Origin: Octopus vulgaris | Lineage: Eukaryota | DNA length: 64,000 nucleotides | NCBI GenBank assembly: GCA_951406725.2 | Contig: OX597821.1 | Coordinates: forward strand, 91,016,001 to 91,080,000 | Direction of reading: 5' to 3' | Notes under the pieces: model-generated | The model's database searches: none | Told to the model about the DNA's origin: nothing | Seen by the model: only the letters and a program-made list of their open reading frames with translations | Program-made: the position numbers and the translations under genes | Part shown: one piece after another, positions 1 through 64,000 of the stretch | How the letters are laid out: each line of letters opens with the position of its first letter | How positions within the stretch are numbered: position 1 is the first letter of the stretch

Positions 1-1085
1 ACTAGAACCAAACCAAACCAAATCCTAATAGTCATAATATACAAGCACACACATGCACATCCGCACACACACATATATTTACGTGTCGTGTTTACAGCTA
101 CACCCATATTTTAAAACATGCATCCATACACAAATGTATTATGTACATACACACACATATATGAGGTTGAAGGATATAGTATGTACAACAAGAAGACATA
201 TGCATGTGTATGTGTGTGTGGTCTTTGCGTGTAGTGTGCATGTGTGTGTGTGTGTGTGTGTGGATTCACATAGAAGTACAAACATGTAAATACATACTCA
301 ACACCAGAACACATGTATTCCATGGAAACTAAATGCGAAAAGAGAAGCTGTTACTTAAATTCCTTAAATAAAACGGATTAAACTAAGGATTCACTTCTGT
401 AGTTAATCTTTTCCTCTGATCCTCTATGAAAAGCTTCTAATCTTGACAAGAAATGACTGTTTCCTTGAAACAGCTGCCATACAATTGACATAAATAGTTC
501 ATTTTATATGTCTATGGAACCTTCCAGATTAAATATTGGAACAAAATTCAAAAACCTGTAGAGCAGAGTTAAGCTCTTAGCAGGTAGATTCTAGAACTCT
601 GTTTCTAATCCTAGTGCTAGAAATTTTACACCACAGGTATCACTAAATTCTTTGAAAGAGATAGAAATACATCAGATCGCATTCTTTCTCCAGAACGCAT
701 CTCAATTCATGGTTCTTTGTAAAAATGCATCTGCATTATTGTGAGAGACAGGTGTTATATTCATGTCATAGCATGAGAGTCTTTATGAAAAAGTATCTCC
801 AAATTGTGTTTAATATGCTATAAAGATATCCAGTGTTAATTCAATTTATTTAAGATCGCTATAACATAGCACATTTACATAGTCTGTACGAAACTTTAAA
901 AAGATACTCCAAAACGTTTTTTCTTTTATTCCCAGATAATTAACAATATATTCGATATCGTATTATTCCCTAAAAAAGACTATGATAATTAAATTTGTTA
1001 CGAGTTCAGCCGATGCAACATCATATCTATTTCCGTTACACACGCTATTTGAGAAAACATTTAAATTCTACTCTTTTCTGAGAAA

Positions 1086-2181
<1,096 letters not shown>

Positions 2182-2184
2182 TTA

Positions 2185-2185
<1 letters not shown>

Positions 2186-2253
<68 letters not shown>

Positions 2254-2275
2254 CATTATTATTATTATTATTATT
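2186..2275. repeat. (TTA)n microsatellite flanking the 5' end of the Dong-like element
   Basis: Direct triplet repeat. Confidence 0.97.
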
Positions 2276-2659
2276 TCCAGTTAGATGCTTTTCTCAGCAA
2301 TCAAAGTACGCATTGGTGAAATATGTGTCACCTCTTTATTCCTTTTGCCTGCCAGTTAGACACGAGCAAGCATTCTTATCAGGTTTACAAATCACAAAAC
2401 ACTTCACTATTCGATAGGAAAAAATAACCCACCAAAATTATGTTAAAATTTCAAATCCTGATCTTTGCATTTGTAATCCAGTATCTTCCATGATATTACG
2501 ATAAACAGAGCTGCCTAAAAGAATTGAACTGCATACTGGTTATTCGGGCCAAATCATACTCTTTTCTTAAAAGAAAAAGAAAATCCATAGACCATACCGA
2601 ACTAAAATAATTTTTATTAAGGCAAAAGAAGATCGACTAGATTACAGTTGGGAGATATA

Positions 2660-2966
2660 TGTTTATGACTATGTATGTATTTCATTTATGTTACTGTATA
2701 TGTGTATGAGTGTACGTACATATGTCTCCTTCTGTATGTGAAGGATTGTGAATGCATATGTGTTGGATTTTATTCCTATTTTTACTTGTAAGTTGAATTT
2801 TGCAAAACCCCATGAATGCAAAATGTAATAAATTAGTAGCTATTTCGTTAAGTTGTTATCATTTTGCACGCATAGAAATCAACGAATTATGTGATGTTGA
2901 TACTGTAGATTAATGGTTACTAATGTAGTATACAGAGAGGGTTGCACAGGTAAGATCTTTTAGCTT
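2660..2966 (+). repeat. Unclassified ~300-bp interspersed repeat, copy 1
   Basis: Clearly homologous to 9072-9338 (shared tttacttgtaagttgaattttg...cccatgaatgcaaaatgtaat...gcatagaaatcaacgaattat). Confidence 0.8.
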
Positions 2967-3675
2967 TATTCAAATTAGCCACCCTTAGCTTTCACCACCG
3001 CCCCAAGACGGCTCTGGAACCTGGCACATGAGTTACTTTTTGGATTCGTAGGAAGATTTTCGTGCATCTCCTTGATCTTGGCCGCTAGTTTTGGCCTTGG
3101 TGTTGCAGGTAGAACAGTTGGATTACACATAGTAATCCATGAGATTACAATCGGGAGAATTCGGAAGCCAGAAATTGGAGCTGGTGATGTTGTAGAAATT
3201 CCCCGATAACCACTTCTGACGTTTGCCGGAGTTATGGTAAAGAGCCGAATCCTGATATAAAATCTTCAGCAGCAACCATCTCGAGCCAAAGATTGACCAC
3301 AGTCTCCAGTAGCTTCACATTACCGTCTGAGTCGAGCCAAACACCATGTTCAAAGATATGTGGAAGAATGACAGCGTGCAAGCCAAGACTTCCAAGTTAC
3401 GGCTGCAGCTTTCCATATCATGTCTAACGCCCTTTGCAATGTTCAAAGAACATTGACCAGCAGCCATAATGTCGACATTTTAAAACCCGGTGGGTGTTGT
3501 CATGACACGGATATATCATTTCCAATATTCAGCTGGCTTCCATTCCTCCATGTTTTCTCAACTACAAATTTACTATTTATGTTCTCTAATACAGTTGACT
3601 CTTCACCAATATATCAAGCTGCTCCTGCAAAAAAAGACGACATATAAATGTCAAATTTAGCCCGAACACCCTGTA
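2966..3675 (-). mobile_element. Degenerate Tc1/mariner-superfamily (maT/DD37D-like) transposon fragment
   Basis: Minus strand encodes WLPNSPDCNLMDYYV (WPPNSPDLNPMDY-type motif) and LPHIFEHG. Ends in a TIR-like TACAGGGTGTTCGGGCTAAATT at about 3675. Confidence 0.7.
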
Positions 3676-3810
3676 TCTGCTATGCATCAGATGACCACGT
3701 TACTATTTAACCACAAAGAGGCTAAGGAAATTTAAACTATGACAATAAGCACTTATAAATGATTTGCCGCTTAAACTAATAATATTTATCTTTTCTCATC
3801 TCACTCAAGC

Positions 3811-3849
<39 letters not shown>

Positions 3850-3994
3850 ACAACGACCTCAAACCCACAAGTGTACACAAGAGACACAGAGAAAGGCAGA
3901 AACAAGGAAAATGCCACTTATATTTGAACACTATACAAATGTTCTTTAAAAAAAAACTTATCTTTTAATTTTTCTAAATTTAATTATTTAATCG

Positions 3995-4037
3995 TTACAG
4001 TTGAAAAGGTCTCAAATGACTGAAACCGGTACTGGAA
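3995..4037 (+). ncRNA. Type I hammerhead ribozyme motif, U3-A8 core variant
   Basis: uuaCAG-UUGAAAA-GGUC ucaaau GACU-GAA-ACCGGU-A/CUGgaa: stems I and II, palindromic stem III, GUA triplet. About 50 nt upstream of (TA)n. Confidence 0.7.
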
Positions 4038-4082
4038 TGTTCTTTATAAAATTATTTTAGCATTTTCTATCTTGACTTGTTT

Positions 4083-4624
<542 letters not shown>

Positions 4625-4944
4625 TATATATATATACACTTCTAACCACTCAAGCACCAGCAGACAGAGCGATCCATTACTATCTTATATAATACAGTAT
4701 CACAATAAAATTCTATTATGTTCATGACCTATGCAAAAAACTGTTATAATAAATTAGTATGCAATTAAATTTTATCGAAATCCTCATAAAAGAGCACAAT
4801 ATGCATTGCACTAAACTAAAAACTAGCCCTGTTTGATTATAAAATCAATAAAATTTTAAAAACTTCCGTCTCACATTCTCTTATTAATTATTCTTTCTAT
4901 GATTATCCATCTCCTCATTACGTGCTCCACATTACATGTTTTAT

Positions 4945-4975
<31 letters not shown>

Positions 4976-5026
4976 GAGAGAGACAGATAGGTGGATATAT
5001 ATATATATATCAATTACATTTTAATA

Positions 5027-5417
5027 GGCGCAGGAGTGGCTGTGTGGTAAGTAGCTTGCTAACCAACCACATGGTTCCGGGTTCAGTCCCACTGCGTGGC
5101 ATCTTTGTCAAGTGTCTTTTGCTATAGCCTCGGGCCGACCATAGACTTGTGAGTGGATTTGGTAGACGGAAACTGAAAGAAGCCTGTCGTATATATGTAT
5201 ATATATGTTTGTGTGCCTGTGTTTGTCCCTCTAGCATTGCTTGACAACCGATGCTGGTGTGTTTACGCCCCCGTCACTTAGCGGTTCGGCAAAAGAGACT
5301 GATAGAATAAGTACTGGGCTTACAAAGAATAAGTCCCGGGGTCGATTTGCTCGATTAAACGCGGTACTCCAACATGGCCGCAGTCAAAATGACTGAAACA
5401 GATAAAAGAGTAAAGGG

Positions 5418-5418
<1 letters not shown>
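5027..5418 (+). mobile_element. SINE family A
   Basis: Full-length copy with the same head and tail. Confidence 0.92.
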
Positions 5419-6032
<614 letters not shown>

Positions 6033-6954
6033 ATGATGTTACTCTGCAGTGTGTAGACGTACGCACAATTATGTGAGTATACAGAAGTTGATATGCATAT
6101 ATAAAGGGCTTAGATTTTTTTGTTTCAATTTTTCTATTTGATACACCAAAGTAAACTTTCTAACGAAAACTTTTTTACAAGAACGAAGAGATAAAAATGT
6201 GTTTCATAATAACATTACTGTAAATGTTCATTGAAAAAAAACTTTTTTTCTTCTTCCATTGCACATCATACATGACATTCTAAATTAAGAACAGCATTGT
6301 AGTTTTATGTTTCAATAAATTCATTTGATTCTTTAATTATCTTGTTTTATGCAGCTTCTGTCTCTGTCTTTTAATTTTCAGCTTTATTTTTTATTTTTCG
6401 TTTTCACTACTAACTTCATACAAAAGTCTTATAGAAAGGTCTTCAAAAGACAATTCACTGTAGCGTGTGAAATTGATGAGATGTTTACATATCTCAATGA
6501 ATTTTTATTATTTATAACGAATCTTCGAGAACAAGAGAATCAACTGAATGTCAAAATTTTGTTTATTCTCAGTATAAAAGTTTGGCTGGATAATAACAAT
6601 AATAACTTTAAAATTGTTATTGTTTTGACTTGACTGTTTTTGTTTGTATGTTTCTATGTTTAGCATCGCTTGAGGTTAACTGAATACTCATAATTATGAG
6701 GCCTTTATGAAAGATTTTTCTTTCTTCAAAATGTTTAAACAAGTATATTAGGGATGGATTATAAAAGAAATTCATATTAAATTTCTGTTATCTGCATTTT
6801 TTTCTATGTTTTTCTGTGTCGCTGTACTTAAGTCAGTTTCTGTGTATATTTTTATGCGCATCTATGTGTGTATGTCTTTGAGTACAAAAAAAAACGTAGT
6901 TTAGTGATACAGAATTCATACGAATCTGTAGGACCTGTAGTGACACCAGGGTTT

Positions 6955-7050
6955 AGACGCCATTTTGGGATGTTCATCTGCTCATGTGCAATGATTAGTG
7001 GTTTACGGTAGGCCTACCGGAAGTCCTCTTATGCGCATGCGCAGTAATCA
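6955..7050. promoter_or_regulatory. Candidate promoter with YY1-, ETS- and NRF1-type motifs
   Basis: CGCCATTTT 6958-6966, ACCGGAAGT 7016-7024 and TGCGCATGCGCA 7032-7043 in a locally CpG-rich island. Confidence 0.5.
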
Positions 7051-7283
7051 GCAGCAGTTAGCTTTTCCCGCTATTCGATTCTCTTAGCTCTTGGCGGTAG
7101 ACAAATTAAGACGTGACCCGACAAGGCTCCGAGCGGAGGCGAACCAGACTGTTTCAACCATGGAGATTTAATCCGACTCTGCTGTTTTCCTATGTCTGGC
7201 GTTCACGCTAGGATGTCGAGCGATGAAATATCTCCTTCGGTAAAAAAAAGTAAACTAAAAAAAACTAAGAAAAAAAAAATAAA

Positions 7284-7682
7284 GGCGCAGGAGTGGCTGT
7301 GTGGTAAGTAGCTTGCTAACCAACCACATGGTTCCGGGTTCAGTCCCACTGCGTGGCATCTTGGGCAAGTGTCTTCTGATATAGCCCCGGGCCGACCAAT
7401 GCCTTGTGAGTGGATTTGGTAGACGGAAACTGAAAGAAGCCTGTCGTATATATGTATATATATATATATGTATATGTGTGTGTGTGTTTGTCCCCCTAGC
7501 ATTGCTTGACAACCGATGCTGGTGTGTTTACGTCCCCGTCACTTAGCGGTTCGGCAAAAGAGACCGATAGAATAAGTACTGGGCTTACAAAGAATAAGTC
7601 CCGGTGTCGATTTGGTCGACTAAAGGCTGTGCTCCAGCATGGCCGCAGTCAAATGACTGAAACAAGTAAAAGAGTAAGAGTA
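7284..7682 (+). mobile_element. SINE family A
   Basis: Full-length copy. Confidence 0.92.
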
Positions 7683-8119
7683 TTATTGTTATTTGTTCAG
7701 AGATTCGTGTTCCCTGCCGTTTTATTCCTTTCTACGACATTGTAGGGAAATGTGTGAAGCACCCAGCAAGTGCAGATATCACACATAGATATATAACAAT
7801 CCTACACACCTAAATGCTGGACATTGACTACCGAGCGTTGTCTACCCTGAACTATATGCGCGTGTATGCGTATTTATTCACACACACACACAGACACACA
7901 TACATATACATATAATTATAGGCATGTATTTCTATGCGTGTATATACATATATACACACATACATATGAACGTATTTATGTTTACATGTAAAGTATGTAT
8001 ATATGTTTGTATGTATTATATATCCCAGTGTCATCATAGTCCAACTACTGAAACCAAGTGAAATATATGCAGATGCACTTATTAGCAATCTGTGTTAGAA
8101 TGACATTACTTTATGTTTC

Positions 8120-8431
8120 TCATCAGTAAGATGAAACCCAGACTGTTGCTGTAACTGGTCCTGAAGCGTGATGGCATTGCTGGGATCTTTGGTACTATGC
8201 AGTGTCGTCCCGTTCTGGCATTGGTGTAGCCNNNNNNNNNNNNNNNNNNNNNNNNNNNNNNNNNNNNNNNNNNNNNNNNNNNNNNNNNNNNNNNNNNNNN
8301 NNNNNNNNNNNNNNNNNNNNNNNNNNNNNNNTGCAACATCGCTGGAGTTCTGTATTTTCTGCGAGACTTTCGTATCATCTGCATAGCCTGCCAGAGTGGC
8401 TGTCTGGGCATTTGAGGGCATATCTGAGAGG

Positions 8432-8432
<1 letters not shown>
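8120..8432 (-). pseudogene. CR1-like LINE reverse transcriptase fragments spanning the gap
   Basis: SDMP...LAGYADDTKV (YADD motif) on one side of the gap; RTGRHCIVPKIP...YSNSLGF on the other, homologous to 60070-60510. Confidence 0.75.
8232..8331. other. Assembly gap (100 N)
   Basis: Run of N. Confidence 1.
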
Positions 8433-8507
<75 letters not shown>

Positions 8508-8512
<5 letters not shown>

Positions 8513-8724
8513 CAATAATATTAAGGAATGGCCTTAATAGGCCATTCAACTCACTAAAACGAGCAGCTAAACTCAAACCGCTAAATAGTAGTAATTCAGA
8601 AATCAAAGGAAAATTAAAAACATTTACCCTAATCATCTTTGGACAATGCATTGTTTCGACGTACTTTTTGGTAAACCAGCCTAATTAAATTAAATTTAAA
8701 TTTAATCAAGTCAATTTACCACTG

Positions 8725-8728
<4 letters not shown>
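8508..8728 (-). mobile_element. Short element between two (TA)n tracts carrying the 3' half of a hammerhead
   Basis: Minus strand GUC-GAA-ACAAU GC AUUGU-C/CAAAG (palindromic stem III, GUC triplet). The CUGANGA half is absent because the element stops at the TA tract. Confidence 0.5.
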
Positions 8729-8788
<60 letters not shown>

Positions 8789-8841
8789 GGAAAATAAGGC
8801 AAGGTATAAAATTCTAAAATAATTATATCATGAAGTACATT

Positions 8842-8878
8842 TTAGTACAGGTTTCACCCTTTTAGACTTTTCAACTAA
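8842..8878 (-). ncRNA. Hammerhead motif, U3-A8 variant, relative of 3995-4037
   Basis: UUAG-UUGAAAA-GUCU aaaa GGGU-GAA-ACCUGU-A/CUAA. Downstream tail is homologous to 4032-4087 and also ends at (TA)n. Stem II is wobble-rich. Confidence 0.55.
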
Positions 8879-9071
8879 GAGTAAAATAAGAAAAACAATT
8901 AAATTGGAGAAAAACATTAAATGAAATGTTTTGTAAATATTTCCATAGTCTTCAAATAGTCGGTCTGTCTCTCTTCCTTTGCGAATGCTTGGTAGGTAGT
9001 AGCAAATCTGAAAAAATAGTTTTTTATGAGGACAGAGAATTGATGGTTTAATCAGGAGCTTAATATATATA

Positions 9072-9338
9072 TTTATGACTGTGTGTGTTCCATTTATGCT
9101 ATTGAATATGTGTATGAGTGTATGTACATATGTCTCCTTCTGTTTCTTATTTTACTTGTAAGTTGAATTTTGAAATAACCCCATGAATGCAAAATGTAAT
9201 TAGTTAGAAGCTATTTCGTTAAGTTGTTATCATTTTGCGCGCATAGAAATCAACGAATTATATGATTTTGATACCGCAGATTAATGGTTACTAATGTATT
9301 ATACAAATAGGGTTGCACCAGTAAAATCTTTTAGTTTT
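9072..9338 (+). repeat. Unclassified ~300-bp interspersed repeat, copy 2
   Basis: Homologous to 2660-2966. Confidence 0.8.
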
Positions 9339-10798
9339 ACATGTTTGATAAAATATAGGATGTAAATGACTACGTCATATAAGATGTGACAGGCTTACGG
9401 TCTAAAATTTAATATTTACTGCAAACAAACACGAATTATAATTCTCTCGGGAAAATATCAAATGTTTAACGTAAAGGTAATCTAGAAGATTGATTTCTTA
9501 GTTTCACATTGGGTTACATATATGTAAAAGAATATAAGTTTGTGAACTGACACCAGAACTTTATTGATAGTTATCTTATTCATATGAAGAGGATGTAAAA
9601 CATAGTTCATTCAAACAGGAATTGGATTGAGATTATATCACGATTAAATGAATTTGTGAGCAACTAAAATTATCGGTACTTTACACGATTCCTCTTCATT
9701 TACCAACCAAATACTCTATGGAAACATGATTTAGATAATCCAGTGCGATTTACCCATGCCCACAAACGGCGCATTCAGGAAATTGAATTGATACTTGTTA
9801 AGCTGCTGAAACTACTTGAGCATGTTTGCGAAGCTTCTACACATTACAATAGTTGTATTAGGCGGAGGTAATTAAGAGAAGGATAATTAATTTGCTCTTG
9901 CTAGGACGGGGTTTTCTTGAAAGGGCCCTGCTAAAGGTTCTCTCTGTTTCGGAAAATTTCCATATCATTTCCTGGAGTCATACAGTCTTCCGGTAACGTC
10001 TTCTGCAGGAGTCTATTAGTTCGTTTTTTTTTTGCGATGTGCTCTTCAAAGCCTTAGCCTTTAATTGTATTTTTACTTGTATTTACTCTATTGTTCATCC
10101 TTTGCATGATAAGAAATAATTTCATTCAAACATTTAGTCCAACACTATTCTTGTAAGAATGTTCAGTGGTTTGATCAAAGTATAGTCACTGCTAGAGACA
10201 GCACAAAATCAAATATTCTATTAGTGAATATTCATAGTTATCGACAGACACTTTACAAATGTGAGCATAACCGAGGCAGTCCTTGGTCTTTTATCCGGTA
10301 CGGTATTTCAGTAGCAGCGGACGCACAGATTCTAAGCCATCAACATTGATGTAGCTTCTCCCATCTTTAGCGTTAAATAACATGTTAGATTGTTGAATTA
10401 TTCACAAGATCTTTCATTCCGTTAGTTGTTGCATATTGATAGTTTGTGTAAAATATATGTACATAGTAATAATTACAAAATTGTTATGGACTTCATCAAC
10501 TTAGCTTTTTTTTTTATTCATAGCAGGAAGTGGAGAGGGGGCGAACATTTTGATTGCTTCGATGCTGACATTGCTGTTATCGATGTTACTGTTTTTGTTT
10601 TTATTTTTTCCGTGACGGTTTGTTGAGTTGTATTTATCGTTTTTTTTTCTTTAATTGCTGTTGCTGTGGTTGCTGTTAAGCTTGTGGATCTTTCTGTTGG
10701 TTTTGATTATGCGGTTGTGGTTTGCTGGCATAATTGTTAGTACGTCGAATAAAATGCATAGAAGCATTTTCTCCGTCGCTTTACATTATGATTTCAAT

Positions 10799-11032
10799 TA
10801 CCTATTTCTTTATTACCCACAAGGGGCTAAACACAGAGGGGACAAACAAGGACAGACATAGGTATTAAGTCGATTACAGCGACCCCAGTGCGTAACTGGT
10901 ACTTAATTTATCGACCCCGAAAGGATGAAAGGCAAAGTCGACCTCGGCAGAATTTGAACTCACAACGTAACGCAGACGAAATACCGCTAAACATTTCGCC
11001 CGGCGTGCTAACGTTTCCGCCAGCTCGCCGCC
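10799..11032 (-). mobile_element. SINE family B monomer with 14-bp TSD
   Basis: Head ggcggcgagctggc...gagttcaaattc, central gcctttcatcctttcggggtcgataaa; TSD TGATTTCAATTACC at 10789-10802 and 11033-11046. Confidence 0.9.
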
Positions 11033-11379
11033 TGATTTCAATTACCACCAAGGTCAACTTCGCCTTTCGGGTTCTATAAAATAAGTGCTAATCATGTATT
11101 AGTTTCGATGTAAGCGATTTGTCTCTCCTCCTAAAATTACCGGCCGTGTGCCAAAATTTGAAATGACTATTATTAATTTACTTGCTTTTTCTCTAAGTGG
11201 CGATGGTGAGTGAACGGTTGGTGGGTTCTTCGACATTTCAAACACTTTGACTTATACAGTACTGTGTGACAGTCTAGCGATTCTTCACCTTCATCAAAAC
11301 ATTTTCCTGGTCTTCGTAATTAAAAAGGCCAAGGGAGAAATGGTCTGCTTCGACGTTACTTACATTGTGCTTTTGTATA

Positions 11380-11608
11380 GCGGCGAGCTGGCAGAAACGT
11401 TAGCACGCTGGGAGAAATGCTTAGCAGTATTTCGTCTGCCGTTACGTTCTGAGTTCAAATTCCGCCGAGGTCGACTTTGCCTTTCATCCTTTCGGGGTCG
11501 ATTAAATAAGTACCAGTTACGCACTGGGGTCGATATAATCGACTTAATCCGTTTGTCTGTCCTTGTTTGTCCGCTCTGTGTGTAGCCCCTTGTGGGTAGT
11601 AAAGAAAC
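11380..11608 (+). mobile_element. SINE family B
   Basis: Full monomer. Confidence 0.9.
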
Positions 11609-11857
11609 ATATATTGTGTTTTTGTTCCTTGCTATGTCTGTTAAATTTTCCGAGAGTAGAGGGCACACTACGATGTGTTTTCATTAGTGGTGATGTTGGT
11701 GTGTTCACTCTTTCCTTCATGCAGTTTCTGAAGTTGTTGTTGTCATAGTTTCAGTTATTTGTAGAGACGATGTAGGCTGTATTGTTGTCGTTTCTTATGT
11801 TTGTGTTTCGGGCGCTACTATCAATAAGGTTATCACACATTCTTCTCCTTCAATATA

Positions 11858-12088
11858 TATTTCTTTACTATCCACAAGGGGCTAAACACAGAGGGGACAA
11901 ACAAAGGCAGACACACGGATTAAGTCGATTACATCGACCCCAGTGCGTAGTTGGTACTTAATTTATCGACCCCGAAAGGATGAAAGGCAAAGTCGACCTC
12001 GGTGGAGTTTGAACTCAGAACTTAACGGCAGACGAAATACGGCTACGCATTTCGCCCGGCGTGCTAACGTTTCTGTCAGCTCGCCGCC
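11858..12088 (-). mobile_element. SINE family B with 18-bp TSD
   Basis: TSD TTCTTCTCCTTCAATATA at 11840-11857 and 12089-12106. Confidence 0.9.
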
Positions 12089-12605
12089 TTCTTCTCCTTC
12101 AATATAAATCAGAAGATATTCAAGTGGTTCGTGTTGCTGAAGTTGTTGCATTTGAACCCCTCTGCCTTAACGTGAATCTACATCCCACATTTGATACAAA
12201 TATGGTCATGGTTCAATGCTTGTACCGTAGGTGCTGTCAGTAGCATTACCTCGAGAGCTATCTCCGATCATTCTTTATTGAAGTTGGAACCGATGCTAGT
12301 CCCATCTCCATACTCCTCCATCATCGATACCGTCTGCACTAGACCTAGTAATCCGGCAGTATGATCTTGGATGTTTGTTGTATCAAGTATGTTGTGAATA
12401 AGGTGACTTCCTTTAATGCACAAGCGAATGCGATTTTCTTCACAATCTCTTCACTGGGAAATAAGAGCTCGCCTATGCAGTGATATTTTGTCTTTCACGT
12501 TTGACTTACAATGTTTATCGCGTAAAAACAATAACATTAAGAATTGAATTATAATAAAAGAATAGTAATAACGACAATAAATGCATCAACGACAATAACA
12601 ATAAT

Positions 12606-12808
12606 AATGATTTCAAATTTTGGCACGAGGCCAGCAATTTCGAGGAAAGGGATTAAGTTGATTACATCAACCTCAGTACTGAACTGGTACTTAATTTATC
12701 GACTCCAAAGGATGAAACGACGCAAAGTCGATCTCGGCAGAATTTGAACTCAGAACGTAAAGATAGACAAACTGACCACAGGTTAACGATTCTATCATCT
12801 CGCCACCT
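12606..12808 (-). mobile_element. SINE family B, older subfamily with alternative tail (...gtgccaaaatttgaaatcatt)
   Basis: Same head and core, different 3' end; also at 11050-11165, 16061-16245, 26085-26228 and 46488-46698. Confidence 0.8.
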
Positions 12809-12896
12809 TAATAATGATGATGATAATAATAATAATAACAACAACAACAACAACAACAACAATAGTAGTAGTAGTAGTAATAATAATAATAATAAT

Positions 12897-13230
12897 GTCA
12901 TAGGTGCCCTGGGAATGATAGCAAAAGGGGCTGATTGCTACCTAACTCAGATACCAGGAAACCCCAACATGGCAGAAATTCAAAAGATAGTGCTCATGGG
13001 AACTGCTCATATCCTACGCAAAATACTTTCTTTGTAATCTCAAGTTTTAAAACAAACATACTTTTCATATGTTTTTTTTAGGCATTCACTAGTTAAATAC
13101 TAAGTACAAGACCAAATATATGGCACCCTAGGCATAACACCAACATGAACTTCCAACTTGTTGTCTCTTGAGGTCTCTGGGTGAGACTTGGAGCCAGCTT
13201 GTGCAAATGTAAAGCAAAAGTCAAACATAG
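12897..13230 (+). mobile_element. 5'-truncated R4/Dong-like element (second family) inside (TAA)n
   Basis: VIGALGMIAKGADCYLTQIPGNPNMAEIQKIVLMGTAHILRKILSL* plus a 3' UTR shared with 42270-42812; (TAA)n on both sides. Confidence 0.85.
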
Positions 13231-13231
13231 A

Positions 13232-13310
<79 letters not shown>

Positions 13311-13912
13311 TAGTAGTAATAATAATAATGATAATAATAATAACAACAATAACAACAACAGCAGTAGCAGCAAGAACAACAACACCACCAACAACAACTA
13401 CAACAACATTCTTACTCAGGAACAAACTAAAAAATACTCGGAAGGGTAGAAGGAATATGTAGTGGATTCAATATCTGTCCCATGAACGCGTGGGTTAAAT
13501 AATTAACTGCAACGAAGAAATTGAAATGAGGTTGTTGTCTTAAATAGTTGTGAGTTTACCTTGTATTCTATATATCTTACTACGAATGGTCACATAAGCC
13601 ATTTATCTCTCTGTCTAACTGAAAATCCAAAATGGACAACTATAATCTTCTTTCATTGCTAGCTGCTAATTAAAACCTAGAGTAGTACAAGTAGCAATAA
13701 CCACGACTTTGATATTGTCTGTTAGAGGATTTTGTCTTGATATCTGTCTACTGTTTTTGTTTTTTGTTTTTATGGCTGCTTTGTTTTTCCATCTTCTGTT
13801 GTTCTTGATTTAGAATTTTTCTGCTGCTGACTTCACGATTTGTTACCAGTTTTACTTTTATAATTTTCTACTTGCCTGGAGTAATGTTGTAATTTTACAA
13901 CTATTCACTGGT

Positions 13913-14336
13913 AATACCTATTTCTTTATTGCCCACAAGGGGCTAAACATACAGGAGGAGACAAACATGAACAGACATAGGTATTAAGTCGATTATATCG
14001 ACCCCAGTGCTTAACTGGTACTTAATTTATCGACCCCGAAAGGATGAAAGGCAAAGTCGACCTCGGCGGAATTTGAACTCACAACGTAACGGCAGCCGAA
14101 ATACCTATTTCTTTATTACCCACAAGGGGCTAAACACAAAGGGGACAAACATGGACAGACATAGGTATTAAGTCGATTATATCGACCCCAGTGCTTAACA
14201 GGTACTTAATTTATCGACCCCGAAAGGATGAAAGGCAAAGTCGACCTCGGTGGAATTTGAACTCACAACGTAACGGTAGCCGAAATACCGCTAAGCATTT
14301 CGCCCGACGTGCTAACGTTTCTGCCAGCTCGCCGCC
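13913..14336 (-). mobile_element. SINE family B dimer (head plus two ~184-bp units)
   Basis: GAAATACC unit boundary at 14098 and 14282; CTGGTAATACC duplicated at both flanks. Confidence 0.9.
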
Positions 14337-14617
14337 TGGTAATACCACTGGTAATACCAACTATCCGGTTAATAGCAACAATAACAATAATAGAATAATA
14401 ATATTTATTATAATTATTGTTGTTTTTGTTAATTTCGTCATTATTATTAAGTTCCTTATAATATATAGAAGAGCATCACTAATAATAAGAATATTATATA
14501 TTAAATAACCGTGAGAGTAACGGAAATAACAACTACAGTTTCTAACTTTAACAGGAAGCTATAAAATTGAGTGGAAGGGGAGGGCAGTTTATTTCAATCA
14601 GTTTATGTAAACAGGTA

Positions 14618-14863
14618 GGGGCGCGTGGCTTAGTGGTTAGGGGGTCAGCATCATGATCGTAAGATTGTGGCTTCGATTTCTGGACCGGGCGACGCGTTGT
14701 GTTCTTGAGCAAAACACTTCATTTCACGTTGCTCCAGTCCACTCAGCTGGCAAAAGTGAGTAACGCTGCGATGGACTGGCGTCCCGTCCAGCTGGTGAAC
14801 ACATACGCCATAGAAACCGGGAAACTGGACCCATGAGCCTGGCTAGGATTTAAAAGGGCGCAT

Positions 14864-14902
<39 letters not shown>

Positions 14903-14903
14903 T
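14618..14903 (+). mobile_element. SINE family C (tRNA head, CORE-like and V-like domains, (ATTT)n tail)
   Basis: gtggcttagtggttagg A-box, ttcttgagcaaaacactt, gcgatggactggcgtcccgtccag; TGTAAACAG duplicated at the flanks. Confidence 0.8.
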
Positions 14904-15250
14904 TTTGTGTAAACAGTTAAGTGACTTGGTGCTAATATAATTGAATGTTGCCATGTATGGGTAAACAAATTTGAAGTTGGGCAAATATAGTAACAACTCG
15001 AGATATGTTTCAGGCTTATTTGGACTTGTTTAGTGAAGTATAAGTATAAATGTATGACAGAGATAAGAACAACTAGGGAATGTATTTATTATTTCTTCTC
15101 TCTTTGTTTCTTTTGTGACTAAATAGTTTAAGAACACGATAAGGATTTATTTTATCAGCCCATTATTTCATCAGACCAAAATAATACCATTCTGTAAGGA
15201 ATTTGAAATCCAAAAGGATCAATGAAAGATTATAGCAGATTTAGAACATT

Positions 15251-15335
<85 letters not shown>

Positions 15336-15843
15336 AAATGCCCTGATGCAGTATCAGGCAGTGGTTCTCATCGCTTCTGATATTTACTGATTGGAAGTGT
15401 TATTATGTATATTGCTTTGTCTTGGTATAAAACATGGGCTACAGCAAATATTCTGCTCAATACCACAGATTTGCTTGCCAGTTGCTTGACCATAACCAGT
15501 TGAGTATGTCCCTTATTGGGGGACGATATGTGCATCTCTGATCACCAGCAGAAGTAGTGGGGGAGCATCATAGCCATGTGTTGAGAGGAATTCTTTGGGG
15601 TTTGGGTAATTCACCTTTCGACACATTGGTGTTTTGTTCATCATCCTTAAACAACCCTTATTCAGGGACATCTTGAGCGGATAGGCTACTCGGGATGGCC
15701 TCCCACCTGCAAGGCCATGTACTGTTCACCATGCTACGCACATATAACTGTGATGCATGTGCCTGGTGTACCCTTATTAGACGGGTAGTCATGATGGGTA
15801 TACTGGGCTTCGTATACTTTAGCATGCTCTGCTCTCTCTCACT
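15336..15843 (+). mobile_element. Unclassified interspersed repeat between (GAT)n and (TAA)n tracts
   Basis: 15450-15610 is homologous in reverse orientation to about 46060-46220; ends directly in (TAA)n. Confidence 0.65.
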
Positions 15844-15897
15844 CAATAATAATAATAATGATGATGATGATGATGATGATGATGATAAAAAAAATAA

Positions 15898-15966
<69 letters not shown>

Positions 15967-16060
15967 TAATAATAATAATAAAATAGTAGAAGTACTGCAA
16001 GTTGTTTTTCCGGCATTCTAATGATACTGCTAATTCAACAGCTTCAGTAATAACAATAAT

Positions 16061-16245
16061 AATGATTTCAAATTTTGGCACAAGGTCATATATTTCGGGG
16101 GAAGGTGTGAGTCAATTACATCGTTCCCAGTCCTCGTCTCCGAAAGGATGAAAGGTGAAGTCAGCCTCGGCGGAATTTGAACTCAGAACTTAAAGACGGA
16201 CGAAATACCACCAGGAATTTTGCCGGCGTGCTAATGATTCTGCCG
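16061..16245 (-). mobile_element. SINE family B, alternative-tail subfamily
   Basis: cgaaaggatgaaagg...cctcggcggaatttgaactcagaac core. Confidence 0.8.
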
Positions 16246-16568
16246 ATGATGACGACGACGACGACGACGATAATGATGATGGCCACTTCCGCTGATTTCG
16301 ACATATGAGTGTCTGAAGGAAAGAATTTTTAAAAATGGGATTAAAAACTTCTAGAAAGTTACATATATGTGCGATGAATACGTGAATGCATTTTGAGTGA
16401 AGGTATGGATGTTGCTATGAAATCACAATTGGGACACAGATGACGTTGATTTTACCTGAGATTGGACAAATGTTGACAGCAGGATTTAATTCTTGTATTG
16501 TTCTGTTACTTCAATTCAAATTGTTTACATGCATCATGACAAATTTTACGATCTAGGCAATAATTTTC

Positions 16569-16770
16569 CTAAGTTCTCAAAATATTCTGTAAGGATCTTA
16601 GTGATTGTTTCAATTTATCCTTATACTTAAGGATGGATCTTCGTTTACCACGGAATCCTTCTACGTTTTGGCCAGACAAAAGAATTTTCGGAATGCGATC
16701 ATCTTGCATTCCAACAACATTTCCTGCACATCTGCACTGAATTATCAACAACATACTTTCGACACTGGAG
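16569..16770 (-). pseudogene. RTE-clade LINE C-terminal fragment
   Basis: RCAGNVVGMQDDRIPKILLSG...G.R..R..LKYKDKLKQSL matches the RTE pattern RWAGHV.RM.D.RIPK.LL.G...RP..RYKD.LK..L. Confidence 0.75.
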
Positions 16771-16791
16771 TTGTAATAATCATAATGGTGA

Positions 16792-16824
<33 letters not shown>

Positions 16825-17367
16825 CGACGACGACGACGATGACTACGATAACGATGGTAATGATGATGGTGATGCTGCAGTTGATGATGATGATGATGAG
16901 GATGACGATGACGATGTTGAAGGTAAGTCATGTGTGTTGATAAGATCGCAAAACAGAAAGCCAAGCAATATCGAAAAGAAAAGCAAAGCGAAACAAACCA
17001 ATGAAAATCAACACAACAACAACAACGACATCATCATCATTATCATCATTATCAACAACAACAACAGCAAAAGATGATTGAAGACAATTCAGACAGACAG
17101 ACTCAGTTTAAGGTTTGATAGTCAAAGTCTGTTACTGATTATCTCAGAATCTGTATCTAACGAACTTAGAAAAATCACATAACATTAATAGAGTAATTAG
17201 TGGATATCTAGAGGTACTTGTTGGCATTACTAATTTATACACCAAACAACCGAAAGTGAATTATATATAAAAACTAATGAAATCAAATAAAACAAGAAAA
17301 CTAATTAAGTAAGAAACTTGTCAAGGTGAGGTGACTGTTGTATTTACAAGATCAAATAAATTAGGAA

Positions 17368-17399
17368 TACATACATACATACATACATAAACTTATAAG

Positions 17400-17468
<69 letters not shown>

Positions 17469-17493
17469 GTGTGTATATGTATGTATGTATGTG

Positions 17494-17553
<60 letters not shown>

Positions 17554-17572
17554 TATATATATAAATATATAA

Positions 17573-17652
<80 letters not shown>

Positions 17653-17682
17653 GTATGTATATGTATATGTATGTATGTATAC
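17368..17682. repeat. Compound (TA)n/(TATG)n microsatellite
   Basis: Direct repeat. Confidence 0.95.
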
Positions 17683-18014
17683 TGACAATTTTGGCGAATA
17701 GATGAAAGTATGATATAATTATCTATATTTAAAGAAACATGAAGCTGATTATAATAACGATAATAACAATAATTATAAGAGCAACAACAACAACAACAAT
17801 AATAATGATAATATTGATAATATTGATAATGATCACGATTATTATAATTATTTTTTATTGGTCACAAGGGCATGAAAGGTAGCGGGGGACAATAGAAATA
17901 TAAAATAAAATAGAAAACAAGAAAGAAAGAAAAGTGGAGGGATTTACATCGAGTAAAATTCGGGAGATCAATATTACAATGAAAGGCAATAATGAATAGA
18001 TCAAGATGTTGACG

Positions 18015-18077
<63 letters not shown>

Positions 18078-18109
18078 GTTGTTGTTATTATTTGATAACA
18101 ATAAATAAC

Positions 18110-18760
18110 AATAACCTATAATAGTAATTGCTTTGAAAAGTGATGGTTGTTACAATCTCAACATGGTTGTTCCTGCTCAGAACAATGTTGCTACTATTTT
18201 TAAACCCAGGAGGACATCTCCAACTGGTTAACGACACAATATCTGAGTTCGTTATATTGCAAACAAGGCAGCGAATAACTCTCATCCAGCGTTGACAGGA
18301 TCAGTAAATCAGCTGGTTTCAGTACTGGACACCTGTCTGCTAGACATGGCAGTCGTTTGTTCCAAGTTTTGTCCAATGCACAAAGTCGAGGTATGTTTGT
18401 GTAGTTCAGAAATTCGTGCACGGTTTCCTTGCATAGTACATCGGTGAATTGTTTACTATGGTCCAAAACAGACGTGTACATAGTGAGTGAAATATGGAGG
18501 GAAACTGTGTAGAAGCCAGTTGGAGAAACTGTTTCTGCTCTTACGTTATAGTGTTAATCCGTCCCCTACTTTAAGCATATTACCTGCTCATGGGTGGATT
18601 CATCACAGTTCACTTTGGTGTAAGGATTAAGACTTGGTCTCCGGTCTGTCAATGGTGCCGCCATTTTTACTTAGGCATAGCCATTAAAAAAGTGAGCGGG
18701 CTAATTATTAAGAAAGTGGGTTATTTGAGCATATCATCTCGTATTTCAGTAGTCAAGTGT
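18110..18760 (-). pseudogene. Possible highly degenerate Penelope-like RT fragment
   Basis: NIPRLCALDKTWNK...RCPVL resembles the PLE motif P.LY.LPK.HK...RP; ITFQSNYYYR resembles F.FN..YY.Q. Many stops and frameshifts. Confidence 0.3.
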
Positions 18761-19043
18761 TTATTGTATAAGTTCTGGGAAAATGTAACGTAAAGCTGGC
18801 ACTGTCACAAAGAAGAATTTAAAATTGAAATCTTAGGATGTATGAATCTAATATCTGTAGTCTTGCATCTCAGATCTAGTATTTCGGTACGTTCTTCTCC
18901 TGCAATTCTTTCCCGAGGTGAACCCGTTGGTTTAGCAGAAAGCTAAATTACATTTCATCTCTACTAATTCTGTTCTTAATCAGGTTTGCTATTTTGCTTT
19001 CAGTAACTGTCCAAGCCTGGTACATTAACTTGATACAACTCAA

Positions 19044-19095
<52 letters not shown>

Positions 19096-19450
19096 TCTCT
19101 TTCTCTTTCTCTCACTTGTATATTTCATTTGCCTTTGTAATATTATCAATGATTCTGATGCTCCCGTACTACCACACTGACTACACACTACGTTTTGTTC
19201 ATGCCTCACCTTGGCATTATTTTCAGCATCTTTGTGGTTCAGCTCACTTCCTTGCCTTCAAATTATTCATCCCTTCACCAAACGTATTGCTGATAGTCTG
19301 TGTTGCTTGTCTCTCTATTGAATCTACTTAGAATAGGTTCTCTCTATCGTGCATACTCCACATTTAACAGTATCTTATTCTTACACTTCTACGTCCATTT
19401 TATTTTAGCAATATGAAGGCAAGTTCACAAAAATCATTCTGCATATCGTT

Positions 19451-19467
19451 CTGAAAGAAGCCTGTCG

Positions 19468-19550
<83 letters not shown>

Positions 19551-19772
19551 TTGTGTGTGTCTGTGTTTGTCCCTCTAGCATTGCTTGACAACCGATGCTG
19601 GTGTGTGTACCTCCCCGTCACTTAGCGGTTCGGCAAAAGAGAAACCGATAGAATAAGTACTGGGCTTACAAAGAATAAGTCCCGGGGTCGATTTGCTCGA
19701 CTAAAGGCGATGCTCCAGCATGGCCGCAGTCAAATGACTGAAACAAGTAAACGAGTAAAAGAGTAAAGAGTA
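19451..19772 (+). mobile_element. SINE family A, 5'-truncated
   Basis: Begins at ctgaaagaagcc; intact tail. Confidence 0.9.
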
Positions 19773-20546
19773 TATCCTCCTAGTTAATATTTCAATTCTT
19801 TACAACTACAGGGATTTGCAACCCGGAATAACTCATACCTCAGGCCCTCACTTTGCGATGCGTGCAAATCTCTTTCTACTCCTCGCTTATTTCGCATCTT
19901 TAGATTTCACTTTATAATTTTGTTACTGATATCTTCTTTCATTCAGTTTTTAAAAACGTGTTTTCACGTATATGGTATTCTCATTGTTCCGCCACCTCAT
20001 CAGCAGGTTGGTCAGTAGCCTTCAGCAGACTATTTCGTAAGAACTTCTAGTTTGGCTCCATACTCTATTTCCTTCATGTCATTAGTATCAACTAGAACTT
20101 CTCTGAATCAACAATTGACTGACATCTCTTTTTACTTCCCTGTCATCAGTTTCCAGTTTGCCTTTTGTTTTTCAATACTCGCAAACTCAGTCATTAATCA
20201 TTAAGCAATGTTTGTTGTACATTCTTCACCAGTGAAAGACATCATTCACTAAATATTCATCACATATTCTGGAAATGTATGAGTGTGTGTATGTTTGTGT
20301 ACCTGTGTATGCGTATTTGTGTGTGTGCATGCCTATTTATGTATGTATATATCTGTAGGGTTAGGTATGTAACCAGTCACCGCTACATAATATTGGATTC
20401 AAGAAAACAATCGGCGAAAATTAATAACTATTTATTAATATTAAAGTTTTATGACAAACGTTACTGTCAATACTTACACTAACGTTTTTCCTTTTTATTA
20501 ACACGTTTTACACACATATTCATGTATTTATTAAGTCAACGACCTC

Positions 20547-20705
20547 CAGGAGTGGCTGTGTAGTAAGTAGCTTGTTTACCAACCACATAGTTCCGGGTTC
20601 AGTCCCACTGCGTGACATCTTGGGCAAGTGTATTCTGCTATAGCCCCGGGCCGACCAATGCCTTGTGAGTGGATTTGTTAGACGGAAACTGAAAGAAGCC
20701 TGTCG

Positions 20706-20738
<33 letters not shown>

Positions 20739-20966
20739 ATGTATGTGCGTGTGTGTTTGTGTGTCTGTGTTTGTCCCCCTAGCATTGCTTGACAACCGAT
20801 GCTGGTGTGTTTACGTCCCCGTCACTTAGCGGTTCAGCAAAAGAAGACCGATAGAATAAGTACTGGGCTTACAAAGAATAAGTCCCGGGGTCGATTTGCT
20901 CGACTAAAGGCGGTGCTCCAGTATGGCCGCAGTCAAATGACTGAAACAAGTAAAAGAGTAAAGAGT
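20547..20966 (+). mobile_element. SINE family A flanked by a 78-bp direct duplication
   Basis: 20469-20546 matches 20967-21044 with 3 mismatches. Confidence 0.92.
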
Positions 20967-21613
20967 AATACTCACACTAACGTTTTTCCTTTTTATTAAC
21001 ACGTTTTACACACATATTCATATTTTTATTAAGTCAACGACCTCGTATTCCACATATTTTTCTTCTAATTATCAGTTTAACGCTTCAATATTTACTTCCC
21101 CATATTAAATTTTGTTTACACTTAAGTCAGTTTTCTTCTTCTTCATTTTCTTTTTCATTTGCTTCTTCTTCCCCCCCTCCTCCTCCACCTCCTCTCATTG
21201 TTTGTGTTCTCTGCATCTTTTTTTACGTCTCATTCGTTGATCCACGCTATTCGGTTTCATCTCTTCTTTTACACTCTATTTCTCTATGCACATATATTTT
21301 TCAAATAAAATTCGTCGAAAGTGAATTTTTGCGATGGAAACAACGCATCTAAAGAAATAATTCTCTCTACTCCCCACTTTTCTGTTTCTTTGCATTCTAG
21401 CTCTTTCCCTCACATTCCTCTTCTCTATGTTTGAGCACTTCCCCCAAATTATCAAAGCGTTTTATTCTTGACTATGAAGTTTCGCACATGCCTCTATTTT
21501 GCACTAGCTTCATCAGATCGTTTGAACGAAATGTACTGCGATTTGTATATATGTGTGTAGATGTGTGTGTTAGTATGTATAACGAAAAAAATTTCCCTTA
21601 TATATGTATATAT

Positions 21614-21797
21614 TGATAGAAATGGTAAGACAACAAAAGAATGAAAGAGACCTCGATATTATATAAATAGAGGAATTTATCTGTAAATATATGTGATAAT
21701 TATTCGGTAGCCATGATAAAACTCCGAGTACCGGATGTCGGGGCGGAAACCCACGCCGCCATTTCTTCAGTTATTCGGCCACTCATTCATTTTGTAC
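21614..21797 (-). mobile_element. Short TA-flanked element with a degenerate hammerhead (21716-21774)
   Basis: Minus strand AUAA-CUGAAGA-(GGCGG..CCGCC hairpin)-ggu-ACUC G GAGU-U/UUAU; the conserved GAA is mutated. Confidence 0.45.
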
Positions 21798-21807
21798 TAT
21801 ATATATG

Positions 21808-21853
<46 letters not shown>

Positions 21854-21868
21854 GCGGTGCACACACAC

Positions 21869-21942
<74 letters not shown>

Positions 21943-21996
21943 AATGTGACGGCGTGTGTATCGTTGTTGATTTTTGGGGATTTTTCCTTTTCCTAT

Positions 21997-22031
21997 GTTT
22001 CTGACGAAGAGCTCCGCTCGAAACGTTAAAT
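21997..22031 (+). ncRNA. Minimal hammerhead motif in a TA-flanked element (about 21940-22135)
   Basis: GUUU-CUGACGA-a-GAGC ucc GCUC-GAA-ACGU-U/AAAU; loopless palindromic stem III. Confidence 0.6.
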
Positions 22032-22135
22032 CCTCCTTCTTTCTTTCCTTTCTTGAGCGTCCAATAACACTATGCTTGTTCCACGTCCTCGCGTTGTTGT
22101 GTCTTCTTTTTGTGTTTTCATGTTTGTATTAACTT

Positions 22136-22230
<95 letters not shown>

Positions 22231-22880
22231 GTAAATATATGTATGTGTATGTATGATTGTATACATATATGTAGATAGTTAGATAGAAAGAGGGACAGAC
22301 AGTTAGATAAGATAGATATTTTTAGCAATGACCAACATGTAATTACTGTTCGCTGTATCTCTTACTTTACATTTTTTTATCAATTTTCTATCATCATACT
22401 CTATCTCATCTGCCGTTCTCCCTTGTTCTTTCTATAATCATTCACCTTTTCAGTCAAATCGTTTAAACGAAAGAGGCACAACACAGGGCAGAGGTGAGCA
22501 ACTTTAATGTTTCCTAGATATAGCGTCATGGTAACAGTGTTATAATAAAACAAACTGGTTACTGTTCGTGAATTGGCTGTAGGGTAACCACTTTACGCTG
22601 ACCGAGAATAGAGAAAAAAATATTTATAATGTGAGGGACAAATGAACTCTCAAGTGCTACGGCTATGGTTAGTAGACTCTATAAAGTAGTTGGGTTGACT
22701 TTAAGGAGAATATCTATTTGCAGAAACTCTACAAAAATATTAAAGGAATCTAAGAAACTATATCCTTGAGCTGTTTAAGTGAGAAGTAACTCCAAAGGAA
22801 AATCCACTTGCAACGTGACAACCTATCAAATCCATGCCAAACTCCAGCATGTAAAAAGGAGGCAAAATGATACTGAGGAT

Positions 22881-22927
<47 letters not shown>

Positions 22928-23051
22928 GCAGGCATTCCCTGCATCAAGGAATCTTTGTTTAGCGAATTCCAAACCAATGATAATTTTAAGGATTTCAGAA
23001 TATGACCTGAAATTCCACCCTTTTAACAATTTCAAATATCAAAATCATTTT

Positions 23052-23160
<109 letters not shown>

Positions 23161-23534
23161 CATGAAAATTATTCTCTTAAATATAAATTATATATTCGGT
23201 ATGACGTTTAATTACTTCTTTTTACTGCGCTTGTCATGTTTTTGTCTCCATTCTATAATTATTTTTACTGTTTACAGCATATTAAGTAAGTTTCTCTTGA
23301 TTTATTTACATTCCCTTTCAAGCTTTCTTTTTATCTCATATAGCTCTCAATAATTTTTGTATGTTTTTCGCTACACGTTGCTTTTCATTGCATTTATCAT
23401 TCGTGCAAACAACTGTTCTCTTTTTCTCTCTCCCTTACTTTATCTTAGCATGCACCAATTCAAATGAACTTTTATCCATTATTCTCAACATTTTCAGACT
23501 GATTTTTGGAACAAACTTTATTCATACAGTACTT

Positions 23535-23748
23535 TCTCTCGCTCTTTCTTCCTGTTTCTCTTGTACCTGTATTTCAAAGGGCTCGCCTTGTCACATTCTG
23601 TGTGTCACGCTGAATCTCCTCGAGAACTACGTTAAGGGTACACGTGTCTGTGGAGTGCTCAGCCACTTGCACGTTAATATCACGAGCAAGCTGTTCCGTT
23701 GATCGTATCAGCTGGGACCCTCATCGTCGCAACCGACGGAGTGCTCCT
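23535..23748 (+). mobile_element. SINE family D, 3' half
   Basis: Reverse-complement homology to 29862-30075. Confidence 0.85.
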
Positions 23749-24289
23749 ATACTTCAACAACACTCATCCTCTTTTCACTTTCTTATTTCCATTTTTCCAT
23801 CCAAAATATTAAGAACACAACTTTTGCCAACGCATATCATCAATATTTTCATCAGAATTTGTTGCGTGGCGTGATTTTCTAGTGTCTCCTTCAAGACAAT
23901 TAGAATGATACCATCAAGTGGAACTGAAGTTTAAGGTACGAAAAAGATTGGTAAAGAGGTTACGTTCATAGTTAAATTCAATCTTTTACAATGTTTTCTG
24001 CTGGAGAAAATTCTATACCGCAAAACTATTAAAACTTGCAGCATCTACTGTGTGAAAGTTATGCGACAATAAATATAAACTTCGCTCAGGTGCTCAAGCA
24101 GTTCCTCCGTTAATGTTCAGACAATGGCTGTTTTTTTCAATAAGTATGATGTGATTCTCAATATAGAATACCTCCTCTGTGTGTTGGAACTGGATGCATT
24201 TTGTCGATAAACACAACGGTCATTCAAGCGAAAGTTAAAATTTAGTAAAGCAAAGGAATGTGTAACTTCTGATGTAAAACATTTTCGGA

Positions 24290-24645
24290 CTAGTTAAAGA
24301 TTGTTTGAAGCAATTATAAGGAACCTTATATTACATGACATTAAAATAACTGGTAACGCTGCCAGCACTGATACAGAGGCTGCTATTAATTGTGTCGAGG
24401 AACTGAAGTAAACCAATGCTTAACGAAGTTACTCATCAGAATAAGTTCTTAGCCTTGATGAAATTTTGTGTTTTGGGACGTATATATCAATAAGGTCTAT
24501 ATATATATTAGAATGGATAAATCTGCACCAGGCTTAACATTCAACAAAATCCGTTTGTTGCATCACGGAGAAAATACTGCAGGTGAAATGAAACTAAAAC
24601 TTCCGCTTGTGTATTGTTCCCAAAATCTAAGGGCGTTTAAAGGCC
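24290..24645 (+). pseudogene. Tigger/pogo-type transposase relic
   Basis: LHDIKITGNAASTDTEAA...LDE then APG...GENTAGEMKLKLPLVYCSQNLRAFKG, matching the Tigger pattern GEAASAD.EAA...NAAGDFKLKP..IY.S.NPRA.K. Contains stops. Confidence 0.8.
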
Positions 24646-24647
24646 CT

Positions 24648-24907
24648 TACTCTTTACTCTACTCTTTTACTCTTTTACTTGTTTCAGCCATTTGACTGTG
24701 GCCATGCTGGAGCACCGCCTTTAGTCGAGAAACTCGACCCCAGGAATTATTCTTTGGAAGCCTAGTACTTATTCTATCGGTCTCTTTTACTGAACCGCTA
24801 AGTTACGGGGACGTAAACACACCAGCATCGGTTGTCAAGCGATGTTGGAAGGGGACAAATACAGACAAACAAACATATGCACACATACACACACACACAC
24901 ACGCACG

Positions 24908-24938
<31 letters not shown>

Positions 24939-25491
24939 CTCTATATAAACGGCAGTTTGTCTGTGCGTGTTTCTGTGTGTCTGTTTGCTTGTACCCTCAC
25001 CCTGACCACGGCTTTCAACCGATTCTGATGAAACTTGACACACACCTAGCCCAATGTCATAATTCAAAACTAACGCAGCGAAAATTTTGAAAAGTTCCCC
25101 CAGTTCTGAAAAAAATCGATAAATTCGAAATGGGATCGAGAATCAGAAACACAAACCGCAAACTGTCTAGGGGACGCAACTCCACCTTTTTTAACTAAAA
25201 AAAAAATTTACCATCATTTTTTTCCATTTTTTTGCTATTTTTTGGCTATAACTCTCTAAAAATGCTTTATAGTTATTTCCCTTACAAACCTGAGCAACGC
25301 CGGGCGATACTGCTAGTATACATATATACGACGGGCTTTTTTCAGTTTCCGTGTACCAAATCTACTCACAAGGCTTTGGTCGGCCCGAGGCTATAGTAGA
25401 AAACACTTGCCCAAGGTGCCACGCAGTGGAACTGAACCCGGAACCAGGTGGTTCGTAAGCAAGCTACTTACAACACAGCCGCTCCTACGCC
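24648..25491 (-). mobile_element. SINE family A interrupted by a Helitron
   Basis: Tail part 24648-24937, head part 25317-25491. Confidence 0.9.
24938..25316 (+). mobile_element. Non-autonomous Helitron
   Basis: 5' TC, 3' CTAG preceded by hairpin cctgagcaacgccggg; inserted between A and T with no TSD. 3' end shared with 30546-30939. Confidence 0.85.
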
Positions 25492-26084
25492 TATGCTAAG
25501 TTTAATTACTTCATTTATTTGCTAATAAATTTATATATGTGAAATACTAAATCCAAAATACAGAACACATGCTTGACGCATTCCCCCTGCGCTTTTTTTT
25601 ATAATCATAATAAGCGTCACTATTTTATTTCTATAATGCACTTCAATATCGAATCAACTAAAATTAATACGCTCTGCTTTCAGATGAGATTTAACCAACT
25701 TAGATATGTCCATTGCTTACACAAGATGACTTTACAGACAAGATCCACTCCTGATTACACTATCTCAATTAACAATGATAATTTCATTAAATGAAAGATT
25801 TTTCTTTACTATATGCGTGTGTAAAAGCGCTAGTATATATGTTTAATGAAAAGGGGTTACATGATTTATGATAACATATTCAATTATAAATGTGTAAAAT
25901 AAGGATATAAGGCAGAAACGTTATGTGGTATACGAAGACATGTGAAAAGTATTGATAAAACAATACACAGGTTATCATTTATGTAAATACGTATGGAAGG
26001 CGTACATAAAAGGCAAACAGTCCTAAACTTGTAAACATACATGAACAATAGTCGCACAAACAAAGAAATCAGTAAAATGGTTTC

Positions 26085-26228
26085 ATATTTTGGTACGAGG
26101 CCAGCAGTTTCGGATAGAGATTAAGTGGACTCCAAAAGGATGAAAGGCTAAGTCGACCTCGGCGAAACTTGAACTCAGAACGTAAAAACGGACGAAGTGC
26201 CGCTAAGCATTTTGCCAGGCGTGCTAGT
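26085..26228 (-). mobile_element. SINE family B fragment, alternative-tail subfamily
   Basis: aaaggatgaaaggc...gtcgacctcggcg core. Confidence 0.75.
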
Positions 26229-26345
26229 GGTATTATTTCAATGGTTATCACACTCAGTGACATTGCTGGTGCAATAGCAATTTCATTATCACTGTTACGC
26301 ACTTAATAATTAAAATCTATTTAAGAATGTCCCTACATTTAAGAA

Positions 26346-26712
26346 TGTTCCGGGTTCAGTCCCACTGCGTGGCATCTTAGGCAAGTGTCTTCTGCTATAG
26401 CCCCGGGCCGACCAAAGCCTTGTGAGTGGATTTGGTAGACGGAAACTGAAAGAAGCCTGTCGTATATATGTATATATATGTGTGTGTGTGTATATGTTTG
26501 TGTGTCTGTATTTGTCCCTCTAGCATTGCTTGACAACCGATGCTGGTGTGTTTACGTCCCCGTCACTTAGCGGTTCGGCAAAAGAGACCGATAGAATAAG
26601 TACTGGGCTTACAAAGAATAAGTCTCGGGGTCGATTTGCTCGACTAAAGGCGGTGCTCCAGCATGGCCGCAGTCAAATGACTGAAACAAGTAAAAGAGTA
26701 AAAGAGAGAGTA
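26346..26712 (+). mobile_element. SINE family A, slightly 5'-truncated
   Basis: Begins at the B-box region. Confidence 0.9.
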
Positions 26713-27666
26713 CTCAGAGTTTCTTCCTATGAGTAAAACTTCAGTAAAGACAAAGTTGAAAGTTTTTCATCATTTTGGATTGTGCATGTCAAGAAAAACC
26801 ATGCACAGTGGTAAAAGTTATCCTTCGTTTTCAACAAAGAAAATATCTCCTCTGTGCGTTGACTACTTTTGTTCCTGCATGATTACCCAATATTATATAA
26901 CGATACATGTTTTGTATGTGTGTGTGTGTATCAGTATGTAAGTAAATGTGTGAATATATATATAGAATTATATACACGCATGATTATATATATAAATTAT
27001 ATATGTGCACGCATATATATGTATATAACATAAAAACTGTATTATAGTCACGACATTGCAAAGCAAGACAAGTACATAAGCATAATGGTGTATGACTGCG
27101 TATTCCATTATTCCAGTCCTGTTACTTATTTCTTATATTGTATGGTTCAAAGCGCTAATAAATTTGCTATGCTTTTGTAATCTTTTACACTATCAAATTC
27201 TGTCCATTACTCCTAGTTTTGTTGTACCTACGTTTCTCTCGTTCTTTTTTCTCTCTTTTTCTCTGTCTCTCCCTACTTCTCTCTCTCTCTCTCTCTCTCT
27301 TTCTTAACACTCTCTTTCCCACTTTCAAGCACGATATGAGCCTCTGATCCTTCTCTTTCATTTGCTACTTTATTCTGTTTTCCTAAAAAAGACACAACTG
27401 AACCCAACTTCACATGCATACACAAACACACGCATAAGAACCCAACTACACACGCACATAGACGCACATATACACATACATACATACATTCATCACATGA
27501 TCGCTTATATTCTTTGTATATATTTCTTTTCTCTATCATCTCCAGCAAACTTCTTATTCTTGTCAATTCGGTTTTCTTTCTTTGAAGCAAGAAACGTAGC
27601 GCCTTTAGCAGATTCAGCTCTTAAGTCCACCAACATCTGTACAGCTTCTTTTTATATGTACATATG

Positions 27667-27706
<40 letters not shown>

Positions 27707-27726
27707 TACATACATACCTATATATA

Positions 27727-27785
<59 letters not shown>

Positions 27786-28249
27786 TACATATACATATAT
27801 ATGCATATACATACCTACATGTATATATCTACATACATATCTGTGTTTGTGTTTGTGTGTGCGTGCGAGTGTGTGTGTGTGTGTGTAGATACTAAAATAT
27901 ATACAATGGATGTACACATACATATATATATATATAAATCATTCAAGCAAGAAGAGTCAGTGTACATGACATTTGCTGGCCTTCTAATGCTGGTTAGATA
28001 TATGCAGCTGATGGCCAACATGACATCTTCAGGTCACTGTCTGCAAGAATATTTACACAGTGAAATATATGAAATATAATGATGTCAAGGCAAAAGTTGT
28101 CCAACCTACAGCGCTGGTTCTCAGCCGATAGATCACATCCCAAATTATGTCAAAGTATAATGCATAATACGTAGCAAAGACACAAACCCTTTTATTACTG
28201 ACACATTTAATAAAAGGAACATTTTCCGTTAATACTTTATACAATAAAA

Positions 28250-28781
28250 GCAGGAATGGCTTTGTGTCTAAGAAATTTGCTTTGAAACTACGCAGCACTG
28301 GGTTCGGTATCTTGGCATGGAAACGTATCAAGTGTCTCTTGTTATAGCTCCAAGTCTTTGCTATACAATCAATGCTTTGTCAAGGAATTTGGTAGACGGA
28401 AACTGTGTTATATGCATAGGCGCAGGCGTGGCTGTGTGGTAAGAAATTTGCTTCCCGACCACATGGTTCCGTGTTCAGTCCCACTGCATGACACCTTGGC
28501 CAAGCGTCTTTTACTGTAGCCTCGGGTCGACCAAAGCCTTGTGAGTTGATTTTGTAAACGGAAACTGAAGGAAACCTGTTGTTTATATATATATGTGTGT
28601 GTTTATCCACCACCACCATTGCATGACAACCGATGTTGATGTGTTCATGTCCCAGTAGCGTTTCAGCAATAAGGACTGATAGAGTAAATACTAGGCTTAC
28701 TATGAATAAGTACTCGGGTTGATTTAAGACGGTGCTATATCACGGCAGCAGTGAAATGACAGAAACGATTAAAAAAAGAAT
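28250..28781 (+). mobile_element. Old diverged SINE A copies (head fragment about 28250-28410; copy 28419-28781)
   Basis: Diverged homology to family A. Confidence 0.8.
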
Positions 28782-28796
28782 ACATATATACACGCA

Positions 28797-29339
28797 TACT
28801 CTTTTACTCTTTTACTCTTTTACTTGTTTCAGTCATTTGACTGCGGCCATGCTGGAGCACCGCCTTTAGTCGAGCAACTCGACCCCGGGACTTATTCTTT
28901 GTAAGCCCAGTACTTATTCTATCGGTCTCTTTTGCCGAACCGCTAAGTGACGGGGACATAAACACACCAGCATCGGTTGTCAAGCAATGCTAGGGGGACA
29001 AACACAGACACACAAACACACACACGCACACATATATATGTACATATATGCGACGGGCTTCTTTCAGTTTCCGTCTACCAAATCCACTCACGAGGCTTTG
29101 GTCGGCCCGAGGCTATAGTAGAAGACACTTGCCCAATCATCATCATCATTGTTCGACCGTGGTCGAGACAATGGAATTTACCATGCTACGCCAGACTTCA
29201 CGGTCCATCATGGCATTACGGAGGTCCTGTTGCTGGATGCCTGTATCCCTGGAGATTACATCAGAGTTGGAGAGTGCCCAAGGTGCTACGCAGTGGGACT
29301 GAACCCGGAACCATATGGTTGGTAAGCAAGCTACTTACC

Positions 29340-29340
<1 letters not shown>
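28797..29340 (-). mobile_element. SINE family A interrupted by an RTE fragment
   Basis: Family A sequence resumes after the insert at 29137-29274. Confidence 0.9.
29137..29274 (-). mobile_element. 138-bp 5'-truncated RTE LINE 3' end with (GAT)n tail and 7-bp TSD
   Basis: Encodes DVISRDTGIQQQDLRNAMMDREVWRSMVNSI..* (RTE DR..WR motif); TSD TGCCCAA at 29130-29136 and 29275-29281. Confidence 0.85.
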
Positions 29341-29371
<31 letters not shown>

Positions 29372-29426
29372 ATAGATATATGTGTGTGTGTGTGTGAATG
29401 TGTTATATATATAGGTATATATGAAT

Positions 29427-29485
<59 letters not shown>

Positions 29486-29850
29486 AACACAATACATTAA
29501 AAGTGTATTTTGCTTGTTTGCAATTTTGGGAAAATACAAAGTAATGAGAAAATGTGAATACGAACGGAGTAAAGCATGTTTCGTATAAATCGGACGACTT
29601 GTTATTGAGATATTAGGGGTTTAGGGGGTATAAATACCCGAAACGGTGCATAATGGGAAAATTCTCCAAAAAATAACTTAACCCCGAAAGAGAGGAAACT
29701 CTTACCTTTCGATTTAGACACAATGACTTGATAAAAATCGTTGACGTAAATATTTATTCCAGACTTCTCAAAACCCAGCGTTACGACTCTTTACCAAAGC
29801 TATATAAAAAAAGGAGATTAACGCAAGCCAAACATTCAGTATACAAAATG

Positions 29851-30242
29851 GGGGGGGGGGGGAGCACTCCGTCGGTTACGACGACGAGGGTTCCGGTTGA
29901 TCCGATGAACGGAACAGCCTGCTTGTGAAATTAACGTGTAAGTGGCTGAGCACTCCACAGACACGTGTACCCTTAACGTAGTTCTCGGGGATATTCAGCG
30001 TGACACAGAGAGTGACAAGGCCGGCTCTTTGAAATACAGGTACAACACAAACAGGAAGTAAGAGTGAGAGAAAGTTGTGTTGAAAGAGTACAGCAGGGAT
30101 CACCACCATCCCTGCCGGAACCTCGTGGAGCTTTTAGGTGTTTTCGCTCAATAAACACTCACAACGCCCGGTCTGGGAATCGAAACCGCGATCCTACGAC
30201 TGCGAGTCCGCTGCCCTAACCACTGGGCCATTGCGCCTCCAC
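29851..30242 (-). mobile_element. SINE family D, full length, 10-bp TSD
   Basis: tRNA head tggcccagtggttagg...ggtttcgattcc on the minus strand; TSD ATACAAAATG at 29841-29850 and 30243-30252; oligo-C tail. Confidence 0.88.
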
Positions 30243-30545
30243 ATACAAAATGAATGGGTTAGCAACGCGCACTGAAGACTATCACTACTAAAATAATGAG
30301 TAACAGGAGAAAATAAGTCCAAAAATAATTAGTGATCTAATGACCACACACACGCAATCAATTTCTAATGCTAGCAACAACAAAGAAGCATAGTAAAGAA
30401 ACAAAAGACGTGGCAACAGCAAAAATCTGTTGAAAGCAAGAGAATTTTCAATGAAAGAAATTATGCCCAGTGATAAGGTTACATATGTATCTATATACAC
30501 ACCTAATTTAAAACAATAGTTATGTTTTTTAGTCTTTATTATAAA

Positions 30546-30939
30546 CTAGCAGTATCGCCCGGCGTTGCTCGGGTTTGTAAGGGAAATAACTATATAAGCA
30601 TTTTTAGAGAGTTATAGCAAAAAAATAGCAAAAAAATGCATTACAAATGGAAAAAAATTATGGTAAATTTTTTTTAAATCTTTGACTCATCGTAGACATT
30701 TTTAGAGAATTACTTCCCTTATATAATAGCGAAAAAATGCATTAAAATGGAAAAAAATGATGGTAAATTTGTTTTAATCGTAGACTCATCGTAGACCCGC
30801 GCTAATACCCAGAAGGGCTCGATATGAATCACGACTATAAGATACCCGGTTTTGGCTAAACTGCACCGCAAAATGTGGGAGTAGTTAGGAATCTAAATCG
30901 TAGGAGACAAACACACAACTTCACTTTTATATATAAAGA
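30546..30939 (-). mobile_element. Non-autonomous Helitron
   Basis: Minus strand TC...cccgagcaacgccgggcgatactgCTAG, inserted between A and T. Confidence 0.85.
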
Positions 30940-31334
30940 TGTTTTCTGCGTATCAGGACTTTATACTTTGTTTACACTAATAAGTTTATCTAACTTATTC
31001 TTATGCATGTTTCAAGGCTATCTGAATCTCATCAATCAGAATGTGTAATAGATATGCCTTCTACAGAAATACATTGCTTATAATGGGCGTCTAATAGCTA
31101 TACAGATTTTCTTGCCAGATCTTGATCGTTGGAGCGTTAGTGGTTTGCGTTATCGGACTTGCAGGAACGACGTGTGTAATTGTGATAATTATGGCCTTGT
31201 GTTACACAATTAGTTCTACTCCCAAATTCAGCATTCAGTACCACTCTGATATAACTAGTATGATATGACATCTCAAACTGGTCAAACCGATGTGGAATAA
31301 ACTGTAATGAAATAAAGTATGAAGATGAGAGTAA

Positions 31335-31763
31335 TACTCTTTACTCTTTTACTCTTTTACTTGTTTCAGTCATTTTGACTGCGGCCATGCTGGAGCACCG
31401 CCTTTGGTCGAGCAAATCGACCCCGGGACTTATTCTTTGTAAGCCCAGTGCTTATTCTATCGGTCTCTTTTGCCGAACCGCTTAGTAACGGGGACGTAAA
31501 CACACCAGCATCAGTTGTCAAGCAATGCTAGGGGGACAAACACAGACACACAAACACAAATACACACACATACATATACATATATATATATACATATATA
31601 CGACAGGCTTCTTTCAGTTTCCGTCTACCAAATCCACTCACAAGGCACTGGTCGGCCCGGGGCTATAGCAGAAGGCACTTGCCCAAGATGCCACGCAGTG
31701 GGACTGAACCCAGAACCATGTGGTTGATTAGCAAGCTACTTACCACACAGCCACTCCTGCGCC
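31335..31763 (-). mobile_element. SINE family A
   Basis: Full-length copy. Confidence 0.92.
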
Positions 31764-33168
31764 TATGGTCATGATAATGTTGTCGAAAAATTAGAAACCG
31801 GTTTCACCATTTTGAAAATATGTGTTCACACCCGTGTTGCACCCTGACTTCCAATGGAATTATATTGTACATCAGAGTTTTCAAATTGTGGTGGTTTTGT
31901 ACCAAAACTCATGTCTCCACTTCAGCATTTTCTCATTTTCCCGACCATAGTTCCTTGAAGAATATTTTTTTAGGGCCATTAGTCTTTGTAATATTGCTAT
32001 ACTACTTCTTCTTTGTTTTCATTACCACTATGTGAAAACCTTCATAGAGGCCATTGTAATACAGGATGGTTCTGCGAGCCTACTCATTCGTGATGTAGAA
32101 AAATTAAAACCCACTTTCACATACATCCATGTTGAATGCATATATTCATATATACATGTTTGTGTACAGTCTCTCGAGCACAACGAAGAAAAAAAGAATG
32201 AATTGAGATGCCTCGTTAGCACGAGTGTCACACGTGACAAATTATTAACAAATTAGGCTCATACCTTTAAAATTGTTTTTCTTTTAAATCAATATTATAG
32301 TTTTTTTTATACAGATTTTAAATCAACGTGAATAATAAAAGGAAACCAAAAACAAAGATTAAAAATAAATAAATAAATATATAATTACACAGATGAATCC
32401 AAAACAAACAAAATATAATGAAATATGATATAGATAATCAGAGTAACTTTATTTTAATTTTATTTGTATTTTAGAGTGACTAATTTTTTAATCATTTATG
32501 TTAACATTAATGAATATAGATGAACTTTGCCAACATCGTAATTTATAATTAAAAGTAGTAATTAGATATCTATTGTAGATGAATGAGATAAGCACATATA
32601 TTAACACATAAGCGAGTGCAAGTATGTTCACATAAAAACACGAATATTCGTGCACGCGTACACGAACACTTCCACGCACGCGCGCACGCATATATATACA
32701 CACACGCATGTATGTATATGTAGAAGGAGAAGGACAGAAGAAAATTCGCGCATATGTATATATATATGTATCTATATATATTTATGCGTGGGTATAGATA
32801 AACACGCACTCATATACATATGTATACACACATGTATGCATACAAGAAAAAAGATATATTATTTCTACATAAATACACATTGCACAGATATGCTTAAGTC
32901 AAACACGCCCAGCGTAGACATGTATATATATATATATATATCGATATGAAGATTGACAGACACATAGACAGCTAGATAGATAGATGCATGTATATATAAC
33001 GCATATATTCATGTACATAACGCATAACGCACACACCAAACAGCATTCGTCATCCAGACAAATAGATGTACACAGATACGTCTCTGTGTGTGAAAGAATT
33101 TTTGTCTTCCACTATAACCCCAGGCCGACAAATGCCTTGAGAGTGGATTTCGTTGACAAAATTTCGTC

Positions 33169-33212
<44 letters not shown>

Positions 33213-34649
33213 GGAGAGAGAGAAAGAGATACAGAGAGAGACAGAGAGAAAGAGAATGAAGGAGAGAGAGAATGAGAAGTTGGGAGAACGATACATTCAT
33301 GCATATTGTTCTATCCAGTTGCATAATCCTTCACACTGATAAAACTTTGAAGTGACTATCAATAACTTTTTATACATGTGGAGACAAATGTGTAATGAAC
33401 TCAGTGAACGGACCATGCCTTTTTCTATGAAGGTGAAATCTTTAAAACATTGATGGGTCCAGCATCACATTATGGATTTGTGGAGTGTTGGCAGAGGACT
33501 CTGAAGTATGAACAGGTTTGGTGGTAACAAACTAATCCTACTACAAAGTTGTAGAGTTTCGACCACCTCCCGGCTGAAATCAATTCGATATGGAGAGGAG
33601 AGTGGGTTGCTCACAAAAGAGAAGCAAGCATAGACGGACGGAAGGAAACAAGCAAGATATAAAGAAGATAATTCGCCCCCCCCCCCGCCTCTGTGTCTTT
33701 CGAAAAATATAACTTAGTCGACAAACACTGAAACAAGTTTTACGCTAGTTTAAATTTAATTTTTTTTTTTTGTTTTTTGTTGAATAAGTCTGCAAAAATT
33801 TTCAGGGTTGATAACAATCTAATTGAGAAACTAAACCTAAAAATAGATATTAACTTTCAAATTAACAATTAATTATCGAGATTGAAAAATAAAACCCTGA
33901 CCAGGATCGTTCAAATTAATGTTTTTAATTGGTTATCTGAGGTTATGCATCTTGTACAGAAGGGTAAATTGAGAGGATGATTTCGAAGACCAGTGCTCCG
34001 TAAGATAACTTTACTGATAAGGGAGGAACAACGATCGAGGTAGATGATTCGCCGAAACATGATATTACGAAGATGAATGAAGTGGAAGTCTAGAATGTTC
34101 GTGGCACAAATTTAGAAACATTCATTTGAATACTCCTACTGCAGAATCAGTCATTAACGTGGAGCGAACCTCATCTAGAGTTCATTCTAGGGAGTTGAAA
34201 TCCATGCTGAGTTCCAGCTAAGTGGAATCATCAATACCTAACGTAAATAGAGCAAAAGAGATATGAAAGTTTCCAATATGTCTGCCAAGTGAAACAGTAG
34301 AGCCCCAGAGATCTCTCTTTCAAAGAATCGACTGTAACATCACTTCAGGCCTAATTGAATAAATGTTTTTTCTTGGGAAGCGTATGAAGCTGAATGCCAA
34401 GAATTCATTTCCAAATTTTTCCGTTTGTTGACTTGCAACTATGTTGATAAACCTTCCACGTATTTTTCCCCACCTATATAATTATTTAAAACCAATTTTT
34501 ACTAAATCTAGCGGTTCACAACAGCTTGTTGAAATATCCATTTATTTATTTATTAATTTATTTAAACGGTGTCATTGGTCTTGGCCTTCAGATTCTCTGT
34601 GACAAACACAGTGGGTATGAGAATGAAAGAGTGGGAAACAATGCATTTG

Positions 34650-35400
34650 TATCGGCTATTCACGAACGATAAATCGCTATCGCTTTCTAGATGTTTATCC
34701 ACTTCCTAATATTGACGACCTAGCACCTTCTGTTTCCTACAATAAATTCTTCAGTAAACTGAATCTGAAAGCAGCATAGCATCAGATTCTACTCCACAAT
34801 GACGATAAGAGATACATGGCATTTCAATCTGATGGGCGCTTATTCCAGTTTATAAGGTTATCCTTTGGTGTGACTAATATCGTAAGTGCTTTCAAGGAGT
34901 GATTGATAGCATAATTACCGACAATGATATCAAAGGATTTCACGCTTATCTCGACAATGTTATTGTCGTTGACAAAACTATTAAGGAGCACGATGGGAAC
35001 TTGGCTCGATATATTTCAGTTTCTAAGAGACTAAACATTGTATTGGACAATGACAAATGTTTTCTCAGTCAAGCATCCATTTGTTACTTAGGATGTAAAA
35101 TAGAAAATAATTCTTTGTAACGTATTTCGGAAAGAATAAAACTTCACCTCATCGATTACCTGCTAAACAATCCCAGCGATGACTAGGATTGTTTCGCTAC
35201 TACTTTAAGTGAATGTCTCTTTTCCCGGACATAACTGAACCCAACATTGTCATTGTAGAAGAAGAGAAACGTAGACGTTATTCATTCGTTTAAAACTCCA
35301 ATGGCTTATGACACATACATTTACATTTTTCCAGGTGTTCCATTAAATGATGACACAGAGGATGCTGAAACCGCAATTTCAGGTGTTCTTGCAATAAACA
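34650..35400 (+). pseudogene. Ty3/Gypsy pol relic (RT and start of RNase H)
   Basis: DVYPLPNIDDL...FFSKLNLKAA*HQI...LFQFIRLSFGVTN / AYLDNVIV...EHDGNL...KC...YLG, then EDAETAISGVL. Stops and frameshifts. Confidence 0.88.
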
Positions 35401-36046
35401 CATTGCTTTCCACTTTCAAAATCTTTCACGCTGCAATCAAACTATCTCATCAATCGAAAACCGATGCAAGGTCTATCACAACAAATGTTAAACGAATAGC
35501 GAACACTTTTTACTTCGCGGTTATTTCACAATACACGTAGATAAACAAGCAATCTAATATTTATGTTTATACTTGAAAGTGGAGGTAAAGCAAGGCATAG
35601 GATACTCCCTAGTAGATAGAATAGTTCTACAGCTGATATCCTATGTATATATCTGGCATAAATAGCACCACGATTGTTTCTCTTCTGCTGCATCCAAACA
35701 TTTGTGTCTTGTGTCTTGACTCGATTACGGCACTATGTCAGAGCTATGAATTTCGTTTTTTAAAGGAAGAAATTTATCAAAAATTAGTTATGAATGTATT
35801 AAGGGCTTTGAATTAAAGACGAAATTCTACACTCCTCCAGATGCTAAATTCATAAAATCCATACAAACCTTGGATGTCTCAACATTGACTTCACTGCTAG
35901 GTTTTTTTTTTTTGCTGTAACGCTACGTTATGGAGACATAAACACATTAAATCTGGTTATAATGTGTTTAGGAGGACAAAAATGATAAGGGAGTTTCACA
36001 CACACACACACATATATATACAGTATGTATGTGGATGTATATATAT

Positions 36047-36089
<43 letters not shown>

Positions 36090-36127
36090 CATATATATAT
36101 GTATATATGTATGAATATATATATATA

Positions 36128-36235
<108 letters not shown>

Positions 36236-36431
36236 AGTAGTTGAATGAATTATCTTAGTATGGATAATTCGGTTAACCGATACCTGGGTAGCAAATTCAC
36301 GTCAGAAAAACACGGTTAAAGCTACATGCCAAGGGCAGATATCACGTGCTTTCGTGTGGAAATTTGTGTGTTTTTTTAATACAAATAAATGAAAGAATGG
36401 AGTTGAACGACGATTTAACAAAATTCCTTTA

Positions 36432-36514
36432 TTCTCGACATATGTTTCGAAGGTTGCATATTCCTAATTTCGAAGGAATAAGGCGTGCATTATGCCGCCT
36501 TCTCATCAGGAAAA
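36432..36514 (-). ncRNA. Type I hammerhead ribozyme (left arm)
   Basis: Reverse-complement copy of 36654-36736. Confidence 0.85.
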
Positions 36515-36653
36515 ACAAGGAACTTATGTCAGCATCAAGATGAACAAAAACTCTTAGATGGCTGCCCACACGGAGTCCATTATCGCTATAGACTCCGTGT
36601 GGGCAGCCATCTAAGAGTTTTTGTTCATCTTGATGCTGACATAAGTTCCTTGT

Positions 36654-36736
36654 TTTTCCTGATGAGAAGGCGGCATAATGCACCCCTTATTCCTTCGAAA
36701 TTAGGAATATGCAACCTTCGAAACATATGTCGAGAA
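36654..36736 (+). ncRNA. Type I hammerhead ribozyme, canonical core
   Basis: UUUUC-CUGAUGA-GAAGG..(44 nt)..CCUUC-GAA-ACAUAUGU-C/GAGAA; GUC triplet, predicted cut after 36731; AATAAA immediately downstream. Confidence 0.85.
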
Positions 36737-36777
36737 TAAAGGAATTTTGTTAAATTGTCGTTCAACTCCATTCTTTC

Positions 36778-36820
<43 letters not shown>

Positions 36821-36822
36821 CA

Positions 36823-36911
<89 letters not shown>

Positions 36912-37598
36912 CGAAGGACACACATGGTGACACACATCCACACATATGGAGATACGCATCCATACATACGGACACAGTACATAGTCAAAAAGCCCATACA
37001 CACAAACATGAACACACAAACATGAATATGCAAAATATATACATACGAACGTACACATATACATTGGTTCTCTACTGCTGCATACACACACTAACATGCA
37101 TACAAGCACACACACATGCATACATACTTACAAACATACATACATACATACATACGTACATACATACATACATACATATAAACATACATACATACATGTG
37201 TATGCGCACGCACACACTGACCCCCACACTTGCGCACAAACAAACAAAATTAACACAGCTCGGATATTGAAAAGGTTGCAAGACGCAGCGGAAATTTTAG
37301 GAAAAATAAATAAGCAAATGAGCAGAAACTTTACCGGTGAGTGTGTTGTGTTAAATAATAAGGCACTAAAAGAGAATGACTCCCCCCAGACACAATAATT
37401 TCCCTTAGTTATTGCACGGTGATGGCCATAAGATTTAAGCTTGTATAAAAATACTATTATTATTTTTATTATTTACAGGATTGTAAACTCGGCGCCGTAT
37501 AAAAAAAAGCATTTGCACCGAAAGCAGATAGAAAATTACTTTGCATAAAACAAACACGAGTTATTATATTTCTTAAATTTGACAGAAATTGGGAGGCT

Positions 37599-37779
37599 GA
37601 TTCGCTGGTGTAAAAGTAACACCTTTAGTCATGTTAACAAAGGGATGTGGGTTCGACTCCCACGTGGATAAGAAAGCCTTCTTCTTTCTGTCGCGGGCTT
37701 ATATGCCCCTTTATTAGACTATTTTCTTTAGTCTTTGCACGGTGATCGCCATAAGCATTAAGCTTATATAAAATACCAT
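37599..37779 (+). mobile_element. tRNA-like head with a short tail (rare SINE or tRNA pseudogene)
   Basis: Acceptor ATTCGC/GTGGAT, D-arm GTGT/ACAC, perfect T-arm GTGGG TTCGACT CCCAC. Tail 37721-37779 is repeated at 37398-37457. Confidence 0.6.
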
Positions 37780-37803
37780 ATATATATATATTTATTATAT
37801 AGA

Positions 37804-37860
37804 AGGAGCTTCTACAGGACTAGAACTGTTTCATTCAAGAGAAATCTTCAGGAAGCTCCT
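37804..37860 (-). ncRNA. Type I hammerhead ribozyme with 9-bp stem I
   Basis: AGGAGCUUC-CUGAAGA-uUUC ucuu GAAu-GAA-ACAG uucuaguc CUGU-A/GAAGCUCCU. Confidence 0.78.
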
Positions 37861-37909
37861 GCTTCCTGAAGATTTCTCTTGAATGAAACAGTTCTAGTCC
37901 TGTAGAAGC
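37861..37909 (+). ncRNA. Type I hammerhead ribozyme with 5-bp stem I
   Basis: GCUUC-CUGAAGA-stem II-GAA-ACAG..CUGU-A/GAAGC; GUA triplet, predicted cut after 37904. Confidence 0.75.
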
Positions 37910-39185
37910 TCCTTCTATATAATAAATTAATTTTACTCTGCTATGTATTGAGTACCTTATTTACTGTGGTTAACCCCGAATCAACCCGGGACCTACATAT
38001 ATATATATATATATATATATATACATTTGTCCAATGTGACATTCAGTGCCAATGAATTCGGAACTACTGAAGAGTGTTTATATTTATGTTTATGTATTCA
38101 CTTATGATAATTCGTGCGGAAGCTCGTAATTTTAATTTGTTCTTCATATCTGCTACTTAAATACTGTCAGACCTAGAACTCCAAATTTAGGTCTCAAGAT
38201 GTTCGTACAATTTTAGAGAATAAAATTATTATTCTAATTTAAAACATATTTATACCTTCCTATGGGATACACTTGAGGAGAAGTTTATGTAGAACAGTAA
38301 CACTTGACCCGCATTCAAGAAAACTGTCAGGAAAACGATGGGGTGACGGTTGTAAGGGAATTGCCTTACGAAATTAGCCTTCTCAATTGTACTGCAAACA
38401 AACAGAAGACTTAGAAAAGGCTATTTATCTTTCCTTGTTCAACGGAGCAGACTTCATTAAGATGTTTGAATACGAAGAATCTTATTTTGACTGTTAAATT
38501 TAAACAAATATGAGCCAAAAGTCGATTATATTACATTGACTGACGCTACCAATCATTATGTTCATAACAAATATCCAGATGTTCAAATTGACTTTGCTTC
38601 CACTGAAGATATTACCTTATCTGAAAAATTGTCTCCCATGAAAAAATCTACCAAGCGATATTTCTATTGAAGTGTGTTCAGTTTGTGACTACCATGATGA
38701 TGACATGCTGAAGATTTAGCCCCAAAACATTTGAATTGTTGCAGACTTTTTCATCGATGACTGCCCCAGCGACCTGCACAGATGTGTAACACAATAAGCA
38801 TGTAAGCAGGAACAGATGAACGTGAATTTTAGTTATTGAAGAAAAAAAATCTAGCCTCCATCACCTGAATTTCATCGTCACTCTACCATTCTTCGAAGCA
38901 CCAGCGGATGCAATGTAATTATTATTGTTACTTCTGGTCTAGGTATATTAAAGTATTGGTTAAAGACTTGTAGTCCCCTTTGCAATAAAAGTAGACAGTC
39001 ACATATTTGCATCTCGGATACAGAGGTTGGGTAGTTGAACTAAAAACGATTTGGTTCTTGGTTTCGCTTTATTTCGTTTCTTAACCGCATGAAGATATGT
39101 TCGATACTAAATTGTGGTGAAGGTTTTTTCATCAGATCTTGAGGATGAAATTTTGGAAGATGGAAACCACAGTGGAGCTTGTTAT

Positions 39186-39372
<187 letters not shown>

Positions 39373-39975
39373 ATACATTCACTCACGTTCACACACACAC
39401 CTATGAATTTCATGAAAACTTGTTATGTGTATATACATCATATCTAAGTTTGCGTATGTACACCACGTGCATGCACCCATTTCTGAATTCTGTATATGTA
39501 TGTCAGTGGCTAGGTAGGGGGTGTCACTGAGTGTCACTGTGTATCTATGTGTGAATATAGATAAATATATTTAGCTATATTTTAGTGTGTCTGCATAGGT
39601 GTCAGGTGAGAAACCTTCTGAAATCGATACCACTTCATCATTGTTCAAAAGCAATTTGGTTCTTTTATTGTGAAATCTAGATTAATGTGAAGGAATACTG
39701 AAGATGCTTTAAAGAATTAACAGGAATTAGTGGCTTGAATCAATAATACCATTTTCTGATCAACGATGACACTTAAATACATTTCCGCTAAATATTGTCA
39801 ACATTAATTCATTGCAAACACTTCATTTGAAAAATTATAGAAATTCTATAAAATTCCGCAATACTTTATCATTTTCTTTAACATTCCTCATACATCTTTT
39901 TAACCATTTTCATGTTAAAGGTACATCTTGGATAACATCTGACGCACTATCGTTTTCATCACCAACTATACACAA

Positions 39976-40140
39976 GGCGCAGGAGTGGCTGTGTGGTAAG
40001 TAGCTTGCTAAACAACCACATGGTTCCGGGTTCAGTCCCACTGTGTGGCATCTTGGGCAAGTGTCTTCTGCTATAGCCTTGGGCCGACCAATGCCTTGTG
40101 AGTGGATTTGGTAGACGGAAACTGAAAGAAGCCTGTCGTA

Positions 40141-40207
<67 letters not shown>

Positions 40208-40366
40208 TTGTGTGTCTGTGTTTGTCTCTCCAACATTGCTTGACAACCGATGCTGGTGTGTTTACAAAGAATAAGTCCCGGGGTCGATTTGTTCGACTAA
40301 AGGCGGTGCTCCAGCATGGCCGCAGTGAAATGACTGAAACAAGTAAAAGAGTAGAGTAAAGAGTAA
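39976..40366 (+). mobile_element. SINE family A with an internal deletion
   Basis: Jumps from ggtgtgtttac to aaagaataagtccc (TTAC microhomology). Confidence 0.9.
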
Positions 40367-40408
40367 GATCTTTATGAATATTGCATATATTTAACTGCAT
40401 ATTTTGAA

Positions 40409-40856
40409 GGCGGTGAGCTGGCAGAAACGTTAGCGCGCCGGGCGAAATGCTTAGCGGTATTTCGTCTGTTGTTACGTTCTGAGTTCAAATTCCGCCGAGG
40501 TCGACTTTGCCTTTCATCCTTTCGGGGTCGATAAATTAAGTACCAGTTACGCACTGGGGTCGATGTAATCGATTAAAACCTTTTGTCTGTCCTTGTTTGT
40601 TCCCTCTATGTCTAGCCCCTTGTGGGCAATAAAGAAATAAGAAATGTTAGCGTGCCGGGCGAAATGCTTAGCGGTATTTCCTCTGTCGTTACGTTCTGAG
40701 TTCAAATTCCGCCGAGGTCGACTTTGCCCTTCATCCTTTCGGGGTCGATAAATTAAGTATCAGTTACGCACTGGGGTCGATGTAATCGACTTAATCCCTT
40801 TGTCTGTCCTTGTTTGTCCCCTTCTATGTTTAGTCCCTTTTGGGCAGTAAAGAAAT
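40409..40856 (+). mobile_element. SINE family B dimer inside one 21-bp TSD
   Basis: TSD ATATATTTAACTGCATATTTT at 40385-40405 and 40857-40877. Confidence 0.9.
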
Positions 40857-42269
40857 ATATATTTAACTGCATATTTTCTTACTTAAAGAAAAACCCCAAA
40901 AGATTTTTATAAATTGTGGGGATTTTTATCGGCAGTAATTATTTATTCGCACATTTGGATGATGGGCTTTCATTTGCTGAAGAGTTTCTCTATCAGATAG
41001 TTGCTCTTCTTCATGTGAGATACGCTTTCTTTCATATGAGACTAATTCTGTCACTGAAGATCATCACCTATTCAACGAAAATGCACATCTCGTTGCACAC
41101 TTTTTATTGGAGTGGGTAGTTTTTCTTGTTCAAAATCTGCTAGCGCTCTCAGCTTTCCACGATTTTCATTATCAGAAGTGAATGGAATGGTGCTACAATA
41201 CCGAATCTATCTACGGATTAGTACTCGCAATTGTTGTTAATAAGTAAAGCTGTCTGTGTTGATGGTTATCTCTTAGACATGAAGACATGGCTATATTTTA
41301 TAGATCTTTTTGACAAATCGGGAGATGTGAACGGCACTACCTTCATCTATGGAATTTCTTTTGTGAGTACAACAACCGTATTTGTTATTGTTGAATACGT
41401 TTCTGCTCTTTTAAAATTTCTGAGGCGAAAACATAAAACGACTTTTGGTTTTCCACTCAGAATACTCAATCTTAAGGCCTTCTCCTCAGAACCTTGTACA
41501 GAGCAAACTTCTTGTATTATTTTGAGGTTTCTCATTGTCAAGGATTTTTATTCTCATGATACTCCCCATTCACATCTTACTGAACGGAACGTTAGCACTA
41601 TCCATTTGCCCATACTGTTCGGACGTAAGTGACTACGAACCAGGATTACAAACCATTACTGTTATCTTTAAAATTAAGCCTTATATTTATCCTGTTTAGA
41701 GACCGTTGTAGTTCTCCACAGATTTTGTAGAACAAATTTTTATGCATGTGCAACTTTCAACTTGAGATGCTCAATGCCCTCCCTTTTTCCTCTGCTTTGA
41801 AAATGAATCATGGTATCTTACCTCTTACGTCTACCAATGAAAGAGATTTCACTTAAATGTTTGAGCAAGAGCTATGTCCAAATTCGCCTTACATGAGGTA
41901 GAGAAATCTGTTATACACTTAACAATGCCTAAGTACATCCGCTTCTTCCTTTCGTTTGTAAAATAGACCTCAGTTGGTTGAGGTCTGGCTTTTTAGCAAA
42001 ATGGTACAAAGCCTTAGTCCTTTCAGCAATGTTTCTTAACTCGGATTTCGTTTTTCACGGTACTCTTACGAACGATTGAATTTAGCTAGTATTGAATGTA
42101 CATCATTTCACGAAGTGCATGTGTGTCTGTTGTTGTTGTTCTCAACTGTATTGACTATTATGCCATTTATTTTGTTGAAATGACGTAACTTACTAATTTG
42201 TTACAGCTATTTTTCACTTAGGGAGCTTTTTCATTTACTCAGTTCAAAGAAAAATTCCAATGCTTGAAA

Positions 42270-42953
<684 letters not shown>

Positions 42954-42969
42954 GTTGTTGTTTTTGTTG

Positions 42970-43260
42970 TTGACCGGTTGAAGTTGAACCAAGAAACGAA
43001 AAATGTCAATGATATTCTAAAATACATTAGAACAAACAATATCACAGAAACAAATAATTTGATCAAGGCAGCAAGAATTGTTGTAGCAGAAAATTTGGGT
43101 GTTGATGTCAAGAAAAAGAAATATAATCGGAGTGACAAAAGAAAACACCCATGGTTGAAAAAAGAATACAGACAGGGTTAGATATGCTCTCGAAGGAAAT
43201 TTCTGTGTTAGACTGAGAAGAGAAAGGGGAGCTTATAAGCGAACAAAAATAGAGGGTGCT
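42970..43260 (+). pseudogene. R4/Dong-like internal ORF fragment (region upstream of RT)
   Basis: ITETNNLIKAARIVVAENLG...PWLKK resembles the R4/Dong motif I.E.N.L.YA.A.V..E.LG...P.W.RR. Confidence 0.65.
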
Positions 43261-43458
43261 GAAAGCTTTAGCAATAACCTACAATCTAAATGTAGTCCCT
43301 GTCTGAGGACCTAATAATATCTAGCTGGACCCGCCAAAAAATTCACGGATAATTTAAATATCGTCCAATGAACAGTTATCATTTAATCTAAATTGTTTCA
43401 TTTGCACTTTTTGATTAATGAAAACTTCTGTTATCCTCTATGTTGTATTTTTTAATAA

Positions 43459-43907
43459 TCTTTATATATATAAAACTGAGAATGTGTGTCTGTCTGTCTG
43501 TGTGTTTCCCTAAAACTTGAGAACTACACAACCAATTTCATTCAAATTTTACATATGCCTTACTTAGGGTCCGGGGAGTGTCATCGGCAAACAAAATGTT
43601 CAACTTCTTGCCTAAAGCGAGCCCATGGCAATATCATATCTTCTCCACTATTTCAGTATTACGTGTTAAAAGTGAAACAAAAACGTTTTTGTAGGCTGGA
43701 TTGTAGCCACACTTCTATACAAGATACAATTGATCGAAATTACAAGAGACGGGCTAACAATTCCAGTCTGTTATATATTTTGAGTATTGTTATATCAAGA
43801 TATAACTTTGTATTTTGTATTTTATGTGTAGATGTATATATATAGATGTACATGTAATATGTACACATATATATACACATATATATACGACGGGTCTTTA
43901 ATGCTAG
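43459..43907 (+). mobile_element. Non-autonomous Helitron (third family)
   Basis: A|TCTTTATATATATAAAA start like the other Helitrons; ends acggg...gCTAG|T. Confidence 0.7.
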
Positions 43908-44039
43908 TATAAGTATATATTAAATTATTGTGTCAAAGTATATGTTAGATACATCTGTTACAGCACTTCTCTATGTACAATGATTCTAGTGTAGGTGATT
44001 CCCCTTCTGCGACCATGAGTGGATTCATTTTGAGGTATC

Positions 44040-44830
44040 ACTTTAACCCTCAAACTGTTCATCGCCCTTGCTCTTGAAAAAGCTACTAAATCTGGCCATG
44101 AGTGAAGCATGGCTGTGGCAAGTGTATGCCAACACTATCGAATGTTTGCCTGTGCGCTTTATTGATTGTCATAGAATAGGACAGACGAATCGGGAACCGA
44201 TGCAGAACGAATAGAATGATTGCATTGCTTGGAGTAAGTTTGATTCTTGGAATCAGTACTCTCGTGTGAGAATGCGATCCACTTATAATTGACGCTTTGA
44301 TGCTATGCTCATTGAGCGAGCTGAAGTACTTCCAAGCGAGTTCCGTTGCATAGACCTTGTTTTATAAAAGTGTTTCTAAGAAGCATAATAATTGCTCCAA
44401 CATTTAAGTTAAGTGATGGTGAGGCATTCCAGAAGGTGTAAGAGAGTTTATAAAATCCATGGGATAATTCTGGGCTTTTTCTTCATTATCAGAAGTCACT
44501 GAGTCGGTGCCTAGATATGTCGTAGTTTCAGTGGGCAATCTGCCTAGAATGTCTTCATTTACTGCTAAGCAGTCCGAATTTTTAGGGGATAAGGTCACTC
44601 TATTTTTCATTTCTTCTCCTGTACAATTGCCAAATATGTCAGATAACAAAGAATTATTACATATGCATGCCTCAGAAATATCAATAGTATCTTCTGCGAG
44701 ATTATCAATAGAGCTTTGAAGATATCGACTTCCAAGTTGTAGTACCCACCTCGAAAAGTCTTGTTCATTGGCAGGTGTTCTCATGTTTTTGCGTAAGTTG
44801 CATTTGAAGGAAATTATCCCAAAATCAGTT
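44040..44830 (-). pseudogene. PIF1-type helicase relic (Helitron RepHel C-terminal part)
   Basis: NMR...FSRWVLQLG...LSPKN...YPMDFINSLTPSGMPHHHL*.NVGAIIMLLRN...LCNGTRL...LIPRIKL...FPIRLSYSMTINKA..QTFD.VGI.L..PCFTHGQ..VAFSR. Disrupted. Confidence 0.9.
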
Positions 44831-46487
44831 GTTACTATATACTACAATGAATTTCCTCAGGAATAGAAGGAAACGTTAAAATAGCTTTAGCTACACTACA
44901 TGCTCCGAGAAAAATCTTTTTCCTGTGGAAATCCACGGTTACATCCCACCATTTTGAATTTTCTCAGGCTGTAAGCAAATTGTGTCCAGATGGAAAAATT
45001 TGGGAACGTTATGTAAGTTTTTGTTTATTATTCAATATTCTCAATAATTATGAGGAATTATTTCAGATGTATCATTTTTATGTATCCAGTGAAAAACAAA
45101 CAGAAAGAACCTCAAAGGAAGTGAGCATTGTGCAATGTGCCGTCTATGAAACGTCGAGCTGAAAACATATAAAATTATATTGTATAAAAATGTATGATTA
45201 TTTGTAGTATAACAAAAATAATAATACTTTTTCGATAGTTAAATATGGTTACTATTTAAAGATGCTTACATTTTACACAAAACCAAGGGAAATAACTCGA
45301 ATTTAATTTTAATCCTGGTTTATCTCCTTTGGCGTGACAAACACCGACGGTACAAGCGTATTAATATATAGATATTAACATGGTTTTCATCGTCGTCATC
45401 ATTGCTATTCTTATTACTGTTATAAATATTATTGTTTTTCAACAACAACAAAAAATGACGAGATTCACAGTTAAATCCATGTACGAAAGATGGTATTAAG
45501 AAGCTTGCTAAATGTTGGAATTTACAAAATCCACATGCACAGTGTTGATTAACCAATGAGAATCAAGAGAAAGGTAAATTATTTGGTTCAAATGTTTTGT
45601 GAGCAATATTTAGTTTATATAATTAAAGAGTGAACAATAATTATCAAAAATGTCTTTGTTAGAAAGTCAATGCTCGAAATAAAATACTATTTGAAAAAAG
45701 TTGCTAAAAACAATATTTAATCTAGAGAGAGGAAAGAATAGGATGTAGACTGTAGAGGTAGTGTATAAACCAATAAACTGTATTGCGGTTCAATGTCAAT
45801 AAGTAGAGTATAACACAGATGCTACTGGATCTCCAAAACAATTATATGAGAATAGTTTTATGGAGATATAAAAAAAAAAGTTATTTCAGAAGTGTATAGT
45901 AATAATATAACAGAGAGGATATAGCAGAAAAAAATTAATAGCGCTGTGAAACACGAATTTTGTCCTTGGGGAGTAACTGGAATTTCCTATTTGTTTACCC
46001 CTAGAAATAATGAAAAATGGCTAATATTTCCTTCAAACTTTGCTTTTGCTACATTTATTCAAATCCCAAAGAATCCCTCTCAACACATGGCTCCCGCTTC
46101 AATACTCCCCCTGCTCATGATCACAGATGCACTAATTGTCAGCAACGAAGGGATATGCTCAAGGGGTTAAGGTCAAGCAAGTGACAAACAAATCTGTGGT
46201 ATTGCGCAGAGTATTTCCTATAATGATATTTCTGCTTCAGCAGCTCAGCGCTGAATCTGTCTGAAATGTAATAGAAAATAGGTCAGTTTCAAAACATTGA
46301 TGTGAAGGTCACAAAAGCAAAGTTTGGAGGGAATAATAGTCATTTCCTTTGATTTCTAGATAGAAGCAAAAAGAAAATAACACATGCTGACCAAAAACAA
46401 GAACAAGAATAAAATGTTTGTTACACAGTGTAATGAAATACCAAACTGAGAATGATAGGCAAGGAAACTACAGAAATGTATCATATT

Positions 46488-46698
46488 GATTTCGAATTTT
46501 GGTACAAGGCCAGCATATTCGGGGAAGGAGTTAGTCGATTACATCGACACCACTACTCAATGGGTGCTTATTTTATTGACCCGGAAAGGATGAAAGACAA
46601 AGTCGACCGCAGCGGAATTTGAACTCAGACCATAAAGACAGATGAAATGCCATTAAGCATTTCGTCCGGCGTGCTAATGATTCTGCCAGCTCTTCGCT
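46488..46698 (-). mobile_element. SINE family B, alternative-tail subfamily
   Basis: Diverged full monomer. Confidence 0.8.
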
Positions 46699-46711
46699 GA
46701 AATGAATAATA

Positions 46712-47593
46712 CAAGGTCTGATCAATAAGTATCAAGACTGCTGCCACTGTAAGGAAGCTAAAGTATGCAGAGCAAAGCTGCTTGTTACAGATTGTCCTTG
46801 AATGCTATTGTGCGTGCACACTAAATTTTTATGTTCTAGCTCACTTCTACTGTTTACAGTAGTGCCTGGAAGTAACGTGTGTAGCGTTGACCATGACAGA
46901 GAAAGTTATCATGCCGATTCCTGTTCAGAAGCCTATACAAAGTTGCATAAAATGTATAGAGAAGAGTGCATGAGCCACACACAGATGTACGAGTGATTCA
47001 GACGTTTCCAAGATGACCGAAAAAATGTCGATGATGACGAACGTTCTGGGAGACTTGCAACCAGCAGAACTGAGAAAAACATCGCAGATGTGCGTGCAGC
47101 TGTGAGGGGAAATCGTCGAATCACCATCCGTGAGTTATCAAAGGATGTGCAGATTAGTCATGGTTCAGTTCAGTCCATTATCACTGAAGATTTGGGTATG
47201 AGACACTTGTCTGCCAAGTTTGTGCCAGAACTGCTTTCAGCTAACCAAAAAAATCACTCGGGTTTTAATTGCACAAGATCTCCTTGATTGTGTGAAGAAC
47301 GATGAAAACTTTTTGAAAACTTTGCGTAGGCCTCTGAGCAGGTATTGCCAAGCTCTTGGTAAAATTTGATGCAGATTCTCTGCTCAACTTTCTCTGTGAA
47401 GGTCAATGCGACGATCACACGCTAAACCCCTTCATTCCAAGCATATCTGTAAAAGTAGAAATGTGCTAGAACGTTAAAACTTAGTGCGCCTGCACAACAG
47501 AGTTGAAGCTCAATTTCTGCTACACGGCTTTATTCTGTGTGCTTTAGCTTCGTTACTATAACAACAGTCCGGATACTTATTGATCAGGTTCTG
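46712..47593 (+). mobile_element. Internally deleted mariner transposon
   Basis: TA-flanked imperfect TIRs (caaggtctgatcaataagtatc / gatacttattgatcaggttctg). HTH region DDDERSGR...NRRITIRELS...LGMRHLSAKFVPELL at about 46900-47290 with a stop; the catalytic domain is missing. Confidence 0.9.
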
Positions 47594-48058
47594 TATTGCT
47601 TTGGTTGTTAAAGGTTTGAAATGGAAAACTATGAAATATGGAATGGTGGCACTAACAGGTAAAGAAGTGGGAATACTCATGGTAGAATGAGGTGGTAAAA
47701 TATTTTGTAGGGTAAGGATTTTGTGAATGTCTTATATGGTGGATTTGTGAATTAAAGGTCAATGGAGTTATGATTGTGGATAATTAACCACTTCGATAGC
47801 TTACATCTTTAAAATGCTATAAAGTTTTTGATATTCTGTGTTGGTAATGTAGCACTAATTCTAAATAGTGATTAAGGAGTAAGACCCGTAGGATTGAAAT
47901 ATGACAAGTTGACATTTTTCACATTATTTCTTATATAGTTTGAAAATGCAAATATCTTCCATTTAATCATATATTTTGTATTTTGCATCTTGAGTCTCCA
48001 TATCTAATTTGAAAGTGAAGCGTCACTGTTCCTATAGTAGTTTCAAAAGATTTACGTA

Positions 48059-48270
48059 TACTCTTTACTCTTTTACTTGTTTCAGTCATTTGACTGCGGC
48101 CATGCTGGAGCACCGCCTTTTAATCGAGCAACTCGACCCCAGAACTTATTCTTTTGTAAGCCCAGTACTTATTCTATCGGTCTCTTTTGCCGAACCGCTA
48201 AGTAACGGGGACATAAACACACCAGCATCGGTTGTCAAGCAATGCTAGGGGGACAAACACAGACACACAA

Positions 48271-48329
<59 letters not shown>

Positions 48330-48495
48330 TACGACGGGCTTCTTTCAGTTTCCGTCTACCAAATCCACTCACAAGGCTTTGGTCGGCCCGAGGCTATAGT
48401 AGAAGACACTTGCCCAAGGTGCCACGCAGTGGGACTGAACCCGGAACCATGTGGTTAGTAAGCAAGCTACTTACCACACAGCCACTCCTGCGTCC
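48059..48495 (-). mobile_element. SINE family A
   Basis: Full-length copy. Confidence 0.92.
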
Positions 48496-48963
48496 ATAGT
48501 GAATAAACTTTAATATTTTCTAACTAAATCTAGTTTGTATAATTACTTTACTATATTGTGTGTAGCATTGTATATCTACAATATTTTCCCATTACACTTA
48601 ATATACTTGCATTCAATATTTGTTTTGTCGATACATAAAGTAGTTCTATCATTATAGATATACTTAGCATTCTGTTAAGATAAGACAAATGTTTGGCTTC
48701 CTAAATACGCTTTAAATATATGTATAATGCAATTGTATAACTGTCAACTCAACAAGTCTTCTAAACATAACATTTTACCCTTTTCATAAGTTCTAAGTAT
48801 TACCAACTAAAACATGTTTTCATTTATGCTTTCCCTTCAAATACAAACCATCATACACAAAGGGAAATTTTAAAGTTTTAACTAAATATTGCATATATTT
48901 TACTAATAAAAAAAATTCTCTTATTAAATCTAAAGCATTATTTAATGATTATTTCTAGATACA

Positions 48964-49135
48964 GGCGCAGGAGTGGCTCTGTGGTAAGTAGCTTGTTTAC
49001 CAGCCACATGGTTCTGGGTTCAGTCCCACTGCGTGGCACCTTCGGCAAGTGTCTTCTACTATAGCCTCGGGCCGACTAAAGCCTTGTGAGTGGATTTGGT
49101 AGACGGAAACTGAAAAGAAGCCCGTCGTATATATG

Positions 49136-49204
<69 letters not shown>

Positions 49205-49440
49205 ATATATATATATATATATATGCGTGTGTGTGTTTGTGTGTCTGTGTTTGTTCCCCTTGCATTGCTTGACAACCGATGCTGGTGTGTTTATGTCCCC
49301 GTTACTTAGCGGTTCGGCAAAAATGACCGATAGAATAAGTACTGGGCTTACAAAAAGAGTAAGTCCCGGGGTCGAGTTACTCGATTAAATGCGGTGCTCC
49401 AGCATGGCCGCAGTCAAATGACTGAAACGAGCAAAGAGTA
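48964..49440 (+). mobile_element. SINE family A
   Basis: Full-length copy. Confidence 0.92.
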
Positions 49441-49906
49441 TACACACAAAAGCTCGGTGTTACTGATTTTTACAGGCTCTCTTTGAACCTCGTATTACAA
49501 ACCTTTTATTAAAGTTTCCTCCCTAAGAATCAAAATAGGCTTTTGCATGTAGGTAACCCCACAAACCAGGAATAAACAAATTATGCCTTTTTAACCGTTG
49601 AATAATAGGTAATTAATTGATTTATTTGCTATAGAAAAACTAATGAATATTCTCCCATCTTTAGTACAAACATACATTTATTTGGATACCGTTATGATTG
49701 ATTTAACGTGCTTCTCAGTCAACAAAATTTATTCTCCATCAAATTCTTTTATCATACCAGTAACTATTCTTACAATATATAATCTGCAAAAAATCCTTCA
49801 TCCAGGATAAACGTTATTCTCTATATCCACATTGAGTACATTTCTAGGCTACTGTTTTGGATTTATGAATCAATTATTATAATACATTTGTATTAGTATA
49901 TATATA

Positions 49907-50128
49907 TCGCCATGTTGATTCGCTAGCTTCTGCACGCATTTTTTTTCTCTCCTTGTTTCTCTCCTTGTTTCTCTCCGTGTTTCTTTTCTGTGTATCTTTT
50001 TGTTGAAGAGCGTAGGCTCGAAACGTAAAAGACTTGTCTTATTTATATTCCACAGCGCCATACTAATACAATTGTTTGTTTGTATTCCACCTGCCTTCGT
50101 CTTTTGTTTATTTTCATAAAGCTTCCCG

Positions 50129-50130
<2 letters not shown>
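49907..50130 (+). mobile_element. TA-flanked element with a degenerate hammerhead (49995-50032), related in layout to 21940-22135
   Basis: UCUUU-uUGuUGA-a-GAGC guag GCUC-GAA-ACGU-A/AAAGA; core positions 3 and 6 are non-canonical. Confidence 0.5.
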
Positions 50131-50187
<57 letters not shown>

Positions 50188-50453
50188 ACACCATGACACA
50201 ACACCATGACAACCACACACACTTGACAAACAGACGCCATCTGACCAAATACTACAGACACACAGACACATCTACTCACACCACATGTATGTGTATGCAC
50301 GCACACATACACTTGAGACACACATATTCACCTCATCCTAACCCCAAAATCATTGATGCTTGAAGGAAAGCCAAAAAAATTTTAAAAAATGGGTACATCT
50401 TTTTCAATTCTACATTTCTGCTAAAACGGACAGGTGAGTAAACAACCTCGCCT

Positions 50454-51020
50454 TGAATTCATAATATTCTGTACTGACCCTGAGATGTATAATATATTTG
50501 TTTTAATCTTTACTGCCCATTTTTTCAAATATTCTCATCATACTGTTGTACGTTTTTATGTCCTTAACATGTCCCTGTTACCAAAGACTGTATATATACA
50601 TGTAATGTGGCAATTTGCAACAACCAATAATTAACGCAGCCAAACTTCCAATAATATATTTGTTTTATTCTTTTCTGCCCATTTTTTCAAATATTCTCAT
50701 CATACTGTTGTATTTTTTTATATCCTTAACATGTCCCTGTTACCAAAGACTATATATATACATGTAATGTGGCAATTATGTAAATTTTTTTGAATTCATA
50801 ATATTCTGTACTGAACTTTTTTTGATATTTCCTCCTGGAAATTACCCTGAGATGTATAATATATCTGTTTTAATCTTTTCTGCCCATTTTTTTCAAATAT
50901 TCTCATCATACTGTTGTACTTTTTTATGTCCTTAACATGTCCCTGTTACCAAAGACTGTATATATACATGTAATGTGGCAATTTGCAACAACCAATAATT
51001 AACGCAACCAAGCTTCCATA
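50454..51020 (+). repeat. Three partial tandem copies of a ~190-bp unit upstream of a hammerhead
   Basis: ctgcccattttttcaaatattctcatcatactgttgta...catgtaatgtggcaatt recurs at about 50513, 50675 and 50880. Confidence 0.9.
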
Positions 51021-51022
51021 TG

Positions 51023-51067
51023 TTACTTTTGACAATCTTTTTCCAAAGAGTGAAACCGGTTAAGTAA
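51023..51067 (+). ncRNA. Hammerhead motif, U3-A8 variant
   Basis: UUACUU-UUGACAA-UCUUU uucc AAAGA gu-GAA-ACCGGU-U/AAGUAA; perfect 6-bp stem I; about 80 nt upstream of (TA)n(TG)n. Confidence 0.65.
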
Positions 51068-51147
51068 ATAAACATCTTTTAAATTGCATTTTCAAACCTT
51101 CTTTCGTATATAATTCCACTCGTGCGATACCCCACAACTCAACTTTG

Positions 51148-51250
<103 letters not shown>

Positions 51251-51952
51251 TGTATGTATAATTTTAAACTGTTCGATGAAATTCTGTGTGACTTAAAGTT
51301 TTGCAGACATCAAACAGAAGCCTGTCTCTTTCAAGCTTTGGATTGGCGTGTGTGTGTGTGTGTGTATGTGTGTGTGAGTGTGTGTTTGTGTGTGCGTTTG
51401 TGTGTGTGTGTGTGTGCATCTTCCCGCATGTGTGTGTGTGTGTTTGTGTATGCATATATGTTCTTTTGCAATATACATTTTCCTACCAAATTTATGTAGC
51501 TATAAAATAAAATATCTATATTAGCTCAGTAGAAAATAATCTCCTCTATATTCTACCCACTCCAAGGCAAAGGACAAAGAAAGAAGCAAAGCAAAAAATA
51601 AAAAAAAAACAATTAAAAATAACACCATGTCATTGACAAAGAGACCATTCTTGGTTGCAATCCATGAGGCCTTTGAGGAGAAGTAGTAATGTTTACAAAG
51701 AATTATCGAAGTACAGAATATTCAATATGGCACCAGTCAGCTATTTAGCGTCCTTCTAAGCAGCTTATTGGATGACTTGATACTTTGAAAAGAAAAAGAA
51801 AATAACGTATTAGTTAAGCTTGACTCACCAAAATGCATTAGCAAACTCAAGGAAGACGTTGTTATTCTTCTCGAGCTCCACCCCCTCCATCAGCGTCAGC
51901 ATCGTCTTCTCCCTCATCATCTTCATCATCGTTGTCATCATCATCATCATTG

Positions 51953-52030
51953 GCTTCTTCTTCTTCTTCTTCTTCTTGTTCTTCTTCTTCTTCTTCTTCT
52001 CTTTCTTCTTCTTCTTCTTCTTCTTCTTTC
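51953..52030. repeat. (CTT)n microsatellite
   Basis: Direct triplet repeat; explains the poly-Ser and poly-Phe ORFs. Confidence 0.95.
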
Positions 52031-52760
52031 GTTCTATCTTCTTACTTCTTTCTTCGACTTAAGCTACTACTTCCTGCACACCAAAAAAAAAAAAAATGTG
52101 CACAAGAATACAAGAACTTTACTTTCGATTCAAATGATTGAGCAAAATGCTTTTAAAGACAAGTTTATTCCTAATATATTTTATATATTTATGTGCGTGT
52201 ATAAGAACGTGTGTTCATGTACATATGTGCATATCTGTTCGTGTGTGTATTCGTATACACACAAACACACACACACACACATACACACATATTCTACACA
52301 CACCTATGTATATGTAGATGATCATATGCTAAAAATAGTAAAGGATTATATAATTGTTTTCCATTTTCAACAATTCCAGTATTTTTTTTCCATCCGACCA
52401 AGGAATGAGTGATTTCTTTTAATTTTCAATACTTTGGATGAATAGTTGAAAAGTAAGTAGAATGGGGTATGGAATTCCCCATAAATAGATGTTATTCCAA
52501 ATAACCATGATGCTTATGCTGTACATGTGTATTAATCTGCGTATATAGGCAAAAGCAAGCTAAAGTAGCTTATTTTTATTTGTTTGTTACTCAATGATAT
52601 ACTATAATGTATATCTGTTGGATATATCGTGTTGTACCTTGGGCTAGTGTTTCTAATTTGGCTTCAGGTCAAGAAAATATTTATGTTGGAAGTTAGGGAG
52701 GCAGAGACTGTGTGGAAGTTTATGGCAGAGGCTGTTGCTGTTAATGGTTGATTAATCCAT

Positions 52761-53208
52761 CGGTGAGCTGGCAGAAACGTTAGCACGCCGGGCGAAATGC
52801 GTAGCGGTATTTCGTCTGCCGTTACGTTGTGAGTTCAAATTCCGCCGAGGTCGACTTTACCTTTCATCCTTTCGGGGTCGATAAATTAAGTACCAGTTAC
52901 GCACTGGGGTTGATATAATCGACTTAATCCTCTTGTCCTCTCTGTGTTTGGTCCCTTGTGGGTAGTAAAGAAATAGGTATTTCGTCTGCCGTTACGTTGT
53001 GAGTTCAAATTCCGCCGAGGTCGACTTTACCTTTCATCCTATCGGGGTCGATAAATTAAGTACCAGTCACGCACTGGGGTCAATGTAATCGACTTAATAC
53101 CTATGTCTGTCCTTGTTTGTCCCCTCTATGTTTAGCCCCTTGTGGGTAATAAAGAAATAGGTATTTCGTCTGCCGCTACGATCTGAGTTCAAATTCTGCC
53201 GATGTCAT
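52761..53208 (+). mobile_element. SINE family B multimer (head, two units and a partial third)
   Basis: GGTATTTCGTCTGCCG restarts at 52806, 52976 and 53160. Confidence 0.9.
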
Positions 53209-53357
53209 TTCCAGCAATTTGGGCTGGGTGTCTAGGCTGAGCATAACTTCCACCCTTCTGCTTGACAATTTCAGAAACCCTAAAGTGGTCTTCCTCTTCT
53301 GATTAAACTGTTTACACAACAAGCATGCCTAGAGAATATTTTGAACACAAGAACCAT

Positions 53358-53774
53358 CTCTCTTTTACTCTTTTACTCTTTTACTTGTTTCAGTCATTTG
53401 ACTGCGGCCATGCTGGAGCACCACCTTTAGTCGAGCAAATCGACCCCGGGACTTATTCTTTGTAAGCCCAGTACTTATTCTATCGGTCTCTTTTGCCGAA
53501 CCGCTAAGTAACGGGGACGTAAACACACAAGTATTGGTTGTCAAGCAATGCTAGGGGGACAAACATAGATACACAAACATATACACACACATACATATAT
53601 ATACATATATACGACAGGCTTCTTTCAATTTCCGTCTACCAAATCCACTCACAAGGCATTGGTCGGCCTGGGGCTATAGCAGAAGACACTTTCCCAAGAT
53701 GCCACGCAGTGGGACTGAACCCGGAACCATGTGGTTGGTTAGCAAGCTACTTACCACACAGCCACTCCTGCGCC
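53358..53774 (-). mobile_element. SINE family A
   Basis: Full-length copy. Confidence 0.92.
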
Positions 53775-54342
53775 ATCCCTCCATAATCAGATACTACATC
53801 CATGTTTATGTCCTTTAAATTCTTCCCTATACACACGTTCAGAGCCGTCATCCATACAATCACAGGTGGACATCTATAAACAAGACACAAACAGAAAATA
53901 TCGACGTTCCAATCTTTTCACATTGTTAGAAATCGCATCCTTTGAATCTTTTTCAATAGAACTATTCAATTCTAAATGAGAGATGACAATAATAGCATCA
54001 ACAGAATCAACAAAGAGTATCAAGTACAGGAAAGTTGAAATAAAACTTTTTAAACTGATCACACTCCCTAAGAAACACTGAATCGTTTATTGCATAATAC
54101 TGAATGACGTTACTTAGTTCCTTTTTATTAGAATCACTTGCAACATAAGACTATATAAGTAAATCCATATATAAGTTAACACATGTTAGAATAAGTATAT
54201 GTATGAATAAATGCATGTATGTATATGTTGTATATACACACACACATATATATATATACATAAATACATATATATTTATATGAATATATGCATATAAGTA
54301 TATATATCCATATATCCATATATCTATCTATCTATCTATCTA

Positions 54343-54388
<46 letters not shown>

Positions 54389-54964
54389 GTATATATATAT
54401 ATATGAGAGGGAGAGAAAGATACATACGCACGTACGTACACACACACATATATATATATATTTATGTAGTATGTATGTGACTATTGGCTTCTTTATCCCA
54501 AGGCAGAATAATTCCTAAGATTTGTCACTCCCAATGGTTTGCAGCGAAAAGATAATCCAAAGGAAAATCATTGGAAGGAAAAGTTTGAAAATATTCTTGC
54601 AAAGACTTTCATTATTCCTCAGGTAAATTCCTAAACATTAAGCATTTCAAGAATATGTCTGTTGGGAAAATTTTCACTGAATAATATTTGCAGATTTAAA
54701 AATATGCACCAAAATAGAAGACTGAGTTTCAATGTCTGCGAAAGCTGAACGTCTCAGTGCAGAATATATTGTGCAGAACAAAACAAGATGATTTGCACCT
54801 AAACACACAAAACGACACATCTGCAGGTTAAACACAGACTACAACAAAGAGATCTGAAGCCTACGCGAATGCAATGTACTGAAATTTTTATTTTACACGC
54901 ACGCATGTACACATGCATACAGCCTGCTATACCAGTGTCTCCCTGTCTGTCTGTATATATATAT

Positions 54965-55037
<73 letters not shown>

Positions 55038-55335
55038 TATACATATATATACACACACATATATATATTCATATATATACATATATATATATATATACAT
55101 GAATATGTGTATATATATGTATACGTGTATATATACACATATATATATGTATATGTATATATATACACACATACATACACATACATATATATAAATATAC
55201 ATATATCTATCCATGTGTGGTGTGTGTATGTATATATATACATATATATATGTGTGTATGTGTTTGTGGGTGTACGTGTGGCTGTATGTCTATGAATATC
55301 TCTATATGTTTTATATATGCAGGTGCGAATGAGTA

Positions 55336-55553
55336 CGAATTGGGGCTGAAAAAGTTCTGGTTTGTCATAAAAGAAAATACAGGATGGTAATTTAATTACG
55401 ATTTTATTCAACATATTTACCTCTCTGATTCACACACATACTGCAGCGGCCCTTCAGTTTTTTTTAAGCTCTGTTAAAGAACACGGAAGTTTGGGCCTCC
55501 AACCGGCCTTTTTTCAATACCCTTAAAGCCAGGAACATTTCCGCAACCCCTCG
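55336..55553. mobile_element. Mariner-derived MITE
   Basis: TA-flanked imperfect TIRs cgaattggggctgaaaaagttctggttt / aaagccaggaacatttccgcaacccctcg. Confidence 0.7.
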
Positions 55554-55731
55554 TACATGTATGCATAGGAATATGCAAGCATATAAATATGAGTTCACAC
55601 ATATAAATATGCAAGCATGGATACCATAGCATGTGTAGATATGTATTTTCATTTTTGTATGCACACAGATACATATGCCTACATGTATACACGTGTATAC
55701 ATGCTTAAACGTCTTCAAGTTTTAATATTTT

Positions 55732-55950
55732 TATTTCTTTACTGCCCACAGAGAGGGGACAAACAAGGACAGACAAACTGATTAAGACGATTACATCGAA
55801 CCCAGTGCGTAACTGGTACTTAATTTATCGACCCCGAAAGGATGAAAGGCAAAGTCAACCTCGGCGGAATTTTAACTCAGAACTTAGCGGCAGACGAAAC
55901 ACCGCTAAGCATTTCGCCCGGTGTGCTAAGGATTCTGCCAGCTCGCCGCT
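55732..55950 (-). mobile_element. SINE family B with 18-bp TSD
   Basis: TSD TTCAAGTTTTAATATTTT at 55714-55731 and 55951-55968. Confidence 0.9.
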
Positions 55951-56718
55951 TTCAAGTTTTAATATTTTCACAGCGCATTTAATGGCCTGCAACTATAATC
56001 TCCAAAATAGCCATGTTGTTTCTGACTTTGAGAAGCCTAGTTTCCAACGATTAGTACTTGCTTATCCAAGTGGCTCAATAATTACAAGTATAAATTCAAT
56101 ACTATAGCGTGGGTTGAATAATGGCAGTTTCCTCATTACTTTCAGCATAGATATTTTCTTTTACACTAAATTTTCAACACTACCTGAGCATTTCATGGGT
56201 AACGTATTCACACTAATGTGTAGAATTTCTTTTCTCCGTCTCAGATCATTAAATCGAGTTTCTTATACTTGCATTTCAATTAGAGCTTTATAGTAATCCT
56301 TTACAGTAATCTTTTATAATAATCCTTTATATAATATTTCCTTACATTTACATTGTCACAATTAACCTTTCTACAGATTTCACTGTACAGTGTTCTGACC
56401 TAGACCTTGACCCCGTGCCTTATATGCAGGTAATACTGTGCTGGTATTTTCACACTTCTACTGATAAGAAAGGTGAGGTCATTGATGTTAATTCCAGAAA
56501 GACTGTATCAGTTTTAACATCTAGTAGATTTACTTGCATCCTTTTCGATTTTATACATCAGGTTATGGTTATTTCCTGCTCCTTTATTTGCATAGATATC
56601 CATCAAAGATGGAACTAATATTCTGCTTGTTAGTCCGAGATTGACATCTTTGGTTATCGAAGCTGCTGTCACTTAGAAGCGTTCAGGCTATAAAGCCATG
56701 CATGACCTTCAACTGAAT

Positions 56719-56793
<75 letters not shown>

Positions 56794-59448
56794 CACATAT
56801 ATGTCAATACAAATATAAATACACACGCACATGTATATACATCATTTAAAGGTCATGTATTGCTCTATCGCGTGAATGATTCTATGTGACAGCAACTTCC
56901 ATAATCAGAGCTGTCAATCTCGGAATAACAAGCAAGATATTAGTTCCCTCTTTGATGGATATCTTTTCAAATCCAGAAGGAAATAACAACCTGATGGTAC
57001 AAAATAGACAAGGATGCGGGTAAATCTAAGAGGTGTTTTACATGTATATAGATTATTAACGCCGGAAGAATTATTAACGCCAAAGGGTAATCTTTATAGC
57101 CAACTTAACATGGATGTCTTATTAGAACAGGGTATACTGCGTTATTAGCCTCGGGAGATTTCCTCACGTTGACTCTTGGTGCATAAAAAATCGTAGCAGA
57201 CAAGAATCATCACTCATGGGCTTGGGTTTTCTAAAACGACATCCATTCTAAGTTAGAAATACAGATTACCTTTTGACATTAATACTGCTTCCGTCGCTAA
57301 TAATTAATTTTTAATAAGCCTGCTGGTTATTTGCGACATCGGTGTCTGAAAACATACTGATATTCAATATATCATATCATAGCAGCGCGATTTGATTAGC
57401 ATACAGTGACCGGACGCCCCCCCACTGATGATTTCCAGTAGAATGAAGTGAAGTGATATAGTAGATCCAACGCCCATGACACATGATTCTCGTCTGCTAT
57501 GTGTCTGCTTTTATTCCCCAAGCGTTTATATGAGAAGATCTCTCAAGGCTAAAAATTATGTGTTCGTTGATCTAATAAGACGTCCATGTTAAGTTAGATA
57601 TAAATATTACACTATAAATACATAATCGGTCAGTTACTCTTAAGTCCCCCATAAAGTACACTCTCAGATCTTTTGAGCAGTAATATTAAATATAGTCGTT
57701 GGTTATGGCCGGTCAGGAAGTTACCGTTTGTTGCGCACCTATAATGCGCTTAGCAATATAGGCGACTACTGAGACATGCAAGCCGGAGGCTCGTAACCTC
57801 TTTACAAATGGGGGTAAGAATACAGTCTTGGTCAGCTGGAGTTGTGAAAATCGCCATGAAATAAAATATCTTCTGGACGAGATGGAGTTAAATCATGAAC
57901 GGAAATTGTGTATAAACTGACCTTTTCGGACACAACTGGAACTGATAAAAACGAAATAACTGTATCTCACCCAGAAGGAATTTCGTTTCATGTACATATG
58001 TGTGTGTGTTTGTGTGTATCGCTTTTAATCTGATGATCTGTTACAACAGGCTTAAGCGGTTTCTCTGGAAGCTTATCCGTGGTTATCAATCAGGGAATAG
58101 TTTCTGAAAAAGCTCCTTTCCAAAGTTTATGTGAATTACAAACTTCGCCTAAGTCTAAACTTCGGTATTTTGTGGTCAGTGATTGCTGAAGGAGTATCAT
58201 GCAGTGAATAAAGTTTGCTTGAATCAATATTAAGCCTCCACTGCTTTGTTTTTGTTTTAAGTAGAGGAAACATATATATAGAGGAAGCAAATTTATGATA
58301 TGGGTTGATAATTTTGGCGTATAAACGGCATTCAATCGAATATCCCAAATATCATGAGTAAACATATTGTTGCTATTGATGTATTTTTAGCGTTTAAGTA
58401 ACGAGAATCCTGTTTTCTTTTACTTTTGTTGCAGGTTCTATCATACGATATATTTTTATCTATCCCTAAGTATCCTATAGCATCAGTCATTCGACACTAG
58501 AAAAATAATTAAGTCATTGATTAAAATATATCTAGACATGGATTTAAGGATACTTATTCCGCCAAGCCCCTCGTTATAGGCTTTGAGAACATAAAGCAAA
58601 ACCTGATTAAATCCTTCTTTTCATACCATTCATATTCTTGGCATAAACTTCCAGATTGTCCTCACACTGCAATGTGTTTGACTGCGTTAATTATTTTAAA
58701 CACTATTGTTCTCTTTTGTGTGGTGTCTATGTTTTGTAGGATGTTGGGGTGTAGATTTGAACCTTCTGGAGTTAAGAGGGCCTTTGTTTGTTTTATTTGT
58801 TCTGTTGGGAAGTGTAGTATGGTCTTTTTTGTTTTAAGGGTTCTGCAAAATTGGATTTGTTTTCAGTGGTAGTGTTGACGGCAGAGGCGACCGACCGTTT
58901 TAGCAGTTGAAGGTGAACTTGTAGTGATAGTGTTGGTATTTTCTTTCGTGGATGGTTGAAGGCTTTGCGACGATATCGCTGTTGTTGGTGGTGGTGGTGG
59001 TTGTGGCGGTGCTTGCATTCATGCTAACATTTGCACCTGCTTGTGTGAGACTTCACCCCTCCTTCCCTCCTTCATGAAGCTGTGGTGAAGGCAGTGTAGG
59101 GAAATCAACGTCAAACGAGTTGCTAAGGAGACCAGCATTCGTTACAAAACCGTCTTCATGGTTTGAAGACGCCATCCTCAAGACAAAAATAGTTAAGAAA
59201 GCCCAAAACAAATTCACAAAATCGGGGAAAACGCCACGCAGGGCAGGTTTCCCGTGTAAACAACTTGCACAATCGAATCTATTAGTTGTTGCACAACTTT
59301 TACAAAAAAAATATTATAAAATGCACAACTTTTGAAGGCAATAAAAAGCAAACTTACTACGAGTCGATGTGACTATCGTCCGTCCATAAGATAGATAGAT
59401 AGACATATAAATATGCATGCATATATTTGTATATATATATATATATAT

Positions 59449-59490
<42 letters not shown>

Positions 59491-59559
59491 GATAGATATG
59501 TATGTATGCATGTGTGTTTGTGCGCCTGTACATGTATGTGCGTATATATATGTATTATG

Positions 59560-59592
<33 letters not shown>

Positions 59593-59828
59593 TAGACTAG
59601 AAGTTAACTTCTTGTGGTCATTCGGCATGCTAGAAACAACACCCAGATTCCGTCAAATCACAGTCCATTACAGGTGGAAGAGCACACTGCTAAATTAGTT
59701 CAAAACAGTCTTCTTCAAATTGTGTCTGCCATGACAAGAACGCTTTCTATTATAAACCAAGGTTTAACAAGAACTCAACAGCAACAACGTGTGTGTGCCC
59801 GTGTGCGTGTGCGTTTGTTTATTTGTGA

Positions 59829-59883
<55 letters not shown>

Positions 59884-60069
59884 CGTGTGGGTGTATGTTG
59901 CGTATAACAGAGGAAATTGTAACTTCAGTGTAGTTGCACCTGACAGAAAAAGCAGCCTTAACTATCTCAACTCAATCACATCCTTTATATATATACATAT
60001 ATATAATTCTTTAATTTAAATTGTTTCTTATTCAAAGCTGCGGTCATGCTGGGGCACCACTGTTGACTG

Positions 60070-60510
60070 TGTTACAACCATTATTTGAAACCTCCTCTGA
60101 TATATGGCATTTGGTGAATGGGGGAGTTTGATGCTGCTGCCCTCATCTATGTTTGCTGCCGTGAAATAGGCTCATTTGGAACCCTTGACATGAGGAGATC
60201 CAGTTTTGATTTGAAGATACCTACATCCACACCAAGCAGGTCATTCAGGCATTTTAGAACGATATTGAAGAGCTGTGGGCCCTTGTTGCAGTATCGGATC
60301 TTGTATTTGATGGTGATGCTGAGATCTTTGGCACTATGCAGTGGCTCCCCGTTCTGCTGCTTGTGTAACTTTCAATGTCAGTGTTTTGATACAGGGCCTT
60401 CCTGGATTTTCCAGATGTATATCACATCATAGGTTTCCCGCCTTCGTTTTGGGGAGAAGAGTTTTAATTCTTTCAGTTTTTCTCTGTAGCTGATACGCTG
60501 TATTGAGACG
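60070..60510 (-). pseudogene. CR1-like LINE 3' fragment
   Basis: LKLFSPKRRRETYDVIYIWKI.EG...RTGSHCIVPKIS...FKSKLDLLMSRVPNEP, typical of CR1 C-termini. Confidence 0.75.
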
Positions 60511-60997
60511 ATTTTCTTCGTGTAGCTTCGTTGGATCGCATCGAGTTCCGCACTTAATTTTAAATTGTATGGTGACCATGGTTGGAAGTAGTATGTGTGT
60601 AACAGAAAAGCGCATTAGATAATGTGACTCTAGTTACACTGTGTCATCACAGCGAAGTGGATAGGAGAATACTCTCTTCGATATACAAAAGGAAATGTTG
60701 TCACGACGGAAGAGCTTTCATGATAAATCGGCTCAGTTAATGCTGACCTCAGGTTAACAAGCAACAGATAATTTCCAAGCCACTACGTCAATGATTTTCA
60801 AACTCGCTTCCTATATCAGCCCACTCCATTTCAAATGTCTTTCAGGTGACGTGCCAGCGATGATAGATATACATGTATGTGTGTCTAAACGTATACATGT
60901 ATGTGTATACATACATGTACATATGTATATATATATATATATATATGGACCAAATTTTTTCTTAAGGAAAAATATACGTTCAAATAAGTAAAACATA

Positions 60998-61032
60998 ATA
61001 TCATGAATATCGATAGCGAAACCGGTCGATAT
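60998..61032 (+). ncRNA. Hammerhead motif, A3-U8 variant, in a ~130-bp element between two (TA)n tracts
   Basis: AUAUC-AUGAAUA-ucgauagc-GAA-ACCGGU-C/GAUAU; perfect 5-bp stem I, GUC triplet, weak stem II. Confidence 0.55.
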
Positions 61033-61073
61033 ATCAAAAATTATATTAAAACTATGTAAGTGTGCGTATTTTC

Positions 61074-61119
<46 letters not shown>

Positions 61120-61942
61120 GTACACAGATGCATGCATAGAAACAAAAAAGAATATATACCTTTTAATAGCGGCATGACAAACATTCGCAATAATACATCA
61201 ATAGTTACATAAAAGTAATTATATTTTCCCTTTCTTTCTATAAAAAATATAATAGAACTTACGTGCAATATAGCGAAAATATCCCAAAATTTCGATATAT
61301 ATACATATATTTATGTCATTGTTTAGTAAATGTGAATCCAGTTCATTAATTATTATCTGTATAATGACGAAAGTTCTGTAGTTATATTAAAACATCAACA
61401 ATAGAGTAGAGTGAAGTATGAAGAACATTTGAAGTTTTGCAATATTACTTAAGCTTAGCATAAGGAATTTAATGACAAAATCTCAGCTACATAAACCATT
61501 TATGGAGAGTGAGTAAAATATATTATAAGAATACTTTGCAGTATATTTTTCTTAACTCATTTAATAACGTCTGAAATATCCTACAAATATATTATTTTAA
61601 CCACATTTGGTAGGAAGATAAGAGAGAAGAACTATAAATTTCTATTACTACCGTTAAATTAGGATAGCCAAAACTTGATGTGTTTCTTATTCAAAACCGG
61701 AAAAGTAAGTTATACACTGTCAGTACATAATTTGTAAAGGTTTCTGTTTTCATAAAAGTTTCTAAAGTAAGAACAGCGGCTATGCTACGATTTCAAAATA
61801 CAGTGACGTCTGCAGAAAAGCTAAGTCCAGTAATAACTTTTCAAGCTAAGAATAGGGCGTTTTATTCTGAAATGTCAAGCACGTTGGTAATATATTAAGG
61901 AGAGTAAGTAATCCATCTACAACGAATGACTTTCTTAACAAT

Positions 61943-62129
<187 letters not shown>

Positions 62130-62909
62130 TCATGTACATACACATAGAAACACACTCACATACAGTATGAATGTGCGTGTGTATGGAGAGAGAGAGAAAG
62201 AAAGACAGAGAGAGAGAATGACCACAAGGTATTAATACAACTAAATATAATGTGTACCTCAATAGTTTGTGGTGTTCTATAAAATAAACTGACTATATTC
62301 TAATCACAATGTAATGCTCAGGTGACTCCTGATTCCATTAATTCGAATAAGAAGTTTCGCAGACATTAATTCTCAAATATAAACTAAATTTTTAATAATC
62401 TTTTCACTCATTTTATTTCCCATAATCTCAATGTTGAAGAATATAAAAGTATATATAATAAAGTGTTATCATAATATGTAGTATAAGGCCAATGGAAAAT
62501 TTAGAAAATCAAATAGAATTTCATATGATATCATTTTACTTTCTAATACAAAGATCACAGGAATAACTTTAACATCATATATGACAGAATTGCTGCAATT
62601 ATGACGGAGTAGGGGCAGGGGAGATTAAATTTTAATTAATTTTATTCTATACGAGAATACTTTCAGTTAGAAAGGCTATTCAACTGTAAATTCTTTGTTC
62701 CCATTCTGTCGTTAAAACAGGTTTTAAAACTGCTGAATCACAGGGAGTGTATATTCAGTTTAGGCTTCTGCATATTACTCTTCCATATTGTGTGCCTTTT
62801 ACGATCCTTATCCAATTCATAAATACAAACATAAAAATTTACCAGGTATGCATTTTGTATGAAGAATACATAGTTAAGTTCGGGCTAACATAATATAATG
62901 GATTAAAAA

Positions 62910-63048
62910 GGCGGCGAACTGGCAGAAACGTTAGTATGCCGGGCGAAATGCTTGGTGGTATTTCGTCTGTCTTAACGTTCTGAGTTCAAATTCCGCCGAA
63001 TGTCGGCTTTACCGTTTATCCTTTCGGGGTCGATAAATTAAGTACTAT
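62910..63048 (+). mobile_element. SINE family B, 3'-truncated
   Basis: Head and core only. Confidence 0.85.
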
Positions 63049-64000
63049 TTGCGGAACTGTTTTGTACAGTTTACTAAAGCATAATCATTCTTTCAGTAGG
63101 TAATTTTAAGTAGACCGACGCAGTACCGGTTAAAAGACAGTTCATTAGTTTGTAGAGTCTAATTGGTTTTGGTGCTTAGATGCTTAGTCAGCAGTCAGAC
63201 AGACTTAAGTCCTATATTGCTTCGGAAGCGCCTCGATCACTCTTAAAAACAATGTGAACATTAGGACATTTGATTCTAATAAGTCAACTTTTTCGACTAG
63301 ATAATTTTTGTTACGCTTTTACCACCCCAAGAGACACTTACTGGGCAAAGAAATACTGGTTAGCATTTTTAAAAGAAAAGTGAAAAAGCATCCTTCACTT
63401 ATAATGTTTGTAGATGCACAGAAGCAAGGGTCACAACTTATAGAAATAGAACTAAAAGAAATAGAATTGATTAAATGAGAGAGAAGTTAAAATTTTACCT
63501 TCTATGTCTAATATCCTGGTTTCCCTGCCAATATCAAAATAATACACAGACTCCTCACTTCTTGTAGTGCGGGTGAGTTTTTGCGGTTCATCATAAAAAG
63601 TTTTTATTTTGGATACATGAAGGAGGCTAACGATCTACGTCGACATACCCAGGTGAACTGAAAAAGGAAACTATGTTTTTAAAGTATATATGAGAGCTAA
63701 CGACGAAGTTTTGCGACATGGATAACAACCAGAAGATATAAACACCCATCGACAACACTAAATAGATATTGTTTGCTTGATGATGAAGACACCGGAAACT
63801 TAAAACCAATGTTTATGTTGAAAAAGTACAAATAAATAGAATGACTTGAAAGGGTTCTCGATTACCGTATTGAAGCTTAAATTTTGATAAATGTAGCATC
63901 CAGAAATAGCAATTCAGTGTCATCCCCAAAGATTTTGTAACCAAACAAAATATGCCAATCATGAATTACTAGGATGATAAAAAGATTTGTGGAGTGGTAA

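Follow-up and report, generated by a model that had tools for sequence, protein, structure and literature searches.

A hammerhead-bearing palindrome in Octopus vulgaris as a head-to-head pLTR pair of a Penelope-like retroelement in (TA)n

The palindrome examined here, within a 64,000-nt stretch of Octopus vulgaris DNA (the window; C8:91016001-91080000), is almost certainly a head-to-head pair of pLTRs of a Penelope-like retroelement (PLE) in (TA)n, with a tail on one arm only. Both arms were probably copied from one sense RNA, primed by the two strands of a single target cut. The insertion itself is probably an inert by-product, its palindromic form being an expected PLE product that probably does nothing; its value lies in membership of a large, young and measurable set.

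The analysis recovered the palindrome as first described. The arms (36385-36577 and 36591-36783, 193 bp each) mirror each other as reverse complements around i+j=73168, on either side of a 13-nt centre, and fail to pair at exactly two positions, 36412/36756 and 36484/36684. The right arm ends at (TA)n, as had been noted, but the insertion does not start at 36385: the left arm extends ~150 nt past the palindrome, to (TA)n at 36232, and the full insertion (36233-36783) therefore adjoins (TA)n at both ends (Table 1). The centre had been taken for a spacer. Its bases are element sequence of the right arm, joined to the left arm through CAT at 36578-36580, and the central 10 extra bases of the window copy are oriented as the tail-less arm. 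A36579 is family position 2603, a hot spot of 5' stops. One sibling (L250) has a junction identical to that of the window copy, with the centre on the opposite arm. An assembly artefact is an unlikely source of the palindrome because the same inverted architecture occurs at dozens of loci in this 2.8-Gb genome, many such inverted joints are present in short-read contigs from other sequencing runs, and the window junction sequence is crossed by contigs of runs X1 and X4 at depth 31-44 with 0-1 differences, though with less than the 31 letters on each side that bridging requires.

Table 1. Features of the insertion and its flanks, in window coordinates
Feature	Position	Strand	Basis
Left (TA)n target repeat	36079..36232	.	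Tandem Repeats Finder and sequence
Long arm: pLTR, family position 2612 to tail end B, including the hammerhead and short end A	36233..36580	-	BLAST against family reference (L001)
One-sided tail, ~150 nt; corresponds to the 5' UTR between pLTR and ORF ATG of full-length copies	36233..36384	-	
Mirror type I hammerhead, predicted cut after C36437	36421..36525	-	
CAT, 3-nt microhomology joining both arms	36578..36580	.	sequence
Short arm: pLTR, family position 2602 to short end A	36578..36783	+	BLAST against family reference
Type I hammerhead, predicted cut after C36731	36643..36747	+	
Long stem II, 11 bp, covarying, with 44-nt insert 36671-36714	36666..36719	+	
Self-complementary stem III ACAUAUGU	36723..36730	+	
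CAACUCCAUU, complement of the ORF start AAUGGAGUUG on full-length RNA; ends A and B would lie inside the pairing	36763..36772	+	
Right (TA)n/(CA)n target repeat	36781..36911	.	Tandem Repeats Finder

The arm belongs to a young repeat with 1,680 candidates, the best matches being 97-98% identical, in agreement with the recent insertion that had been proposed. Upstream of the arm, full copies carry a 3' UTR, a GIY-YIG endonuclease (EN) and a reverse transcriptase (RT), and this RT plus GIY-YIG ORF bears out the preliminary description of an inverted-pLTR insertion of a PLE. The parent ORF was found as an 833-aa frame in L062, with YRDD and IYQ...YIG motifs, and in L412 as an 800-aa frame from the ATG with one stop inside the endonuclease; none of the copies retrieved had a fully intact ORF. 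Pfam and PDB sequence searches of the ORF gave no significant family match, and the assignment to EN+ PLEs therefore rests on motifs and homologues. Partial tandems run in the order pLTR (with hammerhead), end A, tail, end B, ~55 nt and ATG, and the pLTR is contiguous with tail and ORF in L079, L080, L085, L091, L092, L094 and others. Lying between pLTR and ATG, the tail is thus the start of the next unit. The family combines the features that define EN+ PLEs: an ORF with RT and GIY-YIG domains, a partial-tandem pLTR, an inverted 5'-truncated copy with a one-sided tail and a hammerhead in the pLTR.

A sister Hydra-type family was found in the same genome (L399-L410; L293, L303-L306, L310, L320), with 39% protein identity to the window family. 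It has a CxCX5C linker, open frames of 970-1,091 aa, two fixed ends and a tail of ~115 nt, and its hammerhead has a long stem II, a GUA cut triplet and a palindromic stem III. Among the few inverted pairs seen, L401, L406, L408 and L409 had one short and one long end. The sister family is the better candidate for in vitro work.

Excerpts of PMC8557442 define the Hydra clade by DKT, RW, CxxC/CxH around the EN E and N, no CCHH and a TA target. The parent protein, whose closest named homologue is from Argonauta hians, reads QSDKT (DK[TS] in 119 of 120 homologues) and has the N-terminal motif RIRWL (RW[KR] in 100 of 120 homologues and in the sister family). Compared with the text description in PMC8557442, it lacks CCHH, and CxxC and CxH flank the EN E and N as CGVCxSE...N...CMH. 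Tail ends lay inside (TA)n in 94 of 97 cases. The CxCX5C linker is present in 114 of the 120 homologues and in the sister family and absent from the window family, where an Asn-rich segment takes its place in every copy translated, old subfamilies included. The window family nested among linker-bearing proteins in a quick tree of 46 rows with a midpoint root (SH-aLRT 95-99), grouping with the linker-bearing sister family and the Argonauta protein, and the linker was therefore likely lost secondarily. Because the linker is missing, we withhold strict Hydra membership and, from the sequence, describe the element as apparently Hydra-derived. The Neptune and Nematis clades were rejected, as the CX2-5CxxC linker and the CCHH motif are both missing from the parent protein. 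A non-LTR retrozyme was likewise rejected: 0 of 162 arms start at the hammerhead cut site (2754-2758), and copies are inverted or solo, not head-to-tail.

The identity of the element, its ends, its target, the pairing of a short end with a tail end, the alleles shared by arms and the 5' stop hot spot were observed directly among the sampled copies of the family. The tail-end 21-mer had 1,053 exact genome matches (control, 0). The first 100 matches by position comprised 99 loci, or 97 after two segmental duplicates were dropped. Among these 97 tail-bearing insertions, 66 had an inverted partner ending at A and 0 had one ending at B; 3 had partners with internal ends, 27 were solo and 1 was unparsed. 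The search for palindromic siblings that had been suggested for the arm was thus positive. The first 70 of 273 end-A matches, at loci partly common to the tail sample, represented 68 insertions: 52 A+B, 1 ambiguous, 11 solo and 4 that were of another kind or ran past the locus. This second sample was checked by hand; L331/L332 and L334/L335 were merged, and L361 and L371 were reassigned by eye. An alternative reading of the L331/L332 locus is A+A plus a separate piece of tail. L205/L206, 58 kb apart, and L220/L221, 18 kb apart, are pairs of insertions that match in arms and flanks and represent local segmental duplications.

Arm lengths in the 66 A+B pairs followed several patterns. The arms of 30 pairs did not overlap. 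Equal 5' stops were seen in 16 pairs with 5.2 expected (p=1e-4), and outside the hot spot in 11 with 3.0 expected (p=2e-4); offsets within this symmetric class were negative in 6, zero in 4 and positive in 6. Where overlapping pairs were asymmetric, the A arm was longer in 13/66 and the B arm in 7/66. Overlap reached at least 190 nt in ~7/66, so that near-identical palindromes number in the tens in this genome. In 8/66 pairs the B arm stopped at 2795-2820, where the A primer sits. Breakpoints were taken as BLAST ends, with an error of a few nt, and the microhomology count (overlap in 39/66) is therefore inflated. Arms that reached position 2621 ended within 2599-2621 in 28 of 45 cases; downstream, the stop hazard was 0.09-0.15 in each of seven 23-nt bins. 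The cut site of the hammerhead was spanned by 55/66 A arms.

Paired arms were closely matched in sequence. At subfamily-diagnostic sites they differed at 33/1,007 (3.3%), compared to 27.9% for random pairs, and no clear mixed-subfamily pair was seen (at most 3 diagnostic mismatches per pair). Over 62 pairs, paired arms had 31 non-majority alleles in common and 134 one-arm differences. The window arms differed at 2 of 182 trimmed sites, compared to 169/7,509 over the 62 pairs (~2.3%); the window copy is young, yet within the arm-divergence range of the family. Arms mutate independently, and the gene conversion offered earlier as an alternative to youth is not required. The sharing of alleles is compatible with one RNA, with two RNAs of the same locus, or with some later conversion.

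Every insertion class is explained if one sense RNA is primed twice at fixed sites. The GIY-YIG endonuclease would cut (TA)n on both strands. One 3'-OH would then prime at B, the tail end, while its counterpart on the other strand would do so at A, which lies 150 nt upstream. A few A/U bases matching TA would help at both sites, and each cDNA would extend toward the 5' end of the RNA. A B-primed cDNA stalling before or at A would give non-overlapping arms; one that displaced the A-primed cDNA and continued would give palindromes. The cDNA 3' ends would finally anneal through 2-5 nt, followed by fill-in. One RNA offers each priming site once, which explains the A+B pairing; its 5' end is common to both cDNAs, hence the equal 5' stops; and stalling of the B-primed RT at the A primer accounts for the abutting arms (8/66 stopping at 2795-2820). 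The window copy would represent two run-off cDNAs that ended at positions 2602 and 2612, neither more than 10 nt from the transcript start, and its palindrome would be near-perfect for that reason. We infer this mechanism from end products, and the strand displacement by PLE RT that overlapping arms on one RNA need is part of the same inference. PLE RT is not known to have RNase H.

In vitro work on an anole PLE is consistent with two primings on one RNA: excerpts of PMC11167929 describe cutting and extension of both strands, two internal starts bounding the tail and no need for hammerhead cleavage. A search of freely readable papers, judged by their titles, found no published twin-priming model for PLEs. 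We advance a wider proposal tentatively, giving it somewhat less than an even chance: PLEs may be two-ended by default, one (TA)n cut priming a single capped sense RNA at two fixed sites, with the downstream RT displacing the upstream cDNA to leave inverted pLTRs, one-sided tails and ribozyme palindromes. The octopus lineage would be a case with a 150-nt tail and a long-stem-II hammerhead, without the cysteine linker.

The hot-spot position 2603 (window 36579) is likely the transcription start. It is the A of TCATTA (TCA+1TTA), an Inr-like motif. A cap-derived extra G was unsupported: G preceded 18/49 arms starting at A2603, many of them supplied by the partner arm, and was missing from 4/4 TA-flanked solo arms. 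D. virilis Penelope carries an internal promoter, according to excerpts of PMC2377424.

A 10-nt segment just before end A (36763-36772) complements the ATG region (L091, L085, L098). The pairing was predicted in 2/3 folds (p ~1.0), where it encloses both priming sites and hides the start codon; variants keep it by G-U only. Overlapping this segment, UCCAUUCUU (window 36766-36775) lies shortly before end A and is common to the window and sister families; in the sister family it sits just 3' of the hammerhead. TCCATTC is also found 3' of the hammerhead in the Hydra-1_aMil row of PMC8557442. UCCAUUCUU is possibly a priming-site signal.

Arms that overlap without strand displacement would be expected if two RNAs were used, one per subunit of a dimeric element protein, each priming one strand, with the asymmetry of the dimer fixing A versus B and both RNAs usually coming from the same locus. 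The anole PLE protein is predicted to be dimeric in excerpts of PMC11167929, and pairing through the palindromic stem III (-8.4 kcal/mol) could hold two RNAs together. We nevertheless consider this unlikely. It leaves unexplained the equal 5' stops off the hot spot (11 vs 3.0) and the 8/66 B arms that stop at 2795-2820, and no pair combined two clearly different subfamilies, diagnostic mismatches being at most 3.

The preliminary description had favoured a fold-back origin or template switching. In such a model one cDNA, or an antisense transcript, hairpins and copies back, the second arm ending at an AT-rich site A; antisense-transcript self-priming is the hypothesis in print for inverted pLTRs (PMC3846280, in excerpt). 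The excess of symmetric palindromes (16/66) is in its favour, as are a locally self-complementary start region and the recurrence of identical junctions (L190, L242, L246). Fold-back is impossible, however, for 43/66 sibling pairs (30 non-overlapping, 13 with a longer A arm); offsets in the symmetric class fall on both sides (6 negative, 4 zero, 6 positive); and the window centre reads with the tail-less arm, which is not expected from a tail-bearing cDNA. These sibling pairs and the orientation of the centre disfavour fold-back for the window palindrome, although its symmetric class could also be made in this way if the centre were later inverted. Overall we regard fold-back as distinctly improbable, and its antisense version is also opposed by the sense-strand edits of an array elsewhere in the genome.

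This array (C20:23329000-23356400; L411, L416, L417; L095, L098-L103) is a ~27-kb tandem and inverted array of the oldest subfamily, whose hammerhead core reads CUGGUGA. Over 3,276 columns it showed 246 A>G changes, compared to 18 G>A and 17 T>C (control pair: 15, 27 and 22), and ~24% of sense-strand A is now G. The edited fraction depended on the 5' neighbour (U 41%, A 25%, C 11%, G 7%), a bias that we take to be the ADAR pattern. The array looks like hyper-edited RNA copied into the genome, and it may have been amplified as DNA. Its direct unit and inverted arm agree in their sense-strand A>G profile, which argues that the template was sense RNA, as two primings on one sense RNA would have it.

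Very improbable is a selected, self-contained unit (MITE-like, or a regulatory dsRNA or ribozyme) that moves or works whole and is kept identical by gene conversion: the tens of near-identical palindromes (~7/66 pairs overlapping by at least 190 nt) and the 31 non-majority alleles common to paired arms would suit it, but arm lengths vary continuously and junctions differ, L250 shares the window junction with its centre on the opposite arm and so points to independent formation, 134 differences affect one arm, and both window hammerheads carry a stem II-weakening allele, the left one being predicted to misfold.

A hammerhead was modelled on each strand, as previously described, and is here assigned to type I, with the core CUGANGA, GAAA and NUH and stems I-III all found. 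On the + strand, CUGAUGA lies at 36659-65 and GAA at 36720-22 (GAA-AC, 36720-24), with GUC placing C17 at C36731, and the predicted cut after this base was correctly sited; C17 of the mirror hammerhead is at 36437. Stem I is UUUUC/GAGAA, extended beyond an internal loop, stem II GAAGG/CCUUC and stem III AC/GU. The 44-nt stem II insert (36671-36714) and the second CCUUCGAAA that had been pointed out are both present, as is AATAAA. The 111-nt domain folded better than 199/200 shuffles (z ~ -3.2), and the active fold lay 2.2 kcal/mol above the MFE. An Rfam scan gave no hammerhead family among the matches listed (150 of 164).

Stem III, ACAUAUGU, has 2 bp in the monomer and 8 bp in a dimer (-8.4 kcal/mol); it reads ACAUGU in some copies and ACAAUUGU or ACGAUCGU in the sister family. 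As modelled, the hammerhead belongs to type I and its stem III is both weak and palindromic, a dimer-type form already known from PLEs; a dimer-type arrangement with low activity is described for metazoan PLE hammerheads in excerpts of PMC4209133. The two window hammerheads are on opposite strands and so would not dimerise in cis. The ribozyme is probably a passenger of the pLTR that needs a dimer or protein to cut, and it would have been uncut in the RNA template of the window copy. Its cut site was rejected as a template end, since 0/162 arms start there.

Comparison among copies gave the fold modest support. In 16 copies picked by hand across subfamilies, 91.8% of 400 cells were paired, and two-sided changes occurred at 4 pairs of stems I and II (U-A/C-G, G-C/A-U, U-A/A-U, A-U/G-C). 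The apparent covariation is graded modest because the rows are related; 53/500 shuffles reached 4 pairs. Two-sided changes in stem II suggest that the insert forms an 11-bp stem II with a 30-nt apical region. The stem II region of the sister family is 55-60 nt of unrelated sequence, which makes the long form a lineage trait, not a quirk of the window copy. Both window arms carry a rare A at 36714 (14/282 arms), which breaks one C-G pair of stem II, and with a private C>G at 36484 the left arm is predicted to fold into a hairpin other than the hammerhead. In older subfamilies GCAA or GGAA replaces the second GAAA, and this lack of conservation speaks against the alternative core register once suggested for it. 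AATAAA shares bases with stem I, and the oldest subfamily has AGTAAA instead, so that a poly(A) signal is unlikely.

The palindrome had also been proposed as a dsRNA and ADAR substrate. As a single strand the whole palindrome folded at -349 kcal/mol, and a read-through RNA would therefore sequester the ribozyme, as suggested. The arms diverge from the centre and transcription of the element would run outward, so the hairpin needs read-through from the host. No host exon was detected around the insertion in the 106 window ORFs scanned with Pfam (106 of 271 candidates), which gave only a weak RT fragment and sub-threshold matches, and short-arm templates showed no A>G excess (private A>G 0.38%, T>C 0.63%). 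The insertion is possibly inside an intron of a large gene. The ADAR pattern in the C20 array implies that RNA of the window family can be a germ-line ADAR substrate.

Should the region be transcribed, other repeats in the window are better sources of dsRNA than the palindrome. Many SINE-like repeats, present in both orientations and 90-96% complementary along 230-360 nt, lie at 4214-4441, 7288-7515, 20547-20774, 26304-26706, 39980-40207, 48257-48492 and other positions, and a second repeat family forms short tandems at 13913-14289, 40423-40857 and 52806-53206. A second palindrome (37783-37934) has ~65-bp arms, a 4-nt centre and a TA context; its repeat family (850 candidates) includes many palindromic copies that are 97-99% identical and of fixed length, unlike the PLE pairs. 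A minimal hammerhead-like motif at 22001-22035 (CUGACGA, AGAGC/GCUC stem, GAAAC), 60 nt from (TA)n, is probably another PLE end. Decayed transposon fragments were seen at 34878-35117 (+), 44407-44841 (-), 46997-47284 (+) and 1371-2173 (-); an RT fragment among them had a weak Pfam RVT_1 match, and the other frames are presumably helicase-like, mariner-like and LINE-end-like, judging by the look of their translations. Positions 8232-8331 are a 100-N assembly gap.

In LINE-1 twin priming, one RNA serves as template for two target 3' ends, and the inverted 5' segment that results is attached through microhomology; the segments are non-overlapping and the second site is variable. The window family differs in that its second site is fixed and its arms often overlap, producing palindromes.

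The remaining comparisons draw on excerpts of the cited papers. EN+ PLE insertions (Pen2a_Av, PMC3846280; PMC8557442; D. virilis Penelope, PMC2377424) also have head-to-head inverted pLTRs with a tail on one side only. In published EN+ PLEs the tail likewise runs into the 5' end of the next unit, and the ~200-bp pLTR has an Inr-like start; an Asn-rich insert between RT and EN is shared with an Adineta PLE. The tail is ~150 nt in the window family compared to 30-40 nt in published EN+ PLEs, the ORF-less two-arm form dominates here, unlike in those elements, and their published mechanism, antisense self-priming, is disfavoured by the present data. The origin of inverted pLTRs and one-sided tails in PLEs is described as undefined in PMC8557442. 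With the Hydra clade of that paper, which includes Hydra-1_Obim of Octopus bimaculoides, the window family shares DKT, CxxC/CxH, no CCHH, a type I hammerhead and (TA)n, and 5' inverted copies are also described for the Hydra-clade Penelope-13_HM. It differs in the Asn-rich segment in place of CxCX5C, in RWL rather than RWK at the RW motif, and in a unit of ~3.5 kb. Its loop II insert is 44 nt, compared to 3-10 nt in the Hydra hammerheads tabulated there; in the accessible rows of File S2 of the same source, long loop 2 precedents were solely PLE-X, and the window hammerhead sequence is unlike that of Hydra-1_oBim. PLE hammerheads in PMC4209133 are also type I and lie in the pLTR, with an enlarged helix II, a small palindromic helix III and G10.1-C11.1, and Schistosoma has opposite-strand pairs 100-700 bp apart. 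Compared to these, the window form has a much longer helix II and loop, an extended stem I with an internal loop, and no unpaired base between A9 and G10.1. The long-stem-II form is common to two octopus families whose proteins share no more than 39% identity.

Anolis Poseidon PAc in vitro (PMC11167929) is alike in its two internal RT starts bounding the tail, its cutting and extension of both strands, its AT-rich target and its uncleaved template; the PAc start sites are adjacent, inside the ORF and non-homologous to the target, whereas in the window family 150 nt separates the two sites, which lie in the 5' UTR and have short TA microhomology. The excerpts covered draw no connection from the PAc start sites to inverted insertions. 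For that existing in vitro system the octopus insertions supply sharp rules: pairing of a short end with a tail end, 5' stops and alleles common to both arms, and a ribozyme left uncut. Non-LTR retrozymes (PMC7229834; bioRxiv 10.64898/2026.07.22.740005) are also short, non-coding and PLE-derived or PLE-mobilised, with a type I hammerhead, but they form head-to-tail tandems bounded by the cut site, whereas copies of the window family are head-to-head, of variable length and not cut-bounded. If (TA)n targeting without the cysteine linker is true, the linker is not the targeting determinant; the window family would be a natural counter-example to the proposed role of the linker in driving (TA)n targeting, assuming mobilisation in cis, and mobilisation in trans by the sister family is possible. 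Inverted pLTRs, one-sided tails, Asn-rich inserts, pLTR hammerheads, opposite-strand pairs and octopus Hydra elements are already published. The window family adds a counted A+B rule, a 150-nt tail, a long stem II and linker-free (TA)n targeting.

Follow-up and report, generated by a model that had tools for sequence, protein, structure and literature searches.

The locus considered here raises the question of how a short palindrome with a hammerhead motif in each arm comes to be formed. The preliminary description attributed the turn to a fold-back at the ribozyme and assumed the same mechanism for a second, unrelated palindrome 1 kb away. The window, i.e., the whole 64,000-nucleotide stretch of Octopus vulgaris DNA that was analyzed, consists of AT-rich, microsatellite-rich, animal-type DNA. 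A scan of the window for exact arms of at least 16 nt around a spacer of at most 40 nt returned two hairpins of complex sequence, the present element and the palindrome at 36385-36783.

The element is a 207-base head-to-head hairpin (37790-37996) including a one-sided tail, and it is the only copy of its family in the window (Table 1). Its arms are exact reverse complements over 67 nt (37790-37856 / 37861-37927) around TCCT, as had been described, and the orientation of the inverted copies is read from the hammerhead and the AATAAA. The arm had been taken as almost exactly one ribozyme long; the ribozyme is present, but the arm continues for another 14–18 nt, running to the AATAAA (37921). The right part of the element, 37928-37996, is by contig depth a 69-nt one-sided extension made of family sequence. 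The element is flanked by (TA)n on both sides, its TSD is unreadable, and no empty site was seen among the contigs. The stem-loop predicted at the end of the tail folds no better than shuffled sequence (z -0.31; 77 of 200 shuffles as good).

Table 1. Parts of the palindromic element and its flanks, in window positions.
Feature	Position	Strand	Basis or remark
Left flank, (TA)n, in the AT-rich terminal part of a tRNA-headed repeat	37778..37789	.	sequence
Left arm: hammerhead-bearing end in inverted copy, lacking the tail	37790..37856	-	exact 67-nt inverted repeat
Predicted type I hammerhead motif with a 9-bp stem I (4 pairs from the spacer), GUA cut 37813/37812	37804..37860	-	sequence and fold
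Spacer TCCT at the inversion	37857..37860	.	CCT continues the stem I 3′ strand
Right arm, direct copy	37861..37927	+	exact inverted repeat
Predicted type I hammerhead motif, stem I 5 bp, cut site 37904/37905	37861..37909	+	sequence and fold
Plus copy, core	37866-37872		
Plus copy, stem II	37873-37884		
Plus copy, GAAA	37885		
Plus copy, stem III	37888-37903		
AATAAA, 16 nt past the cut site, with a mirror copy in the left arm	37921..37926	+	sequence
One-sided 69-nt extension (tail), family sequence	37928..37996	+	contig depth
Small predicted stem-loop with A/C-rich loop, tail end	37975-37990	+	fold
Right (TA)n flank; single-copy DNA from 38033 on	37997..38023	.	sequence and contigs

At the level of a motif descriptor, the hammerhead of the element is a type I motif. 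The minus-strand motif described earlier was recovered at 37860-37804 and comprises a 9-bp stem I (AGGAGCUUC/GAAGCUCCU), the core CUGAAGA, a U-U followed by a 3-bp stem II with a UCUU loop, GAAA, the GUA cut site, and a stem III of ACAG/CUGU with an 8-nt loop. The plus copy (37861-37909) carries the identical motif except for a stem I of 5 bp, the minus-strand stem being longer because the spacer extends it. The conserved core is complete (CUGAAGA, GAA, A15.1-U16.1, A17), and the R10.1-Y11.1 pair is replaced by the U-U at the base of stem II. Passages of published work describe U10.1-U11.1 as a tolerated natural hammerhead variant (PMC3088659; axolotl HHR_Amex2, PMC7229834), and the U-U was consequently rejected as a sign of decay or novelty. 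A 6-bp stem I is given as the canonical length in hammerheads of Penelope-like elements (PLEs) in passages of PMC4209133.

The descriptor (stem I of at least 5, stem II of at least 3 and stem III of at least 4 pairs) was fitted to this very motif; it matched twice in the window, in the two arms that represent one event, and once in 400 dinucleotide shuffles, a contrast that is optimistic because of this tailoring. Rfam returned no hammerhead family among the 150 listed of 164 window matches, nor among all six matches of the single arm, and a mir-3199 match (66.4 bits, cut-off 100) was rejected, as it merely reflects the long hairpin. In the predicted ensemble of the 57-mer, pair probabilities are 0.72-1.0 for stem I, about 0.5 for stem III and 0.05-0.07 for stem II, and the active fold lies 1.2 kcal/mol above an alternative fold that sequesters the core. 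The center of loop 3 is the palindrome CUAG, and the stem III strand has a predicted self-dimer energy of -12.8 kcal/mol vs. -1.4 kcal/mol for the monomer. The whole-element transcript is predicted to fold into one hairpin of -128.6 kcal/mol. Since a transcript through both arms would form a 67-bp double strand hiding both hammerhead motifs, this copy is probably inert as a ribozyme.

The abundance of the family was read from the contigs of four of 24 listed runs, mapped on 37230-38500 at 85% likeness and representing three organisms (X1 and X2, organism A; X4, organism B; X8, organism D). The summed depth at 37875-37917 is 1.02 million (X1), 318,000 (X2), 831,000 (X4) and 49,000 (X8), and the single-copy depth from 38047 is 57.7, 16.7, 45.9 and 8.09, respectively, which gives ratios of about 17,600, 19,000, 18,100 and 6,100 that do not represent copy numbers. 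In each of the three organisms the family is clearly present at very high abundance. Arm-level depth persists through 37960; in the bin 37961-38003, parts of which were passed over as repeat, it is 11,000-393,000. The high depth across the right 69 nt therefore identifies the tail as family sequence that is absent from the left arm. None of the 40 listed variant rows (of 91) lies inside 37790-37996, and 30 lie in the neighboring repeats; the copy would thus be near the majority sequence, U-U included. Single-copy contigs start at 38033-38036, behind the TA run, and are uninformative on presence or absence at the exact locus.

Relatives were also sought elsewhere. A pattern scan of metagenomes gave at least 119 matches, of which one in 119 combines a stem I of at least 4 with a stem II of at least 3; the 119 loci have no blastn similarity to the element and were treated as chance. 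An exact 30-mer of the element has 0 occurrences in the genome contigs collection and 0 in the viral contigs collection, and a 13-nt motif was not found in the supplements of PMC8557442 and PMC13282606. According to passages of the latter, PLEs are abundant in O. vulgaris, at 6.83% and 190 families.

The DNA to the left of the element contains other repeats. An abundant repeat occupies 37599-37780 (+), and its head resembles a tRNA (28.8 bits for Rfam tRNA, cut-off 29). ARAGORN found no tRNA gene. The 3′ part of this repeat (37721-37773) recurs at 37398-37450 at 85%, and the palindrome stands in its AT-rich end. The segment 37265-37401 is extremely abundant, with a summed depth of about 1 million in X1 and X4 and sharp piles of loose ends at 37265, 37305, 37347 and 37395.

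By analogy with known insertions, the element is probably a young insertion, reduced to a stump, from an abundant family of Penelope-like retroelements. It would consist of two 5′-truncated copies of the terminal repeat (pLTR) that carries the hammerhead, one of them tailed, in head-to-head arrangement within a (TA)n run. Passages of PMC8557442 describe PLE insertions with an inverted 5′-truncated copy, a one-sided tail and a (TA)n target without readable TSD, and passages of PMC3846280 describe head-to-head PLE palindromes, with junction palindromes interpreted as self-priming. PLE hammerhead pairs on opposite strands, 100-700 bp apart, are reported in passages of PMC4209133. The element has the head-to-head inverted 5′-truncated copy, the tail on one end and the hammerhead in the terminal repeat. 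Since neither a PLE reverse-transcriptase ORF nor a GIY-YIG ORF is linked to the family, membership is argued from this anatomy and the high abundance, both observed directly. Among the ten scanned ORFs of the window, none matches GIY-YIG, one matches RVT_1 weakly at 2.7 kb from the element, and no ORF lies inside the element. The tail of 69 nt, vs. the usual 30-40, speaks against the Penelope-like reading.

Perfect inverted arms in a TA context are also what a MITE or fold-back DNA transposon would offer, and an assembly artefact has to be weighed because no listed contig bridges the center of this locus to its flanks. However, a MITE is bounded as a whole by symmetric terminal inverted repeats, and here 69 nt of family sequence extend on one side outside the inverted arms; an intact hammerhead core followed by AATAAA is no TIR feature, and hairpin junctions with other centers occur in independent runs. 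The probability left to a MITE or an artefact is very small indeed.

It is unlikely, but less so, that the element is no stump of a long element but a self-standing non-autonomous short element of about 137 nt, retrozyme- or SINE-like, which borrows a PLE enzyme. The very high abundance would suit such an element, as would the lack of an open ORF start behind the core, where the ATG at 37883 is followed by a stop after 4 codons; animal retrozymes have been proposed to derive from pLTRs (10.64898/2026.07.22.740005). On the other hand, non-LTR retrozymes are defined by head-to-tail tandem units, each with a hammerhead; the element is an inverted pair only, and no tandem array was seen in the window. 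In addition, a loose end in X8 contains family-like sequence for at least 30 nt (median 71) upstream.

The course of a Penelope-like insertion is described for the anole PLE. In passages of PMC11167929, its protein nicks AT-rich DNA and extends both target strands, reverse transcription begins at an internal site 111-118 nt behind the first base of stem II, uncleaved RNA is used, ribozyme cleavage is dispensable for insertion in vitro, and the tail corresponds to the stretch separating two start sites. The present insertion ends 124 nt (tail side) and 55 nt (other side) behind stem II. By analogy, a PLE endonuclease would have nicked AT-rich DNA, and the reverse transcriptase would have started at internal sites, at the tail end about 120 nt and in the other arm 55 nt behind stem II, copying uncleaved RNA towards the RNA 5′ end. 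That end may lie at the stem I 5′ strand, perhaps as a start of transcription that follows a TATA-like box by about 29 nt. The cDNA would run off there and then either fold back or be linked with a second cDNA, giving the palindrome. The turn-around would then mark the template start rather than the ribozyme cut. On an RNA that begins in the terminal repeat, the first internal start site would give a short cDNA running off at the RNA 5′ end, and with that end at stem I, such stubs would arise without ribozyme chemistry.

The inversion point does fall within stem I, as had been claimed: the turn lies at the stem I 5′ strand, where the right arm begins 5 nt ahead of the core, at a distance of 44 nt upstream of the cut (37904/37905). 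Because both arms retain the whole core upstream of the cut, the template RNA was uncleaved. Other copies add three joints within this element, out of 15 listed of 92. The joint 37834>37880 (X1, X4) gives a shorter symmetric hairpin with its center in stem II, whereas in 37851>37905 (X4, depth 183, 9 shared letters) and 37855>37936 (X4, 3 shared letters) one copy ends in the stem I 5′ strand. The differing centers indicate that the mirror half varies between copies. Of the three listed junctions, two end in stem I and one lies in stem II. This pattern is a hint only, because the short sides measure 23-29 nt at 85% likeness, two joints are flagged with intervening sequence not known, and longer copies cannot appear as joints with a query that has no sequence upstream of stem I.

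A further indication comes from a loose end (X8, three contigs, agreement 0.87, median 71 nt) that departs from the window sequence after 37857. Read by eye on the element strand, it has a 6-bp stem I AGCUUC/GAAGCU and, 29 nt upstream, TATAAATA; the family-like sequence extends at least 30 nt upstream of stem I. About 30 nt is the usual promoter spacing between a TATA box and the start. The TATA-like box 29 nt before stem I, seen in three contigs of one run from another organism, suggests that the copied RNA starts there. Passages of PMC3846280 describe a TATA-like box in rotifer pLTRs. This start-site step would not be general, since the Penelope promoter of D. virilis lacks a TATA box and has its start 46 bp ahead of an intron ending at helix I (passages of PMC2377424 and PMC4209133); both of the two studied D. 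virilis-type promoters are TATA-less according to passages of PMC2377424. Against a turn at the RNA start stands the one of three listed junctions in stem II, and against a sharp hot spot the absence of a large pile of loose ends at the center among 24 of 1254 listed. A hot spot peculiar to this family at the stem I edge is nevertheless plausible, and a template RNA start would explain it better than cleavage.

The version in which ribozyme cleavage or structure directs the fold-back in both palindromic families draws on the turn within stem I and on one other copy whose inverted arm begins at the cut site within 9 nt. It is highly improbable, since a template that keeps the core upstream of the cut was uncleaved, the turn lies 44 nt from the cut, the turn of the neighboring palindrome lies 68 nt upstream of its core, and cleavage is dispensable for PLE insertion in vitro in the passages on the anole element. 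An inversion made by cleavage was rejected on the distance of the cut and the kept core.

Stem I could also act at the DNA level within the same PLE origin. The cDNA end GAAGCT would fold on its mirror AGCTTC and prime the inverted strand, adding CCT and setting the inversion point. The spacer CCT is exactly what such priming would add (chance 1 in 64 for three letters), the DNA fold of 37790-37857 pairs the 3′ end with the stem I mirror in both the MFE and the centroid structure, and the joint 37851>37905 corresponds to the expected fully extended product. However, this fold is weak (-5.4 kcal/mol, z -0.84), the final hairpin of the window would require a second switch without pairing, the joint has a short side of 23 nt that is AT-rich and could be (TA)n flank, and the neighboring element turns away from stem I. 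The CCT itself may be native, as part of a 9-bp stem in a subfamily, or derived from the cap or from untemplated C addition, both of which are known behaviors of reverse transcriptases. A native AGG or untemplated additions account for CCT equally well. Self-priming is possible, though on balance unlikely.

Alternatively, the center could have been set after insertion, if a longer palindrome lost its middle through hairpin-induced deletion. Perfect palindromes are unstable DNA, and the joint 37834>37880 could represent such a deletion. Yet the arms have 0 differences in 67 nt, from which it follows that little time has elapsed since insertion, and the spacer agrees with the letters of stem I, unlike a random remnant, which makes a later deletion quite improbable.

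The neighboring palindrome bears on whether one mechanism can be common to both. Seen in full, it spans 36236-36783, with 193-nt arms, 2 mismatches and, on one side only, a 149-nt extension that reaches the left (TA)n run; its hammerhead has a long branched stem II, a minimal stem III and AATAAA directly behind the cut. The claim that the two belong to unrelated families is upheld: the element and 36385-36783 have no common sequence beyond 7-10-nt words, and homology was rejected on this ground. The right arm of the neighbor begins at 36591; from there it is 68 nt to the core (36659) and about 140 nt to the cut site, so that the turn lies at least 46 nt before the outermost predicted pair of its stem I. 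Because of this distance, turning at the ribozyme is not common to both. A common mechanism as such, claimed earlier, is likely in the form of the known head-to-head inverted-pLTR insertion of PLEs, argued by analogy; fold-back at the ribozyme would hold at most for the family of the present element, and there at stem I rather than at the cut.

The window contains further traces of mobile elements. A third hammerhead-like motif at 51015-51149 (+) has a U3-A8 core variant, a palindromic ACCGGT stem III region and AATAAA; it ends at a (TA)n run, is present in a single orientation, and its fold has no support from energy (z 0.45). At 8874 (-), close to a (TA)n run, a weak resemblance to hammerhead words (U3-A8) is probably due to chance. 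The broken reverse-transcriptase remnant at 34627-35120 (+) (RVT_1, E 0.0004, below cut-off), which we take from its motifs to be Ty3/gypsy-like, has no visible relation to the palindrome. The ORF remnants at 1368-2173 (-), 44404-44841 (-) and 46997-47287 (+) resemble the end of a LINE with restriction-like endonuclease, a Helitron helicase and a mariner transposase, respectively; Pfam gave no confirming match for these three.

The element is real, not a product of chance, and as an object it is probably ordinary PLE debris; its architecture has already been described. The formation of PLE inverted heads is called unresolved in passages of PMC8557442 and PMC11167929, and among titles, abstracts and passages from a literature that includes few subscription journals, no paper mapping inversion points against the hammerhead was found. 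A bolder and distinctly doubtful proposal is that the hammerhead serves integration at the DNA level: with the template RNA starting at stem I, every run-off cDNA would end in GAAGCT and self-prime on the stem I mirror. If true, this would explain concretely where the inverted heads of PLEs come from, and it would give a function to a ribozyme that need not cut for insertion to occur. The value of the family as material lies in its being abundant and young, with junctions that vary between copies. Mapping them could decide whether inverted heads arise by self-priming or from two cDNAs, and could show whether the turn is placed by the start of the RNA, by stem I or by the cut site.

Several known systems resemble the element, each in the passages cited. 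Animal non-LTR retrozymes (PMC7229834; 10.64898/2026.07.22.740005) are likewise short, non-coding, abundant and probably PLE-derived, with a type I hammerhead, but they form head-to-tail tandem repeats, whereas the element is a head-to-head pair. Hammerheads with U-U in stem II (PMC3088659; HHR_Amex2, PMC7229834) have the U-U at the stem's base as well as a firmer stem III in common with the element; they were found in tandem retrozymes or other contexts, while the present motif is known from sequence alone. The PLE type I hammerheads (PMC4209133; PMC6765202) have in common the type I topology, the intact core, the pairs on opposite strands and a palindromic loop 3 center that allows a dimer. 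In the element, stem III (4 bp with an 8-nt loop) is longer than in the minimal metazoan forms, stem II is short with U10.1-U11.1 in place of G-C, and the two motifs directly adjoin each other, with no gap of 100-700 bp between them. Compared with insertions of endonuclease-bearing PLEs (Penelope/Poseidon, Neptune, Hydra; PMC3846280, PMC8557442), the element is only 207 nt long, without an ORF, and its tail measures 69 nt vs. 30-40. Common to both are the inverted truncated head-to-head copy, the extension at one end, the probable microsatellite target without readable TSD, and the hammerhead in the terminal repeat.
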